A stretch of 64,000 nt of DNA, taken from assembly GCA_964392865.1 (NCBI GenBank), contig CAYMRJ010000003.1, forward strand, positions 24,591 to 88,590, read 5' to 3'. Source of the stretch: an uncultured Staphylococcaceae bacterium (GTDB lineage: Bacteria > Bacillota_I > Bacilli_A > RFN20 > CAG-826). The translations under genes were made by a program, and so were the position numbers. The notes beneath the pieces were generated by a model. It ran no database searches. It saw only the letters and a list, made by a program, of their open reading frames with translations, and was not told where the DNA came from. This document shows, in pieces, positions 1-64,000 of this stretch. How positions within the stretch are numbered: the stretch's first letter is position 1; every line of letters begins with the position of its first letter.

Positions 1-345
1 CTCGCTATAGAAGGCAAAGGGGTCGGCCTTGTCGACGTATTCCCCTTTGGCGTTCCTGAAGTGGTATTTGTAGCTTTGGTAGTTGCTTAGCCCCGGAACG
101 AAGACCTCGAAAGCCCCGCAGTCGTCGACCTTCTGCATCTTGTCGACCCTCACGTCCCAGTTGTTCCATTCGCCGATGACGGAAACGTCCTCGGCCATCG
201 GGGCGTAGAGGCGGAAATAGACGCCGTGCTCGACCTTTTTGCTTTTTCCTTTTCCGATTTCCCTCGTCCCGAAATGGGCCCCGAAGTACTTGTAGGCTTC
301 GATGGTCTGTCCCATCAGGAAGTCATAGAGGATGCCGAATGCCAT
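1..345 (-). CDS. glgB: 1,4-alpha-glucan branching enzyme, N-terminal fragment (continues past window start)
   Basis: Absent from the ORF track because no stop lies in the window. Minus-strand ATG at 343-345 is preceded by AAAGGAG. My translation MAFGILYDFLMGQTIEAYKYFGAHFG...YFRLYAPMAEDVSVIGEWNNWD...YKYHFRNAKGEYVDKADPFAFYSE resembles the GlgB N-terminal/CBM48 region. Confidence 0.8.
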   Translation of the reverse strand, partial: MAFGILYDFLMGQTIEAYKYFGAHFGTREIGKGKSKKVEHGVYFRLYAPMAEDVSVIGEWNNWDVRVDKMQKVDDCGAFEVFVPGLSNYQSYKYHFRNAKGEYVDKADPFAFYSE

Positions 346-395
346 AAAGTCGTAACTCCTTTTAGAACGTCCTAAAGAATAAGCGAATGATACAT

Positions 396-1157
396 CTAAA
401 GATGCTCGGCGAAGCGGGCGAATTGCTCGGCCCAGTAGCGCTCCCGATGCCCATGGCCGGCGAAAATGGCGGCATCTTCGAGCCTGGCGCCCGAGGCCTT
501 CAATAGTTCTGCGTAGCAGCGGTAATCGTTCAAAAAGAGGTCGCCGCTAAGGCCGCCGTCGCCTTCGTTATCGCCGACATAGAGGCAATAGATGGCCTCG
601 AGGTCGGTCCCGAGGCTCCGGAAATCGCTTTCGAATTGGCGCCCGATCATCGAGTAGGCAAGGGAGAAAATGCCGAACTTCCCGAAGACGCCTTTATGGA
701 CGAGGGCGCAATAAGCGGTAATAAGGGCTCCCAAGGAGGAGCCGGCCATATAGGTGAAGTCCTTCCCCGGAAGGGTCCGGTAGCGGAAATCGATCAACGG
801 CTTCAGATACGAAACGATGAAATCGAGGTACTCTTCGCTTAAGGAATCCGAGATATTCCGGACCCTCGGCTCCCCGGTTTCGAGGCTATGGGGGCAATAT
901 TCCTGGCTCCTATTGGGGCTGCAGTCGATCCCGACGACGATGATCTCCTTCCCCAATCTGGCGAGGGTCTTCGTCACGTCCCAGGACTGGCCGCTCAGAT
1001 CGGCTTTCCTGACGATGTTCTGGCCGTCATGCATGTAAAGGACGGGGTAGCGCTTGCGGCTATCCTTGGAATAGCTCTTCGGGAGATAGACGCGGACGCA
1101 TTTGTCGTATCCGAGCGCCCCGCTATAGACCCAAAAGGAATCTTCCCTTTTGCCCAT
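396..1157 (-). CDS. alpha/beta-hydrolase, putative esterase family
   Basis: 253-aa ORF with YPVLYMHDGQN and nucleophile elbow GSSLGA. It lies 50 nt upstream of glgB on the same strand. Confidence 0.7.
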   Translation of the reverse strand: MGKREDSFWVYSGALGYDKCVRVYLPKSYSKDSRKRYPVLYMHDGQNIVRKADLSGQSWDVTKTLARLGKEIIVVGIDCSPNRSQEYCPHSLETGEPRVRNISDSLSEEYLDFIVSYLKPLIDFRYRTLPGKDFTYMAGSSLGALITAYCALVHKGVFGKFGIFSLAYSMIGRQFESDFRSLGTDLEAIYCLYVGDNEGDGGLSGDLFLNDYRCYAELLKASGARLEDAAIFAGHGHRERYWAEQFARFAEHL

Positions 1158-1163
1158 GGCGAA

Positions 1164-1172
1164 ATTCTAACA
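1164..1172 (-). promoter_or_regulatory. extended -10 box (TGtTAGAAT) 6 nt upstream of the esterase ATG; leaderless-type promoter candidate
   Basis: The minus strand reads TTTTTGTTAGAATTTCGCCATG. No Shine-Dalgarno lies between the box and the ATG at 1157. Confidence 0.4.
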
Positions 1173-1226
1173 AAAAAAGCCCTACTAAGGTAGAATCTAG
1201 CCGCTAAGACAAGGAAAACGAAAAAT

Positions 1227-2432
1227 ATGAAAGTCATGGCCGTCAACGCCGGCTCCTCGAGCCTCAAGTACAAGCTCTTCGAGATGCCGGAAGAAAAAGT
1301 CCTCTGCGCTGGCATCGCCGACCGCATCGGCCACGAGGACGCCATTTTCAAAATCGAGCACGATGGGAAAACCGAAAAGAAGATCCTCCCCATCAATGAC
1401 CACGCCACCGGCGTGAAGCTCATCATCGATGCCCTATTGGAGAAAGGCATCGTCAAGAGCCTCGAAGAAATCGAGGTCGTAAGCCACCGCGTCGTCCAAG
1501 GGGGCAGCTACTACTCCCATTCCGTCATCTTTGATGACGATGCCGAGCAGAAGATCGCTTCGCTCGCCCCGCTTGACCCCCTCCACGCCCCGGCGCACCT
1601 CATCGGCTACCACGCCTTCAAGGACGCTCTCCCCAATGCTTTGGAAACCGCCGTCTTCGATACGGCCTACCACCAGAGCATGGAGGAAGAAGACTATGTC
1701 TTCCCTATTCCCTACGAACTTGCCAAGAAGCACCAGATCAGGAGATACGGGGCCCACGGGACGAGCCACCACTACCTCATCGACAAAGCCATCAACGACT
1801 ACTTCGGCGGCAAGGCCTTAGGGACCCGCATCATCAGCTGCCATATCGGCTCCGGGGCCTCCCTTACGGCCGCTAGGGACGGCAAGTGCGTCGCCACTTC
1901 CATGGGCCTCACCCCCCTAGGCGGCGTCATGATGGGGACCCGTACCGGGGACCTCGACCCTTCCGTCATGAGCCATATCGCGAACGTCGAAGGCCTCACT
2001 GCCGACGAGGTCTACGACATCTTCAACAAGAAGTCGGGCCTACTAGGCCTTTCTGGCATCAGCAACGATACCCGCGATATCGAAGAGGAAGCCTTCAAAG
2101 GAAACGAAAGGGCCATCCTCGCCTCCAAGGTCTTCGCGAGAAGGGTCGCCGATTATATCGGCCAGTATTTTGTGAGGCTCGGCGGAGCCGACCTCATCAT
2201 CTTCTCGGCCGGGATCGGCGAGAATAGCTCTTACTACCGCGCCCTCATCCTCAAGGACGTCGAAGAGGCTTTGGGCCTCGTCGTCGATTACGACATCAAC
2301 GAAGAGCTCGTCCACGGGAAGGAAGGTCTATTGACCAAGAAGGAAAGCAAGATCCCGGTCGCCGTCATCCCGACCGACGAAGAAAAGATGATCGCGAGGG
2401 ACGGCTATCTCATCAAGACGGGGAAACTATGA
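1227..2432 (+). CDS. ackA: acetate kinase
   Basis: 401-aa ORF with MKVMAVNAGSSSLKYKLF, HRVVQGG, YGAHGTSH and EEKMIA, typical of AckA. AAGGAAAA lies upstream. Confidence 0.95.
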   Translation: MKVMAVNAGSSSLKYKLFEMPEEKVLCAGIADRIGHEDAIFKIEHDGKTEKKILPINDHATGVKLIIDALLEKGIVKSLEEIEVVSHRVVQGGSYYSHSVIFDDDAEQKIASLAPLDPLHAPAHLIGYHAFKDALPNALETAVFDTAYHQSMEEEDYVFPIPYELAKKHQIRRYGAHGTSHHYLIDKAINDYFGGKALGTRIISCHIGSGASLTAARDGKCVATSMGLTPLGGVMMGTRTGDLDPSVMSHIANVEGLTADEVYDIFNKKSGLLGLSGISNDTRDIEEEAFKGNERAILASKVFARRVADYIGQYFVRLGGADLIIFSAGIGENSSYYRALILKDVEEALGLVVDYDINEELVHGKEGLLTKKESKIPVAVIPTDEEKMIARDGYLIKTGKL

Positions 2433-3424
2433 TGAAGGACCCGATCATCAAGGCCTACGGCCGTAAGTTCAAAAAGGAATACAAGGCCTTCTACAAGGCC
2501 ATCCGGGAATTTAAGCGCATCTTCGTCTTCCGCCACATAAAGCCGGACTTCGATGCCCTCGGTAGCCAATTCGGTTTGGTCACTTTCCTCAAGGACAACT
2601 TCCCCGATAAGGAAATCCACTTCGTGGGCGATGACCACGTGACCTTCTGCCCCCGGATCTTCCCCTACACCGAGCGCCTCGGCGAAGAGGCTTTCGAGTC
2701 TGACTTCCTCGCCATCATCTTGGACGTGAACGACCATAGCCGCATCGCCGATCCACGCTACCAAAAAGCCAAGCGGATCATCAAATTCGACCACCACCCC
2801 TGCAAGGAGCCGGTCGGCCATATCAACATCCTCGATACCGAAGCGGCCGCCGCGGCCGAAATCCTCACCGATGCTTTGCTCTCCTTCCCCGGGACCTACA
2901 TCAGCCCGGAAGCCGCGAAGTACCTCTACATCGGGATCGTCGGGGATTCGGGAAGGTTCCAATATAGCAGCACTTCGGCCCATACCTTCGCCTGCGCCAG
3001 CGCTCTCATTGCTAGGGACATCAGCCTTCCCAGCATCTACCAGAGCATGTACCAGAAGACGACGGAGGATCTGAAGATCCAGGCCTATGTCCTCACCCAC
3101 TACTCCATCAGCGAGCACGGGGTCGCCTACTACCTTTTGCCCGAAAAGGTCCAGAAGGACTTCGGCCTCACCTCCGAAAGGGGCAAGGAAAACGTCAACA
3201 TGTTCTCCAATATCGAAGGGATCAACGTCTGGTGCTCCATCACCGAGGACAATGACCCGAAGGATTACTGCTGGCGCGTCTCCATCAGAAGCAAAGCCAA
3301 GGACATCTCCGGCGTCGCCCAGAAGTGGGGCGGCGGCGGACACGCCCAAGCCAGCGGCGCCAGAATCGACGACATCAAGGACCTCGAGAAATTCGTCAAG
3401 GACCTCGACGACCTCTTCGCCTGA
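2429..3424 (+). CDS. nrnA: DHH/DHHA1 phosphoesterase (NrnA-like oligoribonuclease / pAp phosphatase)
   Basis: 331-aa ORF with DFD, DHH (KFDHHP) and GGGH (WGGGGHAQASG) motifs. It overlaps the ackA stop by 4 nt. Confidence 0.75.
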   Translation: MMKDPIIKAYGRKFKKEYKAFYKAIREFKRIFVFRHIKPDFDALGSQFGLVTFLKDNFPDKEIHFVGDDHVTFCPRIFPYTERLGEEAFESDFLAIILDVNDHSRIADPRYQKAKRIIKFDHHPCKEPVGHINILDTEAAAAAEILTDALLSFPGTYISPEAAKYLYIGIVGDSGRFQYSSTSAHTFACASALIARDISLPSIYQSMYQKTTEDLKIQAYVLTHYSISEHGVAYYLLPEKVQKDFGLTSERGKENVNMFSNIEGINVWCSITEDNDPKDYCWRVSIRSKAKDISGVAQKWGGGGHAQASGARIDDIKDLEKFVKDLDDLFA

Positions 3425-3432
3425 GTTCAAAC

Positions 3433-3463
3433 AAAAAGAAGGGCCCTTATGGGCCCTTTTCTC
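3433..3463. terminator. bidirectional intrinsic terminator between convergent nrnA and the serpin gene
   Basis: Stem-loop AAGGGCCC-ttat-GGGCCCTT (3439-3458) is flanked by an A-run on one side and a T-run on the other. Confidence 0.7.
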
Positions 3464-3470
3464 ATATTCC

Positions 3471-4964
3471 CTAGGCAGCGGGATCGCTCACGTAGCCGAG
3501 GAATATCGGGAGATCGGAGAGATCGCGGATGCAATAGACGAAGGGTTGGTTCAGCTGGACGCTCCAGCCTTCGCTCATCGGGCCGGCGTCCGCAGCCCCG
3601 AAGCCGAAGCTGATGCTGAGGCTCTTGGCCTTGGTGCCGTCTTCGTTGAACTCGATGGAGTTCTTCTGTTTGATGCGACTGAGGCCGGACTCGACCACGA
3701 TACCGGCGTTATCGTAGGCCCCGGCCATGTGGTTGGCCTCTTCTTCGAAGGGATTGGACAGACCCATATCGATGAGGACGTCGGTCAGATCGACCTCGCA
3801 GTCATAGGAGAAGCGCGGGACCTCGAGGGCGATGTAATCGTAGTCGGCCTCCTCGGATTCGCTAAGGAAGTCCACTCCCTCGAGAAGGGTCAATATATCG
3901 TCTTCCAGCTCCTTCGGGACGAAGTACTGGATCGAGTAGCCGGACTGGTAATAGTCGCTGAAGGTGACGTAATCCCCGCAATCCTCGAACAATCCATAGA
4001 AAGTATGGTTCATGTATTCGATTTCGTAGGGATCGCCCTCGAGGGGATAGAAGTAATCGGTGACGTTGTCCTCCGCGGCGAAGGCATCGCTCCAAAGCGA
4101 TTCGAAGCTTAGCGTCGACATGAGCAGAAGCGTGTCTTCGTCCGTAAGCCCGAGTTGATCGGCTGTCACATAGCCATCTTCCCCGACGGCTTCGCTGGCC
4201 CAGGTGGCGATGAGTTCCTGATCGTCCTTGCTCGATAGATCGGCTTCATAGACCTCGGCCCTCCTAGCGGTCGCATCGCTGACGAAGGTTTCGGCGGCCC
4301 CAAGTTCGTAATCGACAAAGGCGGCCTGCTTCATGAGGACGCTGCTTTCGCCGCGCGCCCCTGATTCCGAAATGTAGTAGTTATTGAGAAGCGCCGTCTT
4401 GATGTTCTCGGCCCGGCTTTCTTTGGTCCCACCGAGGATAAGGTCGAACTGGGCTTCCGTTTCTTCGTCGCCCTCCGTAACGGCGAGGGAGGCCAGATCC
4501 ATGTTGGCATATAGCCCTAAAGGCGAATAAAGGGCATTGTCCGAGAAACCGCTGCTATGGAAGAGATTCTCGGCGAAGGTATTTACGTCGGCGATGAAGC
4601 CGTCGTCTTCGATGGCCGTATGGAGCGTATCCGTATCGTATTCGATGGCGTTCATGGCCCTAAAAGTCGCGCTTTTGAGTTCGCTGGCCTGGCCGGAAGT
4701 TAGGTTCAGGTTCTCACGGCTCAGCGTTTCGCTATAGCCGATGTCGGCGAAGGCGATGACGACGATGGCAAGCGGCACGACGAAAGCGGCAGCGGCCGCT
4801 CCGGCGACGGTATAGACGCCGAGCCTTGCGGCCCGATAGGGATTAACGTAGCCGGCCTTCCCGTGGTAAGGATTTAGGCCGCTTGCTTCCATCATCGCGT
4901 TAACGTCGAAGGAAACCCCGTATTCCTCAAGGTAGAGTTCCCTGATCTTCTTTTCGGCTTTCAT
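3471..4964 (-). CDS. single-pass membrane protein with extracytoplasmic serpin domain (candidate anti-sigma factor)
   Basis: 497 aa. A short N-terminus is followed by a hydrophobic helix (LGVYTVAGAAAAAFVVPLAIVVIAFA). Serpin landmarks follow: NALYSPLGLY, TLSFESLWSDAF, ALEVPRFSY, hinge FNEDGTKAKS and LNQPFVYCIRD. The ATG overlaps the sigma gene stop (ATGA), and GGAGGA lies 9 nt upstream. Confidence 0.75.
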   Translation of the reverse strand: MKAEKKIRELYLEEYGVSFDVNAMMEASGLNPYHGKAGYVNPYRAARLGVYTVAGAAAAAFVVPLAIVVIAFADIGYSETLSRENLNLTSGQASELKSATFRAMNAIEYDTDTLHTAIEDDGFIADVNTFAENLFHSSGFSDNALYSPLGLYANMDLASLAVTEGDEETEAQFDLILGGTKESRAENIKTALLNNYYISESGARGESSVLMKQAAFVDYELGAAETFVSDATARRAEVYEADLSSKDDQELIATWASEAVGEDGYVTADQLGLTDEDTLLLMSTLSFESLWSDAFAAEDNVTDYFYPLEGDPYEIEYMNHTFYGLFEDCGDYVTFSDYYQSGYSIQYFVPKELEDDILTLLEGVDFLSESEEADYDYIALEVPRFSYDCEVDLTDVLIDMGLSNPFEEEANHMAGAYDNAGIVVESGLSRIKQKNSIEFNEDGTKAKSLSISFGFGAADAGPMSEGWSVQLNQPFVYCIRDLSDLPIFLGYVSDPAA

Positions 4965-5479
4965 AGGTAGTCTTCCTCCTTCAAGGCCTTTTTGGCCTTG
5001 GCAAGGGCCCGCCGATAGAGGCTTCTGGCCGCGCCTTCGCTAATCTCCATCGAGGCGGCGATATCCCTGAAGGGATAGCCGGCCCCGGCCCGGAGGGTAA
5101 GAACGTCGTACTCCTTCTTGAGAAGGACGCCCTTTAGGGCATTTAGCCCGTCGGTCGAGTAGCTTCTCTCAGGGATCTCGGCGGAGGGTTCGCTTTCCGG
5201 GTATTCTTCGAGGCGGCTATTTTTCCTGACGCGGCTAAGGGCGGCGTTCTGGGCGCTCCTATAGAGATAGGAAACGAAGGCCTTTGGGTCCTTGGGAGGG
5301 TCGTCGGCTTTTAAGGATGAGGCGAAGGCTTCCTGGACGCAGTCCTTGCTTTCTTCCTTGTCATGGAGGATCTCGTAGGCGCCGTGGTAAAGAAGGCGCG
5401 CATATTCCGCGTAGACGAAAGAAACGGTCCTTTCGTCTTTCTGGAAGTAGAGCCTCACGGCCCTTTTATCGAGCTGCAT
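4961..5479 (-). CDS. sigma-70 family (ECF-like) RNA polymerase sigma factor
   Basis: Region 2-like YAEYARLLYHGAYEILHDKEESKDCVQEAF and region 4-like EYDVLTLRAGAGYPFRDIAASMEISEGAARSLYRRAL. I prefer the ATG at 5479 (GGAGGG 9 nt upstream) over the ORF-track start at 5521. Confidence 0.8.
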   Translation of the reverse strand: MQLDKRAVRLYFQKDERTVSFVYAEYARLLYHGAYEILHDKEESKDCVQEAFASSLKADDPPKDPKAFVSYLYRSAQNAALSRVRKNSRLEEYPESEPSAEIPERSYSTDGLNALKGVLLKKEYDVLTLRAGAGYPFRDIAASMEISEGAARSLYRRALAKAKKALKEEDYL

Positions 5480-5536
5480 GCCGATTGTCCCTCCACCCAT
5501 ATAGACGCGGAAGGGGCGCAAAACGTGCGCGGAAAT

Positions 5537-6247
5537 TTATTTTCCCGCCGTTTTGGCTTTGTTCAGGGAGACCTGGTAACCGCATTTCGGGCATTTGTAG
5601 TAGGGCCCGTAGCGCCCTTTCTTCTCCTCCATTCCGACCTCGCAATGGGGGCAGATGCCCTTCCTAATTTCCTTCTGCTTCTTCTTGATGGCCTTCACAT
5701 GGCCCTTTTTGTCGGGGTTTTCGATGGCGAGGCCTTTGATCTTCCCTTCGAGGGCGAGACGCTCTTCATAGGTCAAAGCCTTTTCCTTATGGCGAGCGAA
5801 GAACTTCCCTATTGCCTGAAGATTGATGACCTCGTCCATCCCCTTCGGGGCGTTGTTCGAAGCGAAGACGACCAAAGCCTTGGGCTCGGCGGCCCCTTCG
5901 CCCAAAAGTTCCTTCAGGACATGGCAATGGGCCAGATTTTGCCTCAGCGGCGAATAGAAGCGGTTTTCCTGCTTTCCGAGGTATTGGACCCACTTCTCGT
6001 AGGTTGGCGACCCGGAGATCTTCCCGGCGTAGTTCTTGGTTTCGACGCAGTAAAGGCCGCTATTATGGATGGCGATATGGTCGATCTGGCAGGTCGACCC
6101 GTCGGCTTTTAGGAAATACAAATCATCGAGGACGAGGCACCCGGCCTTCTTCAAGGCCTTCGAGACCCTCTTTTCCCCGCGCTTGCCCTTGCTTTTGGCA
6201 AGGACGGGCTTCATGAGAAGCATGATTACGTCAGTGAAAACACCCAT
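5537..6247 (-). CDS. NERD (nuclease-related) domain protein with C-terminal topoisomerase-type zinc ribbon
   Basis: 236 aa with GEKRVSKALK...IDHIAIHNSGLYCVETKNYAGKI (NERD-like) and CPHCEVGMEEKKGRYGPYYKCPKCGY (C4 ribbon). Confidence 0.65.
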   Translation of the reverse strand: MGVFTDVIMLLMKPVLAKSKGKRGEKRVSKALKKAGCLVLDDLYFLKADGSTCQIDHIAIHNSGLYCVETKNYAGKISGSPTYEKWVQYLGKQENRFYSPLRQNLAHCHVLKELLGEGAAEPKALVVFASNNAPKGMDEVINLQAIGKFFARHKEKALTYEERLALEGKIKGLAIENPDKKGHVKAIKKKQKEIRKGICPHCEVGMEEKKGRYGPYYKCPKCGYQVSLNKAKTAGK

Positions 6248-6323
6248 GGGCCATATTAAACGGCAACCATAGGAGCTTTGGGAAGAAGGGAGGCCGTCCG
6301 GTCAGAGGCCGAAGGCAAACGGA

Positions 6324-8093
6324 TTACAAAGAGAACTGGCTATTGTAGAGGGAGGCGTAGAAGCCGCCTTTGGCGAGCAGTTCCTCATGGGTTCCCTGCT
6401 CGACGACGTTGCCCTTATCGAGGACGAGGATGAGATCGGCGTCCTTGATGGTGCTGAGGCGATGGGCGATGACGAAGGAAGTCCTTCCTTCCGTCAGGCG
6501 GTCCATGGCCTCCTGAATGAGTTCTTCGGTCCTCGTATCGACGTTGCTGGTCGCTTCATCCAATATGAGCATCGGGGCATCTTCGATCATGGCCCTGGCG
6601 ATGGTAAGCAGCTGCTTCTGCCCGCCGGAAATCGACTCTTCATCGGAAATGACGTAATCAAGGCCGCCCGGCAATGTATCGACGTAATGGTCGAGATTGC
6701 TTTCCTTTAGGACGTTCCAGATCTGGCGGTCGCTGACGCCTTTCTTGTCGTAGACGATGTTCTCCCGGATGCTTCCTTCGAAGACCCAGGTATCCTGGAG
6801 GACCATCCCGAAGAGGTCGCGGACTTCGCTCCGCCTCATCTTCTTGGTATCGACGCCGTCGATTTCGATCTTCCCTTCCCAGATCTCGTAGAAGCGCATC
6901 AAAAGGTTCACGATCGTCGTCTTTCCGGCCCCGGTCGGGCCGACGATGGCGACCTTCATGCCGGGCTTCACGTCGCAAGAGAAGCCATGGATGATGGGCT
7001 TACCTTCGTCATAGCCGAAGACGACGTTTTCGAACTTGACGGCCCCCTGGACCTTCTTATGGGCCTTGTCTTCCCCGAAGGCCAAAGGAAGCGCGGAATC
7101 ATCGGGCACTTCCTCTTCTTCAAGAAGCGCGAAGACGCGCTCGCTAGAGGCGCCGGCCATCTGGAGGGTATTGAATGATTGGCCGAGCTGGCTAAGCGGG
7201 CTTTGGAAGAGGTTCGCATAGACTAGGAATTCGGTGATGGTCCCGAAGGTCACGCCGGCCGTACCGCTACCGAGGAGCAAACCGCCGACGATGCAGACCA
7301 AGGCGTAAGCCAAGTAGGAAATGAACGAATTGATGGGCCCCATCATGCCGCCGAAGATCTGGGCCGTGAACATCGTCTTGTTCAAAGCCTGGTTCTGCTC
7401 CTCGAAAGCCTCGCCCATCTTCTTTTCGGCCCCGAAGGCCTTGATGACCAATTGGCCGCTGAACTGCTCTTCGACGACGGCGTTTACTTCGCCTAGTAGC
7501 TTCTGCCTCTTCCTGAAGCGCGGCTGGGCCATCTTCAAGACGAAGAGGAGCGAGAGCAAAAGAAGCGGGAGGGTAGCGACGACCACGAGCGACATGGCCC
7601 AGTTCGTCACGAACATGGCGATGATGACGCCGAAGAGCATCATGATGCCGCTTAGGGTCATGCCGATGCCCTGCTGGAGGCTACTCCCGATCTGGTCGAC
7701 ATCGTTGGTCAAGACCGAAAGGGTATCGCCGAACTGGCGGCTATCGAGGTACTTCAAAGGCAGACGGTTGATCTTGACGGCAATCGCTTTCCTAAGATCT
7801 TTGGAGAAAAGCTGGCTAACGCGGGTAAGCAGGAAGTTGGCGAGGAAATTGGCGAGGAAGCTCGCGGCATAGAAGCCGATGAGCAAGATACCGAGCTCGG
7901 CGATGAGACTTAGATCGATATCCTGGCTGCCGGCGCCTCTGGTGATTTCGTCGGTGAGTTCGCCCAAATAAGTCGGGGCAAGGACGGCGAGGACGGTCGA
8001 TAGGACCGCAAGCAATAGGGCGATGATTATCTGGAAGAAATAGGGGCGCAGTTCCTTGAACAAGCGCTTGTAGGAACCCTTCATGGATTTCAT
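6324..8093 (-). CDS. ABC exporter, fused permease/ATPase half-transporter (consensus site)
   Basis: 589 aa with an N-terminal 6-TM region, Walker A GPTGAGKTT, signature SGGQKQ and Walker B LILDEATSNVD. Confidence 0.9.
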   Translation of the reverse strand: MKSMKGSYKRLFKELRPYFFQIIIALLLAVLSTVLAVLAPTYLGELTDEITRGAGSQDIDLSLIAELGILLIGFYAASFLANFLANFLLTRVSQLFSKDLRKAIAVKINRLPLKYLDSRQFGDTLSVLTNDVDQIGSSLQQGIGMTLSGIMMLFGVIIAMFVTNWAMSLVVVATLPLLLLSLLFVLKMAQPRFRKRQKLLGEVNAVVEEQFSGQLVIKAFGAEKKMGEAFEEQNQALNKTMFTAQIFGGMMGPINSFISYLAYALVCIVGGLLLGSGTAGVTFGTITEFLVYANLFQSPLSQLGQSFNTLQMAGASSERVFALLEEEEVPDDSALPLAFGEDKAHKKVQGAVKFENVVFGYDEGKPIIHGFSCDVKPGMKVAIVGPTGAGKTTIVNLLMRFYEIWEGKIEIDGVDTKKMRRSEVRDLFGMVLQDTWVFEGSIRENIVYDKKGVSDRQIWNVLKESNLDHYVDTLPGGLDYVISDEESISGGQKQLLTIARAMIEDAPMLILDEATSNVDTRTEELIQEAMDRLTEGRTSFVIAHRLSTIKDADLILVLDKGNVVEQGTHEELLAKGGFYASLYNSQFSL

Positions 8094-9973
8094 AGTCCGA
8101 GTTCCTCCTTGCTAAGCTGGCTGAGGGCGATGTCGCGGTAAAGCGGGCAGGTCTTCAATAGTTCCTTATGGGTCCCGATGCCGACGGCTTTGCCGTCCTT
8201 GAGGACGACGATCTTATCGGCGTCCATGATGGTCCCGATCCTCTGGGCGACTATCAGCTTCGTGGCGTCTTTTTCTTCGGCGGCGAGATTGTCCCTGATC
8301 TTCCGGTCGGTCTTGTAGTCGAGGGCGCTGAAGCTATCGTCGAAGACGTATATCTCCGGCTTATTGGCGACGGCCCTTGCGATGCATAACCTTTGCTTCT
8401 GGCCGCCGGAGACGTTCTTCCCGCCTTGGGCGATGTTGGCGTCGATCCCGCCTTCCATGTTCTTCACGAAGTCGGCCGAAGCGATCTTAAGGGCGCGCTC
8501 GCACTCTTCGTCGGTAAGAGGCTCTTCCCTCCCGAGGCCGACGTTGTCCCTGACGGTCCCGTGGAAAAGGAAGGCTCTCTGCGGCACATAGCCGAAGAGC
8601 TTCTTGAGGGTGCTTTGCTTCATGTTCCGGACATCGACCCCGTCGACCAAGACGGCCCCTTCGGTCACGTCATATAGCCGGAGCGAGAGTTGGATGAGGC
8701 TCGATTTGCCGGAGCCCGTCGGGCCGATGAAGGCGACCGTATCGCCTTTGTTGGCCTTGAAGGAAATGTGCTCGATGACGTTTTCGGCCGCATCGGGGTA
8801 GCAGAAGGAAACGTCGCGGAATTCGATGGTCCCTTTTTCCTTGAGGGGCTCCTCCACTTCCGGATCAGTGATGGAGGGCAAGGTCCCGAGGACCTCGTTG
8901 ATGCGCCTAGCCGAAACGGAGGCGCGGGGCCAAAGGACGAACATCATCAGAAGCATCATGAAGCTCATGATGATCTGGGTCCCGAGCATCATGAAGGACG
9001 TGACGGTGGCGTAATCGATGCTGCCCGCATCGATGAGGGTGGCCCCGACCCAATAGATAGCCAGGGTCAGGCCGTTCATGATGAGGGTCATGGCCGGGGA
9101 CATCAGCGCCATGACTTCGCCCGTGAAGAGATTGGCTTTTGTTAGATCGTCATTGGCCTTTTCAGACTTTTCTTCCTGATAGCCTTCGGCATTGTAGGCA
9201 TGGACGACCCTGATGCCGGTGAGGTTTTCGCGGGTCACGCCGTTTAGCTTATCGATGAACTTCTGCATCTTCTTGAACCGCGGGATGACGGTCAGCATGA
9301 TGGCAAGGACGACCACGACCAGAGCCAAAATGGCGATGGCCGAAACTAGGGTCAATTGGCTCGAAGAGGCCTGGATTTTGACGATGGCCCAGATGGCGGT
9401 GATGGGCGCGGCCAAGACCATGCGGATGAGCATGATGTTGGCGATCTGGACCTGCTGGATGTCGTTGGTGGTTCTGGTAATCAAAGAAGCGGTGCTGAAG
9501 GCATTGGTCTCGGCCGGCCCGTAGGAAGAGCAGCGGCTCACCAAGGCCGTCCTCAAAGAGGTGGCCTGGTCGGCGGCGATGCGGCTGGCGAAGACGCTGA
9601 TGATGCCTTGGACAAGGAAGATGCCAAGGGCCAGTAGGACCATCATCCCGCCTTCCCACCAAATCTGGCTGGTAGTAGCGGTCGCATAGGTATATAGGAG
9701 GCTTCCCATCGTGCTTCCGTAGGCGGAAACGAGGGCGCTTTCGCCCATTTCGGCGATGGCGTCGAAGCCGCCGAGGCTTTCGACGAGGGCGGCGAAATCG
9801 GTTCCCAGGCTTTCGGGGTTATTGCGGTAATTGAGGTTGGTGATGGCCGTGACGATCCCGCTGATGCGGTCGGTCATGCTCATCGTGCAATAGACCTGGA
9901 GGATGGTTAGCCCGAGTATGAGGGCCAAAAGAAACCAGTCGAGAGGCCTAAGCCTCTTATAAAGTCTGAACAT
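8090..9973 (-). CDS. ABC exporter, fused permease/ATPase half-transporter (degenerate catalytic residue)
   Basis: 627 aa with Walker A GPTGSGKSS and signature SGGQKQ. Walker B is YVFDDSFSALD, so Asp replaces the catalytic Glu. It overlaps its partner by 4 nt, as in heterodimeric exporters with one degenerate site. Confidence 0.9.
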   Translation of the reverse strand: MFRLYKRLRPLDWFLLALILGLTILQVYCTMSMTDRISGIVTAITNLNYRNNPESLGTDFAALVESLGGFDAIAEMGESALVSAYGSTMGSLLYTYATATTSQIWWEGGMMVLLALGIFLVQGIISVFASRIAADQATSLRTALVSRCSSYGPAETNAFSTASLITRTTNDIQQVQIANIMLIRMVLAAPITAIWAIVKIQASSSQLTLVSAIAILALVVVVLAIMLTVIPRFKKMQKFIDKLNGVTRENLTGIRVVHAYNAEGYQEEKSEKANDDLTKANLFTGEVMALMSPAMTLIMNGLTLAIYWVGATLIDAGSIDYATVTSFMMLGTQIIMSFMMLLMMFVLWPRASVSARRINEVLGTLPSITDPEVEEPLKEKGTIEFRDVSFCYPDAAENVIEHISFKANKGDTVAFIGPTGSGKSSLIQLSLRLYDVTEGAVLVDGVDVRNMKQSTLKKLFGYVPQRAFLFHGTVRDNVGLGREEPLTDEECERALKIASADFVKNMEGGIDANIAQGGKNVSGGQKQRLCIARAVANKPEIYVFDDSFSALDYKTDRKIRDNLAAEEKDATKLIVAQRIGTIMDADKIVVLKDGKAVGIGTHKELLKTCPLYRDIALSQLSKEELGL

Positions 9974-9975
9974 AG

Positions 9976-10443
9976 CTATCTATCTTTGTGGCAGCGGCAT
10001 CCCTTTTCCTTCTTCTTGGCCACGATCCTTTCGAGGATGGTTAGAAGGGCGAGGGCGTCTTCCTCCCCGATTTCTTCGAGAAGCACCCCGCATTCGGCGA
10101 CGATCATGGCCGTTTCCTCTTCGGCGAAGAGGCGGCCTTTTTCGGTGAGGGCCACCACGTGCTTCCGCTTGTCTTCGCTTTGGGGGACGAAGTCGAGATA
10201 GCCTTTGTCGCCGAGGCGCTTGAGGCTATTGGCGACCCTATTCGTCGTGAAGCGGAGGGTCTTGGCGATATCGCCCGGGCAAAGGGGGACATCGCTATGG
10301 TATATGACCATCAAAACGGCCCCTTCCCCGCGGCCGACGCCGCTGGTGACCTTCCCCAGAGGTCCCGGGGCGAATTCCTTGACGATGTTCGTCATGCGCA
10401 AGGCGAATTCTTCGGGAGTCAACATATCGCTGCCTTTATTCAC
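9976..10443 (-). CDS. MarR family transcriptional regulator
   Basis: 155 aa with a winged-HTH-like segment DIAKTLRFTTNRVANSLKRLGDKGYL...DKRKHVVALTEKG. The start may be the GTG at 10443 or the ATG at 10425. Confidence 0.8.
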   Translation of the reverse strand: MNKGSDMLTPEEFALRMTNIVKEFAPGPLGKVTSGVGRGEGAVLMVIYHSDVPLCPGDIAKTLRFTTNRVANSLKRLGDKGYLDFVPQSEDKRKHVVALTEKGRLFAEEETAMIVAECGVLLEEIGEEDALALLTILERIVAKKKEKGCRCHKDR

Positions 10444-10449
10444 GACGTG

Positions 10450-10477
10450 AGTATACGCCTGCGCGGCAACTTGTAAA
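10450..10477 (-). promoter_or_regulatory. candidate promoter of the marR-ABC operon (TTTACA-N16-TATACT)
   Basis: Read on the minus strand. The -10 ends 6 nt before the GTG at 10443. Confidence 0.4.
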
Positions 10478-10518
10478 TAGAAGGCTGCGTTACAATTGGA
10501 AAAATCGGCTTAACGGAT

Positions 10519-10561
10519 GGACAAAAAGGGCCCTCTTGTCCAAAAAACGGACACGTGTCCG
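10519..10561. promoter_or_regulatory. two palindromes sharing GGACA/TGTCC arms (candidate operator or activator sites)
   Basis: GGACAA-N11-TTGTCC at 10519-10541 and the perfect 14-mer CGGACACGTGTCCG at 10548-10561. The second ends 8 nt upstream of the -35 of the downstream ABC operon. Confidence 0.45.
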
Positions 10562-10569
10562 AAAACTGC

Positions 10570-10598
10570 TTGAAAATCAAAATCGTCTCTCTTAGAAG
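10570..10598 (+). promoter_or_regulatory. candidate promoter TTGAAA-N17-TAGAAG, -10 ending 8 nt before the ATG
   Basis: Hexamers read directly from the sequence. No Shine-Dalgarno precedes the ATG at 10607. Confidence 0.45.
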
Positions 10599-10606
10599 AT
10601 AAAGCC

Positions 10607-11308
10607 ATGAGCTACGTCGAATCCCGCAACGCCACCAGATACTTCGGCCAAGACGAAACCTTGGTCAAGGCCGTCGACGGCATGACCTTCTCGATCGAAG
10701 AAGGCTCCTTTGCCGTCATACTCGGCCCCTCGGGCGCCGGCAAGACGACCCTTTTGAATCTCTTGGGCGGCATGGATTCCCTAACGGGCGGGAACATCTT
10801 CGTCGGCGGGACCGATTTGGCCGGTCTTTCGAAACGGGAACTCACCTTGTACCGGCGCCGCGACGTCGGCTTCGTCTTCCAGTTCTACAATCTCATGCCG
10901 AACCTCACGGCCAGGGAAAACGTCGAACTCGCGACCGAGATCTGCCCCGATGCGCTCCCGATCGACGAGACTTTGGCCTCCGTCGGTTTGGCCGATCGGG
11001 CCAAGAACTTCCCGGCCCAGCTCTCGGGCGGCGAGCAGCAAAGGGTCTCGATCGCCAGAGCCATCGCCAAGAATCCGAAGATATTGCTTTGCGACGAGCC
11101 GACCGGGGCTTTGGATTACAAGACCGGCAAATTGATCTTGGGACTATTGGGCAGCATCGCCCGCGACCAGAAGAAAACCGTCATCGTCGTGACCCACAAT
11201 GCCGCCATCGCCGAAATGGCCGATAGGGTCCTTAGGGTCAAAAACGGAAAGATCGAAGAAGACTACAGCAATCCGAATCCCAAGCCGGCCGATCTCCTGG
11301 AGTGGTAG
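10607..11308 (+). CDS. ABC transporter ATP-binding protein (MacB/FtsE/LolD-like)
   Basis: 233 aa with [17 protein letters not shown] and [11 protein letters not shown]. Confidence 0.92.
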
Positions 11309-11311
11309 CCG

Positions 11312-13255
11312 ATGCGGAAGGCCTTCTTAACCTCGGTCCTGAAGCTATACAAGAAGGAGTGGGCGCGCCTCCTCCTTCTTATCGGTGTGAACCTCGTAGG
11401 CGTCGGCGTGATGTCGGGCCTAGGGCCCGCCGGAGACGTCCTCCAGAATTCCTATAGCGGCAAGATGCGGGATGCGAATACGCCCGACATCATCGCTTTG
11501 AATTCGGGTTCTTCTGCTTTGGACGAGGAACTCATCGAAGAAATTGAAAACCTCGACGGAGTCACCGCCTGCGAGACCTATTTCACGATGCCCTACCAAG
11601 ACGGGGCCGGCGATTACTACCAGTACTACATCTACGACTACGCGAACATGGAGATCGGAAAGCCCGACCTCTTGGAAGGCGCTTATCCCACCGGCGAATA
11701 CGAAATCGCCGTAGAAACCCCGGGGAATGTCCTAGATGCCTATGAAATCGGGGACGTCATCCACATCGATTTCGAGACTTCCTTCGTCTACACCGTGGAC
11801 CTCATGGGCTACTCCATCGATCTGACCCTCGCCATTTCCCACGAAGGCGATTACACCGTCACCGGGATTCTTAGCAATGCGATGTACGGGGATTACAACA
11901 ACTACCCCTCTCTTCTGGATAGCGAGACCAACATGAAGGGCATCTTCTACTTCTCGGACTCGCTAAGGGATGTCTCCATCTCCCTGCGCCTCGCCGATAG
12001 CCTCCCCGTCCTCGGAAACCTCGACATACCTTTGGACGGGGTCATCGAATACGATCTCCCCGACAACGCCTTGGCCATAAGGACCGGCGATTTCGATTCG
12101 TATTCGATCTACTCGGACGACTACGCTGCGAAAATCGACGGGGTCGTAACGGACCTCGAAACCCTGCTCGGGAGCGACTTCACCTTTTTGACTTACGAAG
12201 AGAATGCCGCCTGCGTATCCATAGAAGCCTATGCCGACAAGGTATCTTCCCTAAGCTACATCCTCTCGGTCTTCTTCATCGCCGTCGTCGCCCTTGTCAT
12301 CGCCTCGACCCTCATGCGTTTGGTCGAGGAAGAAAGGGGTATCATCGCCTGCTATAGAAGCCTCGGGGTCGGGACGGGCAGCATCGGGGCGAAATACGCT
12401 TCCTTTGCCCTCGTTTCCATCGTGGCAGGGGCGCTTCTAGGCTACTTCATGGTCGGCGAAGCCGTCTTGGCCGTCATCTATTCGGCCTTCACGACGAGCT
12501 ACGCCATGCCGACGATGACGAGCGTGCGCTCCCCACTCTTCGGGATCGTCGCCACCATCGTCACGTGCGCCGTGGCTTTGATTTCGACCGTCTTGGTTCT
12601 CTATAAGTCCCTGAAGGAAACTCCCGCAACGTTGCTCCTTCCCAAAGCCCCGAAGGCCGGGCGGACCATCTTGCTAGAAAGGATCAAGCCGATCTGGAAG
12701 CGCCTTTCCTTCAAGATGAAGTCGATGTTCCGCAATCTCTTCCGCCATCCCCTTAGGTCGGCTTTGACCCTCATCGTCGTCGCCGGCTCGACCGTCCTCT
12801 TCTTCGCCGGCTTCGGGGTCCTCAATGCCTCCTTGTTCGGCGATACCCCGAACGCTGGGATCATCTCCTACGTCGCCGTCGTCATCATCGCCGTCGCAGC
12901 CCTTTTGTCAGTACTTGTACTGACTACCGTCACCAATATCTCGGTTTCGGAGAAAAACCGCGAGATCGCGACCCTGATGGTCTTGGGTTACAGAGATGAC
13001 GAAGTGTCCCTTTACGTCTACCGGGAAATCGACTTCTTGGCCATCGTCGGGATCGTCGTCGGGATGCCATTAGGGGTTCTCTTCATCATGTTTGTCTTCG
13101 ACTTTGTCGATTTCGGTAAGCTCGCGGACATCCAGTGGTGGGCCTATATCGTCGTCCCCGTTTTGGAATTCATCATGATGATCGTGAGCAACCTCGTGAT
13201 GCTACCCAAGATTCGGAATACCGACATGAACGGTTCCCTCAAGGCCGTCGAATGA
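11312..13255 (+). CDS. ABC transporter permease, FtsX/MacB-like with large extracytoplasmic domain
   Basis: 647 aa. An N-terminal TM is followed by a soluble region of about 270 aa, then two blocks of TM helices. It lies 3 nt after the ATPase gene. Confidence 0.8.
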   Translation: MRKAFLTSVLKLYKKEWARLLLLIGVNLVGVGVMSGLGPAGDVLQNSYSGKMRDANTPDIIALNSGSSALDEELIEEIENLDGVTACETYFTMPYQDGAGDYYQYYIYDYANMEIGKPDLLEGAYPTGEYEIAVETPGNVLDAYEIGDVIHIDFETSFVYTVDLMGYSIDLTLAISHEGDYTVTGILSNAMYGDYNNYPSLLDSETNMKGIFYFSDSLRDVSISLRLADSLPVLGNLDIPLDGVIEYDLPDNALAIRTGDFDSYSIYSDDYAAKIDGVVTDLETLLGSDFTFLTYEENAACVSIEAYADKVSSLSYILSVFFIAVVALVIASTLMRLVEEERGIIACYRSLGVGTGSIGAKYASFALVSIVAGALLGYFMVGEAVLAVIYSAFTTSYAMPTMTSVRSPLFGIVATIVTCAVALISTVLVLYKSLKETPATLLLPKAPKAGRTILLERIKPIWKRLSFKMKSMFRNLFRHPLRSALTLIVVAGSTVLFFAGFGVLNASLFGDTPNAGIISYVAVVIIAVAALLSVLVLTTVTNISVSEKNREIATLMVLGYRDDEVSLYVYREIDFLAIVGIVVGMPLGVLFIMFVFDFVDFGKLADIQWWAYIVVPVLEFIMMIVSNLVMLPKIRNTDMNGSLKAVE

Positions 13256-13287
13256 CAAGTCCCTCTCTAGAGGGATATACTTAGCCG

Positions 13288-16200
13288 GTGCCTTACTTTC
13301 CCCTCCGCTTCCGCAGTGCCTACGCCTATCTTCGCAGTGCCCTGAAGCCCGAGGTCGCCGCCGCCTATTGCGATAGGCTCGGCTACAAAGCCTTGGGGAT
13401 AAGCGATCCCGATGCCATGAACGGCTACGCGCCGTTTGCCAGCGCCTGCCGCAAAAAGAAAATCAAACCCGTTTTCGGGATCGACATCGTTACCGAATTA
13501 GGGCCTTTTTCCCTATACGCATTAAGCGAAGAGGGATACCGCAACCTCCTTTTTGTCTTCTCTTTGTGCGGCCAAGGCGAAATCGCTTCTTCTGACCTCA
13601 AGGGCCACGAAAGCGGGGTGGCCATCGTCTATGACGGCCATAATTCCCGCTGGAGAAAGGACAACTTTGCCAAAGAGGAAGATTACGCCTTGAAGCTAAG
13701 CCGCTTCATGGAAGGCTACGCCCTCCATTACATCGGCATCCCCTATCTTCCCCTCGAAGCCTCTTATGTCGAAAAACTGAGGGAATTCGCCTCTTCCCAT
13801 TCCTACAAGGCCATCGCCCACGGGCTGGCCCTTTATGCCACTGAAGACGATAAGCTGACCCTCGACATATTGGAGGCCATCGCCGAGGAAAGAAACCTCG
13901 ATCCCGAGGCCCCGGCCGCCAAAGGCTTCGACCATCTCCTAAGCAAAAAGGAAGCCGAGGAGTACTTCACCGCCGATGAAATCGCTTGCCTGGACGAAAT
14001 CCTGGAAGTCGATTCCTTCGAATATTCCAAAAAGAGAGGCGAACTCCTCCATTTTCCTCTGGAAAACGAGACAGCCGCCGAGGCCTTGAGGCGCCTATCC
14101 TACGAAGGCCTCGAAAAGAAAAATCCTGGCTTCGGTGACGAATACAAACAAAGACTCGATTACGAGCTAAGCGTCATCGAAAAGATGGGCTATGACGACT
14201 ATTTCCTCATCGTCGCCGACTACGTCTCCTACGCCAAAACACACGGCATTTCCGTCGGCCCCGGCAGGGGCTCGGCCGGCGGGAGCCTCGTGGCCTACGC
14301 CATTGATATAACCGAAGCCGATCCGATCCGCTACGGATTGCTCTTCGAACGTTTCCTGAATCCCCAAAGGACCTCGATGCCCGATATCGACGTCGACTTC
14401 TCCGATATCGATAGGGATAAGGTCATTGCCTACATTTCCCGGAAATACGGACCGGAAAAGGTGGCCCACGTCATCACCACTTCGAACATCCAGGCCAAGC
14501 AAAGCCTTCGCGACGTCGGGAGGGTCTATGGCTTCCCCGACCGCGATATATCCCTGATCGGAGATACGATTCAGGGCAAAGCGCGCCTTTTGACCCTCCG
14601 CGATAATTACCGCAAGACCCCGAATTTCAAGAAACTCGTCGATAGCGATCCCTATTTTCTGAAGATCGTGAGCCTCGCCAGCAAAATCGAAGGCTTCCCG
14701 AGGCAAGCCGGCCTCCACGCCGCCGGCATCATCGTCGATCAGAACCCCTTGGCCTCTTCCCTGCCTCTCAAAATCGATCCGGAAGAAGGCCCGGTCGCCT
14801 GCCTCGAAAAGGACTACCTCGAAGAGCAGGGCTTTTTGAAAATGGACCTCCTCGGCCTGACCAACCTTTCGATGGTCGACCTCTGCCTCGAACTCTACAG
14901 GAAGCACGGTGGAAAGGCTTTGAGGCGTCAGGACCTTCCCTATGACGACAAAGAAGCGATTGCCCTGATTGCCAAAGGCCAGACGGCCGGCATCTTCCAG
15001 TTAGAAAGCGAAGGCATCAACCGGGCCATCGCCGATATCAAGCCGGAGACCTTCGAGGAATTAGCCGCCCTCATCGCCTTGTACAGGCCGGGCCCCATGG
15101 AACAGATCCCTTCTTTCGCCAAACGCAAGAAGGGGTACGAAAAAGTCACCTACCCCTCACCTGTTTTGGAGAGCATCCTCAAGGAAACCTACGGGATCGT
15201 CGTCTACCAGGAGCAGGTCATGGGCATCGCCGTAACCTATGCCGGATTCCCCTATAGCGAGGCCGATCTCTTCAGGCGGGCCATTTCCAAGAAAAACGCC
15301 TCGGTCCTTCTTTCTCTGAAAGAAAGCTTCTTCGAAGGCGCGAGGAAACTAGGCCATGGGGATAAGGAAATCCAAGGCGTCTATTCCCTCCTCGAGAAAT
15401 TTGCTTCCTACGGCTTCAACAAAAGCCATGCCGTCACATACGCCATGCTGACGGGCCAAATGGCTTATCTCAAGAAAGCCATGCCCGGCGAATTCTATAG
15501 CGCCATCATGAGCGCCTATAAACCCAAGGATCCGAAATTCGCCGGAGCCCTGAAGGAAGCCAAAGCCAGGGGCCTGAAACTTGCCTGCCCCGATATCAAC
15601 AAATCGGGCATGGCCATCGAAAACTTCGGCGATACCTTGACCTTGGGCCTTTCCTACATCGGCGGACTCAGCGGAAACCTTCTGATCGATCTCATTTCGG
15701 AACGCGAAATGAACGGCCCCTACAAGGACATCTATGACCTCGCCGTGAGGAGCCGCCGCTACGGATTGAAGCTGGTCGGCCTCGTGAAGCTCATCGACGC
15801 CGGGGCCTTGGATTGCTTCGGCGAAACCAGAGCCACCCTCAGGGGCGCCGCCGGCGGAGCCGACGGCTATGCCGCCATGCTGACGGGCGAAGACGGGCAA
15901 GGGTCATTGCTAGATCTGGGCCTTCCGCCTCCGGCCTTGGACCGCCGCGAGGAAGACCGCCTCACGGCCCTTAACGAAGAAAAAGCCGTCTTAGGCATCC
16001 TTTGTTCTGGCTCCTTGCTCTTCCCTTACGAAAAGCAATTGGAGGGCAGCGGGGCTATTCCCTTATCGGAACTAGACAACCAGCACGGCGAATTCCTGAC
16101 CCGCGGCATCGTTTCGGATATAAGGGCCATTACGACGAGGAAAGGAAGCCAGATGGCATTCCTCCGTATCTTCGACGACGATGGCGAAGCCGATTTCACT

Positions 16201-16338
16201 CTCTTCCAGGAAAACTACCTCAGCTTTTCCCGCTTCCTCAAAAACGGAAAGGCCTTGCTGATAAAGGCCAGACCCGAAGTCTATCAGGGCAAGAAAAGCT
16301 ACATCGCCACCCAGATCAAGGAGCTATCAGATGCCTAG
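13288..16338 (+). CDS. dnaE: DNA polymerase III alpha subunit (DnaE-type)
   Basis: 1016 aa with GPGRGSAGGSLVAY, MPDIDVDF, KMDLLGL, FNKSHA and a C-terminal OB-like region. GTG start. Confidence 0.93.
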   Translation: MPYFPLRFRSAYAYLRSALKPEVAAAYCDRLGYKALGISDPDAMNGYAPFASACRKKKIKPVFGIDIVTELGPFSLYALSEEGYRNLLFVFSLCGQGEIASSDLKGHESGVAIVYDGHNSRWRKDNFAKEEDYALKLSRFMEGYALHYIGIPYLPLEASYVEKLREFASSHSYKAIAHGLALYATEDDKLTLDILEAIAEERNLDPEAPAAKGFDHLLSKKEAEEYFTADEIACLDEILEVDSFEYSKKRGELLHFPLENETAAEALRRLSYEGLEKKNPGFGDEYKQRLDYELSVIEKMGYDDYFLIVADYVSYAKTHGISVGPGRGSAGGSLVAYAIDITEADPIRYGLLFERFLNPQRTSMPDIDVDFSDIDRDKVIAYISRKYGPEKVAHVITTSNIQAKQSLRDVGRVYGFPDRDISLIGDTIQGKARLLTLRDNYRKTPNFKKLVDSDPYFLKIVSLASKIEGFPRQAGLHAAGIIVDQNPLASSLPLKIDPEEGPVACLEKDYLEEQGFLKMDLLGLTNLSMVDLCLELYRKHGGKALRRQDLPYDDKEAIALIAKGQTAGIFQLESEGINRAIADIKPETFEELAALIALYRPGPMEQIPSFAKRKKGYEKVTYPSPVLESILKETYGIVVYQEQVMGIAVTYAGFPYSEADLFRRAISKKNASVLLSLKESFFEGARKLGHGDKEIQGVYSLLEKFASYGFNKSHAVTYAMLTGQMAYLKKAMPGEFYSAIMSAYKPKDPKFAGALKEAKARGLKLACPDINKSGMAIENFGDTLTLGLSYIGGLSGNLLIDLISEREMNGPYKDIYDLAVRSRRYGLKLVGLVKLIDAGALDCFGETRATLRGAAGGADGYAAMLTGEDGQGSLLDLGLPPPALDRREEDRLTALNEEKAVLGILCSGSLLFPYEKQLEGSGAIPLSELDNQHGEFLTRGIVSDIRAITTRKGSQMAFLRIFDDDGEADFTLFQENYLSFSRFLKNGKALLIKARPEVYQGKKSYIATQIKELSDA

Positions 16339-18886
16339 GTTCATTGTCATCGACGGGAACTCTTTGTTGTTCCGCTGCTATTACGCCACGAGCCAAGGGG
16401 GACGCATCCCCTCCATGACGACGAGCGCCGGGATCCCGACCAATGCCATCCATGCCTTCGGCTCGATGCTGTTGAAGATCCTTTCCGGATTGAAGGAAGG
16501 AGACGGCATCTTCGTTGGCTTCGACGCCGACGGGCAGACCTTCCGCAAAGCGGAATTTTCTTCCTACAAGGCCAACAGAAAACCCTGCCCGCCCGATCTC
16601 GTCAAGCAATTCCCGGCATCCCGCGAAATGCTCGATGCCTTGGGGATCCTCCATTACGAAGAACACGGAATAGAGGCCGATGATATCTGCGGCTCCTTGG
16701 CCAAGAAGGCCGCCAAGGAAGGCTATAAGGTCTCGATCTATACGAGCGACCGCGATTATCTCCAGCTGATTGAAGAAAACATCGAAATCGAAATCCCCCA
16801 AAGCGGCTTAAGCGAAACCAAGAAAGTCAATCTCGGTAACATTCAGGAACTCTATGGCTTCTCCCCTCTCCAGACCATCGACTACAAAGGCCTGGCCGGC
16901 GATACCAGCGACAACCTCCCCGGCATCCCGGGGATCGGCGAAAAGAAGGCCTTGGACCTCCTTAGGAAATACGGGACATTCGAAGAAGTCGTGAACCACG
17001 CCGACGAGATCGGCGGCAAGACCGGCCAAAGCATCAAGGAAAACGCCGAGCTAGGGAGGGAGTGCTACCATCTGGCCACCATCATCACCGATGCCGATCT
17101 TCCCTTCGCTCCGAAAAGCTGCCTCTACAAAGGCTATAGCCGGGCAGCCGCCGAGAAGTTCGCCGCCAAATACGAACTGAGGGCCTTCCTTTCTAGGCTC
17201 CCCGAAGCCTTGGCCATCAAAGACCTTAACGGTGGGTTTTCCTATGAAACCGTGAAGGAACTTCCGCAAATCCCTTCCGGAAAAGATGTTTCCCTCGTCC
17301 TCGATATCGCCTCGCCCCATTACCATGACGAAACGCCTGATGGCGTTGGGGTCTCTTATGACGGCCATGCCTATTACATCCTTTGGAACGACTTCGTCTC
17401 TTCCAAGGCTGTGGATGTCTTGTCGGACAAGACGATCAAAGCCTATGACGCCAAGGCAATCTCCTACGTCTTCCGGAAATACGGCCTCCCGATCGGAAAG
17501 ATAAAAGACGATCTACTCATCGCTACCTATCTCCTCGATTCAAGCGTCTCTTCTTCTCCGGAGGCCATTTATGGCCGCTACGGCGAAGGAATCTACGATA
17601 TGGAAGCCATCGAGAAGGCGGCCTATATGGCCTACCGCTTGGAAGTCCTCCTCGACCGGGCCCATCGCGAACTCGAATCGACCGGGAGCCTCAAACTATA
17701 CGAAGAAGTCGAAATGCCTTTGACCCTTCTTCTCTCCGAGATGGAAAGCGAAGGCTTCCCGCTCGTCAAAAAAGATCTCGAGGAACTGGCCGCCGACACC
17801 AAAGCCAAGATGGAGGCTGCCGAAGAAAAGCTCGCCAAATACCTCGGGGACGTCAATCCCAATTCCCCGAAGCAATTGAGCGAAGCCCTTTTCGGGCCGA
17901 GCGGTCTCTTACCGGGACGGGCCAAGGGGACCGGAGCCGAGGTCCTCGAGCCCTTGAGAAACGAGCATCCGGCCATCGCCGCTTTGCTTGAGTACCGCAA
18001 ATACAGCAAAGTCTACTCGACATACGCCTTGGGCCTACTTCCCTTCGTCGGTGAGGACGGCTTGGTCCGGACCTATTTCAACCAGGCCCAGACGGCGACC
18101 GGGCGCCTTTCTTCCTCTTCTCCCAATCTCCAGAACATCTCGGGCCGCGAAGAGGAAGGCGAAAAGCTCAGGAAAGCCTTCCGCTACGAAGACGGCCGCT
18201 ATCTCCTTAGCCTGGACTATTCCCAGATCGAACTTAGGGTTTTGGCCTATCTCTCCCATTGCCAGTCCTACATCGATGTCTTCAAGGAAGGCCATGACGT
18301 CCACGCCGAAACGGCGAGGCGCCTATTCCCCGGGCAAGAAATCACCCATGACCTCAGGAAAAAGGCCAAGGCCGCGAACTTCGCCATCGTCTACGGGACG
18401 ACGGTCTATGGGCTAAGCGAGCAGATCAATTCCAGCTACAAAGAAGCGTCTGACCTTATCGAATCCTTCTACGGAGCCTACCCCGAACTCAAGGATTACC
18501 TGACCGGCATCGCGAAGGATGCGACCGGCAAGGGCTATGTCACGACCTTATTCGGCAGAAGGCGCTACCTGAATGACATAAACTCGCCCAATTATGCGAG
18601 GCGCGAAGCGGCCAGAAGGGCCGCCATGAACGCCCCCGTCCAAGGAAGCGCCGCCGATATCCTCAAGATCGCCTTGCTCAAATCCCAAAGGGCGCTCAAA
18701 GACAACGACTCGACTGCCAAGATGGTTCTGACCGTCCATGACGAAATCGTCTTCTCCGGGAGCAAGGAAGAACTCGAAAGGATGGAGCCGATCCTCAAGA
18801 AAGCGATGGAAGGAGCAACCGAGCTCGACGTGCCTTTGGTGGCCGAAGGCAAGATCGCCAAGGATTACTATTCCTGCAAGGAATGA
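16331..18886 (+). CDS. polA: DNA polymerase I
   Basis: 851 aa with a 5'-nuclease N-terminus (IDGNSLLFR, GIPGIGEKKA) and polymerase motifs DYSQIELRVLA, QGSAADI and VHDEIV. It overlaps dnaE by 8 nt. Confidence 0.95.
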   Translation: MPRFIVIDGNSLLFRCYYATSQGGRIPSMTTSAGIPTNAIHAFGSMLLKILSGLKEGDGIFVGFDADGQTFRKAEFSSYKANRKPCPPDLVKQFPASREMLDALGILHYEEHGIEADDICGSLAKKAAKEGYKVSIYTSDRDYLQLIEENIEIEIPQSGLSETKKVNLGNIQELYGFSPLQTIDYKGLAGDTSDNLPGIPGIGEKKALDLLRKYGTFEEVVNHADEIGGKTGQSIKENAELGRECYHLATIITDADLPFAPKSCLYKGYSRAAAEKFAAKYELRAFLSRLPEALAIKDLNGGFSYETVKELPQIPSGKDVSLVLDIASPHYHDETPDGVGVSYDGHAYYILWNDFVSSKAVDVLSDKTIKAYDAKAISYVFRKYGLPIGKIKDDLLIATYLLDSSVSSSPEAIYGRYGEGIYDMEAIEKAAYMAYRLEVLLDRAHRELESTGSLKLYEEVEMPLTLLLSEMESEGFPLVKKDLEELAADTKAKMEAAEEKLAKYLGDVNPNSPKQLSEALFGPSGLLPGRAKGTGAEVLEPLRNEHPAIAALLEYRKYSKVYSTYALGLLPFVGEDGLVRTYFNQAQTATGRLSSSSPNLQNISGREEEGEKLRKAFRYEDGRYLLSLDYSQIELRVLAYLSHCQSYIDVFKEGHDVHAETARRLFPGQEITHDLRKKAKAANFAIVYGTTVYGLSEQINSSYKEASDLIESFYGAYPELKDYLTGIAKDATGKGYVTTLFGRRRYLNDINSPNYARREAARRAAMNAPVQGSAADILKIALLKSQRALKDNDSTAKMVLTVHDEIVFSGSKEELERMEPILKKAMEGATELDVPLVAEGKIAKDYYSCKE

Positions 18887-18890
18887 GAAT

Positions 18891-20279
18891 ATGCCGGAAC
18901 TACCCGAAGTCGAAACGATAAGGCGCTACCTGAAAGGATACGCCGAAGGGAAAACCCTCCTCGGCCTTTCGGTATATAGGAGCAAGAACTTCGAAGGCGA
19001 TATCGCCGATTACGAGGTTCTGAAGAACCAAGCAATCAAGGAAATCGCTAGGCGCGGAAAGTTCCTCATCTTCCGCTTCAATAACGGCCATGACCTCATC
19101 AGCCACTTAAGGATGGAAGGCAAATGGTTCGTGGTCCCGAAAGACGAACCGCAGGGCAAGCACGATATCGCCAGATTCATCCTCGATGGCGATAGCGATC
19201 TCGTCTACAACGACACAAGAAAGTTCGGATTCCTGGCCCTTAGGAAAGACGAAGGCATCTACGATGTCCCTCCCCTATCGCTCCTTGGGAAAGAACCATG
19301 GGACCTCTCTTCGAAAGAACTTCTGAAGGGCCTTAAGGCCAAACCCAAAAGGCAGATCAAAGAAGCCCTGCTCGACCAGACCCTCATCTGCGGTCTCGGG
19401 AACATCTATGCCGACGAAACGCTCTTCGCTACCCACATCAATCCGAGGAAGCCGAGCGGCGAACTGAATCTCAAGAACGCCGAAGACGTCATCAGGGAAT
19501 CGAAGCGAATCCTCGAACTGGCCATCGATAACGGCGGCTCGACCGTCCATACCTATGCCTTCGCAAGAGGCAAGACCGGCCATATGCAGACCTATCTCAA
19601 GGCCTATGGCCGGGAGGGCTATCCCTGCCCCGAATGCGGAGCGCCCCTAAGGAAGATCGCCATCGGCGGACGCGGGACGACCTATTGCCCCTTCTGCCAG
19701 AAGGATCGGGATAGGCCACTCGTCTATGCCGTCAGCGGCCCCATCGCCAGCGGCAAATCGACCGTTTCCAAATATCTGAAAGACAAGGGATATGCGGTCT
19801 ATTCCGCCGATGAAATCGTCGCAAGTCTCTACGAAAACCCCGCAAATTCCGAATCCTTGGAGAAAATCCTCGGGAAATCGTGCTTTTCCGGCGGCAAGGT
19901 CGACAAGAAAAAGGCCGCAGCCTTGATTGCCGAGGATCCCGAAAAGAAAAAGGAACTCGAAGACTACATCCATCCCCTCGTCTACAAGACCATCATTGAA
20001 AAACTGGCTAAGGAAAAAGCCGAGAAGGTCCTTTTGGATATCCCTCTCTTCGCTCATTCGCCCTACGAAGAGATGACCGACTTCCTCATCGTCATCAGTG
20101 CCCCGGAAGAGATTCGGGCCGAGCGCATCAAGGAAAGAGGACGGAACCCGGAAGACTATCTTTCGATGAACAAGGGCTACCCCCTTGGCTACCTCAAGAA
20201 AAAAGCCGCCCTCCTATTAGACGGAAGCGGCTCTATCGAAGATCTCCAGAAGCAACTCGAAGCCTGTCCCTATCTTTGA
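18891..20279 (+). CDS. fusion protein: formamidopyrimidine-DNA glycosylase (Fpg/MutM) + dephospho-CoA kinase (CoaE)
   Basis: The real start is the ATG at 18891 (MPELPEVETIRR). The ORF-track extension to 18738 overlaps polA. The Fpg zinc finger is CPECG...TTYCPFCQ. After a linker of about 5 residues comes the CoaE P-loop VSGPIASGKST. Confidence 0.85.
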   Translation: MPELPEVETIRRYLKGYAEGKTLLGLSVYRSKNFEGDIADYEVLKNQAIKEIARRGKFLIFRFNNGHDLISHLRMEGKWFVVPKDEPQGKHDIARFILDGDSDLVYNDTRKFGFLALRKDEGIYDVPPLSLLGKEPWDLSSKELLKGLKAKPKRQIKEALLDQTLICGLGNIYADETLFATHINPRKPSGELNLKNAEDVIRESKRILELAIDNGGSTVHTYAFARGKTGHMQTYLKAYGREGYPCPECGAPLRKIAIGGRGTTYCPFCQKDRDRPLVYAVSGPIASGKSTVSKYLKDKGYAVYSADEIVASLYENPANSESLEKILGKSCFSGGKVDKKKAAALIAEDPEKKKELEDYIHPLVYKTIIEKLAKEKAEKVLLDIPLFAHSPYEEMTDFLIVISAPEEIRAERIKERGRNPEDYLSMNKGYPLGYLKKKAALLLDGSGSIEDLQKQLEACPYL

Positions 20280-21166
20280 TGGACAATGCTATGGACCGAG
20301 CGGGTCAACCTGATTTCGGTCGCTCCGGCTTTTATCAGCTCGGCTAGCTTCTTCCCTTTCGCCGGGTTCTTTCCGGCATAAAGGGAGGCGATTTCGGAAG
20401 TCTGGTAATCGCTGATGATTATTGTGGCCTTGGCCCCTTCTTTCCTCGCGTGGAGCAAGGGGGTATAGAAGGCATCGCGCATCGGCTCGCTGATGTATTC
20501 GCTCCCGAAGCCATCGAGGCAAAGGAGGTCGACTGAGACGAGTTCGTTCAAAAGGGATGTAAACGCATTGCGGTTCCTGAAATAGGAGTTCCCGATCTCA
20601 TCCATCCTTCTTCCGACGTCGAGATAGGCGACCTTATGGTCCTTTTCGGCATAGTAGTTGCAAAGGACGGCGGCCAGGTAGCTTTTCCCCGCTCCTTCTT
20701 CCCCGGTCAGGTAGACGAAGGGAGTCCCTTTTCCATCGAGGGTACTATCGATGGTCTTGAGGAGTTTCTTTCTATTGGTCTCACCCCATTCGGCGGGATT
20801 GAGATCGGCCTTGTTCCAGGCCGGGCTGTAATCGCGGTAAAGGAAATTGCCGTCCAAGGCGCTTTGCCTCTCGGAGAGGGCACAAGGACCTAGCATCCTT
20901 TCAAGGTAGCCGTTGGCGGCCAGATACAAATCGAAGATATAGCCGGGCCTTTCCTTGGCGCAGGCATCGAGGCCGGGGCAATTCTTGCAGTAATCCCTAT
21001 CTTCCTTGTAGGCCAGGATCTTTCCGAGGTTGTCTTTGACCTGGCGGGTGGTCAGGCCCATGGAACGGATCTTCTCGACGATTTCGGGATCGGCTTTTAT
21101 CTCAGAGAGATAGTTCTCCTCATCTTCCGTTATGTCGTAGCCGAGCTTCAGATCGAACTTTTCCAT
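20270..21166 (-). CDS. dnaI: primosomal helicase loader DnaI
   Basis: 298 aa with an N-terminal Cys cluster CKNCPGLDAC and Walker A GEEGAGKSYL. It sits directly downstream of the DnaD-domain gene, as in B. subtilis dnaB-dnaI. Confidence 0.8.
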   Translation of the reverse strand: MEKFDLKLGYDITEDEENYLSEIKADPEIVEKIRSMGLTTRQVKDNLGKILAYKEDRDYCKNCPGLDACAKERPGYIFDLYLAANGYLERMLGPCALSERQSALDGNFLYRDYSPAWNKADLNPAEWGETNRKKLLKTIDSTLDGKGTPFVYLTGEEGAGKSYLAAVLCNYYAEKDHKVAYLDVGRRMDEIGNSYFRNRNAFTSLLNELVSVDLLCLDGFGSEYISEPMRDAFYTPLLHARKEGAKATIIISDYQTSEIASLYAGKNPAKGKKLAELIKAGATEIRLTRSVHSIVHQR

Positions 21167-22359
21167 TACTTCTTCCCTTTCATCTCGGCGATGAGAGCGG
21201 CGACGTCGATGTCTTCTTCCTCTTCGGTTTCAGTCGCTTCGACATTCTGGACCGGGACTTCCTCCGAAACAGGTACCTTCCTGTCCTTGTTCTGAAAGCG
21301 GTATTCGGTCCGGCGGAGGTAATCCAAGGTTTCGTCGGCCCTGGAAAGCCTTTTGCGGACGATGGAACCCCCGATCTTCTCGATGTATTTCTTCGGGAGC
21401 TCTCCGTCCTTGGCGTAAGCGACGTAGTACAACAAAGCGTTGATCGAAGGATCGGTAAGCCCGCTCTCCCTAAGCGAAACGATGATGTCGAGGTCGCTTT
21501 TGGCGGGGCGATGCCCTTTCTGGAGACGCTTTCTCAGGAAGTCTTCGCTCTCCATCTTCTGGAGGTCTTCCAAAATCGAGGCTTCCGGCGTGGCCGGGAG
21601 TTCTTTTCTCAAATGGGGATATTCGACCAAGGACTTGGCGTCTTCGATGACGCCAGCGAAATCGATGCGCTGGCCTGGCCGCGCGTCTTTCTTGAAATGC
21701 TTGTAGGCCAAGTCGGCGTATTCGGTCTCGGCCAAGGGATAGAGGCGGACGATCTTCTCTTCGAGGCGCTTCAATTCCGATTCGGCGATGAGGCTAAAAT
21801 CGCCGCCGTCTTGCTCAAAGCGCTCCCTGAAGGCGCTTCTCGAGAAGAGAGCCGTTTCCTTATCCTTGGCGGCGCCCTTTTCCTGGATGCCCAATTCTTC
21901 CTTAAAAGGAAGAGAGGTCACTTCGGTATAGATCTTGGCCAACTTCTCTTCCTTGATCTTCGAATAGAGGCGGGTCAGATCGCCGATGGATTTCCTTCTT
22001 CTGGCCAATTCGTTGATGACCGGATCATCGGCGATTTCCGAAAGGGAATGAAGAGGCACGATGTCGAAGCGGTAGAGTGCCCGGCGTTCGGCGACTTTAG
22101 CCTTGTCGGGCCTTAGTAGCCCGGCCTGTTCGAGGGTCTCGGCGCAGGCGGCGAGCAAAACAAGGGAGAAATCCGTCTTTTCTGCGAGGGTCGAAAAGCC
22201 GATTTCCTTATCGCGCGGAAGGGCGGCGAGATAGAGATAGAGGGCCACGGGGCCGGGGCCCAGAGCGAGGCTATAGGCCGAAAGGGCCCCTTCCTCTGCC
22301 CCGAGGGCCTCGGGCAAGGGAGAGACCGAGAAGATGTCGCCGGGTCCGAATATCCGCAT
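21166..22359 (-). CDS. dnaB: replication initiation / membrane attachment protein (B. subtilis DnaB-type, DnaD-like domains)
   Basis: The ORF runs to 22419. I prefer the ATG at 22359 because a TAGAAT box (22370-22375) lies inside the longer version. Position next to dnaI and a C-terminal DnaD-like region (LNALLYYVAYAKDGELPKKYIEKIG) support the call. Confidence 0.65.
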   Translation of the reverse strand: MRIFGPGDIFSVSPLPEALGAEEGALSAYSLALGPGPVALYLYLAALPRDKEIGFSTLAEKTDFSLVLLAACAETLEQAGLLRPDKAKVAERRALYRFDIVPLHSLSEIADDPVINELARRRKSIGDLTRLYSKIKEEKLAKIYTEVTSLPFKEELGIQEKGAAKDKETALFSRSAFRERFEQDGGDFSLIAESELKRLEEKIVRLYPLAETEYADLAYKHFKKDARPGQRIDFAGVIEDAKSLVEYPHLRKELPATPEASILEDLQKMESEDFLRKRLQKGHRPAKSDLDIIVSLRESGLTDPSINALLYYVAYAKDGELPKKYIEKIGGSIVRKRLSRADETLDYLRRTEYRFQNKDRKVPVSEEVPVQNVEATETEEEEDIDVAALIAEMKGKK

Positions 22360-22493
22360 ATGTCGCCTAATTCTAATATCGAGCCCTGCTCTCTTTAAGG
22401 GAAAAAGCGGGACGGCCATATTTTATCCGTCCGCCTATGGCGGGTGGAGGCGCTGCGGACTTATAATCACCCCGAAGTGTTTTCGGAGAGTGA

Positions 22494-23465
22494 ATGATGA
22501 TCCAGAAAATCGGCATCCTTACTTCGGGCGGCGACGCCCCGGGCATGAATTGCGCCATCAGGGCGGTGGTCAGAGCCGGCCTCAGGAACGGCCTCGAGGT
22601 CTACGGCATCCAAGACGGCTACAAAGGCCTCGTGGAAGGCAATATCTTCAAGATGGACCGCAAGTCCGTCAGCGACATCGTCAATAAAGGCGGCACCATT
22701 CTCAGGACCGCCCGCCTCCGCGAATTCAAGGAACCCGAAGTCCGCCAGAAGGGCATCGAGCAACTAAAGAAATTCGGGATCGAGGCTTTGGTCGTCATCG
22801 GCGGGGACGGCTCCTACATGGGGGCCAAGAAATTGACCGAGATGGGCATCAACTGCGTCGGCCTCCCCGGCACCATCGACAACGACATCGCCTCTACCGA
22901 CTACACCATCGGCTTCGATACTTGCTTAAACACCATCTGCGACTGCGTCGACAAGATCAGGGATACGACCGATAGCCATTCCCGTTGCTCGCTAATCGAG
23001 GTCATGGGTAACCACTGCGGCGACCTCGCGCTTTTCAGCGGCATCGCCGAAGGGGCCGAGATGATCATCACCCCAGACCACCCGATCCCCGAAGAAGAGA
23101 TCATGAAGACCCTGAAGGCCATGCATGATAAAGACGAAAGCAAAAGGGCCATCGTCATCGTAAGCGAGAAGCTCTTCCCCGACATGAAGGCCTTCGCCGA
23201 AAGGGTCGGCCGCGAGACGGGCTTCGATACGCGCTACGACATCTTGGGGCACGTCCAGCGCGGCGGGGCGCCGAGTGCCTTCGACCGCATCTTGGCCGCC
23301 CGCATGGGCGCCTATGCCGTCGATTGCCTCATCGAAGGAAAAGGCGGCATCTGCATCGGCCTCGTGAACAACAAGATCGTCTCCTACGACATCTACGAAG
23401 CCTTGAACCTCCCCAGAGACAAGCACATCTCGATGCTCCGCCTCATCGATATCCTCAATAGCTAG
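22494..23465 (+). CDS. pfkA: ATP-dependent 6-phosphofructokinase
   Basis: GILTSGGDAPGMN, GGDGS, PGTIDND and GHVQRGG motifs. The start may be the second ATG at 22497. Confidence 0.95.
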   Translation: MMIQKIGILTSGGDAPGMNCAIRAVVRAGLRNGLEVYGIQDGYKGLVEGNIFKMDRKSVSDIVNKGGTILRTARLREFKEPEVRQKGIEQLKKFGIEALVVIGGDGSYMGAKKLTEMGINCVGLPGTIDNDIASTDYTIGFDTCLNTICDCVDKIRDTTDSHSRCSLIEVMGNHCGDLALFSGIAEGAEMIITPDHPIPEEEIMKTLKAMHDKDESKRAIVIVSEKLFPDMKAFAERVGRETGFDTRYDILGHVQRGGAPSAFDRILAARMGAYAVDCLIEGKGGICIGLVNNKIVSYDIYEALNLPRDKHISMLRLIDILNS

Positions 23466-23471
23466 AAAGCG

Positions 23472-24929
23472 ATGAAACTCGTCACGGACAAGAAAACGAA
23501 GATCATCTGCACCATCGGGCCGGCCAGCGATACCGAAGAGATGGTCAGGAAGCTCTACGACGCCGGGATGAACGTCATGCGCCTGAATTTCAGCCACGGC
23601 ACCCACGAGGAGCACATCAAGAAGATCGAAATCGCGAGAAAGCTCGAAAAAGAAGGGATCTACATCCCCGTCGCTTTGGATACCAAAGGCCCGGAAATAA
23701 GGACCGGCTACATGGAAGGCGGCAAGGTCGAAATCAAGACCGGCGACATAATCCGCCTTTCGATGGACAAAAGCATCCTCGGGACAAGAAAAAAGATCGG
23801 CGTTTCCTACGCCGGCCTCTACGACGACTGCAAGGTCGGCGATACCATCCTCATCGATGATGGCAATCTCGGCCTCGAAATCATCGAGAAAGACGCCAAG
23901 AACAAGGAATTGGTCTGCAAGGCCTTAAATTCCCATCCGATCAAAGACCAAAAGGGCATCAACGCCCCGACTACCGTTCTTTCGATGCCCTTCATCAGCG
24001 AGCAGGACGAAAAGGACCTCGCCTTCGGAGCCAAGATGGACCTCGACTGCGTCTTCGCTTCCTTCACGAGAAGGCCGGAAGACATATTGGCCGTGAAGGA
24101 TGTCCTCGCCAAATACGGAAAACCCAACATCCCCGTCTTCGCCAAGATAGAAAACCCCGAAGGCGTCGAGAAGATCGAAGAAATCATGAAGGTCGCCGAC
24201 GGCGTCATGGTCGCCCGCGGCGATCTCGGGGACGAGATCCCGCCGGAGCAGGTCCCCGTCGTCCAAAGGCGCATCATCGATATTTCTAGAAAACTAGGAA
24301 AACCCGTCATCACCGCCACCCAGATGCTCGATAGCATGGTAAGCCACCCCCGTCCCACGAGGGCCGAGGTAAGCGACGTGGCGACGGCCATCGCCGAGTC
24401 TAGCGACGCCGTCATGCTTTCGGCCGAATCGGCCTCGGGCCTCTACCCCGTCGAAGCCGTGAAGATGCAATCCAGTATCGCCCAGACCATGGAACAGTTC
24501 CTCGACTACGAGGGGCTGGCCCAGGAAGCCTACGATACCTCGAACAAGGACAATAACGACGCCATCGCCAATTCGATCGCCAATACGGCGCTTCTGATCG
24601 GCGCGAAGCTAATCGTCAACTTCACCATCACCGGGAACTCCTCTTCCCGCATGAGCAAGGCCCGGCCTTGCTGCCCCGTCATCAGCGTCACCAACAATAG
24701 GAGGGCCGCCATGAAGGCCGCCTTCCAGTGGGGCCTCTACTCCGTTTTGATCAAGACCCCGATGCCGGACTTCATCGAAGAAATGGAAGTTTTGGCCTTG
24801 AAGATCGCCCGCGACATGGGATATCCGAGCGGCACCCCCATCCTCATCGCCGGCGGCACTCCGATGGGGGCCGGCAAGACCAACTTCATGCGCATCGTGA
24901 ACGTCAACGACGTCCGGGAGCTCGACTGA
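23472..24929 (+). CDS. pyk: pyruvate kinase
   Basis: 485 aa with KIICTIGPAS, NFSHG, MVARGDLG and ATQMLDSM. Confidence 0.95.
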   Translation: MKLVTDKKTKIICTIGPASDTEEMVRKLYDAGMNVMRLNFSHGTHEEHIKKIEIARKLEKEGIYIPVALDTKGPEIRTGYMEGGKVEIKTGDIIRLSMDKSILGTRKKIGVSYAGLYDDCKVGDTILIDDGNLGLEIIEKDAKNKELVCKALNSHPIKDQKGINAPTTVLSMPFISEQDEKDLAFGAKMDLDCVFASFTRRPEDILAVKDVLAKYGKPNIPVFAKIENPEGVEKIEEIMKVADGVMVARGDLGDEIPPEQVPVVQRRIIDISRKLGKPVITATQMLDSMVSHPRPTRAEVSDVATAIAESSDAVMLSAESASGLYPVEAVKMQSSIAQTMEQFLDYEGLAQEAYDTSNKDNNDAIANSIANTALLIGAKLIVNFTITGNSSSRMSKARPCCPVISVTNNRRAAMKAAFQWGLYSVLIKTPMPDFIEEMEVLALKIARDMGYPSGTPILIAGGTPMGAGKTNFMRIVNVNDVRELD

Positions 24930-25783
24930 TGAAGGTCGTCTCCCTCGATATCGGCGGCACCAACACCAGGGCCGCCCTGATCGATGAGAAGCATGAGATT
25001 CTCAAAACCAACATCCTTCCGACCGTCCGCGGGGACGTCGGGGCTTTTTTGGACAATGTCAAAAAATGCGTAATAGGCCTCGGCGATATCTCGGATGTCG
25101 CCGCTTTCGGGGGCGGCGTTCCGGGGCGTGTGAGGAAAGACGGATTCGTCTATGCCCTCCCCAATGTCGGGGTGGCCGAAATCCCCCTGGCCGATTACCT
25201 GAGGGAAGCCTTCGGGAAGCCGGCCTATATCGCTAACGATGCGGAGATCGCCGCCTTGGCGGAATCCAATCTCGGCGAATATAAGGACGCCAAATCCCTT
25301 TACTTCGCCACCATCTCGACTGGCTTCGGCGGGGCTCTCACCATCGGCGGAAAACTAAAGGAAACGAGCTACGAAGTCGGACATAGCGTCTTCTCCTTCA
25401 AAGGACGCTACATCGAATTCGAGCACTATACCTCCGGAGGAGGGATCCTCAATCTCGCTAGGGAAAACGGCCTTGTTGCTTCTTCTACCAAGGAGTTCTT
25501 CGATCTGGTCCGCTCCGGGGATCCGATCGCCAAGCAATCGCTAGATGAATGGCTGGGCCTCGTCTCTTCTTTCTTCAATATGGTCCAAAGGGACTACTCC
25601 CCCGAGGTCTTCGCCCTTACCGGAGGGGTCATGCGCTCAAGCGATTGCTTCCTCGAAGATCTACGGAAGCTTTGCCCCGACTCAGACCTCCGCCTTTGTT
25701 CCTTCAAAGAAGAGGCCGGGCTCCAAGGCGGGGCCGTCTTGGCCTATCAGGCGCTAGGCGCCCTTGAACAAATCAACCTATAA
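24929..25783 (+). CDS. ROK/sugar-kinase-like protein (putative glucokinase) lacking the ROK zinc motif
   Basis: The start is the ATG at 24929, overlapping the pyk stop (TGATG). The N-terminus is MKVVSLDIGGTNTRAA. The ORF-track extension to 24728 overlaps pyk. Confidence 0.7.
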   Translation: MKVVSLDIGGTNTRAALIDEKHEILKTNILPTVRGDVGAFLDNVKKCVIGLGDISDVAAFGGGVPGRVRKDGFVYALPNVGVAEIPLADYLREAFGKPAYIANDAEIAALAESNLGEYKDAKSLYFATISTGFGGALTIGGKLKETSYEVGHSVFSFKGRYIEFEHYTSGGGILNLARENGLVASSTKEFFDLVRSGDPIAKQSLDEWLGLVSSFFNMVQRDYSPEVFALTGGVMRSSDCFLEDLRKLCPDSDLRLCSFKEEAGLQGGAVLAYQALGALEQINL

Positions 25784-25794
25784 GGCCTATCCTA

Positions 25795-25955
25795 TTGCTG
25801 GCCATGAAGGAGTCCCCGCAAAGGGGGTACCGCTCCGGAGCCTCCCGGGCAATGCCGGGCGCCGTCCTGCGTTATAGGCAAGAGAGCGCTTCAAAAGTCA
25901 GAAGCGAAGCAAGGTGGGACCGCGCGGAAGCGCCCTTGCCCGCCTTTTGTTTTAT
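25795..25955 (+). promoter_or_regulatory. T-box leader (tRNA-sensing riboswitch) of thrS
   Basis: T-box core AAGGTGGGACCGCG at 25911-25924. The antiterminator-like fold is GCAAGG / 7-nt bulge TGGGACC / GCGC-GGAA-GCGC / CCTTGC. It is followed by CCCGCC and TTTTGTTTT. The 5' boundary is uncertain. Confidence 0.7.
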
Positions 25956-25968
25956 GTGAGGGAGTCCT

Positions 25969-27879
25969 ATGAAAGTCGAAATCGCCGGAAAAGCCATCGA
26001 AATCGAAGAAGGAAGCAATGGCTTTCTTGCCCTTAAAACCGCCGGCATCGAAAACAAGAACAAGGCCGTCTGCCTGAAGAAAGGCGAAGAGCTCATCGAC
26101 CTTTCCGCAAAACTAAGTGACGGCGACTCCTTGGAAGTCGTCTACGAAGGCGATCCGGAATCGATCGCCCTATTAAGGCACTCCTGCTCCCACCTTTTGG
26201 CCGAAGCCGTCCATAGCCTCTACCCCGATGCCCTCTTCGGCCTGGGGCCTTCGATCGAGGAAGGCTTCTATTACGATATCGATTTCAAAGGGACGACCAT
26301 CACCGATGCCGACCTCCCGAAGATCGAAGAGGAAATGAGGAGGCTATCGAAGAAAGCCAGCAAGATCGAACGGATCGAGATGACCCCCGAAGAGGCTTTG
26401 GATTTCTTCAAGGAGAATCCCTACAAGGTCGAACTCATCAAAGAGCATGCCGGAAACGGCGAAAAGATCTCGGCCTACCGCCAGGGCGATTTCACCGATC
26501 TCTGCCGCGGGCCCCATCTCCCCGATACCGGACGGATCAAGCACTTCAAGCTCCTTAGCCTCGCCGGCGCCTACTGGCGCGGCGATTCTTCGCGCCCCCA
26601 GCTGACCCGCATCTACGGGACGGCCTTCTATAGCAAGGAGGCTCTTGAAGAGCATCTCGCCATCCTCGAAAAAAGGAAGGAAAGCGACCATAGGAGGCTT
26701 GGGAAGCAACTGGGCCTATATATGATCAGCGACTACGGGCCTGGCTTCCCCTTCTTCCTCCCCAAGGGGATGCTACTAAAGAACGCCCTCCTCGATTACT
26801 GGCGCGAGGTCCATAAGCGCTACGGCTACCAGGAAATCGAAACCCCGACGATGCTGAGCAAAGAGCTTTGGGTGACCTCGGGCCACTACGACCACTACAA
26901 GGAAAACATGTACTTCACGAAGATCGATGAGAGGGAATTCGCCGTGAAGCCGATGAATTGCCCGGGCGCCATGGTGGCCTACAATGCCACTTCCCATAGC
27001 TACCGCGATCTTCCCCTTCGCCTCGCCGAACTCGGACATGTCCACCGCCACGAAGCCTCCGGCGCCCTAAACGGCCTCTTCCGCGTCAGGGCCTTCACCC
27101 AGGACGATAGCCATATCTTCGTGACCGAAGAAGGGATCGCCGACGAAGTCAAGAACATCATGCGCCTCTTCGACGAGGTCTACGGGGTCTTCGGCTTGGA
27201 GTACCGGATCGTCCTTTCGACCAGGCCCGAATCTGGCTACATCGGTAGCGAAGAATTCTGGGACAAGGCCGAGCGCGATTTGGCCGAAGCCTGCGCCTCT
27301 AGCGGCCGCGAATACGCCATCAATCCCGGGGACGGAGCCTTCTACGGGCCGAAGCTCGACTTCAAACTCAAGGACTGCATGGGCCGCACCTGGCAGTGCG
27401 GGACCATCCAGCTGGACCTGAACCTCCCGGAAAGATTCGGCTGCTACTACATCGACGAACACGGCGAAAAGCAAAAGCCCGTCCTTCTCCACCGCGTCGT
27501 CTTCGGCTCGGTCGAGCGCTTCATCGGCATCATCACCGAGCATTTCTCCGGCGCTTTCCCGACCTGGCTTGCACCTATTCAGGCCCGCGTTTTGCCCGTC
27601 AATCCGCAAATCCATGGGGGTTATGCGAAGAAAGTCGAAGAAGCCCTTACCAAAGAAGGCTTCAGGATCGAGGTCGATGATAGCAACGAAAAGCTCGGCT
27701 ACCGCATGAGGCAATGCCAAGTCGAGAAGATCCCCTATTCCCTCGTGGTCGGCGATAAGGAAGCCGAAGAGGGTCTCGTCACCTACCGCGTCTACGGGAC
27801 GACGGAGCAGATCACCGTTCCCCTCAAGGAGTTCATCGCCCTCCTGAAGGAACACGTCCAGACCAAGGCTCGCTTCTAA
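25969..27879 (+). CDS. thrS: threonine--tRNA ligase
   Basis: 636 aa with an N-terminal TGS-like region, the editing HSCSHLL motif and class II core motifs. GAGGGAG lies upstream. Confidence 0.96.
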   Translation: MKVEIAGKAIEIEEGSNGFLALKTAGIENKNKAVCLKKGEELIDLSAKLSDGDSLEVVYEGDPESIALLRHSCSHLLAEAVHSLYPDALFGLGPSIEEGFYYDIDFKGTTITDADLPKIEEEMRRLSKKASKIERIEMTPEEALDFFKENPYKVELIKEHAGNGEKISAYRQGDFTDLCRGPHLPDTGRIKHFKLLSLAGAYWRGDSSRPQLTRIYGTAFYSKEALEEHLAILEKRKESDHRRLGKQLGLYMISDYGPGFPFFLPKGMLLKNALLDYWREVHKRYGYQEIETPTMLSKELWVTSGHYDHYKENMYFTKIDEREFAVKPMNCPGAMVAYNATSHSYRDLPLRLAELGHVHRHEASGALNGLFRVRAFTQDDSHIFVTEEGIADEVKNIMRLFDEVYGVFGLEYRIVLSTRPESGYIGSEEFWDKAERDLAEACASSGREYAINPGDGAFYGPKLDFKLKDCMGRTWQCGTIQLDLNLPERFGCYYIDEHGEKQKPVLLHRVVFGSVERFIGIITEHFSGAFPTWLAPIQARVLPVNPQIHGGYAKKVEEALTKEGFRIEVDDSNEKLGYRMRQCQVEKIPYSLVVGDKEAEEGLVTYRVYGTTEQITVPLKEFIALLKEHVQTKARF

Positions 27880-27897
27880 GCAGAACCTACATAAATC

Positions 27898-27931
27898 AAA
27901 AGGGCCCGGTCGGGCCCTTTCATTTGTTTTT
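27898..27931. terminator. bidirectional intrinsic terminator (thrS / convergent MGMT-like gene)
   Basis: AAAGGGCC-cggtcg-GGCCCTTT is followed by CATTTGTTTTT. Confidence 0.7.
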
Positions 27932-27936
27932 GCCGA

Positions 27937-28464
27937 TTACCTTTCGGAAATGAAGACCTTGTCTTTGTTTTCCGCCTCGAAGGCGATGAGCTTCTTCTTC
28001 AGTTCCCTGTCTTCCCCGCTATCGAGCATCTTGGTGTCGCAGCCGGAAAGGGGTCCGACTTCTTCTTCATTAACGATGACGCGGTGGGTCGGGATGAAGA
28101 TCGGAAGGGGATTTTCGATAAGGGCCCGGTCGATATCCTCGGCCTTGAGTTTGAGGGCCGCGGCCAGTTCGGCCTCGGTCTTCGTTTCCCCATAGGGGAT
28201 GGCAAGGACGGCTTCGTAGACCTTGGAAAGGACGGAATCGTTGACGGGCTCCAGCTTCAGATCGAAGTAGCGCCGCTGCCCGTAGCAATATTGGTTCAGC
28301 TCGATGATCCCGTCATAGAGGGCGGTATTTTCGTCATTCACGGCCCCTATCGGGTCCTTGCTCCCGAAAAGGAGGCCGACGAGGCGCCTTTCGTTGGAGA
28401 TCAAAGTGACGTCGCCGATGGCCGTATCGTAGACGGCGTATCTTAGGGGCAGCCTTTTTTCCAT
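27937..28464 (-). CDS. methylated-DNA-protein-cysteine methyltransferase homologue with active-site Cys replaced by Thr (alkyltransferase-like)
   Basis: 175 aa. The N-terminal Ogt-like domain contains YDTAIGDVTLISNERRLVGLLF. The C-terminal region has LAIPYGETKT and NPLPIFIPTHRVI, where canonical enzymes have PCHRV. Confidence 0.7.
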   Translation of the reverse strand: MEKRLPLRYAVYDTAIGDVTLISNERRLVGLLFGSKDPIGAVNDENTALYDGIIELNQYCYGQRRYFDLKLEPVNDSVLSKVYEAVLAIPYGETKTEAELAAALKLKAEDIDRALIENPLPIFIPTHRVIVNEEEVGPLSGCDTKMLDSGEDRELKKKLIAFEAENKDKVFISER

Positions 28465-28471
28465 CGCCGTG

Positions 28472-28480
28472 ATTATGCCA
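28472..28480 (-). promoter_or_regulatory. extended -10 (TGgCATAAT) 7 nt upstream of the ATG at 28464
   Basis: The minus strand reads TTTTTTGGCATAATCACGGCGATG, with no Shine-Dalgarno. Confidence 0.4.
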
Positions 28481-28586
28481 AAAAAGGCGGGGGCAAGGCA
28501 AATAGGGCCCCTTCTTTCTCAATAGAGAAAAGTGAGGCACAAATGATTAAGAACCTCTATAATCATGCCGTTATAGGAGAGTCAGA

Positions 28587-29159
28587 ATGTCTAAAGCAAA
28601 GAAATCATCGACGACTAGGCTGTTGCTCTTGATCGGGGCGATCCTCCTTTTCGTCAAGTACATCATCGAAAACGCCAGTTCTCTGAACCTCGGCAGCGGC
28701 GTCAGCGGCGTCATCACCTTCATCTGTGCCCTGATTGCCGTCGTCACCGTCATCGCCTTCTTCGTCTACTTCGTCTTCTTCGTCGAAGGGCACGGGGCCT
28801 TCAGGACCCTCATCCCGGTCATCCTCCTCCTCGCCATCTTCGGCCAATACAGCATGACCTTCGGGTCCGGCACCGTCAGCAGCGCCCTCAGTTCCATCGC
28901 CAAGGCCGTCTGGGTCCTCATGATCGTGAGCGGCTTCGTCTTCCTCTTCATCCATAAGAAATTCTTCGGGATGACGTTTGGCATCAGCGCCATCGTCTAT
29001 GCCTGCTTCATCGTCGTGAGCTACATCGTCGGCCTCGCCGTCGATCAGGTCTCCTTCAGCGTCAGCAACCTCCTCTTGATGATCTGCTTCGCCTTCGGCC
29101 TCATCCTCATCTTCGCCGGCGTCTACCTCGGCCTCCGCCGCCGCGAGTGGATCGACTGA
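28587..29159 (+). CDS. integral membrane protein, unknown function
   Basis: 190 aa with about 5-6 hydrophobic helices. AGGAGAG lies 6 nt upstream and TATAAT sits at 28558-28563. Confidence 0.6.
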   Translation: MSKAKKSSTTRLLLLIGAILLFVKYIIENASSLNLGSGVSGVITFICALIAVVTVIAFFVYFVFFVEGHGAFRTLIPVILLLAIFGQYSMTFGSGTVSSALSSIAKAVWVLMIVSGFVFLFIHKKFFGMTFGISAIVYACFIVVSYIVGLAVDQVSFSVSNLLLMICFAFGLILIFAGVYLGLRRREWID

Positions 29160-29178
29160 ATCCCGGATAGCGATTCCC

Positions 29179-29201
29179 AAAGGGGCTTCGGCCCCTTTTT
29201 T
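29179..29201 (+). terminator. intrinsic terminator
   Basis: AAAGGGGC-ttcg-GCCCCTTTTTT. Confidence 0.75.
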
Positions 29202-29255
29202 AATGTGAGAGAGAAACTTATAATCAACCGCGAAATTAAGAGAGGACCCCTCAAT

Positions 29256-30131
29256 ATGTTCAAACTGTTCGTCGATACCGACATGGACTTTGGCCCGGAA
29301 GATGCGAAAAAGTACGATCTCGGCCTCATTTCCATGCCCATTGTCATAGGCGAGGAAGAGATCTTCCCTTACGAAGAAGGGCCGATGGAAGCCTTCGACG
29401 CCGAGGCTTACTACGGCCGCCTGAGGGGCGGTTTGGTCCCCAAGACCTGCGGCCTAAACATTATTAAATACAAAACATACTTTGAGCCGGTTTTAAAGGA
29501 AGGTAAAGATATCCTCTACGCCCACTTCTCCGAATCGATGTCCGGGACCTTCAACGCCATGAGGCTGGCCATCGAGGAACTCAAGGAAAGCTATCCCGAG
29601 CGCCGCATCGAAGAAGTCGATACCCTCGGGATCACCTCCTTAGGCCGGGTCATCGTCCTCGATGCCCTTCCCCTCTATAAAGAAGGCAAGTCCCTGGACG
29701 AGGTCAAAGCCCATATCGAAGAAGAGAGGAGCCACTACGCCTGCGTCTTCTTCGCCGACGACCTGAAGTTCTTCAAGGCCTCGGGCCGCGTTTCGGGCTT
29801 TTCGGCCTTGCTTGGCGGCGCCATCGGCATCAAACCGATCATCGGGATCGAGAGCGACGGCGTCATGCGCCCCATCGCCAAGGCCGTCGGGAGCCAGCCG
29901 GCCCTCCGCCGTCTTTTCAATGACGTCAAGGCCAAGGGCGACCGCATCGGGCAGTTCCCCTTCGTCATCGTCCATTCCGGGATCGACCGGAAATACATCA
30001 ACATCCTCGAAGGGATGCTGAAGAAGGAATTCGGCGAATTCCCCTACGAAGAAATCGTCCTCAATCCGACGGCCGGCGCCCATAGCGGCCCGGATTGCCT
30101 CGGAGTCGCCTTCCACGCCAAGAGCCGCTAA
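29256..30131 (+). CDS. DegV family fatty-acid-binding protein
   Basis: The start is the ATG at 29256 (AAGAGAGGA upstream). DegV-like features are SESMSGTFNAM, FFADDLKFFKASGRVS, GIKPIIG and GAHSGPDCLGVAF. Confidence 0.8.
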   Translation: MFKLFVDTDMDFGPEDAKKYDLGLISMPIVIGEEEIFPYEEGPMEAFDAEAYYGRLRGGLVPKTCGLNIIKYKTYFEPVLKEGKDILYAHFSESMSGTFNAMRLAIEELKESYPERRIEEVDTLGITSLGRVIVLDALPLYKEGKSLDEVKAHIEEERSHYACVFFADDLKFFKASGRVSGFSALLGGAIGIKPIIGIESDGVMRPIAKAVGSQPALRRLFNDVKAKGDRIGQFPFVIVHSGIDRKYINILEGMLKKEFGEFPYEEIVLNPTAGAHSGPDCLGVAFHAKSR

Positions 30132-31250
30132 ATGTACGTCCTTAAGGAAGTCAAAACCAAGAAGGAAGCCCGCGATTTCGTGAACTTCCCTTTGAGGCTA
30201 TATAGAAACTGCCCCTATTTCGTCCCGCCCATCTACATGGACGAAAAAGCCCTCCTTAAACCGAGCCACTACCGCCACAAGGAAGCCCCGAGCGCCTTCT
30301 TCCTCGTCTATGAGGGCAAGAAGCCGGTCGGGAGGATCCAGGCCATCCTCTCGAAGGCCAGCAACGAGAAGACCGGGGAAAGGCGCGTCCGCTTCACGCG
30401 CTTCGACTGCATCGATAATCAAGAGGTCGCCCATCTCCTCTTCTCCGCCGCCGAAAAGTTCGCGAAAGACAATGGCATGGATACCGTCTGCGGGCCGCTC
30501 GGCTATAGCGATCTCGACCGCGAAGGCCTTCTCATCGAAGGCTTCGAGGAACTATCAACCTACGAAGAGCAATACAACTACGGCTACTACCAGAAGCTGG
30601 TGGAAGCCGAAGGCTACGTCAAAGAAGTCGACTGGACCGAAAGGAAACTCTTCGCCCCCAAGGTCCTCGACGAGCGCATCGGCCTCATCGCCAACAAGAT
30701 GCTGGAGCGGAACAAGCTCCGCTTCGTGACCGAAAAATCGACTAAGAACATCGTCGATAAATACGGCCAGGCCTTCTTCGATCTCATCGAATCCAACTAT
30801 AGCGACCTCTACATGACCGTGCCGTTCAGCAAGAACGAGATCAAAGAGCTCGTCGCTTCTTTCAAATTGCTCCTTTCTCCCCGCTACATCAGGATCATCG
30901 TGGATGAGGAAGGAAAGATGGTGGCGGCCGGCCTTTGCTTTCCTTCTATCGGCAAGGCCCTCCAGAAAAGCGGCGGCCGCCTGACCATCCCCTGCATCAT
31001 CAAATTGCTGAAGGCCAGGAAGAAACCGGAAATCATCGATCTCGGCCTCGTGGCCGTCGATCCCAAATACCGCTCCTCCGGAGTAGCCTGGGCCATCTTC
31101 TACGAAATCATGAAGATGCTATACGAAGGCGGCTGCGCCTACTGCGAGACCAATCTCAACCTCGAAGACAACGAAGACATCACCAACAACTGGAACCGCT
31201 TCGAGTCCGTCATCCATAAAAGAAGGCGCGCTTATATCAAACATCTCTAG
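30132..31250 (+). CDS. GNAT-fold (acyl-CoA N-acyltransferase-like) protein of unknown specificity
   Basis: 372 aa. The N-terminus (FVNFPLRLYRNCPYFVPPIYMDEKALL...GRIQAIL...RFTRFDCIDNQEVA) resembles a widespread family annotated as N-acetyltransferase. The ATG immediately follows the degV stop. Confidence 0.45.
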   Translation: MYVLKEVKTKKEARDFVNFPLRLYRNCPYFVPPIYMDEKALLKPSHYRHKEAPSAFFLVYEGKKPVGRIQAILSKASNEKTGERRVRFTRFDCIDNQEVAHLLFSAAEKFAKDNGMDTVCGPLGYSDLDREGLLIEGFEELSTYEEQYNYGYYQKLVEAEGYVKEVDWTERKLFAPKVLDERIGLIANKMLERNKLRFVTEKSTKNIVDKYGQAFFDLIESNYSDLYMTVPFSKNEIKELVASFKLLLSPRYIRIIVDEEGKMVAAGLCFPSIGKALQKSGGRLTIPCIIKLLKARKKPEIIDLGLVAVDPKYRSSGVAWAIFYEIMKMLYEGGCAYCETNLNLEDNEDITNNWNRFESVIHKRRRAYIKHL

Positions 31251-31261
31251 GAAGGGCCCCG

Positions 31262-31430
31262 TAGGGGCTCTTTCCCTCTTGCAAGGGGAGTTTCTCCCCT
31301 ATACAATCACGCCTGTCAAAAGTAGAAAGCAGCCTCCCCAAGGCTCGCCGGACGGCCAATGGCCATCGGCCCAGAAGCTACTGAAAGCGATTCTGGTCAT
31401 TGGGGCGGCTTGCCGCCCTATTTTGATAGC
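31262..31430 (+). promoter_or_regulatory. candidate ribosomal protein L20 leader / attenuator of infC-rpmI-rplT
   Basis: A 194-nt non-coding gap precedes infC. It ends in the hairpin GGGCGG-cttg-CCGCCC (31403-31418) followed by TATTTTGAT. In Bacillus this position holds the L20-responsive leader. Confidence 0.45.
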
Positions 31431-31444
31431 AAAGGAGCAGAACA

Positions 31445-31993
31445 ATCGCATACTACAATCCCCATGACCGCCGGCGGCCCAACAAGCCGCTGGATCCCAT
31501 CAACGAAAGGATCCGCTATCCGGAAGTCCTCGTAATAGGCCCAAGCGGCGAAAACCTCGGCAGGATGTCGAGCCGCGAGGCCAACGAAGTCGCCATCCGC
31601 TACGGGCTCGACCTCTACTGCGTCTCGCCCAACGCCAACCCCCCGGTCTGCAAGATCCTCAATTACGGGAAGTACAAGTTCGACCAGCAGAAAGCGAGCC
31701 GCGAATCGCGCAAGAACCAGCACAACAATGCGCTGAAGCAAGTCCAGCTGACCCCCCAGATCGGCCAGCACGACCTCGAAACGAAGGCCCGCCATGCCAG
31801 AGGCTTCCTCGAAGACGGGAACAAGGTCCAGGTCTGCGTCGTCTTCCGCGGGCGCCAATTGGCCCATAAGGAACTGGGCGACGACGTCATGAAGCGCTTC
31901 AACGCGATCTTGGAAGACATCGCCGTCGTCGAGAAGCAGCCGTATTGGGAAGGCAAATGGTACGATTGCATCCTCGCCCCCAAGAAGAAGTAG
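31445..31993 (+). CDS. infC: translation initiation factor IF-3 (non-AUG ATC start)
   Basis: The conserved N-terminus [21 protein letters not shown] lies upstream of the first ATG (31565). An in-frame stop sits at 31427-31429. The ATC at 31445 is 7 nt after AAAGGAG. Confidence 0.85.
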
Positions 31994-32003
31994 GAGGAAG
32001 GCT

Positions 32004-32192
32004 ATGCCGAAAATGAAGACCAACCGGGGTCTGGCGAAGCGCGTCAAGACCACCGGCACGGGCAAGCTCAAGAGAAAGCACGCCTATACCGGGCATTTGT
32101 TCCGGAACAAAACCCACAAGCAGAAAGTCCATCTCCGCGGTGCCGCGACCGTCGACAAGACCGACTACAAGCGCATCAAGGACATGCTCTAA
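32004..32192 (+). CDS. rpmI: 50S ribosomal protein L35
   Basis: 62 aa, beginning [15 protein letters not shown]. Confidence 0.95.
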
Positions 32193-32206
32193 GGAGGATA
32201 TAGGAA

Positions 32207-32557
32207 ATGGCAAGAGTCAAAGGCGGAACCGTTACCCACGCCGCCCACAAGAAGATCCTCAAGGCCGCCAGCGGCTACCGCGGCAGCAAGCACCTGCTTT
32301 TCAAGACGGCCAAGGAACAGGTCCTTCGTTCCTGGCGCTATAGCTACATCAGCCGTAGGAAAGTCAAAAGCGACTACCGCAAGCTCTGGATCAAGCGCAT
32401 CAATGCCGCCTGCCGCGAAAACGGCCTTAGCTACAGCACTTTGATGGGCTCGCTCAAGAAGCAGGGCGTCTCCATCAACCGCAAGATGCTAAGCGAAATG
32501 GCCATCCATGACCAAAAGGCCTTCAAGGCCCTTTGCGACGGAGCCAAGAAAGCCTAA
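32207..32557 (+). CDS. rplT: 50S ribosomal protein L20
   Basis: 116 aa with [19 protein letters not shown] and [10 protein letters not shown]. Confidence 0.95.
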
Positions 32558-32576
32558 GGGTTTCATTAAATTGGAG

Positions 32577-32601
32577 AAGCGGGGCAACCCGCTTTTCCTT
32601 T
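32577..32601. terminator. intrinsic terminator after rplT (convergent with pncA)
   Basis: AAGCGGG-gcaa-CCCGCTT is followed by TTCCTTT. Confidence 0.65.
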
Positions 32602-32607
32602 GCTATT

Positions 32608-33162
32608 CTACTTCCCTAGTTCCGACAAAATTTCGTCGGTGCTGAGGATGGCGGCTCCGTAGGTCCCTTTGAGGTAGTTGATGCCGTAAACGTAATCTTC
32701 TTCCGTGAAGGAATCGGTCGCGTCTTTGGCGACGGCGACATCGTAGCCCAGCTGATAGGCATCGGCGGCCGTATGGCGGACGCACATATGGGCGTGGAGG
32801 CCGCTCAGGATCACGGTGGTGACCCCGAGTTCCTTAAGAAGCATGTCGAGGTCGGTGGCGAAGAAGCCGCTGTAGCGGCGCTTGGGAATGATGTAATCGC
32901 CTTCCTGGGGCGCGAGTTCCGGAATGACTTCGGCTCCTTTGGTCCCGGCTATGGCGTGATCGCCCCAGAGCTTCAGCTCGTGGTCGATGCCTTTGATGTG
33001 GGCGTCGTTCGTGTAGATGATCGGGACTCCGATTTCCCTAAGGCCTTCGATGAGCCTACGGCAGGTCGGAACGATGGCCAGGCCCCGGTCGCATTTCAGG
33101 GCCCCGGTCACGAAGTCGTTCAGCATGTCGACGACGATGAGGACGGTTTTTCCTTTTTCCAT
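32608..33162 (-). CDS. pncA: isochorismatase-family hydrolase, nicotinamidase-like
   Basis: The start is the ATG at 33162 (MEKGKTVLIVVDMLNDF). A catalytic-Cys context LHAHMCVRHTA is present. The ORF-track extension overlaps thiI. Confidence 0.7.
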   Translation of the reverse strand: MEKGKTVLIVVDMLNDFVTGALKCDRGLAIVPTCRRLIEGLREIGVPIIYTNDAHIKGIDHELKLWGDHAIAGTKGAEVIPELAPQEGDYIIPKRRYSGFFATDLDMLLKELGVTTVILSGLHAHMCVRHTAADAYQLGYDVAVAKDATDSFTEEDYVYGINYLKGTYGAAILSTDEILSELGK

Positions 33163-33164
33163 AA

Positions 33165-34337
33165 TCAGTCTCCTTCCTTGGCGGTTATGGATTCGCTTTC
33201 GATATTGGCGATGGCTTCTTCTAGAAGCGATTGCCATTCGAAGCGGCTTTCGTAGTTTTCGGCTTCGTCGATCCTCGGCTTCGTCTTCGGGCGCTTCGGC
33301 GCGAAGATCGTGCAGCAATCTTCGTACGGCCTGATCGAAATCTCGTAGGTCCCCAGTTTCTTGGCATCCTCGATGATCGAAAGCTTATCGGTCACGGCGA
33401 GCGGCCTAAGGATCGGCATATTGGTGACGTCGTTGATGGTCTTCATGGATTCGAGGGTTTGGCTTGCGACCTGGCCGATCGACTCGCCGGTAGCGATGGC
33501 GCAGACCCCGTATTTCTTCGCCGCCATATCGGCGAGGCGGAACATCATGCGCCGCATGATGGTAATGCAGTAGGGTTCCGGGACGTTCCGGTAGATGGCT
33601 TCCTGAATCTTGGTAAAAGGAACGACATGGAGCCTGATCTTGGCCTGATACTGAGTCAGAATCTGGAGGATATCTCTCAGCTTATCTAGGACGGCCAAAG
33701 AGGTATAAGGAGGCGAAGCAAAATGGAGGCATTCGATGAGGAGGCCCCGTCTCAAGAGTTTCTGGCAGGCAACCGGCGAATCGATGCCGCCGGAAAGCAA
33801 GACCAAGACCTTTCCGTTCATACCAAGGGGATAGCCGCCGGCACCTTGGACGTCCTTATAGGCCACAAGCGAGAAGCCCGGACGTATCTCGATCTCTAGG
33901 ATCATGCCGGGATTATGGACATCAACGCCGGGAGCCCCGTTCTTCAGGCAGTGCCCGCCGACTTCCCGGGCGACCCCATAGGAATCGAGCGGGAACGTCT
34001 TGTCGGCCCTTTTGACGCTGGCCTTCCAGGAAGCGGGCTTTTCTTCGAGAAGGATATTGAGGCACGTTTCCTTGATGGCCTCGATATCCCGAGCCTGCTT
34101 ATAGGCCACCGAGATCCTTTGGATCCCGGGGATATCGGCGAGGACGGATAGGATTTCCCCTTCGGCCGAATCATCGGCCAAAGAGACATATATGTGTTCA
34201 CGGGATTTGGTGACAGCGATTCCTTCGAAGGAAGAAAGGCGTCTTTTGATATTGGAGAAAAGGCAGTCGATGAAGGAGGAACGGTTGTCCCCTTTGGTGC
34301 TTAGTTCCCCGAAATGAACGATGAGCAGTTTATCCAC
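33165..34337 (-). CDS. thiI: tRNA 4-thiouridine synthase ThiI (no rhodanese domain)
   Basis: 390 aa with a THUMP-like N-terminus and PP-loop LLSGGIDSPVA. Confidence 0.9.
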   Translation of the reverse strand: MDKLLIVHFGELSTKGDNRSSFIDCLFSNIKRRLSSFEGIAVTKSREHIYVSLADDSAEGEILSVLADIPGIQRISVAYKQARDIEAIKETCLNILLEEKPASWKASVKRADKTFPLDSYGVAREVGGHCLKNGAPGVDVHNPGMILEIEIRPGFSLVAYKDVQGAGGYPLGMNGKVLVLLSGGIDSPVACQKLLRRGLLIECLHFASPPYTSLAVLDKLRDILQILTQYQAKIRLHVVPFTKIQEAIYRNVPEPYCITIMRRMMFRLADMAAKKYGVCAIATGESIGQVASQTLESMKTINDVTNMPILRPLAVTDKLSIIEDAKKLGTYEISIRPYEDCCTIFAPKRPKTKPRIDEAENYESRFEWQSLLEEAIANIESESITAKEGD

Positions 34338-35469
34338 GGTCCCTGACCTCCTTCATGATTCCGGCGAAGGCTTCGAGGAAGGCTTTGGCTTCCCCGATTT
34401 CATTATCGCCTCCGAATGAGAGGCGGATCGAGTTCTCGCTATCGCCGTCGCTATGGCCAGAATCCTTGAGGACATAGCTATACGTCGCCTTCTTCGAAGA
34501 GCAGGCCGAAAAGGTTCCGACGTAAATCTCTTTTTCGGATAGGGCCTCAACGACCACGCTGGCTTTCTTCTTTCTCAGACTGAAGTCGAGGATATAGGGA
34601 CTCCCATCGACTGGGGAATTGATGGCGATATCTTCCCCGTATTCCTTGAGCCCTTCGATGATTTCCCTGCGAATAGCAGCCGCCTTTGCGGCGTTTTCCT
34701 TCATATTGGCGCATTCGTCCTTCAAGGCCTCAGCGGAGGCAACGATCGAGGGAACATCGACCGTTCCGGGCCGCTTGCCCTTTTCCTGCCCGCCCCCGTA
34801 CATGAAGTTCGGGAGATTGATGTTCTTCTTGTAGATGAGGCCGCCGACGCCTTTCGGGCCGCCGAACTTATGGGCGCTCCAAGAGATGAAATGGATGTCT
34901 TTTCCGGCTAGATTCATCTTCCCGGCCCCTTGGGTGAAATCCATGAGATAGAAGCACTTGGGATAGCCTTTGACCGTTTCGGCATAGGCCTCATAAGGCG
35001 AAACGGTGCCCAGTTCGTTATTCACGCCCATGAGGGCGACAAACAACGTGTCCTTATCGATGGCTTTGGCCAATTCTTCTTGGCTGACCTTTCCGGAAGA
35101 ATCGCCTCTTAGCAAAACGAGGTCGATCTTCCCTTCGGCCTCCAAGGCCTTGAGGCAATTGAGGACGCTCGGATGTTCGTAATAGGAAGAAATGACCTTC
35201 CTCCCTCTATTGGAGAAAGCCTTGATCGTCGAAAGGATGGCGAGATTGTTGGCCTCGGTGGCACCGCTCGTGAAAACCAAATCGTGGGTATCGGCCAAAC
35301 CGAAGCATGCGAGGATATCCTTCCTTGCCTTTTCGAGAAGCCGATCGGCCAGGCGCCCGAAAGCATGTGTCGACTCGGGATTGCCATAGCATTCCCGAGA
35401 GGCCGAAAGGTAGGCTTCAAGGGCCGCCTCCTTGGGTTTGGAGGTGGCGGCATGGTCGAAATAGATCAT
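34330..35469 (-). CDS. nifZ: cysteine desulfurase (NifS/IscS class)
   Basis: 379 aa with the PLP lysine context SAHKFGGPKG and the active-site loop SACSS. It overlaps thiI by 8 nt, as in the B. subtilis nifZ-thiI pair. Confidence 0.85.
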   Translation of the reverse strand: MIYFDHAATSKPKEAALEAYLSASRECYGNPESTHAFGRLADRLLEKARKDILACFGLADTHDLVFTSGATEANNLAILSTIKAFSNRGRKVISSYYEHPSVLNCLKALEAEGKIDLVLLRGDSSGKVSQEELAKAIDKDTLFVALMGVNNELGTVSPYEAYAETVKGYPKCFYLMDFTQGAGKMNLAGKDIHFISWSAHKFGGPKGVGGLIYKKNINLPNFMYGGGQEKGKRPGTVDVPSIVASAEALKDECANMKENAAKAAAIRREIIEGLKEYGEDIAINSPVDGSPYILDFSLRKKKASVVVEALSEKEIYVGTFSACSSKKATYSYVLKDSGHSDGDSENSIRLSFGGDNEIGEAKAFLEAFAGIMKEVRDRG

Positions 35470-35473
35470 CTTC

Positions 35474-37198
35474 TTAGCGTTGGCGCTCGCTCGGCCTTAG
35501 GGTCGCAACCTGCTCGGCGCTGGCCTCGGCCCTGATGTAGTCGCCGGCGAAATAGAAGGCCTCGGCCTGCTGCAAGAGGCCTTCGGCCCCGGGATAGCTC
35601 CTCCGGTTGCGGTTGGCGATGACGATGGCCTTTTCGGCCGCAAGCCTCGCCGTATCGAGGGCATCGATCTCGTTGAAGAGCTGAGTGCCGAGATCGAGGG
35701 TCTTGTTCTTGGCCTCGGTCGCCGCTTCGACGTCGATCGGAGCGCGGGAGAGGATGTCATGGAGTTCGTCTAAGTGGGCGTATTCCTCGTCGATCCTCGA
35801 TTCGTAGAGTTCGAGGAGGCGCTGGCAGTGCATGGCCCTAAGGCAAGCTTCGGCATTGCGGAGCCTTTCGTGGAAGGACTTGAGGACCTCGGAGGCGCTG
35901 GAAGCCCCTTCCTTGAGGCTATTGAGGTAATTCTGGAATTCTTCGATGGCGCGGTGGGCCGATTGGCTCTCTTGGCTTAGGGAGCGGGCCTTGTCCTGGA
36001 GGACGCTATAGGGCTGCTTGGCGGCGCTATGGACATAGGTATCGAGATTGCGCTTGGTGGCTTGGCAATCGGTGACGGCCTTATCCAAGGCCGCGAAGGC
36101 ATCTTCGGCCTTGGGGGTGATGACGTAGATCTCCCTGATCTTCGGCATGGCCTGGCGGAGGTCGAGGTACTTCTCGCTTACCATCTCGCTTTCGCGGTAG
36201 GCCCCTTGGAAGACATCCATGAAGGATTCCTTGGCCCCGGCTTCCCTTTCGAAGCCTTCCATCGTCATCTCGATGCGGTCGAGGAGGCGGTTGGCCGCTT
36301 CCTTGACGCCCCTTAGTTCGTAATTGGAAGCCTTGACGGAAAGCTCCTTGACCTGGGCCCGCATCTTGGAGGGTTCTTCCCTTCCGAGGAGATGGCCCAA
36401 GGGATAGTTCTTGGAGGTTAGTTCGCGGTAGCGCTCTTCGAGTTGGTCGATCTTCGTCGGAAGGACCCTAGTCAAAGTGATGCAGGTCGTCGGGAGATCG
36501 ACGAAGGAATCGGTCAAGGCCTTGAGGACCGGCTCGATCTTGCGCTCGAGGATATGGCGGGCATCGCTATATTTGGCATCGTCGACCAATTCGTTGGCCT
36601 CGGCGATGAGGTTTTCGAGTTTGCCGTAGGCCTTGAGGAAATTCTCGGCCACGAGTTCGAGATCCCCGGCTTTTGCATTGTACGAGGAGCGGAGATTGCG
36701 GAGATTTTCCTGTAGCGAAAGGATTAATGATTTGCAGGCATCTTCGTCCGCGAACTTCTCGGAAAGCCCCTTATCCAAAGACTCGACGGCCTCTTCGAAG
36801 GCCTGGACGGCTTTCCTGGCTTCGGGAATGTATTCCTTGGCTTCCCGGTAATGTCCGTCGTTTAGGTAATCGCGGAGATTGTTGATGGCGGTGATGGCGG
36901 CGGCGTCTTTAAGATCGCGGACATCGCTATAGCGCTTCTTCCAGGTCTGGTAGTCGTCGACGTAGGTGAGGTTCATCCCCGAAATCGATTCGAGGCGGGC
37001 AAGGTATTGGGCATCGGCCCCGAAAAGGACGGCGTGCCTTCTTTCGTAGCGGGCTTCGAGATCATTGACGTTCTTCTTGATCCGCACCCTCCCGAAGAAA
37101 AGGAAATAGACGGCGAGCCCGATAGCGATGAGGACGAGGACGACCCCTCCGATTATCAGGCCGATCGCAAGGCCGGAGATGAGCAAAGGCAGGTTCAT
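35474..37198 (-). CDS. ezrA: septation ring formation regulator EzrA
   Basis: 574 aa from the ATG at 37198. An N-terminal TM anchor (MNLPLLISGLAIGLIIGGVVLVLIAIGLAV) is followed by a long coiled-coil protein. It sits next to nifZ/thiI as in B. subtilis. Confidence 0.8.
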   Translation of the reverse strand: MNLPLLISGLAIGLIIGGVVLVLIAIGLAVYFLFFGRVRIKKNVNDLEARYERRHAVLFGADAQYLARLESISGMNLTYVDDYQTWKKRYSDVRDLKDAAAITAINNLRDYLNDGHYREAKEYIPEARKAVQAFEEAVESLDKGLSEKFADEDACKSLILSLQENLRNLRSSYNAKAGDLELVAENFLKAYGKLENLIAEANELVDDAKYSDARHILERKIEPVLKALTDSFVDLPTTCITLTRVLPTKIDQLEERYRELTSKNYPLGHLLGREEPSKMRAQVKELSVKASNYELRGVKEAANRLLDRIEMTMEGFEREAGAKESFMDVFQGAYRESEMVSEKYLDLRQAMPKIREIYVITPKAEDAFAALDKAVTDCQATKRNLDTYVHSAAKQPYSVLQDKARSLSQESQSAHRAIEEFQNYLNSLKEGASSASEVLKSFHERLRNAEACLRAMHCQRLLELYESRIDEEYAHLDELHDILSRAPIDVEAATEAKNKTLDLGTQLFNEIDALDTARLAAEKAIVIANRNRRSYPGAEGLLQQAEAFYFAGDYIRAEASAEQVATLRPSERQR

Positions 37199-37228
37199 AC
37201 GGGCATAGTCTAAATAAGATTTAGACCC

Positions 37229-37257
37229 TTGCCCATAGGCAAATCCTCCATTAGAAT
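37229..37257 (+). promoter_or_regulatory. candidate rpsD promoter TTGCCC-N17-TAGAAT
   Basis: Hexamers read directly from the sequence, about 140 nt upstream of the rpsD ATG. Confidence 0.5.
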
Positions 37258-37264
37258 TGCCCTC

Positions 37265-37397
37265 GCGTCGGCAACAGGCGCCCATGGCCCCGCCAGACGT
37301 CCGCCATTAATTGAGTAAGCCCAGTTGCAGGGCTGAAAGGCGGACACCCGGGGGTCGGAGAGCGTCCCTGTCTTTGCACGCAAAGAAAGGAAAGCAT
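37265..37397 (+). promoter_or_regulatory. structured rpsD 5' leader (candidate S4 autoregulatory element)
   Basis: Nested helices GTCCGCC (37299-37305) / GGCGGAC (37339-37345) and AGCCC (37318-37322) / GGGCT (37330-37334). S4 autoregulation via its leader is known in Bacillus. Confidence 0.4.
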
Positions 37398-38006
37398 ATG
37401 AGCAAATTCACAGGCAGCAAATGGAAGCAGAGCCGCCATTTGCAGTTCTCGCTCCTCGAGACGGGCGACGAACTCAAGAAAAGGCCCTACGGACCCGGCC
37501 AGCACGGGGCCGACCGCAAGAGGAAGAGTTCCGAATACGGCGTCCAGCTCCTCGAAAAGCAGAAGCTTAGGAACCTCTATGGCGTGAACGAACGCCAGTT
37601 CCGCCGCCTCTTCATCCTCGCTAAGAAAGACAAGACCACCGTTACCGGCCTTGCCTTCTTCCGGATCCTCGAAAGCCGCCTCGATAATCTCGTCTACCGC
37701 ATGGGCTTCGCCCGCACCAGGGCCGGGGCCAGGCAGCTCGTCAACCACGGCCATATCACCGTGAACGGCAAGAAGGTCGATATCCCGAGCTACATCTGCA
37801 GCATCAACGACGTCATCGGCTTCAAGGAAGCCTCTCCCCTCAAGGTCGTCAAGGAAAGCCTCGAAGGAAAGCCCAGCATCCCGAACTACGTGAGCGTCGA
37901 TGCCGAGAACTACAAGGGCACGTATCTGCGCTATCCCGAAAGGAACGAACTCCCCAAGGACATCGCCGAGAGCCAGATCATCGAGTTCTACAACCGCAAG
38001 CTCTAA
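37398..38006 (+). CDS. rpsD: 30S ribosomal protein S4
   Basis: 202 aa from the ATG at 37398 (MSKFTGSKWKQSRHL...). AAAGGAAAG lies upstream. Confidence 0.95.
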   Translation: MSKFTGSKWKQSRHLQFSLLETGDELKKRPYGPGQHGADRKRKSSEYGVQLLEKQKLRNLYGVNERQFRRLFILAKKDKTTVTGLAFFRILESRLDNLVYRMGFARTRAGARQLVNHGHITVNGKKVDIPSYICSINDVIGFKEASPLKVVKESLEGKPSIPNYVSVDAENYKGTYLRYPERNELPKDIAESQIIEFYNRKL

Positions 38007-38023
38007 TCCAAAAAAAACAAAGA

Positions 38024-38054
38024 GAGGGCCGCGTTTACGCGGCCTTTTCTTTTG
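38024..38054 (+). terminator. intrinsic terminator after rpsD
   Basis: GGCCGCG-ttta-CGCGGCC is followed by TTTTCTTTT. Confidence 0.8.
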
Positions 38055-38145
38055 CTTTGAACCTTTCGGAGGCCTGCTTGAATTTAATGCTTGACCTTCT
38101 TCCCCGTTTTGGGAAATTTTCCGCGACTTAGGAGGTCATGCATAA

Positions 38146-40770
38146 ATGGCAAACACCAAGATAAGGCTCCTGGGGCTAGCGGCCATGTTGGCTCTGGCCG
38201 GCTGCGGGGGCGCAACTGGAGAGGGGGGGGCTTCGAGCGAAGAAGATAGCGTAAGCGAAATTTCTTCCGAAAGCTCCGATACCCCGATCGAATCGGATTC
38301 GTCCGATAGCCCGGAAGAGACTTCATCTTCCACCTCGAGCGTCATCCAGACCGTCTACGAAGTCGGCGACATGACGTTCGAACTCGACGATTCGGGCGAA
38401 TTCCTCATCCTCACCCAAGTAACGCCCGGAAGCGAAACCCTCGAAATCCCGGAGTCCATCAACGGAATCCCCGTCAAGGAAATCGCCTCTGGCCTGGCCC
38501 TTACGGAAAATACGACCGTCAAGACCCTCATCGTCCCCGATAGCGTCGAAACGATCGGCTCCTTGGCCTTCTCCATCTTTACCGCTCTGGAGGAAATGAC
38601 CCTTCCTTTCATCGGGCAGACGATCGAAAGCACGACGGCCACGATGTCATACCTCTTCGGAGGAACCGGCTACGGGGTCAATTCGCTCTACGTCCCCGAC
38701 ACCCTGACGAAGATCACCGTCACCAAAGGCGATGCCAACGAACGCTGCTTCTGGGGCCTGACGTCCCTCCAATCGGTTAGCATCGGCGGCAGCACGATCA
38801 GGGAATACGCCTTCTATGGCTGCACCGGCTTGACCGAAGTCATCTTCACCGGCGAAGTAACCGAGATCCAAAGCTATGCCTTCCAAGCCTGCACCTCGCT
38901 CGTCGATTTCGATCTTCCCTCGACCCTCGTAACCCTTGAGTCATATGCCCTATGGAATACGGCTCTCACGTCCTTGACCATTCCCGCGGGCCTAAACGAA
39001 TTCGTCTTCCATAACGAAATCCCCACCCTAGCCAGCATCGGCGTTGCCGAAGGCAATGAGACCTACGCTTCCGTCGACGGCGTCCTCTTTACCAAGGACC
39101 TATCGACCATCGTCACATATCCCAGAGCCAAGGAAGGCACGACCTACGACATTCCGGACGGAACGACGGTGATAGGCGATCGGGCTTTCTATAACACGAC
39201 CTATCTCGAAGAAGTCGATCTCGCTGGCATAACATCCATCGGGACCCAAGCCTTCTACAATGGAAGCATCAAAAGGGTCTCCTTGCCTACTACCTGCACC
39301 GAAATCGGACGGACCGCCTTTAGTACGCTCACGCTAGAAAGCTTCGAGTTCGCAGAAACGCTCGAAGGAGCAGACGAGCTGACCCTCAACCCGTTCTTCA
39401 TGTCTTCGACGACAGGCCTAACATCCATCACCTTCCCCGAGTACGTGAAGGAAATCCCCGATTACGCCCTCAGCGGCTGCGAAACCCTAACGGAAATCAA
39501 CATCGAAGGGACGCTTCGCCGCATCGGCTACGTCGCCTTCGCCAGTACTTCGATCACCACGCTAACGGTAACGCTCGAAAGAGACGCCACCATCGGCGAG
39601 AGGATCTTCAATAACTGCCCCTACCTGACGACCTTCTACATCAAGCTCGCCGACGGCGGGACGGGATATCCGACCTTCGAGGACGAAACCGGCTTCGGAA
39701 GCAACGTCCCCTCCATCGTCGTCGAAGACCAGGAAACGGCCGACGGTCTCTCGGAGGCTTGGAGCCAATACGCTTCCTACATCTCCACCGAGTCTACCGA
39801 CTTCGTCATCGAAGACGGCATCCTAGAGGCCTATAACGGGACCGACGGAACCGTCGTCATCCCCGACGGCGTCACGGGCATTGCCGCCCAGGCTTTCAGC
39901 AATTCCGGGATCATCGAGCATATCACGGTTCCCTCAAGCGTCGAGACGATCGGCTATCGGGCCTTCTATTACTGCGAAAGCCTGGTTTCCGTGACCTTCG
40001 AGCACGAAAGCTTCGAGGACTTCTCTCTACTAAATTCCTCTGGCACCGCGGTAACGAACGGATTCAGCAACGTCTTCACCGGGATCTATCCTGCCTACCT
40101 CTTCCAAAGCGAAGACGCCAAGGCTTCCTTCATCACGGCAACCGGAGCAGGCGTCCTCTACCAAAGGACCTTCTACATCGAGAGCGAAACGAAGATCGAG
40201 GGAAACGAAGTCTATAGCGCCGATGGCACATCTCTATTGAAGAGCATCACGGGTGCCGCCGAATACGCCGTGGAAGACGGCGTCACCGAAATCGGGGCCT
40301 ACGCCTTCTACAACGACGAGACTCTGACGAGCATCGATTTCAACGGTGTCGAGACCATCGGGAACTACGCTTTCAACAAAGCGGGCCTTACTTCCCTATT
40401 CCTCGGCGAAAAGATCGGTTCGATCGGCTCAAGCGCATTCTCCGACTGCGAAAGCCTCGAAACCGTCGTCATCGAAGGCCCGGCGGAAATCGGAAGCAGC
40501 GCCTTTGCCGAATGCGAATCAATCGACGCCTTCGACTTCGGCGACAATACCGTCTCGATCGGAAATGCGGCCTTTACCAACGCCTTCGACGGCCTGAATT
40601 CGGTAATCCTTCCTGCCAGCATGGAAAATATCGCCGAAAGCGCCTTCGAAGATTCCGGGGCCAGCACGGCCTACTGCTGCTTCTCCGAAGAGTATGCCAG
40701 CAACACCTTCGATGACGGGACCGCATTCGCGGATTACATAAACGCCATCTACGATTACGTTCCGGAATAA
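38146..40770 (+). CDS. surface lipoprotein with BspA-type leucine-rich repeats
   Basis: 874 aa with a signal peptide and lipobox (LALAGC) and an acidic/Ser-rich linker. Many repeats follow, of the form IPDSV..IG..AF..C..L..V. AGGAGG lies upstream. Confidence 0.8.
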   Translation: MANTKIRLLGLAAMLALAGCGGATGEGGASSEEDSVSEISSESSDTPIESDSSDSPEETSSSTSSVIQTVYEVGDMTFELDDSGEFLILTQVTPGSETLEIPESINGIPVKEIASGLALTENTTVKTLIVPDSVETIGSLAFSIFTALEEMTLPFIGQTIESTTATMSYLFGGTGYGVNSLYVPDTLTKITVTKGDANERCFWGLTSLQSVSIGGSTIREYAFYGCTGLTEVIFTGEVTEIQSYAFQACTSLVDFDLPSTLVTLESYALWNTALTSLTIPAGLNEFVFHNEIPTLASIGVAEGNETYASVDGVLFTKDLSTIVTYPRAKEGTTYDIPDGTTVIGDRAFYNTTYLEEVDLAGITSIGTQAFYNGSIKRVSLPTTCTEIGRTAFSTLTLESFEFAETLEGADELTLNPFFMSSTTGLTSITFPEYVKEIPDYALSGCETLTEINIEGTLRRIGYVAFASTSITTLTVTLERDATIGERIFNNCPYLTTFYIKLADGGTGYPTFEDETGFGSNVPSIVVEDQETADGLSEAWSQYASYISTESTDFVIEDGILEAYNGTDGTVVIPDGVTGIAAQAFSNSGIIEHITVPSSVETIGYRAFYYCESLVSVTFEHESFEDFSLLNSSGTAVTNGFSNVFTGIYPAYLFQSEDAKASFITATGAGVLYQRTFYIESETKIEGNEVYSADGTSLLKSITGAAEYAVEDGVTEIGAYAFYNDETLTSIDFNGVETIGNYAFNKAGLTSLFLGEKIGSIGSSAFSDCESLETVVIEGPAEIGSSAFAECESIDAFDFGDNTVSIGNAAFTNAFDGLNSVILPASMENIAESAFEDSGASTAYCCFSEEYASNTFDDGTAFADYINAIYDYVPE
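38223..38230 (+). repeat. homopolymeric G8 tract in codons 26-29 of the LRR lipoprotein gene
   Basis: It reads gaGGGGGGGGct. I noticed no comparably long G/C run elsewhere in the window. Confidence 0.95.
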
Positions 40771-40796
40771 TCCGTTCCGCAATTCCTGATAACGAG

Positions 40797-40824
40797 AAAA
40801 GGCTGCCTTGGGGGCAGCCTTTTC
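40797..40824. terminator. bidirectional intrinsic terminator between the convergent LRR and lipoprotein genes
   Basis: AAAAGGCTGCC-ttgg-GGCAGCCTTTT. Confidence 0.8.
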
Positions 40825-40856
40825 GCAAAGAGAAAGGAGGAAAGGGGTGAAGAGGC

Positions 40857-41960
40857 TTAGAAAAGACCGGAAACGGTGTAGTCAACGTCTTCGCCGATTT
40901 CCGGAATGGCCGGGGATTGCCCGGGGAAATAGGCGATTTCCATCGTTGCTTCGGTGTCGGCGTTGAAGGTCATCTTGGCTTGGTAGTACTCATGGATGCT
41001 TGCGGAAATGGGATTCAGCTGGGCATCGAGGGTGTAGGTGATGAGGCTATAGTAGAAGGTCGGCTCGTCATCGAGGCTCGAAAGGGTCTTCATCTGCTTC
41101 TTGTAGTTGGCGACCCCGCCGACGGTATCCAGGTTGATGAAGACGGTATAGGTCCCGTCATCGTTTTGGGAAGCGCTGGAAACGCTGGTGCCTTCGTAGC
41201 AATCCTCTTCTTCCGTGATGATGGTGCTCTTGGTTTCACCGTCGATGGTATAGGTCCCGAAGAAGTAATTGCCGAAGTGGGTCAGATCCCAGCCCCAATC
41301 GGCGGCGTATTCATCGGAGGTCATGGAACTAGAGTCGCCCCAGGAGGCGCTGGTCGGATAGTAGTCGGAATTGACATCGACGTCGGTGGATGTGTGGAGG
41401 GTTACGTCGTTACCCGTCTGATAGGCTCTGGCGGCCACGGGGACGAAGCCATAGGACATCTGTTCGCTGAAATAGTCGTCACCGACCTTCATGCCGCTGG
41501 AACTGATCCATTGTGGAATGAGACTAAGGGCCAAGGCATAGCCTTTGCAGTACCAGGAATTGTTCTCATTCTGGCTCCAGAGGTATTCGACGACGGCCAT
41601 GATTTCGGAGATGCTCAGGACTTCGGTCAGGTCGGTTCCTTCCCTAAGGCCAAGAACATATTTCCTAAGAATGGGATCGTCCGGAAGGTCGTCTTCTACC
41701 GAATCGTCACTGTTTTCATCGGCATCGATGTCCTGATCGCCGTCGATATCGCTGGTGCCAGTATCGGAAGATTGGGATGTGCTTTCTGATTCGCTCGAAG
41801 AATCGGCGACCGAAATGATGGGATCGGTATTCAATTCGATCGAGTAGGAAGAGCTCTCGTCGCTGCTTCCGCAGGCGGATAAGAGCAGGGCGCCGGCGCT
41901 TAGAAGGCAGATGCCGGCGAGGGGCGACTTACGGCCCCGGGTGGTCACTTGGTTTTTCAT
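40857..41960 (-). CDS. lipoprotein of unknown family with acidic Asp/Ser/Glu-rich linker
   Basis: From the ATG at 41960 the protein begins MKNQVTTRGRKSPLAGICLLSAGALLLSAC, with a lipobox. The ORF also opens from a GTG at 41996. I recognise no family motifs. Confidence 0.6.
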   Translation of the reverse strand: MKNQVTTRGRKSPLAGICLLSAGALLLSACGSSDESSSYSIELNTDPIISVADSSSESESTSQSSDTGTSDIDGDQDIDADENSDDSVEDDLPDDPILRKYVLGLREGTDLTEVLSISEIMAVVEYLWSQNENNSWYCKGYALALSLIPQWISSSGMKVGDDYFSEQMSYGFVPVAARAYQTGNDVTLHTSTDVDVNSDYYPTSASWGDSSSMTSDEYAADWGWDLTHFGNYFFGTYTIDGETKSTIITEEEDCYEGTSVSSASQNDDGTYTVFINLDTVGGVANYKKQMKTLSSLDDEPTFYYSLITYTLDAQLNPISASIHEYYQAKMTFNADTEATMEIAYFPGQSPAIPEIGEDVDYTVSGLF

Positions 41961-42003
41961 ACGGGGCCATGTTAGTCCCGGAGTCTTCAGGGTCACCCTA
42001 CTT

Positions 42004-42071
42004 CTCTACCAAAAACAGTAGAGTCTCTCTATTTGATAGAGAATTGGCATTTTTTCTCTACTCAGAGTAGA
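42004..42071. promoter_or_regulatory. three palindromic sites with CTCTA/TAGAG arms (candidate XRE operators)
   Basis: CTCTAC-N8-GTAGAG at 42004-42023, TCTCTAT-ttg-ATAGAGA at 42026-42042 and TCTACTC-a-GAGTAGA at 42057-42071. Confidence 0.55.
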
Positions 42072-42073
42072 AT
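42044..42073 (+). promoter_or_regulatory. candidate promoter TTGGCA-N18-TAGAAT, -10 ending 7 nt before the ATG (leaderless-type)
   Basis: The third palindrome overlaps the spacer and the -10. No Shine-Dalgarno precedes the ATG at 42081. Confidence 0.5.
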
Positions 42074-42080
42074 TCGGCCC

Positions 42081-42674
42081 ATGAACGAGACCGAAACTCT
42101 GGCCCAGACGGTTGCCGGCAACCTCGTGGCCCTAAGGAAGGCCAAGGGGCTGACCCAGCAGGAACTAAGCGACATATTGCGCTATAGCGACAAGAGCGTT
42201 TCGAAGTGGGAAAGGGGCGCTTCCCTGCCTCGCATCGAGGTCATGAAAGAGCTGGCCGACTTCTACGGCGTGACGGTTGATTATCTTCTTGTTCCCCATA
42301 GCGATTCCGAAGCGGTACTAACAAGCAAGCAAGCCCTTAGGAAGGCCAACTGGATCATCACCGCGGCCATGCTCTTCTTCCTCGCTTGGACCCTTGCCGC
42401 CATCATCTACGGCGCCCTCGATGCGCAGGAAATCGAAAGGCCTTGGCTCGTCTTTGTCTTCGCCGTGCCCTGTTCCATCGCCCCGATCGTCTTGATGATC
42501 AAGCGCTACATCGGAAAACACTCGGGTTTGTTCCTAATCACCGCGAGCGTCTTCCTATGGACGATGCTCGCGGCCTTCTTCCTCTATTTTCTGGAAATGA
42601 ATCTCTGGTACATCTTCGTCGCGGGGATTCCGATGCAGATAGTCATCTACCTATATACGAAGCTTCAGTCCTAG
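42081..42674 (+). CDS. membrane-tethered XRE-family (HTH_3) transcriptional regulator
   Basis: 197 aa from the ATG at 42081. The HTH segment LRKAKGLTQQELSDILRYSDKSVSKWERG is followed by about 4 hydrophobic helices. Confidence 0.75.
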   Translation: MNETETLAQTVAGNLVALRKAKGLTQQELSDILRYSDKSVSKWERGASLPRIEVMKELADFYGVTVDYLLVPHSDSEAVLTSKQALRKANWIITAAMLFFLAWTLAAIIYGALDAQEIERPWLVFVFAVPCSIAPIVLMIKRYIGKHSGLFLITASVFLWTMLAAFFLYFLEMNLWYIFVAGIPMQIVIYLYTKLQS

Positions 42675-43921
42675 AGTTCGCCGAGGCAGTAGTTCTTCTT
42701 GCCCCTGCGAATGATGAGATAGCGCCCGTAAAGGGCGTTTTCCTTATCGATGACCATCGCCGGATCGGCGATCTTCTCGCCATTTAAGGCGATGCTGTTC
42801 TGCTTGATGAGCGTCTTGGCTTCGGTTTTGCTCGCAGCGGCTCCCACAGCGACAAGGACGGTCAGGATGTCCGAGCCGGCCTCAACCTCCTTCTTCATAT
42901 TCCCGAGGACGTCTTCGATCTGGCTTTCACTGAGATTGCGGACATCGCCGGAGAAGAAAGCCGCGGTGGTATCGAGAGCGTCCTTGAGCCCTTCTTCCCC
43001 GTGGATGAGGCGGGTGACTTCTTCGGCGAGCTTCTTCTGGGCGATCCTCGCCCCGGGATTCTCGGCGTGTTCCTTGGCCACGAATTCGATTTCCTCGTGG
43101 CTGAGGAAAGTGAAGACCTTGAGATACCTGACGGCGTCTTCGTCGGTGCAGTTGATGAAGTACTGGTAGAGCTTATAGGGCGAAGTGAGCTTCGCATCGA
43201 GGAACAGGGCCCCGTCTTCGCTTTTGCCGAACTTCTTCCCGTCGCTCCTGGTGATGAGGTGGGCGGTCAAGGCCCCGGCCTCGACTTCGTCGCCATCGAG
43301 TTTCCGGATGAGCTCGAGGCCGCTCGTGAGATTGCCCCACTGGTCGTTTCCGCCTAGCTGGAGACGGCAATCGTATTCGTGGAGCAAATGGTAGAAGTCG
43401 ATGCTCTGGAGGATCTGATAGGAGAATTCGGTGAAGGAAATCCCGGCATCGAGGCGGCTGGAGACGATTTCCTTGGCCAGCATGTAGTTGATCGGGAAGC
43501 ACTTCCCGTAATCGCGGAGAAAATCGACCATCGGCATATGGCCGAGCCAGTCGTAATTGTTGAGGATAATGCCTTTTTGCGGGTCTTCTAGGTCCAAGAA
43601 CCTCTCCAATTGGGCCTTGATGGCCTCGGTATTGGCCTTCAACGCCTCAGGTGTCTGGAGGTTTCTTTCCTTGCTCTTGCCGCTAGGGTCTCCGATCATC
43701 CCGGTGGCCCCGCCGACGACGGCGATGATCCTGTGGCCCGCCTGCTGAAAGCGCATGAGAAGCGAAATCATCACGAAGTTCCCAAGGTGCATGGAAGAAG
43801 CGCTCGGGTCGAAGCCGCAATAGACGGTGGTAGGTTTGGAAAGGATCCGCTCGATCTTCTCCTTATCGCTATACTGGGCGATGAGCCCGCGGTAGTTCAA
43901 ATCTTCGATGATGTTCTTCAT
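42671..43921 (-). CDS. tyrS: tyrosine--tRNA ligase
   Basis: 416 aa with class I HLGN (SMHLGNF), KFGKS and a C-terminal S4-like domain. Confidence 0.95.
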   Translation of the reverse strand: MKNIIEDLNYRGLIAQYSDKEKIERILSKPTTVYCGFDPSASSMHLGNFVMISLLMRFQQAGHRIIAVVGGATGMIGDPSGKSKERNLQTPEALKANTEAIKAQLERFLDLEDPQKGIILNNYDWLGHMPMVDFLRDYGKCFPINYMLAKEIVSSRLDAGISFTEFSYQILQSIDFYHLLHEYDCRLQLGGNDQWGNLTSGLELIRKLDGDEVEAGALTAHLITRSDGKKFGKSEDGALFLDAKLTSPYKLYQYFINCTDEDAVRYLKVFTFLSHEEIEFVAKEHAENPGARIAQKKLAEEVTRLIHGEEGLKDALDTTAAFFSGDVRNLSESQIEDVLGNMKKEVEAGSDILTVLVAVGAAASKTEAKTLIKQNSIALNGEKIADPAMVIDKENALYGRYLIIRRGKKNYCLGEL

Positions 43922-43928
43922 GGCGAAA

Positions 43929-43937
43929 ATACTAGCA
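43929..43937 (-). promoter_or_regulatory. extended -10 (TGcTAGTAT) 7 nt upstream of the tyrS ATG
   Basis: The minus strand reads TTATGCTAGTATTTTCGCCATG. There is no Shine-Dalgarno and no room for a T-box. Confidence 0.45.
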
Positions 43938-43947
43938 TAAGGAAGCG

Positions 43948-43972
43948 CAAAAAAGAGGCCCTAAGGCCTCTC
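43948..43972 (-). terminator. intrinsic terminator after groEL
   Basis: The minus strand reads AGAGGCC-ttag-GGCCTCT followed by TTTTTTG. Confidence 0.8.
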
Positions 43973-43994
43973 TTCTATTTCGGTGCTTGAGGAA

Positions 43995-45909
<1,915 letters not shown>

Positions 45910-45945
45910 CTTTTTCCTCCTCCTTCTTCTACTGTATCCGTGGCA

Positions 45946-45988
45946 TATCTTAGCCCGGCTTTTGGCACTGTCAACATATGAGTGCTAA
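45946..45988 (-). promoter_or_regulatory. groES promoter (TTGACA-N17-TAAGAT) overlapped by a CIRCE operator
   Basis: The CIRCE-like element is TTGGCACTG-N9-GAGTGCTAA at 45962-45988 (consensus TTAGCACTC-N9-GAGTGCTAA, with 2 mismatches in one arm). The -35 lies at 45969-45974 and the -10 at 45946-45951 on the minus strand. Confidence 0.75.
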
Positions 45989-46010
45989 AAAGTTAAGAAA
46001 AGATTTTCAG

Positions 46011-46037
46011 TCGAAAATGAAACGGCGAACCGTTTCA
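46011..46037 (-). terminator. intrinsic terminator after the SHOCT-domain gene
   Basis: The minus strand reads TGAAACGG-ttcg-CCGTTTCA followed by TTTT. The stem includes the stop codon. Confidence 0.55.
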
Positions 46038-46766
46038 TTCCCCGAGGAGTTTCTTTTTCTTGGCTTCGAATTCTTCTTCGGTGATGATGCCTTCGTCAAG
46101 GAGGCCCTTCAGGGCCTTGATCTCTTGGATGTAGCCGGAACCGGCCTTTTCTTTCGTATCGTAGCCACCGAGGTTTTCGAGGGCGGCAGCCTTCCTTTCC
46201 TCGGCTTCGATCCGCTTGGCGGCCAGTTCGACGTCGACTTCGCGTTCGCTCTTCGTCAAGAGGATCCTATCGGAAAGGGCCTTATGGACTTCCTTGGCAT
46301 TTCCCAGGAAGCGGACGAAGAAGATGTTGCCGAGGCCCAAGATGTTGAAAAGATGCGGGACCTTGGTCCCGTCGTCGAACTGGATCTTCAGCAAGGTGAT
46401 TCCGAGGATTCCATGTAGATCTATCTGGACGATGGAATCCAACCGATAGGAATAGAGGTTGGCCCCGATGATATGGGCCTTCTTCCCGTAGATTCTCTTA
46501 TCGGAGATCGTCAGATTCGAACGCTTGAGGGACAGCCAGAAAAGAAAGAAGTAGAGGGAAACGAAGAAGAAGCAGATAAGCAGGATGATGCTGCCGACCA
46601 AAGCAAGCATATGGTCATGGTTCAGGCCATAGGCGAGGCAATGCCCACCGGATAGGCCGAAAAGGAGGATCCAGAACCAAAAATAGATGGCGAGGACCAA
46701 AGGCACCTTGAAAGTGCCGACGGCAACCGTCTCTTCGCCTGCCGTTTCCTTTCGAATATCGTTCAT
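46035..46766 (-). CDS. membrane protein with PH-like (bPH) region and C-terminal SHOCT domain
   Basis: 243 aa with two or three TM helices, LTISDKRIYGKK and a coiled segment. The SHOCT-like tail is IKALKGLLDEGIITEEEFEAKKKKLL. Confidence 0.6.
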   Translation of the reverse strand: MNDIRKETAGEETVAVGTFKVPLVLAIYFWFWILLFGLSGGHCLAYGLNHDHMLALVGSIILLICFFFVSLYFFLFWLSLKRSNLTISDKRIYGKKAHIIGANLYSYRLDSIVQIDLHGILGITLLKIQFDDGTKVPHLFNILGLGNIFFVRFLGNAKEVHKALSDRILLTKSEREVDVELAAKRIEAEERKAAALENLGGYDTKEKAGSGYIQEIKALKGLLDEGIITEEEFEAKKKKLLGE

Positions 46767-46792
46767 AGATATATTGCTAAAACCCTAAACGA

Positions 46793-47791
46793 CTAAAGCG
46801 TCGAATCCCTCTTGTCGAAGACGGCGTCGAAGCGGTGGCTCTTTTCGTTGAGTTCCCTGTTGATGAGGTCGATGAGCATGTGCATGGCCCTCTTCCCCAC
46901 TTCCGACATATCGAGCATGAGGTTGCTTAGAGTCGGACGGACGATCTTGGCGTATTTCGTGCCGACGAGCGAAAGGACTTCGACGTCGTCCGGGACCTTG
47001 AGGCCGGAGTCGGTGGCGGCGTTTTCGATGGCGGCGGCGATGGAATCGCGGTAGGCGATGAAGTAGCCGGACCTCTTGTGCTTGAAGTACTCGAGGAAAT
47101 CCACATAGGTGTGGGTATAGGAGTCGTCGCAGTTGATGATGTCGTAGAGGCGCCCGAGGCGGTGATGGGTCTCGAGGAAGACCTTTTCGCACCTGGAGAG
47201 CAAGCGCCCGGCGTCATGGACGTGGACGAAGACCATGTCCTTGTGGTTTTCCTTTTCGTAATGGTCTTCGATGAGGGTCCTGAGCGGCTCTTGGTAATTG
47301 AGGGTGACCGAGCCCACGCGCTCGCCCAATACATTGTTGTTGATGACGATGGTCGGGACGCTATAGGAGTTGATCTTGATGATGTCTTCGACATCTAGCT
47401 CATCATCAAAGATGATGGCCCCGTCGACGTGGGTCGTGATGACCTTTTCGATGACGGAAATGGCCTCTTCCCTTGAGTGGGAAGTGGCGAAGAGAGTCAA
47501 AACGAAGCCTTTTTCCTTGGCGACATCGGTGATGCCGTTGAGGAAGTTGGCGATATAGACGTAATTGGCGCTCGGGATGACGATCCCGATGTTGGTCGTC
47601 CGGTTGGTGGCCAAGGCCTGGGCGAGGCCCGAGGGCTTGTAGCCGAGCTTCTCGATCGTCCTTTCGACCTTTTCGCGGGTGGCGGCGGTCACGTTGCCTT
47701 GCTTGTTGATGACACGGCTGACGGTGGCCAAAGAGACCCCGGCGGCCTGGGCGACTTGGTAGATGGTGACGCGCTCTTTGATATTGTCCAT
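46793..47791 (-). CDS. LacI family transcriptional regulator
   Basis: The ATG at 47791 has GGAGG 8 nt upstream. The N-terminal HTH is VTIYQVAQAAGVSLATVSRVIN, followed by a periplasmic-binding-protein-like fold. Confidence 0.88.
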   Translation of the reverse strand: MDNIKERVTIYQVAQAAGVSLATVSRVINKQGNVTAATREKVERTIEKLGYKPSGLAQALATNRTTNIGIVIPSANYVYIANFLNGITDVAKEKGFVLTLFATSHSREEAISVIEKVITTHVDGAIIFDDELDVEDIIKINSYSVPTIVINNNVLGERVGSVTLNYQEPLRTLIEDHYEKENHKDMVFVHVHDAGRLLSRCEKVFLETHHRLGRLYDIINCDDSYTHTYVDFLEYFKHKRSGYFIAYRDSIAAAIENAATDSGLKVPDDVEVLSLVGTKYAKIVRPTLSNLMLDMSEVGKRAMHMLIDLINRELNEKSHRFDAVFDKRDSTL

Positions 47792-47811
47792 CGGAGATAC
47801 CTCCAAGCGTT

Positions 47812-47839
47812 ACTATATGACAAGCATGAAAATTTTCAA
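47812..47839 (-). promoter_or_regulatory. candidate lacI-family gene promoter TTGAAA-N16-TATAGT
   Basis: Hexamers read on the minus strand. Confidence 0.5.
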
Positions 47840-47880
47840 GCGACATTAGGAAAAATACTTGAAAGCCTAGTATTAATCGA

Positions 47881-47918
47881 ATGAAAACAAATGAAAACGC
47901 TTAGTGCTTTTTAGCGTT
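47881..47918 (-). terminator. candidate terminator closing the long glgC-to-pncB gene array
   Basis: The minus strand reads AACGCT-N11-AGCGTT and spans the pncB stop. It is followed by the U-rich TTTCATTTGTTTTCATT. Confidence 0.4.
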
Positions 47919-49010
47919 CAGCACGACTTTTTCGAGTCTGGGATTATCGATTTCCCGGCGTCCTTCCTTGGCTTCGGGAACCCCATCCACGGAGACGAGA
48001 TCGCCGGTGAATCCGAGGGTGTTGTTGGCAATCAAGGAAGTGCCGACCCCATAGGTATTCACAGGCACGCCGAGGCGGGTCCATTCTTCGATCTTCTCGG
48101 CCGTGAAGCCGCTGCTCACGGTGATGCGGACCTTGGTGGCCCCGGCCTCGTCCAAGGCTTTGCGCAAGGCATAGATTAATTCCTTGCAGACGCCGTGGGG
48201 ATCGAAACCGGAAGTGTCCTTGTCGTCGAAGTAATGGTCGATTAAAGCTTTAGATGTATCCACGCGCACACCCGTAAGGACATCGCCAAGCTCTTTATAG
48301 AGCATGACCGAATCGCGGACGACGTTGTTATGGTAGTCGATGAGGGCCGTAACCCCGGTTTCGGGGTAGCGTTCATGGTAAAGGCGGCAGGCTTTGACGA
48401 TATCGCCGTGGCAGATCTCGATGAGGGCGTGGGGCATGGTGCCCATGCCTTTGATTCCGACCCACTCCCCTTGAGCATCGGTCGAATATTTTTTGATGCC
48501 GGCGACATAGGTGGCATAGCCATCGCCGGATTGGGTCAGATAGTCGTCCTGGCGGTCGGCCATCGAGAAGCAATCGGTTCCTCTGAGGGCTTTTACGACT
48601 TCGGCGACATTCGTTGCGACGCTCGAACGGCGCGTGAGGATGCCGTCGATGAGCGATTCGAGATATCCGAAGTCTTCGTAGCGTCCTTTTACCTTGAGGA
48701 CCGGTTCGTTGGCATTGACTATGTCCCCGTCATTTAGGGCATAGACTTCGAGATCTTCCGGACGGTCGGCGAATTCCTGAAGGACGGCAATAGCCTCGTC
48801 GATCCCGCAGACCGTGGCTCCGTCTTTCCTCTGAAACCATTGCTCGGTCACGACATGGCCGGGCATGAGGTCGCGGACGATTTCGCGCGCTTTGATAAAA
48901 TAATTGGCGCTGAAATAGCCTTCGCCGATCCGTTGGTCAAATTTGAAGGTTTTATTAGATAACCTTTTGATTAAACCTTTTTCCTTAAGGACGATTTCTT
49001 TTTCTTCCAT
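47901..49010 (-). CDS. pncB: nicotinate phosphoribosyltransferase (short, type II PRTase-fold form)
   Basis: 369 aa. By eye it resembles the archaeal/Firmicute short NaPRTase family (FSANYFIKAREI, GTMPHALIE, VRVDTS, SSGF). Confidence 0.65.
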   Translation of the reverse strand: MEEKEIVLKEKGLIKRLSNKTFKFDQRIGEGYFSANYFIKAREIVRDLMPGHVVTEQWFQRKDGATVCGIDEAIAVLQEFADRPEDLEVYALNDGDIVNANEPVLKVKGRYEDFGYLESLIDGILTRRSSVATNVAEVVKALRGTDCFSMADRQDDYLTQSGDGYATYVAGIKKYSTDAQGEWVGIKGMGTMPHALIEICHGDIVKACRLYHERYPETGVTALIDYHNNVVRDSVMLYKELGDVLTGVRVDTSKALIDHYFDDKDTSGFDPHGVCKELIYALRKALDEAGATKVRITVSSGFTAEKIEEWTRLGVPVNTYGVGTSLIANNTLGFTGDLVSVDGVPEAKEGRREIDNPRLEKVVLNAKKH

Positions 49011-49013
49011 GGC

Positions 49014-49484
49014 TTATAGGGGATAAACCCTTCCCTCGCTATCGACGTTCTTGATCTTCTCTTTCTTGGAGAGTTCCCCATCCTCGGCAATTCCGCCGAT
49101 CGGGAGATAGGCGACCTTGCTACCCACGGTTAAGCCTTTGAGTCCGGTGACCACACTGGCCCCGTTATCCAACTCGATGATGCTCAAAGAGGCATCGAGA
49201 GGATGCTCGGCAATGGTCTTGATGGTGGCTTCGACGGTCTTTGAACCTTCGTCTTCCTCTAGAAGCTCGGGTTCGCCCGCTTCCTTAAGAGCAGCATTGA
49301 TGGCCGTAAAAGGATCGCCGCCCTTATATCCAAATAGGTTATAGCCGATTGTCGCCTCGCCTTTCTTGAGAATGGCTAGGTTCCCTTTCTTGATAACGCA
49401 ATCAGGTTCTTCCTCGGGTGCGATGACGCAGCAAAGGACATCGCCGAGAGTTTCATTCGCGAACAGGCGGAACTTATTTCCCAT
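49014..49484 (-). CDS. YtpR-like tRNA-binding-domain protein
   Basis: 156 aa. The C-terminal half (EHPLDASLSIIELDNGASVVTGLKGLTVGSKVAYLPIGG) resembles the tRNA_bind/EMAP OB fold. Confidence 0.55.
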   Translation of the reverse strand: MGNKFRLFANETLGDVLCCVIAPEEEPDCVIKKGNLAILKKGEATIGYNLFGYKGGDPFTAINAALKEAGEPELLEEDEGSKTVEATIKTIAEHPLDASLSIIELDNGASVVTGLKGLTVGSKVAYLPIGGIAEDGELSKKEKIKNVDSEGRVYPL

Positions 49485-50106
49485 TGTCTTTCCTCTTAAG
49501 GATCAGCCGATATATCGGCAGGCCTTCGGCCCGCTTTTTATTTTCGTACTCGGTTGGAGCGTCCTCAATGTCATCGCCGAGGTAGTTCTCCGTTTGATAC
49601 CGAACTTCCAATAATTCAGTCGGATAGTTTTCGAGGGCCTCCAGATAGAAATCCTGGCTATCGGTTTTGAGACGGATCTCTCCTCCGATCTCCAGAAGCT
49701 TTGCCATCGCCTCAAGCCTCGAGGGGGCGCATAGCCTTCTGGGCCCATGTTTCTTCTTAGGCCAAGGATCCGGAAAATTTAAGAAAACGTACCGAATAGA
49801 ATTAGGCTCTATTTTCTCTTGGGCAAAATCAAAATCCCCATTGACCAGATAGGCGCCTTTCCGCCCTTCTTCAATATAGGTTCTAGCCAAGGTCGCGGCC
49901 GTGCTGAGATCCCTTTCGAGGCAAAGATATGTGCCCCCGAGCTTCTCGGACATGGCCCGCATGAAAACGCCTTTCCCGGCTCCGATTTCGAGATAAAGGG
50001 GCTTCGGCCCTTCTTTCACGACATCGAAAAAGCCATCCATCGAAAGGCAGAACTCCGGATGGCTAGAAAGATAAGGCTCGGCCCACTTCTTCCGGCGGCT
50101 GCGCAA
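49474..50106 (-). CDS. trmB: tRNA (guanine46-N7)-methyltransferase
   Basis: 210 aa with LEIGAGKG and FNFPDPWPKKKH-type motifs (here LNFPDPWPKKKH). Confidence 0.9.
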   Translation of the reverse strand: MRSRRKKWAEPYLSSHPEFCLSMDGFFDVVKEGPKPLYLEIGAGKGVFMRAMSEKLGGTYLCLERDLSTAATLARTYIEEGRKGAYLVNGDFDFAQEKIEPNSIRYVFLNFPDPWPKKKHGPRRLCAPSRLEAMAKLLEIGGEIRLKTDSQDFYLEALENYPTELLEVRYQTENYLGDDIEDAPTEYENKKRAEGLPIYRLILKRKDNGK

Positions 50107-51465
50107 TTAGCTTAGTCTCCCGAGGGCATCTACCGCGTGGGCATAGATATGGATCTGTTTGTAGAGATCCTTGATGTAGATGTATTCGTTGGCCATGTGG
50201 ATATCGCCCTCGTGGCCTTTGAAAGCGGAGCCGAAGCCCACGCAGTTATTGGCTTCCTTGGCATAGGTGCCGCCGCCCATGGCGATGGGCTTCGAACGGA
50301 AATCGTGCGTTTCCTTCCGATAGACCTCCATGAGGGTCTTCACCAACGGGGAATCCTTCTTGAAATAGAGAAACGGGGTGATCCCGGAGGTTTGGAGTTT
50401 CATCCCGGTCTTCTCTTCGAAGGCCTTGGCATTCTTCTCGGGTTCGCCCGTTTCGCCATAGCGGTGGTCGATCGAGAACTTCAGGGTCTTCCCGTCGTAA
50501 GAGACGATCCCGTAGTTATAAGTGGTGCTGCCGAGTTCGGGGCTATTCTGATAGCCGCCGAAGTTCTTGCCGCTCCAATCCTTGAGCAAGGTATGTAAGA
50601 GCGAAAGGAAGGAAATCCCGTAATGCTCGCCGAGGCACTTGAAGGCGATGAGGGCGGCATTCACGCCTTCGCCGGGAAGCGAGCCATGGGCCGACTTCCC
50701 TTTGAAATTGATATGGTATTCGGCGCCTTCGCCGGCTTCGGCGAAGTCGATTCCATTTTTCTTTAGGTATTCGATGAAAGCTTTATCTTCAGGAAGGTAG
50801 ACATCGAGGGAATCGCAGACGGCATTGGGAGCCGATCCGCCTTCCATCTTCGTAATGGGAGAGAGATCGACCTCTTTGCTGGCCCAAGCATCCCTCAGCA
50901 TGCCCTTTTCGGCATAGACGAGCGGGAAATCGGAGTCCGGCGTGAAGGCATAATCGGCTTGGGGCTTCTTGAGCGTTCCGAAGTAATGCTCGAGGCACTG
51001 GCAGCCGCTTTCTTCGTTGCCGCCGGCGACGATCCTGACGCGATAGCCGCGGATGAGCCCGGCATCCTTCAAAGCCTTGACCCCATAAAGGGCGGCGATG
51101 AGGGGCCCTTTGTCGTCGCTGGTGCCGCGGGCATACATCTTCTTGCCGCGGATCGAAGGCTCGAAAGGCGGAGTCACCCAATCCCCGGTCGCCGGAACGA
51201 CGTCGGCATGGGCATAGATCCCGATGAGGGGCCCTTCGTCCCCGTAGGTCAATTCGGTGCAATAGCCGTCGCACTTATCGACGGCAAAGCCCATCTCGGT
51301 CCCGAGGGCGGCGATATAGTCGAGGGCCTTCTTGACCCCGGCCCCAAAGGGGGCGCCTTTTTCGACGGTCGAGGCGTCATAGACGCTATCGATGCTGACG
51401 AAGCGGGCCAAGGCGAGCTTGGCGGCTTCCTGGTATTGCTTGCTGAGCTTACGGTAATTAGGCAT
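50107..51465 (-). CDS. pepV: M20-family dipeptidase (PepV-like)
   Basis: 452 aa with YAHADVVPATGDW, ARGTSDDKGP and GGNEESG. Confidence 0.85.
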   Translation of the reverse strand: MPNYRKLSKQYQEAAKLALARFVSIDSVYDASTVEKGAPFGAGVKKALDYIAALGTEMGFAVDKCDGYCTELTYGDEGPLIGIYAHADVVPATGDWVTPPFEPSIRGKKMYARGTSDDKGPLIAALYGVKALKDAGLIRGYRVRIVAGGNEESGCQCLEHYFGTLKKPQADYAFTPDSDFPLVYAEKGMLRDAWASKEVDLSPITKMEGGSAPNAVCDSLDVYLPEDKAFIEYLKKNGIDFAEAGEGAEYHINFKGKSAHGSLPGEGVNAALIAFKCLGEHYGISFLSLLHTLLKDWSGKNFGGYQNSPELGSTTYNYGIVSYDGKTLKFSIDHRYGETGEPEKNAKAFEEKTGMKLQTSGITPFLYFKKDSPLVKTLMEVYRKETHDFRSKPIAMGGGTYAKEANNCVGFGSAFKGHEGDIHMANEYIYIKDLYKQIHIYAHAVDALGRLS

Positions 51466-52171
51466 TGCTCTTTCCTTCCAATTTTCTAGCGTATCCGGGC
51501 AGGGTCTTATAGAGGAGCGCCCCGAGGGCCGGGACGATGATTCCGGCCAGGATTCCTTCGCCGGCCATCCCGATGGCGATGAGCCCTGCGAAGGCGATGA
51601 TGATCCCTTCGGCGACTTCGGTCCCGGAGGCGAAGAAAGATATTACATCTCCGTAGGAGAAAATAAACAGGAAGCCGAAGACGAGGACGGTATGGAGGAC
51701 CGTCAGCAAAAAGCACCAAAGGGGAAGCAAGGCCTTCTTGGCGTTGCTATCGGCTTTCTTCCGATAGAGTTCGAAGAAAAGGCCGGCCAGATAGCCGAAG
51801 ATCATCCTCGATGGAATCGAGTTATAAGGGAAAATGAAGAGGGCATTGAGGCCGCTGGGCGAAGTCATGGAAACGAGCATCGAGGTAACCCCGAAGACGG
51901 TACCGAGCAATAAGCCCTTCCTCCTTCCTCCGACATAGGCACCCAAGAGAACCGGTATATGGATGAGGGTGAAGGTAATGCCCGGAAGGACCGTGATGTA
52001 GCCGATCTGGGTAAAGGCCAATAAGACGACGATGGCGATTAGCAAAGCGTCGAAGGTCATGTTGGCGACGTCGTAATGGAACTTCGTCCCCTTTTCCTTC
52101 CTCCTCATCGCAAGGATGACGATCAAGAGGATCAGGGCGACGACAAGGGCGATCCAAGTAGTAGCGCTCAT
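51458..52171 (-). CDS. ECF transporter S component (possibly pantothenate-specific, PanT-like)
   Basis: 237 aa with 6-7 TM helices. It overlaps coaX by 4 nt. The substrate is inferred only from the neighbouring gene. Confidence 0.55.
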   Translation of the reverse strand: MSATTWIALVVALILLIVILAMRRKEKGTKFHYDVANMTFDALLIAIVVLLAFTQIGYITVLPGITFTLIHIPVLLGAYVGGRRKGLLLGTVFGVTSMLVSMTSPSGLNALFIFPYNSIPSRMIFGYLAGLFFELYRKKADSNAKKALLPLWCFLLTVLHTVLVFGFLFIFSYGDVISFFASGTEVAEGIIIAFAGLIAIGMAGEGILAGIIVPALGALLYKTLPGYARKLEGKSNA

Positions 52172-52908
52172 AGGTTTCCTTTCGAAATATCCAATAAGCC
52201 GTAAAGGCTAAGATAGGGTTCATGGACAAAGCCATCGAGGAGAGACGTGACGGCAGAAGCGTTGCCTCCCGTAAGGATTTTGCGGGGTTTTTGCGATAGA
52301 AGCCTCTCGTAATCCCGGCAGAAACCCTCTATTTCGTACTTCCTTCCATAGAGGAATCCAGCATTGATGCAGTCCTTGGTATTCTTCCCTAGAGGCGAAG
52401 GCGGCATCGCGAAGACATCTTCGCTGATGGCATCGGCTCCCATGGCCAAGGCGCGGCTAGATATAGCCAAACCCGTATCGATGGCAAGGCCGGCCAAGGC
52501 CCCGCCTTCATCGACCAAGATGTATTTGTCAGCGGTGCCCAAATCGGCAATGAAACAAGGGGCGCCGTAGCGCCTCAAGGCTCCGCGGACATCGGCCATG
52601 ATGTCGCTGCCGACTTCGTGGTAGTCATCGACCTTGTCTATGATGATCCCCTCTTCCCCTTGGGTGATGATGCGGAAGTTTTCTCCGACCGTATTTTCGA
52701 GATAATGGGCGATATCGTCCTTCATACCGGATATGACCAAAGAGACGATGGTCTTATCGGGCTTATGCCCGGCAAGAGCCTCGGCGATCTTCTTCTCGCC
52801 GTCCTTCCATACGTCCCCGGTCGGGAAAACGCTGAAGCGGATAAGCTCATCCCCTTCGAACAGCCCGAACTTCGCGGACGTATTGCCGATATCGATGGCC
52901 AAAAGCAT
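52168..52908 (-). CDS. coaX: type III pantothenate kinase
   Basis: 246 aa with MLLAIDIGNTSAKFGLF and DLGTADK motifs. Confidence 0.88.
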   Translation of the reverse strand: MLLAIDIGNTSAKFGLFEGDELIRFSVFPTGDVWKDGEKKIAEALAGHKPDKTIVSLVISGMKDDIAHYLENTVGENFRIITQGEEGIIIDKVDDYHEVGSDIMADVRGALRRYGAPCFIADLGTADKYILVDEGGALAGLAIDTGLAISSRALAMGADAISEDVFAMPPSPLGKNTKDCINAGFLYGRKYEIEGFCRDYERLLSQKPRKILTGGNASAVTSLLDGFVHEPYLSLYGLLDISKGNL

Positions 52909-52911
52909 TTG

Positions 52912-55305
52912 TCAGACGATGATGTTGAGGATCTTCCCGGGCACGTAGATGACCTTGCGGATATCCCCGGCGATGTACTTGGCGACTTTTTCGGAAGCCT
53001 TGGCGGCGGCGAGGGCTTCTTCTTGGGTCGCGTTCTTGGAAATCTTGAGGACGTCCCTTCCCTTGCCGTTCACGGCGACCGAGATGGTGACCTCGTCCAA
53101 GACGATCTTGGTAGGATCGTAGGCCGGCCACTCTTCGTAATCGAAGCCCTGCTTCCCGGTGAGCATTTCGAAGAGCTCTTCCCCGACGAAGGGGCAAAGG
53201 CAGCCGAACATCTTCACGAAGCCGATGAGGTAGGGCTTATAGAGGGACTTGGCCTTATAGCATTCGTTCACGAAGACCATCATCTGGGCGATGGCCGTGT
53301 TGAAGGAAAGTGACTCATAGTCTTCGCTGACCTTCTTGACCGTGAAGTGGTAGATGTAATCGAGTTCGCCCGTATTCTCGTCGCTCAAAGAATCGAGATT
53401 GTTCTCGATGAGGCGATAGACGCGCTCGATGAAGCGGCGCGAGCCTTCGAGCCCGGTCGTGGTCCAAGGCTTCGAATCGGCCAAGGGGCCGGCGAACATC
53501 TCATAGAGGCGGAGGCTATCGGCCCCGTATTCCCGGACGATGTCATCGGGATTGACGACGTTGCCCCGGGCCTTGCTCATCTTCTCGCCGTTGCTACCGA
53601 GGATCATCCCCTGGTGGTAGAGGCGCTTGAAAGGCTCATCGACATCGGTGACGCCGATATCGTGGAGGAACTTCGTGTAGAAGCGGGCGTAGAGCAAATG
53701 GAGAACGGCATGCTCGTTCCCGCCGATATAAAGGTCGACGGGGAGCCAGTGGTCCAAGAGCTTCTTATCGGCCAGGCAATCGGGGTTACGCGGATCGATG
53801 TAGCGCATGAAGTACCAAGAAGAACCGGCCCATTGCGGCATCGTATTGGTCTCGCGGATGGCCTTCTCTCCGTCGATGGTCGTTTCTAGCCAAGACTTCG
53901 GAGCCTTCGAAAGCGGAGGCTTGCCGTCGCGGCTCGGCTGGTAGTCATCCATCTCCGGCAAGACGATCGGGAGTTCTTCTTCGGGAACGGCGACTTCCTT
54001 CCCGTCCAGGGTCTGGGCGACCGGGATCGGCTCGCCCCAGTAGCGCTGCCTCGAGAAGACCCAGTCGCGGAGCTTAAAGTTGATCTTCTCTCTCCCCGTG
54101 CCGAGCTTGACCAGTTTCTTGGTGATGACGGCCTTGGCTTCATCGATATAGAGGCCATCGGCGTCTTCTGAATTTATGTGCTTGGCATCGTCGACCATGG
54201 CCGTCTCGCTGATATCGCCTTCGAGGACCTGGATCATATCGAGGCCGTGCTTCTTGGCGAAGGCATAGTCGCGCTCATCGTGGGCCGGGACGGCCATGAC
54301 GGCGCCGGAGCCATAGGCTCCGAGAACGTAATCGGCGACATAGATGGGGATTTCCTTCCCGTTGATGGGATTGATGGCGGTCGCCCCGAGATAGACGCCG
54401 GTCTTTTCTTTTTCTAATGAGGTACGGGTCAGATCGCTCTTGCGGCTGGCCGCTTCGACGTAGGCTTTGACGGCTTCCTTCTGTTCTTCGCCGACGAGTT
54501 CCTCGACAAGGGGATGCTCCGGAGCGAGGCAGCAATAGGTACAGCCGTAAAGGGTATCGACCCTTGTGGTATAGACGGTGAACTTCTTATCTGTCCCTTT
54601 GACTTGGAAATCGATTTCGACGCCGTGGGACTCGCCGATCCAGTTCTTCTGCATCTCGATGGTCGATTTGGGCCAATCGAGGCCTTCCAAACCCTTTTCG
54701 AGACGGTCGGCATAGCGCGTGATCCTCAGGATCCACTGGCGCATCGGGATCCTCTTGACCGGATAGCCGCCTCTTTCCGATTTCCCGTCGATGACTTCTT
54801 CGTTGGCCAAGACGGTTCCGAGTTCCTCACAGTAGTTGACGGGGATGTCGGCGACGTAGGCGAGATCGTTTTGAAACATCTTCACGAAGATCCATTGGGT
54901 CCACTTGTAGTAGTCGCTATCGATGGTGGCGAATTCCTTGTCCCAGTCGTAGGAAAGGCCGAGGGAGTTTATCTGATCCTTGAAGTGGGCGATGTTTTCC
55001 CGCGTGAAGGCTTCGGGATGGACGTTATTCTTGATGGCGAACTGCTCGGCCGGGAGGCCGAAGGCGTCCCAGCCCATCGGGTGGAGGACGTTATAGCCTT
55101 CCATCCTCTTCTTGCGGGCGATTATATCGCTGGCCGTATAGCCTTCCGGGTGCCCGACATGGAGACCTTGCCCCGAGGGATAGGGAAACATATCGAGGAC
55201 GTAGTACTTGGGCTTGCTGAAATCCTTCGTATCGCAATAGAAGGTCTTCTCCTCCTCGTAAAACTTCCGCCACTTGGGCTCGATTTTCCTATGGTCGTAA
55301 GGCAT
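52912..55305 (-). CDS. leuS: leucine--tRNA ligase
   Basis: The ATG at 55305 gives MPYDHRKIEPKWRKFYEE. HVGH (LHVGHPEGY) and KMSKARGN motifs are present. The ORF-track extension to 55527 overlaps glgA. Confidence 0.96.
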   Translation of the reverse strand: MPYDHRKIEPKWRKFYEEEKTFYCDTKDFSKPKYYVLDMFPYPSGQGLHVGHPEGYTASDIIARKKRMEGYNVLHPMGWDAFGLPAEQFAIKNNVHPEAFTRENIAHFKDQINSLGLSYDWDKEFATIDSDYYKWTQWIFVKMFQNDLAYVADIPVNYCEELGTVLANEEVIDGKSERGGYPVKRIPMRQWILRITRYADRLEKGLEGLDWPKSTIEMQKNWIGESHGVEIDFQVKGTDKKFTVYTTRVDTLYGCTYCCLAPEHPLVEELVGEEQKEAVKAYVEAASRKSDLTRTSLEKEKTGVYLGATAINPINGKEIPIYVADYVLGAYGSGAVMAVPAHDERDYAFAKKHGLDMIQVLEGDISETAMVDDAKHINSEDADGLYIDEAKAVITKKLVKLGTGREKINFKLRDWVFSRQRYWGEPIPVAQTLDGKEVAVPEEELPIVLPEMDDYQPSRDGKPPLSKAPKSWLETTIDGEKAIRETNTMPQWAGSSWYFMRYIDPRNPDCLADKKLLDHWLPVDLYIGGNEHAVLHLLYARFYTKFLHDIGVTDVDEPFKRLYHQGMILGSNGEKMSKARGNVVNPDDIVREYGADSLRLYEMFAGPLADSKPWTTTGLEGSRRFIERVYRLIENNLDSLSDENTGELDYIYHFTVKKVSEDYESLSFNTAIAQMMVFVNECYKAKSLYKPYLIGFVKMFGCLCPFVGEELFEMLTGKQGFDYEEWPAYDPTKIVLDEVTISVAVNGKGRDVLKISKNATQEEALAAAKASEKVAKYIAGDIRKVIYVPGKILNIIV

Positions 55306-55306
55306 A

Positions 55307-56752
55307 TCACCCCTCCTGGGTTCCGAGAATCTTCTTGTAGAGCGCGACGTATTGCTGGGCGCTCTTCTTCCAGCTGCGGTCGAGGCCGATGGCGTTTTCG
55401 GCCAGCTTGTAATAAAGCGCCTGGTCCTTATAGACGTCGAAGGCTTGATCGAGCGTTCCTTTGACGGCCCCTTCCGAGTAATCGTAGAAGCCGAGGCCGT
55501 TGGCCTTGTCGGCATTGGTTCCGTCATAGCCGATGACGGTATCCTTGAGGCCGCCGGTATAGCGGACGATCGGAAGGCAGCCGTAGCGCTGGGCCACCAT
55601 CTGGCCGATGCCGCAGGGCTCGAAGAGGGAGGGCATCAGGAAGAAGTCGCTTCCGGCATAGACCTTGTGGGAGAGCTCTTCGTTATAGCCGATGTAGATC
55701 CCGACGGTCTGGGGATATTCGCGGCGCAGGGCCTCGAGTCCCTGCTCGAGGCGGCTTTCCCCGGAGCCTAAGCAAACGAAGCTTGCGCCCCTATTGAGGG
55801 CCGTGCGGATCTGGCTAAGGAGGATGTCGATGCCTTTTTGGTAAGTAAGGCGGCTCACGATCCCGTAGACCGGTCCGCCGTAATAGGAAATGTTGAAGGC
55901 CTTGAGGAGATCGGCCTGGTTGGCGTGCCGACCGGCCATCAGGGTCTTCTTATCGTATTTCTTGGCAATATATTTGTCTTTTGCGGGGTTCCAGGTATCG
56001 GTATCGATGCCGTTTAGGATCCCATAGAAGTCGTCTTTGCGGAGATTCAACACCCCATCGAGCCCTTGCGAGCCGACCGGGGTAAGGAGTTCGGCGGCGT
56101 GGTTCGGCGAAACGGTCGTGACGGCCTGGCTATAGATGATGCCGGACTTAAGAGTCGAGACCATTCCTTCGAAACGGACCTTCCCGGTATCGAAGAGCTC
56201 GTCCCTCAATCCATAGAAGTCATTGAGGAAGTAGCGGTCGATGATGCCTTTGAAGGCCGGATTGTGGATGGTGATGACGCATTTGATGCCATCGTAGAAA
56301 TCGTCGAAGCGGGGTCCTTCTTCGAAGAGGCAGGGCATCATGCCGGTCTGCCAATCGTGGACATGGACGATATCGGGCTTGTAGTTGAGGAAACGCAATA
56401 ATTGCTTTCCAGCCAAAGTGAAGAAGGCGAAGCGCTCGCCATCATCGTTATAGCCGTAGATGTTGTCGCGCTGGAAATAGTAGTCGTTGGCGATGAGATA
56501 GGCCGTGAAGCGCTTGTCTTGGTAGCGGAAGACATGGGCTTCTTCCTTGCGCCAGCTCATGTAGACGTCGAACATTCCGATCTTCTCGGACTTCGGGAGG
56601 TAGCGTTCCTTCATGCAGCCGTAGAAAGGAAGGATGACGATCACTTCTTCCCCGAGGCGCCCGAGGGCATCGCTCAAAGCATAGATGACATCGGCCAAGC
56701 CGCCGGTTTTGGCATACCCGGCGCATTCGCTGGCCGCCATGGCGATCTTCAT
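55307..56752 (-). CDS. glgA: glycogen synthase (ADP-glucose type)
   Basis: 481 aa with MKIAMAASECAGYAKTGGLADV. Confidence 0.95.
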   Translation of the reverse strand: MKIAMAASECAGYAKTGGLADVIYALSDALGRLGEEVIVILPFYGCMKERYLPKSEKIGMFDVYMSWRKEEAHVFRYQDKRFTAYLIANDYYFQRDNIYGYNDDGERFAFFTLAGKQLLRFLNYKPDIVHVHDWQTGMMPCLFEEGPRFDDFYDGIKCVITIHNPAFKGIIDRYFLNDFYGLRDELFDTGKVRFEGMVSTLKSGIIYSQAVTTVSPNHAAELLTPVGSQGLDGVLNLRKDDFYGILNGIDTDTWNPAKDKYIAKKYDKKTLMAGRHANQADLLKAFNISYYGGPVYGIVSRLTYQKGIDILLSQIRTALNRGASFVCLGSGESRLEQGLEALRREYPQTVGIYIGYNEELSHKVYAGSDFFLMPSLFEPCGIGQMVAQRYGCLPIVRYTGGLKDTVIGYDGTNADKANGLGFYDYSEGAVKGTLDQAFDVYKDQALYYKLAENAIGLDRSWKKSAQQYVALYKKILGTQEG

Positions 56753-57870
56753 AGGATGGCTCCTTGCTTCAGATAGGCGATTTCGCCGTCATGGCCGACG
56801 ACCTTCTGCTTCCTGGTGACGACGCAGTATTTGTCGACCAAGGCGTTCTTGATGATGACGTCGTTCCCGATGGCCGTATCGCTGAAGACGATGGAGTCTT
56901 CGATGAGGGCGCCCGGGGCGACTTTGACTTCGCGCGAGATGATGCTGTGCTTGACCTTGCCCCTGACGATGCAGCCATTGGCGACGAAGCTATCGGTCAC
57001 TTCGGCTTCTTCGCCATAGAGGGCCGGCGGGGTATCGTGGGTCAAAGTATAGATCGGCCAATCGGGCCTAAAGAGGCTCGAATAGGCTTCGGGCTCGAGG
57101 AGCTCGAAGGAGTACTTGACGTAATGCTCCAAGGAATCGAAGCAGCGGACGTAGCCTTTGTGCTCATGGGCATGGATCTTGAAGGAAGAAGACGCCAGAA
57201 GGTAGGGGAACATTTCCTTGAGGCCGTAAAGGGGGTTCCCGCTTCCATGGCGGTTGATGATCTCGGCCAGTAGCGTCCTATTGATGATCCAAATGGAGAG
57301 GGAGACGTTGGCGTTCTTGCTCTTCCCGTCGTTCTTCCGGCAGGAAATGAGGTAGTTGTCTTCGTCGACTTCGAAGATGTGCTCGTTTAGGCAGGAAGTA
57401 TCGCTATCGGGGATCTTGCTATAGACGACCGTCATCGTTTCCCGGCGGTCGATGTGCTCCTGGATGATGGGGCGCAGGTCGATGTTGGTGACGATATGGG
57501 GATCGACAAAGACCAGATAGGAAGCGTTGCTCGAATAAAGGATCCAGTCGTTTTCCTTGAGGTTATTGATGTCGTGGTTGTAGGGCGGATTCAAAATGCC
57601 CCTTTCGTTGGCGAGGATCTGGGAAAGCCCGGTCTTGGTGTTCCTAAGCCAAGCGGTGTTGTTTCCGAGGTGCTTGAGGATCGAGCGCTGATGGTCTTTG
57701 ACCAAGATGCCGATCGAGCCGATTTCGGAATTGGTAAAGTTGCTCAAAGCGAAATCGATGAAAGCGAAACGCCCGAGGAAGGAAGTGGAGGCCAACGGAC
57801 GGTTGGCGGTAAGCGGCCCGAGATCCGGGCAATTGTGGCAATCGACGAGGCCGATGACGTCGCGGAGCAT
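56749..57870 (-). CDS. glgD: glucose-1-phosphate adenylyltransferase, GlgD subunit
   Basis: 373 aa. It is a GlgC paralogue without the GGxGxRL loop and lies between glgC and glgA, as in Firmicutes. Confidence 0.85.
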   Translation of the reverse strand: MLRDVIGLVDCHNCPDLGPLTANRPLASTSFLGRFAFIDFALSNFTNSEIGSIGILVKDHQRSILKHLGNNTAWLRNTKTGLSQILANERGILNPPYNHDINNLKENDWILYSSNASYLVFVDPHIVTNIDLRPIIQEHIDRRETMTVVYSKIPDSDTSCLNEHIFEVDEDNYLISCRKNDGKSKNANVSLSIWIINRTLLAEIINRHGSGNPLYGLKEMFPYLLASSSFKIHAHEHKGYVRCFDSLEHYVKYSFELLEPEAYSSLFRPDWPIYTLTHDTPPALYGEEAEVTDSFVANGCIVRGKVKHSIISREVKVAPGALIEDSIVFSDTAIGNDVIIKNALVDKYCVVTRKQKVVGHDGEIAYLKQGAIL

Positions 57871-59003
57871 CAGTTCTTCCCCTTTCCGGTATATAAGACG
57901 ATGCCCTCGCGGGCAGCATTGATGGTTTCCTTTTCGGGGACGATCGATTCGGGTCCGAGGATGGCATCGTAGACCTTGGCCCCTTTCTTGATGATGGCCC
58001 CGTTCATGATGACGCTGTTCTGGACCTCGGCCCCTTCGTCGACGTAGGCGGAACCGGAGACGACGCAGCGATCCAATTTCCCGAGGATGATGGCCCCTTG
58101 GTTGACCAAGGAGTTTTTGACCTCGGCTTTCTTCCCGATGTACTGCGGGGCGCTATAGGTATCTTCGCTATAGATGCGGTTGTCGCCTTGGACAGTATAG
58201 AGGTTGGTCGGGCTTTCCTTATTCAAAAGGAGGTCCATGTTGGCCTGGTGGAGGCTATCGACGGTTCCGACGTCGCGCCAGTAGCCGTGGTATGTATAGG
58301 CGATGAGCTTCTTCTTTTCCTCCATCATCGCCGGGATGATGTTCTTCCCGAAATCGTGGGCGCTATCGGCCTTCTTCATGTCGGCGATCAAAGCCGGACG
58401 GAGGCTCTTGTAGTTGAAGATGTAGATGCCCATCGAGGCGAGGTTGCTCTTGGGGTTCTTGGGTTTCTCCTGGAAGTCGGTGATGACCCCGTCCTTATCG
58501 GTGATGATGATCCCGAAGCGGCTGGCCTCCGACTTTTCGACCGGATAGACGGCGATGGTGCAGTCGGCCCCGGTCTTGATGTGACGATTGAGCATCTCGT
58601 TATAGGTGCAGGAATAGATATGGTCCCCGGAAAGGATGAGGACATAGGTCGGATCGATCTTGTCGAGCCAGTCGAGGTTCTGGCTGATGGCGTCGGCCGT
58701 CCCGGCGTACCAGTTGCTGCCCTCCTCGGTCTGTTTAGGGGTCAAGACGGAGACCATGGAGCGGACGCCGTTATAGCCCCACTTCTCTCCGTTCCCGACG
58801 TAGGTGTTGAGGTCGCTGCTTTCGTACTGCGTCAAAACGCCGACGGCATAGATCCCGCTATTGGCGCAGTTGGAGAGGGGAAAGTCGATGATCCGGTATT
58901 TGCCGCCGTAGCTCACGGCGGGCTTGGCCACTTTGCGGGTCAAAGCCTGAAGCCTCGTCCCCTTGCCCCCGGCAAGAATCATGGCCGCGATAGTCGTGCT
59001 CAT
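57870..59003 (-). CDS. glgC: glucose-1-phosphate adenylyltransferase
   Basis: From the ATG at 59003 the protein begins MSTTIAAMILAGGKGTRL. The ORF track starts it at 59054. Confidence 0.93.
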   Translation of the reverse strand: MSTTIAAMILAGGKGTRLQALTRKVAKPAVSYGGKYRIIDFPLSNCANSGIYAVGVLTQYESSDLNTYVGNGEKWGYNGVRSMVSVLTPKQTEEGSNWYAGTADAISQNLDWLDKIDPTYVLILSGDHIYSCTYNEMLNRHIKTGADCTIAVYPVEKSEASRFGIIITDKDGVITDFQEKPKNPKSNLASMGIYIFNYKSLRPALIADMKKADSAHDFGKNIIPAMMEEKKKLIAYTYHGYWRDVGTVDSLHQANMDLLLNKESPTNLYTVQGDNRIYSEDTYSAPQYIGKKAEVKNSLVNQGAIILGKLDRCVVSGSAYVDEGAEVQNSVIMNGAIIKKGAKVYDAILGPESIVPEKETINAAREGIVLYTGKGKN

Positions 59004-59217
59004 TTTTCCAGTGAAATCCCAATGTTCCTTGAAGTTTTCCAAATGATAGCACAAAGGGCCTTTAATTTCTCACTCCCTTCTATAAAAAGAAGGGCCCGTG
59101 CCAGAAGTTCATTGAGAATGCCGCCGTCTCGAAACCAAAAACCCCGCAAAACACCATTCTCCAAATTAGATAACGCATACTTGTTTATACATTGTCCAAA
59201 GTGCGGCCAAAAACCGT

Positions 59218-59246
59218 TTGCGGCCCTCGCGCATGGGTGCTAGAAT
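59218..59246 (+). promoter_or_regulatory. candidate rpmB promoter TTGCGG-N17-TAGAAT (TG-extended)
   Basis: The sequence reads TTGCGGccctcgcgcatgggTGcTAGAAT, about 32 nt upstream of the ATG. Confidence 0.5.
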
Positions 59247-59278
59247 ACGCCCGCTCTAGCAGGAAGCAGGTAGAAATT

Positions 59279-59491
59279 ATGTCAAGGAAATGCCCGATTA
59301 CCGGAAAAGGACCGATGAGCGGCAACAACCGCAGCCACTCCCTTCGGGCCACGCGCCGCAAGTGGAACGTGAATCTTCAGACCTATCACGTCGAGATCAA
59401 CGGCAAGATGGTGGAACTCCGTATGAGCGCGAGGGCTTATCGCTCCCTCAACAAGTCCACCAAGGCGAAAGGCCAAAAGGCAGGGAACTAA
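59279..59491 (+). CDS. rpmB: 50S ribosomal protein L28
   Basis: 70 aa from the ATG at 59279, beginning MSRKCPITGKGPMSGNNRSHSLRATRRKWNVNLQ. Confidence 0.93.
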   Translation: MSRKCPITGKGPMSGNNRSHSLRATRRKWNVNLQTYHVEINGKMVELRMSARAYRSLNKSTKAKGQKAGN

Positions 59492-59514
59492 GTCCCTTAA
59501 AGGAAAAAGAACTG

Positions 59515-59539
59515 GCGGCTCCGGCCGCCTTTCTTTTTG
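59515..59539. terminator. bidirectional intrinsic terminator
   Basis: GGCGGC-tccg-GCCGCC is followed by TTTCTTTTT and preceded by an A-rich run. Confidence 0.75.
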
Positions 59540-59543
59540 CCTA

Positions 59544-60185
59544 TTAGGCAACGCCGAACACGTAAACGATGCTTAGCAATGATCCGAGTCCGATGAGGAA
59601 CGGATATAGCCTTTCGTAGAAAGCCAAGGCTTCGAACTTCGGACGCTTGGCTTCTTTGAGGCCGTCTTCGGAAATGGTGACATCCATATGGAAAGAGTTC
59701 CTTGTTCTTCTATCAAGAAGAGGAACCAAGGACACGAAGGCGAGGACTAGGGAAATGGCCCCGATGAGCGGTCCGACGACCTTGCTGCCATAAAGGGCAT
59801 CGAGAGACATGAAGTAGAAGGATTGGCCGGCGAGGAAGCAGCTTTCGAAGGCGAAGGAAAGCCAGGATAACCGGACATGGGCAACAGGTTTTTCGAAACC
59901 AAAATAGAAAGAAGCGATCATGCAGCAGCCGCTAGCTAGCAATAAGAAAGAAAGGAAAAGCAAAAAGTAGCCGCCGATTCCATAGGCAACGACGGGAACA
60001 AAGACGCTGCAAAGGCCCAAAACGGATAGACCAAGCAAAACGACAGAGCCCCAAACGGGCGCCTCGGTTTCAAAGGGGTAACGGTTGAGAAAGCCGCCCT
60101 TCTTCCCTGCCGGATAGCAGGTAGTGAAAAGGACGAAGGCCGATATGAGCCCGACGATGTAGCAGAAAAGACTATAGATCGACAT
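59544..60185 (-). CDS. integral membrane protein, unknown function
   Basis: 213 aa with about 6 hydrophobic helices. It overlaps the rpe 3' end by 14 nt. Confidence 0.55.
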   Translation of the reverse strand: MSIYSLFCYIVGLISAFVLFTTCYPAGKKGGFLNRYPFETEAPVWGSVVLLGLSVLGLCSVFVPVVAYGIGGYFLLFLSFLLLASGCCMIASFYFGFEKPVAHVRLSWLSFAFESCFLAGQSFYFMSLDALYGSKVVGPLIGAISLVLAFVSLVPLLDRRTRNSFHMDVTISEDGLKEAKRPKFEALAFYERLYPFLIGLGSLLSIVYVFGVA

Positions 60186-60843
60186 TTTGGAGACCCTTTA
60201 CCCGATCGACGAAATCATCGTGCCCGTATAAATAGCTGCCCGCGACCAATATATCGGCCCCGGCCTGTACGCACTTCGGGCCGGTCACGCCATCGATGCC
60301 GCCATCGACTTCGAGAAGGATGTCGCGGCCGCCGATGATCTTCTTCGTTTCTTTTAGTTTCTCGAGGCTTCCCTCGATGAAGGCTTGTCCGCCTTTGCCT
60401 GGTTCAACAGACATGATTAGGAAAAGGGAGATGGGCAAGTCGAGAACCTCAAGGTAGGCCGAGGCGGGGGTATGGGGTTTGATAGAGAGCCCGACCTTGG
60501 CGCCGTTGTCCTTGATGGCTTTGACGGTCCGCTCTAGTTCTTCCCTGTCATGGCATGCTTCGATATGGAAGGTGACGATATCGGCACCGGCTTTAGCATA
60601 AGCCTCACCAAGAACCCAAGGTTCCTCGACCATGATATGGACATCGTAAATTAAATTCTCAATGCCTTTTATTTTTGAAAAATCATCAAGAGAGAATGAA
60701 ACGGCCGGAACGAATTTCCCATCCATCACATCGAAGTGGACGTAAGGGCATCCGGCGTCCCTAGCCAAAACTGCCTCTTCCCTAAGGCGGGCCTTATCGG
60801 CAGCTAATAGCGAGGGAGCGATGATCGGCATCTTCATAATCAT
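60172..60843 (-). CDS. rpe: ribulose-phosphate 3-epimerase
   Basis: 223 aa with APSLLAAD, HFDVMDG and VDGGI motifs. Confidence 0.93.
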   Translation of the reverse strand: MIMKMPIIAPSLLAADKARLREEAVLARDAGCPYVHFDVMDGKFVPAVSFSLDDFSKIKGIENLIYDVHIMVEEPWVLGEAYAKAGADIVTFHIEACHDREELERTVKAIKDNGAKVGLSIKPHTPASAYLEVLDLPISLFLIMSVEPGKGGQAFIEGSLEKLKETKKIIGGRDILLEVDGGIDGVTGPKCVQAGADILVAGSYLYGHDDFVDRVKGLQNVDL

Positions 60844-61718
60844 TTAAAGCCAAATATCCGGCTGAGGAAACCACGCTTGTCCTTGTAGGAGTTCCCTTTC
60901 TTGAGGGCTTCGTCGATGGCTTCATGCATTTCCTGGGCGCTCCGATACCTTTCTTCCGGACGCTTACGCGTAGCCTTCATGACAATGAGGTCGATCGGTT
61001 TCCCGACCAGCTGATTGATGCGGCTGGGTTCCGGAAAATGCTGTTTGACGTGCATCAGAGCCACTTCTTCCGGCGTCGGGGCGTCGAAAGGAACGTTCCC
61101 CGTCAGCAATTCATAGAAAACAATGCCCATCGAGTAGATATCGCTGGCAACGCCGCATTCCTTCCCGAGGATGATTTCCGGAGCGGTGTAATAGATAGTT
61201 CCGCTTACGCCGTCGCCTTTGAGTTTTTCCCCGATCATCGTCGAAATGCCGAAATCGCTGATTTTGATGGAGCCATCAGGCAGATAGAAAAGGTTATCGG
61301 GCTTGATGTCGCGGTGGATTATGCCGTGCTGATGGATGTATTCGACCCCGCTAGTCAGCTGCAGTAGGACCTGACAGGCTTCTTTTGGAAGCAAACAATG
61401 TGTAGTCGAGAAGTTGAGAGCGTCCCTTAATGTCTGCCCTTTTATGTATTCGTTGGCGATATACGGGCGGCCGTCGGCGATGCCTTGGCCGTAGACTTTG
61501 ACGATATTCGGGTTGTCCAAAGAGGCCGCGGCCACGCATTCCCGGCTGAAGCGGGCGACGTTGCTGGGGCTATCCATCATGTCCTCGCGAAGGACCTTGA
61601 GGCTAACGGGGCGATGCGAATAGATATCCAAGGCTTCGTAAACATCGGCCATCCCGCCCCTGGCGATGCGGCTGACGACCTTGTAGCGCCCGTCGATCTT
61701 ATCGCCGATCTTAATCAC
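60840..61718 (-). CDS. prkC: Ser/Thr protein kinase, PrkC-like catalytic domain only
   Basis: I prefer the GTG at 61718 (GGGAGG 6 nt upstream, 8-nt overlap with stp). Kinase motifs are RGGMADVY, VSLKVL, HRDIKPDN, DFG and YTAPE. The protein ends about 20 aa after the kinase core. Confidence 0.85.
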   Translation of the reverse strand: MIKIGDKIDGRYKVVSRIARGGMADVYEALDIYSHRPVSLKVLREDMMDSPSNVARFSRECVAAASLDNPNIVKVYGQGIADGRPYIANEYIKGQTLRDALNFSTTHCLLPKEACQVLLQLTSGVEYIHQHGIIHRDIKPDNLFYLPDGSIKISDFGISTMIGEKLKGDGVSGTIYYTAPEIILGKECGVASDIYSMGIVFYELLTGNVPFDAPTPEEVALMHVKQHFPEPSRINQLVGKPIDLIVMKATRKRPEERYRSAQEMHEAIDEALKKGNSYKDKRGFLSRIFGFK

Positions 61719-62460
61719 GGCCAGCCTCCCAAATGCTGACTCCGACGTTATCGGTGCCGCCGGCATCGCAAGCCAGTTTGCAAAGCATCGATGCTTTTTC
61801 TTCTGTGCTGAGATCCATGGCCATAACGGCCTCGATCTCGCTCTCGCCAAGCGAATTATAAAGTCCGTCCGTGCAGCAGACTAAAGAGTCGACATTGTTC
61901 TTGTATACATTAAAGGTAATCGAAAGCGAAGGATAGATTCCGAGGGCGTTCATGAGGATGTGGCGATCCGGATGAGTTGATGCTTCCTCTTTGCTAATCT
62001 TTCCGGTTCTCAATAAATATGCGACGTAGGTTTGGTCCTCGGTCAATCGCTTTAATTCGCCGTTGGAGTAACTGTAGCACCGGCTATCTCCGACGTTTGC
62101 TACGACGATCTTGCCACTGCTGATCAGGGCCGCGCAGAAAGTCGTCCCCATGCCTTTGTATTCCGGATTGCCTTCGGCGTATTTGTAAACGGCCCTATTG
62201 GCAGCATTGGCAACATGGTTCATCCAGACCTTCGTAGCCAGGGGCAATATGGTCGGAGGCTTCTTCGAAAAGGCCGAAAAAAGGATTTCGCGAGCGAGAT
62301 TGGAAGCATATTCACCTTTGTTGCTCCCGCCCATTCCGTCCAAGACGCCGATGAGGATTTCGTTATGCTTCCCGCGAAGGGCGGCGGCTTGGTCTTCGTT
62401 GACCAGACGGACGCGTCCGATATCGGTCTTGGCGGCTATCGTCCCGCCGAGCGGTTTCAT
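61711..62460 (-). CDS. stp: PP2C-family Ser/Thr phosphatase
   Basis: 249 aa with DIGRVRLVNED, LDGMGG and GGTDNV. Confidence 0.9.
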   Translation of the reverse strand: MKPLGGTIAAKTDIGRVRLVNEDQAAALRGKHNEILIGVLDGMGGSNKGEYASNLAREILFSAFSKKPPTILPLATKVWMNHVANAANRAVYKYAEGNPEYKGMGTTFCAALISSGKIVVANVGDSRCYSYSNGELKRLTEDQTYVAYLLRTGKISKEEASTHPDRHILMNALGIYPSLSITFNVYKNNVDSLVCCTDGLYNSLGESEIEAVMAMDLSTEEKASMLCKLACDAGGTDNVGVSIWEAGRD

Positions 62461-63491
62461 TTCCCCGTCTCCTTGGCGCGGAGCTGGCCGCAGGCGGCGT
62501 CGATGCCGCTGCCGAATTCCTTCCTGACGGTGGCGTTGATCCCGCGTTTCATCAGGGTATCTTTGAAAGCATTGACCCGGCTTTGGGGGCTTCTGACGAA
62601 GGGCTTTTCCTTGACGGCGTTATAAGGGATCAAATTGACGTAACAAAGCGTTCCCTTTAGGAGATTGGCCAATTCCTTGGCATCTTCGATGGAATCGTTC
62701 ACGTCCTTCAGGAGGATGTATTCGAAAGTGACGCGCCTTCCGGTCTGGGCGACATAGTCCTTGATCGCAGCCATCAGCTTATCCAAAGGATAGAACTTGG
62801 CGGCCGGAATGAGTTCGGCCCTCTTTTCCTGGTTGGGGGCGTGGAGGCTGATGGCCAGATTGAACTGGTAGCCTTCCTTCGCGTACTTCTCGATACCGGG
62901 AACCAACCCGACCGTCGAAACGGTCAAATGCCTCGCTCCGATCCCAAGACCCTTTGGGTCATTGAGTATTTTCAAAAACTTCAGGACGTTATCGTAATTG
63001 TCGAAGGGCTCGCCCGTCCCCATGACGACGACGTGGCTGACCCTTTCCCTGGTTTCCTGAAGGATTTGGTTGATGGCCAAAACCTGGGCCACCATCTCCC
63101 CCGCGGTCAGGACCCTTTCCTTCTTCAAAAGCCCTGAAGCGCAGAAAGCACAGCCCATGGAACAGCCGACTTCGCTCGTGACGCAGACGGCGTTGCCGTA
63201 GTCATAGCGCATCAAGACGGTCTCGACTTTGCTGCCGTCACTAAGTTCAAGCAATAGCTTGATTGTCCCGTCCTTGGCTTCCTGCTTCCGGTAGACCTTG
63301 GGCATCTCGATCGGGAAAAGCCCGGGCAGCTCGTCTCTCAAGGCAAGCGAAAGATTGCTCATCTTGGAATAATCGAGGATGCCTTTTTTGTAGATCCAGT
63401 CGTAGAGCTGGTCGCTGACGTAGCGGGAGCGGCCAAGGGCCATTAGCGCCTCCCCTAGCTCTTCTCGACTATACGAGAGCAGGGGCGCCAT
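62457..63491 (-). CDS. rlmN: 23S rRNA/tRNA A2503/A37 C2-methyltransferase RlmN (radical SAM)
   Basis: The start is the ATG at 63491. The CxxxCxxC cluster is GCSMGCAFCASG, and ACGQL lies at the C-terminus. Confidence 0.92.
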   Translation of the reverse strand: MAPLLSYSREELGEALMALGRSRYVSDQLYDWIYKKGILDYSKMSNLSLALRDELPGLFPIEMPKVYRKQEAKDGTIKLLLELSDGSKVETVLMRYDYGNAVCVTSEVGCSMGCAFCASGLLKKERVLTAGEMVAQVLAINQILQETRERVSHVVVMGTGEPFDNYDNVLKFLKILNDPKGLGIGARHLTVSTVGLVPGIEKYAKEGYQFNLAISLHAPNQEKRAELIPAAKFYPLDKLMAAIKDYVAQTGRRVTFEYILLKDVNDSIEDAKELANLLKGTLCYVNLIPYNAVKEKPFVRSPQSRVNAFKDTLMKRGINATVRKEFGSGIDAACGQLRAKETGK

Positions 63492-63493
63492 AT

Positions 63494-64000
63494 TCACTCG
63501 CCTTCGGCGGCTTGCGAGATTTCCTGGCTCTTCTGGGCCTGGGCCAATATGGCGATGTCCGGAAGGGGCTCTTCGGCGGCGGCCAGGACGGTTTTCTTCT
63601 GCAATGCGCAATAGTAAAAGGAAGTATCGAGGTCTTCGAAGGGGAAGGCCTGCCTTTCTTCGATGTAGTGGAATTCGGGATGGTCGGCAAGGAAGGCGGA
63701 GATGAGGTTATGCCCTTCTTTCTTGGAAATGGTGTAGACCATGTAGACCAAGACGCCGTCTTCGGCCACGTGCTTGGCGCAGCCTTCGAGCATTTCCTTC
63801 TGCTCGAGGTAGATCTTGTCGAGTTCCCCGACCGAGTAGTGGAGGAGGAAATCCGGGGTTTCGCGGATGTTGTCGAATGAAGAGCTATTGGGCACGCAGA
63901 AGACGAGATCCTGCGGCTGGCTGATGGCGGCTTCCATGGCCGTCGGATCGGCCGAGAAGAAATTGACGTTCTTGAGGTTCTTGCTCCTAAGAAGTCTCGT
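63494..64000 (-). CDS. RsmB/Sun-position RNA m5C-methyltransferase homologue, C-terminal part (continues past window end), catalytic cysteines absent
   Basis: The frame stays open to the window edge (TRLLRSKNLKNVNFFSADPTAMEAAIS...). It aligns by eye to RsmB motifs IV-VI. It lies upstream of rlmN, as sun/rsmB does in Firmicutes. Confidence 0.6.
   Translation of the reverse strand, partial: TRLLRSKNLKNVNFFSADPTAMEAAISQPQDLVFCVPNSSSFDNIRETPDFLLHYSVGELDKIYLEQKEMLEGCAKHVAEDGVLVYMVYTISKKEGHNLISAFLADHPEFHYIEERQAFPFEDLDTSFYYCALQKKTVLAAAEEPLPDIAILAQAQKSQEISQAAEGE

Follow-up and report, generated by a model that had tools for sequence, protein, structure and literature searches.

What is a serpin doing directly behind an ECF sigma factor? 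In the window, by which we mean the whole 64-kb stretch of DNA that was analyzed, a gene for a predicted membrane-anchored serpin overlaps the end of a sigma gene. Much of bacterial transmembrane signaling runs through ECF sigma/anti-sigma pairs, but a direct ligand is known for few of the sensor domains involved. The locus raises two questions: whether the serpin protein could be the anti-sigma factor of its neighbor, and what it would sense. Our preferred reading, to which we give a probability of about 60%, is that a serpin-type anti-sigma protein senses extracellular protease and releases the sigma factor.

Layout of the sigma-serpin operon

The features of the operon that lie outside the serpin protein itself are these.

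4961..5479, minus strand: ECF sigma gene, 172 aa (Pfam, NCBIfam, independent gene call)
3471..4964, minus strand: serpin-protein gene, 497 aa (Pfam Serpin, PF00079)
4961..4964, minus strand: ATGA stop/start overlap, translational coupling (read from the sequence)
4974..4979, minus strand: ribosome-binding site GGAGGA of the serpin gene, within the 3′ end of the sigma coding sequence (read from the sequence)
5489..5494, minus strand: GGAGGG, ribosome-binding site for sigma, 9 nt 5′ of ATG 5479 (read from the sequence)
5499..5530, minus strand: ECF-type promoter-like motif, GCGCACGTTTT (−35-like, 5520..5530), 12 nt, CGTCTATAT (−10-like, 5499..5507)
3439..3458, minus strand: intrinsic terminator of the operon, AAGGGCCC-ATAA-GGGCCCTT then CTTTTTGTTT (terminator search)

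The initial annotation had pointed to an ATGA junction between the two genes and to a GGAGGA inside the 3′ end of the sigma gene. Both are present: the sigma stop TGA occupies 4963..4961 and the overlapping ATG of the serpin gene 4964..4962. No minus-strand terminator was found between the two genes. The longest sigma ORF, 4961..5521, opens at TTG and would encode 186 aa; the real start is ATG 5479, on which the upstream GGAGGG and the independent gene call concur. Profile searches, which had been suggested as a check, match the product to Pfam Sigma70_r2 (5.6e-12, residues 37-103) and Sigma70_r4 (4e-7, residues 135-175, both in the numbering of the 186-aa ORF), and to NCBIfam TIGR02937, sigma70-ECF, at 69 bits, well over the required 42.9 (E = 3.6e-19). 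With sigma-2 and sigma-4 regions only, the 172-aa protein is assigned by these profiles to the ECF family (group 4), and its closest solved structures are ECF sigmas (6in7_B, 8z6g_B and SigW, 5wuq).

A Gibbs motif search of 37 sigma-upstream regions returned a two-block motif of fixed spacing in about 35 of the 37 loci, and the copy in the window has the same sequence and spacing as those of L020 and L002. Written as GMACGTTT-N13-YGTMTA, the motif has a single exact match in the 64-kb window, the operon's own site; the search of the window for a second site gave another match with 2 mismatches, which is within chance expectation. A PWM scan of the related loci found one strong match per locus, 5′ of sigma, also in L041, which lay outside the training set, and no convincing extra promoter sites. 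Variants of the −35 block differ between sigma clades. The site at 5499..5530 has the GAAC-like and CGTC-like blocks of autoregulated ECF operons, and we infer that it is used by its own sigma. Comparison of the loci strongly indicates that a single autoregulated promoter of ECF type drives both the sigma gene and the serpin gene, whose translation is coupled.

Conservation of the pair

For comparison we used 50 related loci from uncultured rumen or gut Bacilli. Serpins that bear the N-terminal tail have an ECF sigma gene immediately upstream in 39 of 39 assessable genomes at the species level; the exception is L029, where sigma is broken by an in-frame stop. The survey of relatives that had been proposed as a check thus finds the pairing of sigma and transmembrane serpin kept in 39 other species-level genomes. 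The gap between sigma stop and serpin start ranges from about −14 to +5 nt, with the ATGA overlap the commonest arrangement, and the majority of the related loci have an equivalent GGAGG-type ribosome-binding site ahead of the serpin gene. None of the 8 tail-less serpins, which have a signal peptide, a lipobox or a short anchor, has an upstream sigma gene, and the co-occurrence of tail and sigma (39/39 versus 0/8) gives a Fisher p of ~3e-9, uncorrected for phylogeny. Chance adjacency and a gene-call artefact are ruled out by conservation in 39 genomes.

Across the loci, conservation of the neighborhood is limited to the sigma and serpin genes. The neighborhood comparison showed no other conserved candidate anti-sigma gene near the module, and no protease gene is conserved beside it in the 50 loci. 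In the scanned parts of the 64-kb window we saw neither a site-2 protease nor a target protease.

Predicted architecture of the serpin protein

4824..4964, minus strand: putative cytoplasmic N-terminal tail, residues 1-47, the proposed sigma-binding (anti-sigma) element
4746..4823, minus strand: single transmembrane helix, residues 48-73 (LGVYTVAGAAAAAFVVPLAIVVIAFA; hydropathy, AF2)
4587..4745, minus strand: juxtamembrane linker or stalk, residues 74-126 (alignment, N-termini, AF2)
3480..4586, minus strand: serpin domain, residues 127-495, extracytoplasmic (Pfam PF00079, AF2, Foldseek)
3555..3644, minus strand: hinge and reactive-center loop, residues 441-470, EDGTKAKSLSISFGFGAADAGPM463-SEGWSVQ (hinge statistics, loop length)

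The initial annotation had described a single-pass protein with an N-terminus of about 45 aa, one hydrophobic helix, an outer domain with five serpin landmark peptides and no zinc-finger HxxxCxxC motif. This description held throughout. The tail has 47 aa and is followed by one predicted transmembrane helix; L48-A73 is the top Kyte-Doolittle window (2.58), and AF2 places a helix at 42-72. Lysine plus arginine amount family-wide to 4.8 before the membrane helix versus 3.2 after it, a modest positive-inside bias. The serpin domain is likely to be exported because tail-less homologues bear signal peptides or lipoboxes. The predicted topology, which these data strongly favor, is a single pass with the N-terminus inside, so that some 47 residues face the cytoplasm and the serpin domain lies on the outer side.

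The conserved portion of the tail is residues 1-32 (MKAEKKIRELYLEEYGVSFDVNAMMEASGLNP), with predicted helices at 2-15 and 21-27 (AF2). HxxxCxxC occurs in 0 of 36 tails. Searches of isolated tails against Pfam and NCBIfam at E ≤ 10 returned no class I anti-sigma domain (zf-HC2/RsrA-like), only chance matches, and a profile search of the PDB with the combined tail alignment gave coiled-coil chance matches only. In the linker, the pattern S-x-K-x-x-R-x-[YF]-S...F..LN.I.Y is kept family-wide, tail-less members included; AF2 models residues 69-88 with low confidence and a helix at 90-97.

The Pfam Serpin profile matches the outer domain over its full length (positions 3-370 of 370; E = 2.2e-32; 113.1 bits, where 27 is the threshold), and all five landmark peptides were found in the order claimed. 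The AF2 model of the protein has a pTM of 0.71 and an overall pLDDT of 75.6, and most of the core reaches 80-93. When submitted to Foldseek it retrieves serpins, with E down to 3e-25 and TM scores of 0.70-0.83 (target-normalised). Profile and predicted fold agree in placing the domain in the serpin superfamily.

Hinge, reactive loop and a possible non-inhibitory sensor

In inhibitory serpins, the hinge consensus from P17 to P9 is ExGTEAAAA, with small residues at P12-P9 (PMC8233489). The window protein departs from it, reading E-D-G-T-K-A-K-S-L, with A-K-S-L at P12-P9 versus AAAA. In its family P17, P15 and P14 are conserved, and P12 is V/I/A, P11 K/R, P10 S and P9 V/L/I, mostly V-K-S-V/L. The length from hinge to LNQPF has a mode of 30 in the family versus 24 in alpha1-antitrypsin, the roughly 6 extra residues being on the P side. 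M463, the putative P1 of a putative A-G-P-M bait, is the 23rd residue counting from P17, versus 17 in the canonical loop. AF2 leaves 454-466 exposed, at low confidence. Because of the non-canonical hinge and the longer loop, the domain may be a poor inhibitor or non-inhibitory.

These departures suit another reading, in which the protein is an anti-sigma factor with a non-inhibitory serpin ectodomain that senses a ligand or partner, or that forms a stable plug and reports envelope stress by its folding state. Hormone-carrier serpins bind ligands. The modest Pfam score of the window protein, 113 bits against 286 for P0193 and 268 for P0199, both near-canonical serpins, also fits, and there is precedent for serpins that make use of the S-to-R change without being inhibitors (PMC8233489). 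The loop itself argues the other way: small residues occupy the even-numbered hinge positions, which have to be buried in sheet A (P14 T/S, P10 S, P8 T/S, P6 A/S), and [AGSE][AGSE]-P-[MILFV] stands 7-9 residues ahead of LNQPF in 19 of 47 family members, a recurrent substrate-like bait of the type A-A-P-M/I/F. Its P′ spacing is that of the P1 Met in alpha1-antitrypsin. The gut/rumen habitat is rich in protease, and a near-canonical hinge, EKGCEAAAFT, is retained in independent serpins that are coupled to sigma: P0193 and P0196 lie directly behind an ECF sigma and have different tails. We consider a non-inhibitory sensor unlikely, and protease sensing remains the preferred reading.

The AF2 model, whose top Foldseek matches are nearly all latent or cleaved serpins, shows what could be a pre-inserted, relaxed reactive loop. 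We dropped this idea; the AF2 loop state is uninformative, since the near-canonical-hinge control P0193 also gives a loop-inserted-like model.

Coupling to sigma extends beyond the family core. P0138, a diverged member with a differently composed tail, is directly behind an ECF sigma, and a long tail plus transmembrane helix is found in 83 of the best 150 representatives (50% identity). P0199, a transmembrane serpin with a long N-terminus, has no sigma adjacent. Judged from P0193 and P0196, with their different tails and near-canonical hinge, serpins seem to have been recruited to sigma coupling more than once, in at least one further lineage.

The tail as a sigma-coupled module

The tail is also carried by proteins with a different ectodomain. 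In the same lineages, tailed SEAL/RsgI_M-type proteins (L014, L052 and L053) lie directly behind an ECF sigma, with a stop/start overlap of 4-8 nt or, in L052, 6 nt apart; a lipoprotein SEAL-type protein, L055, has no sigma. When the serpin tails were aligned with the sigma-coupled SEAL/RsgI_M-type tails, hhalign gave a probability of 95.8% and P = 7e-9, a score reached by 0 of 100 shuffles, and a SEAL-tail HMM scores the serpin tails higher than 99% of the 771 other N-termini compared. The tail-sharing SEAL-type proteins are known from sequence alone.

Distances between tails correlate with those between sigmas (r = 0.94). In partial Mantel tests, sigma and tail remain correlated given the serpin core (r = 0.71, p = 0.0002), versus r = 0.12 for core and tail given sigma; 18 control segments cut from the serpin core show the reverse pattern, averaging 0.12. 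The divergence of the tail thus appears to follow the sigma factor and not the protein's own serpin core. As the tail family is found only on proteins directly behind an ECF sigma and co-evolves with that sigma, the tail most likely binds it, keeping it inactive at the membrane.

The alternative would be that the sigma factor regulates a normal inhibitory serpin anchored in the membrane and no more than that, with the tail a long signal-anchor n-region and the sigma controlled in some other way. ECF sigmas often transcribe neighboring effector genes, and the tail is without a match to curated anti-sigma domains. Such a serpin, however, leaves unexplained why tail and sigma co-occur (39/39 versus 0/8), why unrelated SEAL-domain proteins that are sigma-coupled carry a homologous tail and why the tail diverges with sigma instead of with the serpin core, and the neighborhood offers no other conserved anti-sigma candidate. 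We find this alternative quite improbable.

That the serpin protein is an anti-sigma factor is likely in view of the co-occurrence of tail and sigma, the homology of the tail, its co-evolution, the ECF-type promoter and the recurrence in other serpin lineages. The genes form an adjacent, conserved and, as far as sequence can tell, co-transcribed pair, as in membrane-bound anti-sigma systems. The structural part of the initial annotation, a coupled ECF sigma and a single-pass serpin with an anti-sigma tail, is strongly supported by these comparative data. Of the outcomes that the initial annotation had named as counting against it, a lacking serpin match, a lacking membrane helix and a pairing kept in no relative did not occur.

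A proposed protease switch

How might such a protein signal? The initial annotation had suggested that cleavage of the exposed loop by a protease could set off a large, spring-like change of shape and so free the sigma factor. In the preferred reading, the exported serpin would offer its bait loop (A-G-P-M463) to serine proteases outside the cell, in the gut or rumen. Once attacked there, the ectodomain would be destabilized, by covalent trapping, by cleavage with loop insertion or by overwhelming degradation. The juxtamembrane part would be trimmed next, a site-2 intramembrane protease would cut the transmembrane stub, and the tail would then be degraded in the cytoplasm, freeing sigma. Free sigma would re-transcribe the operon, and possibly unlinked regulon genes, so that each consumed serpin would trigger its own replacement. 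An additional site-1 step would be needed, because a cut at about residue 463 of 497 keeps the ectodomain attached to the membrane. A cut in this loop, so near the C-terminus, would not on its own give a site-2 protease a shorter ectodomain to act on.

We give even odds to protease attack on the serpin domain being the physiological signal. It is possible, if doubtful, that signaling across the membrane consists in the serpin mechanism itself, one protease hit turning one tethered serpin, by covalent capture or loop insertion, into a form that intramembrane proteolysis clears, with the release of exactly one sigma; the cell would then count protease hits stoichiometrically and remake its suicide inhibitor in proportion to the loss, a signaling use of the serpin fold without a described precedent in bacteria. 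Very improbable is a guard in which excess endogenous surface protease, not a host or community enzyme, releases sigma: some bacterial serpins are thought to shield surface assemblies and a relative, P0155, bears a dockerin, but no conserved protease gene adjoins the module in the 50 loci and none was seen in the scanned parts of the window. This guard and the preferred reading differ solely in the source of the protease.

By its gene content, the module is an ECF sigma/anti-sigma system in a new variant, set apart by its putative sensor domain. If the serpin is indeed the sensor, the case would be mechanistically transparent: the fold itself suggests a serine protease as input and attack on the loop as the molecular event, and purified components would allow a test of both. 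A bacterial serpin would then have a regulatory, non-secreted role for the first time, and the module would hint at the way in which little-known, uncultured Bacilli with small genomes in gut and rumen cope with the proteases of host and community. The short tail common to the SEAL-type proteins is an uncatalogued putative anti-sigma element that current domain libraries miss. Being compact (one promoter, two genes) and apparently orthogonal between clades, the module could become a protease-responsive genetic switch.

Comparison with known systems

The initial annotation had suspected that a serpin-type anti-sigma factor would be new, and we found no description of one in the searchable literature, neither an account of a serpin as anti-sigma factor or paired with an ECF sigma nor a bacterial serpin with a cytoplasmic tail and transmembrane helix or behind a sigma gene. 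The word "sigma" occurs 0 times in a survey of the serpin superfamily (PMC8233489), and the ECF reclassification paper does not use "serpin" in its main text.

A close functional parallel is SigV-RsiV of Bacillus subtilis, Clostridioides difficile and Enterococcus, in which RsiV is both anti-sigma factor and lysozyme receptor (PMC4183432, PMC5014341, PMC6066255). In both systems an ECF sigma is co-transcribed with a single-pass, N-in protein that has a short, zinc-free tail (predicted here), and the operon is autoregulated (here inferred from the promoter motif). The RsiV ectodomain recognizes a hostile host hydrolase, and release is by intramembrane proteolysis, as we propose for the serpin protein. 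The differences are that the ectodomain is a serpin instead of DUF4179/DUF3298/DUF4163, which sets the protein outside the RsiV family, that the presumed ligand is a protease instead of lysozyme, and that the site-1 step, signal peptidase for RsiV, has no assigned enzyme here. The sigma factor is not a SigV equivalog (32 bits against a cut-off of 190). The serpin and RsiV tails share a motif in register, M-x-K-x-L-x-x-L-K-x-x-Y...P-x-x-[LY]; the RsiV query sequence has 97% identity to P0201. We dropped a filing of the protein as an RsiV relative, as the tail profile comparison is merely suggestive (nominal hhalign P = 0.0024, Prob 12%).

RsgI/SEAL-domain anti-sigma factors occur in Firmicutes (PMC10556640, PMC10328401). 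SEAL (RsgI_M) proteins of the same Bacilli have a homologous tail and related ECF sigmas, the short tail being all that they share in sequence with the serpin protein. Both families include tail-less lipoprotein forms without a sigma, and in both ectodomains cut chains can stay together through a continuous beta-sheet. SEAL cleavage is autoproteolytic, whereas cleavage of the serpin loop would need an external protease. Neither RsgI_N nor SEAL (RsgI_M) domains were detected in the window protein, which places it outside the RsgI family, and its partner is an ECF sigma, not SigI. By description, the tail can also be likened to class II anti-sigma domains (CnrY, NepR; PMC8103513), which are likewise very short, zinc free and made of two helices (predicted here).

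Characterized bacterial serpins include miropin, the siropins, the Bifidobacterium longum serpin, tengpin, thermopin and the cellulosomal dockerin-serpins (PMC8233489). The window protein shares with them the fold, the hinge E-x-G-T, the C-terminal NQPF and export, and several of them come from gut or oral commensals that face host proteases. Unlike it, they are soluble, lipoprotein or dockerin-attached inhibitors with a canonical hinge. In SigE-RseA/DegS and SigW-RsiW/PrsW, proteolysis of the anti-sigma ectodomain activates the system and a site-2 protease follows. There the site-1 protease is a dedicated, stress-activated enzyme of the cell, whereas in the proposed switch the protease that starts the cascade would be the very signal from the environment.

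The ECF sigma and serpin genes

Both genes of the pair, and the terminator behind them, are as follows.

4961..5479, minus strand: ECF sigma gene, 172 aa
3471..4964, minus strand: membrane serpin gene, 497 aa
3458..3439: good intrinsic terminator, 3' of the serpin stop

Read from a TTG, the sigma ORF would span 4961..5521. The true start is the ATG at 5479, which is preceded by GGAGGG; a public contig encodes the identical protein, and the independent gene call there has the same start. The protein matches Sigma70_r2 (5.6e-12), Sigma70_r4 (4e-7) and TIGR02937 sigma70-ECF (69 bits, cut-off 42.9), and its closest solved structures are ECF sigmas. Since its domain matches are to Sigma70_r2 and r4, with region 3 absent, it is an ECF sigma, as the initial annotation had suggested. 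The other observations in that annotation were also correct in every detail: the sigma stop TGA overlaps the serpin start as ATGA (4961-4964), and a GGAGGA lies within the sigma 3' end, 10 nt upstream of the serpin ATG. The membrane-anchored serpin reported there matches Pfam serpin end to end (E=2.2e-32, profile 3-370 of 370, residues 127-495) and has a single strongly hydrophobic segment, L48-A73. A terminator scan found none between the two genes.

The GC-rich hairpin at 3439..3458 separates the serpin gene from a convergent DHH-family gene (2429..3424, plus strand) and could end both transcripts; its T-run was scored in the minus-strand orientation only. Directly upstream of the operon, a gene at 5537..6247 (minus strand) encodes a NERD (nuclease-related) domain (Pfam NERD 1.9e-25) with a C-terminal C4 zinc ribbon. 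This protein is weakly similar to the N-termini of the BREX PglW and MADS6 defence kinases, and its gene is not kept beside the module in other loci. A probable surface protein of 874 aa, encoded at 38146..40770 (plus strand), carries five leucine-rich-repeat blocks of the BspA type (Pfam LRR_5, 2.4e-91). Housekeeping genes make up the remainder of the scanned window: DnaE, PolA, an Fpg-CoaE fusion-like ORF, PFK, PK, ThrRS, EzrA, TyrRS and GroEL.

Conservation of the pair

To survey relatives for conserved pairs, as the initial annotation had proposed, we scanned one genome per species for serpin relatives, predicted the ORFs and used the window's sigma as a query against them. This gave 50 loci, all from uncultured rumen or gut Bacilli (labelled Bacilli, Erysipelotrichaceae, Enteromonas or Onthovivens). 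Tailed serpins, with an N-terminal extension of 40-56 residues ahead of the TM helix, had an ECF sigma immediately upstream on the same strand in 39/39 loci with upstream DNA available; the count takes in L044, whose divergent sigma was missed by phmmer. After start-codon refinement, the distance from sigma stop to serpin start was about -14 to +5 nt, mostly an ATGA overlap, and a GGAGG-type site recurs within the sigma 3' end. An upstream sigma was found for none of the eight tail-less family members (L014, L030, L031, L035, L039, L045 and two in L047), which begin with a signal peptide, lipobox or short anchor. Because of this split (39/0 versus 0/8; Fisher p about 3e-9, uncorrected for shared ancestry), sigma is linked to the tail and not to the serpin domain. 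The tail-less forms show that the serpin domain is exported, which fixes the predicted orientation of the tailed ones: N-in, C-out. When flanking ORFs were clustered all against all, no other gene proved to be conserved around the pair, which behaves as a mobile two-gene unit, like sigma/anti-sigma pairs.

Some loci have peculiarities of their own. The sigma gene of an otherwise intact pair (L029 8..550) has an in-frame TAA (…LKMY*RRTSF…), maybe a pseudogene or a sequencing error. In a 102-aa ORF (L048 3376..3684), probably a remnant, the serpin is reduced to its C-terminal part (hinge to s5B), to which a C-terminal TM segment is fused; transposase-like ORFs lie about 2 kb off (679..1205, minus strand). 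An Acutalibacteraceae MAG (L047 4132..6632) encodes a tandem pair of lipoprotein serpins whose hinges are canonical (EKGTRASAAT, EDGTKAGAAT), and no sigma; these served as the canonical reference for loop length.

A promoter-like motif upstream of sigma

Gibbs sampling of 225-nt regions around 37 sigma starts gave, in about 35/37 regions, a two-block motif of constant spacing that lies immediately 5' of the ribosome-binding site. The -35-like block differs by clade (CGAACGTTTT, ACGACAAAA or TGCACCAAAA), and the -10-like consensus is (C/T)GT(C/T/A)T(T/A)AT. A gap of 57 nt follows the preceding NERD-domain gene, and the window's copy lies there.

5499..5530, minus strand: promoter-like motif, GCGCACGTTTT-N12-CGTCTATAT

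Loci L020 and L002 share its sequence pattern and spacing, and the 64 kb window holds no second exact match. A PWM scan of all loci gave one strong match per locus, ahead of sigma, including at L041, which was absent from the motif-building set. Autoregulated ECF operons are usually marked by such a motif, and we infer that this sigma uses the 5499..5530 promoter.

The N-terminal tail

As noted initially, the tail has no zinc motif; it also has no match in Pfam, NCBIfam or PDB. L014 has a tail-less serpin; at 2 kb from it, the gene of a homologous ECF sigma shares 4 nt with that of a 445-aa protein, which starts MKRTEKQFKTYMEKNL and continues with one TM helix and Pfam RsgI_M (E=9e-22). In RsgI-type anti-sigma factors this domain is called SEAL and is autoproteolytic (PMC10556640, PMC10328401). 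Three sigma-coupled units of this SEAL type were found, each with the same short N-terminal tail, one TM helix and SEAL/RsgI_M.

L014 8100..9952, minus strand: SEAL-type gene overlapping sigma
L052 1949..3850: SEAL-type gene 6 nt after sigma
L053 2005..3826: SEAL-type gene overlapping sigma

The family divides as the serpins do, tail with sigma and lipoprotein without: the L055 lipoprotein member is not encoded behind an ECF sigma. The three coupled proteins keep the DVNPS autocleavage motif, and L053 has a second, tail-less SEAL lipoprotein gene just upstream of sigma. Unlike RsgI, they lack RsgI_N and pair with an ECF sigma in place of SigI.

Profile-profile comparison of 12 SEAL-type with 45 serpin tails gave 95.8% probability (P=7e-9, 33 columns) and a score of 32.9, with 100 column-shuffled controls all <=14. 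With the SEAL-type tail HMM, 99% of 771 other ORF N-termini rank below the serpin tails. Both tails follow M-x-K-x-x-K-x-[FLI]-K-x-x-[YFLM]-E-x-x-[VL]-(5)-[YF]-x-x-[IVL]-x-x-[KR]-[IVL]. N-termini of RsiV, whose function has been characterised experimentally, align with serpin tails in the same register (P=0.0024, Prob 12%; shuffles all lower, by a small margin; query sharing 97% identity with the genuine B. subtilis protein), which may serve as a lead but does not establish homology.

In 36 pairs, distances between tails follow those between sigmas (r=0.94) more closely than those between the serpin cores of their own proteins (r=0.88). Partial Mantel correlation was 0.71 for sigma and tail given core (p=0.0002) and 0.12 for core and tail given sigma (p=0.055). 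Eighteen 40-column core segments used as a control were opposite to the tail (mean 0.12 with sigma, 0.55 with the remaining core). These values support co-evolution of tail and sigma.

A family-profile HMMER search of 1.84 billion representatives found a long tail plus TM in 83 of the best 150 clusters. Database proteins P0193 and P0196, with unrelated-looking tails and a near-canonical hinge (EKGCEAAAFT), and P0138, which belongs to the window's family but has diverged (hinge REDGTTATS, L044-like tail), are each directly behind an ECF sigma. The long-N-terminus serpin P0199 is not. Two long helices (2-19, 21-39) are predicted in the P0193 tail.

Loci of the further sigma-coupled TM serpins (P0193, P0196, P0138)
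L056 1956..3970
L058 2031..4048
L061 1435..3515

Upstream of the L058 sigma is a promoter-like TGCAACC...AGTATTATAT. The search also returned multi-serpin proteins that combine two or three serpin domains in ~1000 aa (P0142, P0155, P0171, P0189, P0198); P0155 ends in a dockerin, as a cellulosome-attached serpin. SEAL-type recurrence, co-evolution with sigma and the recurring architecture are indirect tests, and they support a putative anti-sigma role of the tail.

Serpin hinge and predicted structure

The hinge of inhibitory serpins is ExGTEAAAA, with A/G/S at P12-P9 (PMC8233489). The family keeps P17 E, P15 G and P14 T/S; P12-P9 is A-K-S-L in the window serpin and mostly V-K-S-V/L in the family. 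Since the sheet-A-buried positions P14, P10, P8 and P6 are small, loop insertion is not obviously blocked. The modal hinge-to-LNQPF distance is 30 residues, versus 24 in alpha1-antitrypsin. A substrate-like [AGSE][AGSE]-P-[MILFV] lies 7-9 residues ahead of LNQPF in 19/47 members (A-G-P-M463 in the window); its P' spacing equals that of the alpha1-antitrypsin P1 Met, so the extra 5-6 residues are on the P side. With a longer P side, protease trapping would be expected to weaken, and insertion driven by cleavage could still occur. The window serpin may or may not inhibit proteases.

An AlphaFold model from 21 aligned homologues (pLDDT 75.6, pTM 0.71) predicts two short N-terminal helices (2-15, 21-27) and a long helix (42-72) followed by a low-confidence linker; its core matches solved serpins by Foldseek (E down to 3e-25). 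The model appeared loop-inserted, with strand 443-453 after s5A and top Foldseek matches nearly all latent or cleaved serpins. We dropped the reading of a loop-inserted native state, as the near-canonical-hinge control P0193 modelled likewise: this look is a tendency of the AF2 method and carries no information on the native state. In models m4a6202f00569 and mff8057539b87, from shallow alignments, the hinge is a strand beside s5A in both serpins, and Foldseek placed latent or cleaved structures first. This cautions against reading serpin conformational state from shallow-alignment AF2 models.

Proposed mechanism and relation to known systems

We propose, with a probability of about 0.8, that the serpin protein is an anti-sigma factor holding sigma at the membrane via its two-helix tail. 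The most economical signal, for which we would give even odds, is attack by an extracellular serine protease on the exposed serpin. The attacked serpin would lose its ectodomain, site-2 cleavage would free sigma, and the operon would be re-induced; because serpins are consumed one-for-one, the inhibitor would be replaced as used. The weak point is the step from loop attack (residue ~463) to trimming near the membrane (residues ~74-120). In the scanned parts of the window, neither a site-1 activity nor a site-2 protease nor a further regulon member was identified.

The architecture was not described in the literature searched outside subscription journals, in the text of a serpin superfamily survey, or in the main text of the ECF reclassification paper. 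We rate the sigma-coupled serpin as a new sensor domain in a known kind of system, the ECF sigma/anti-sigma pair, in a module widespread in uncultured gut and rumen Bacilli. The closest logic is that of SigV-RsiV: the hostile enzyme there is lysozyme, and the anti-sigma factor turns into a substrate of signal peptidase only once its ectodomain has bound lysozyme directly (PMC4183432, PMC6066255).
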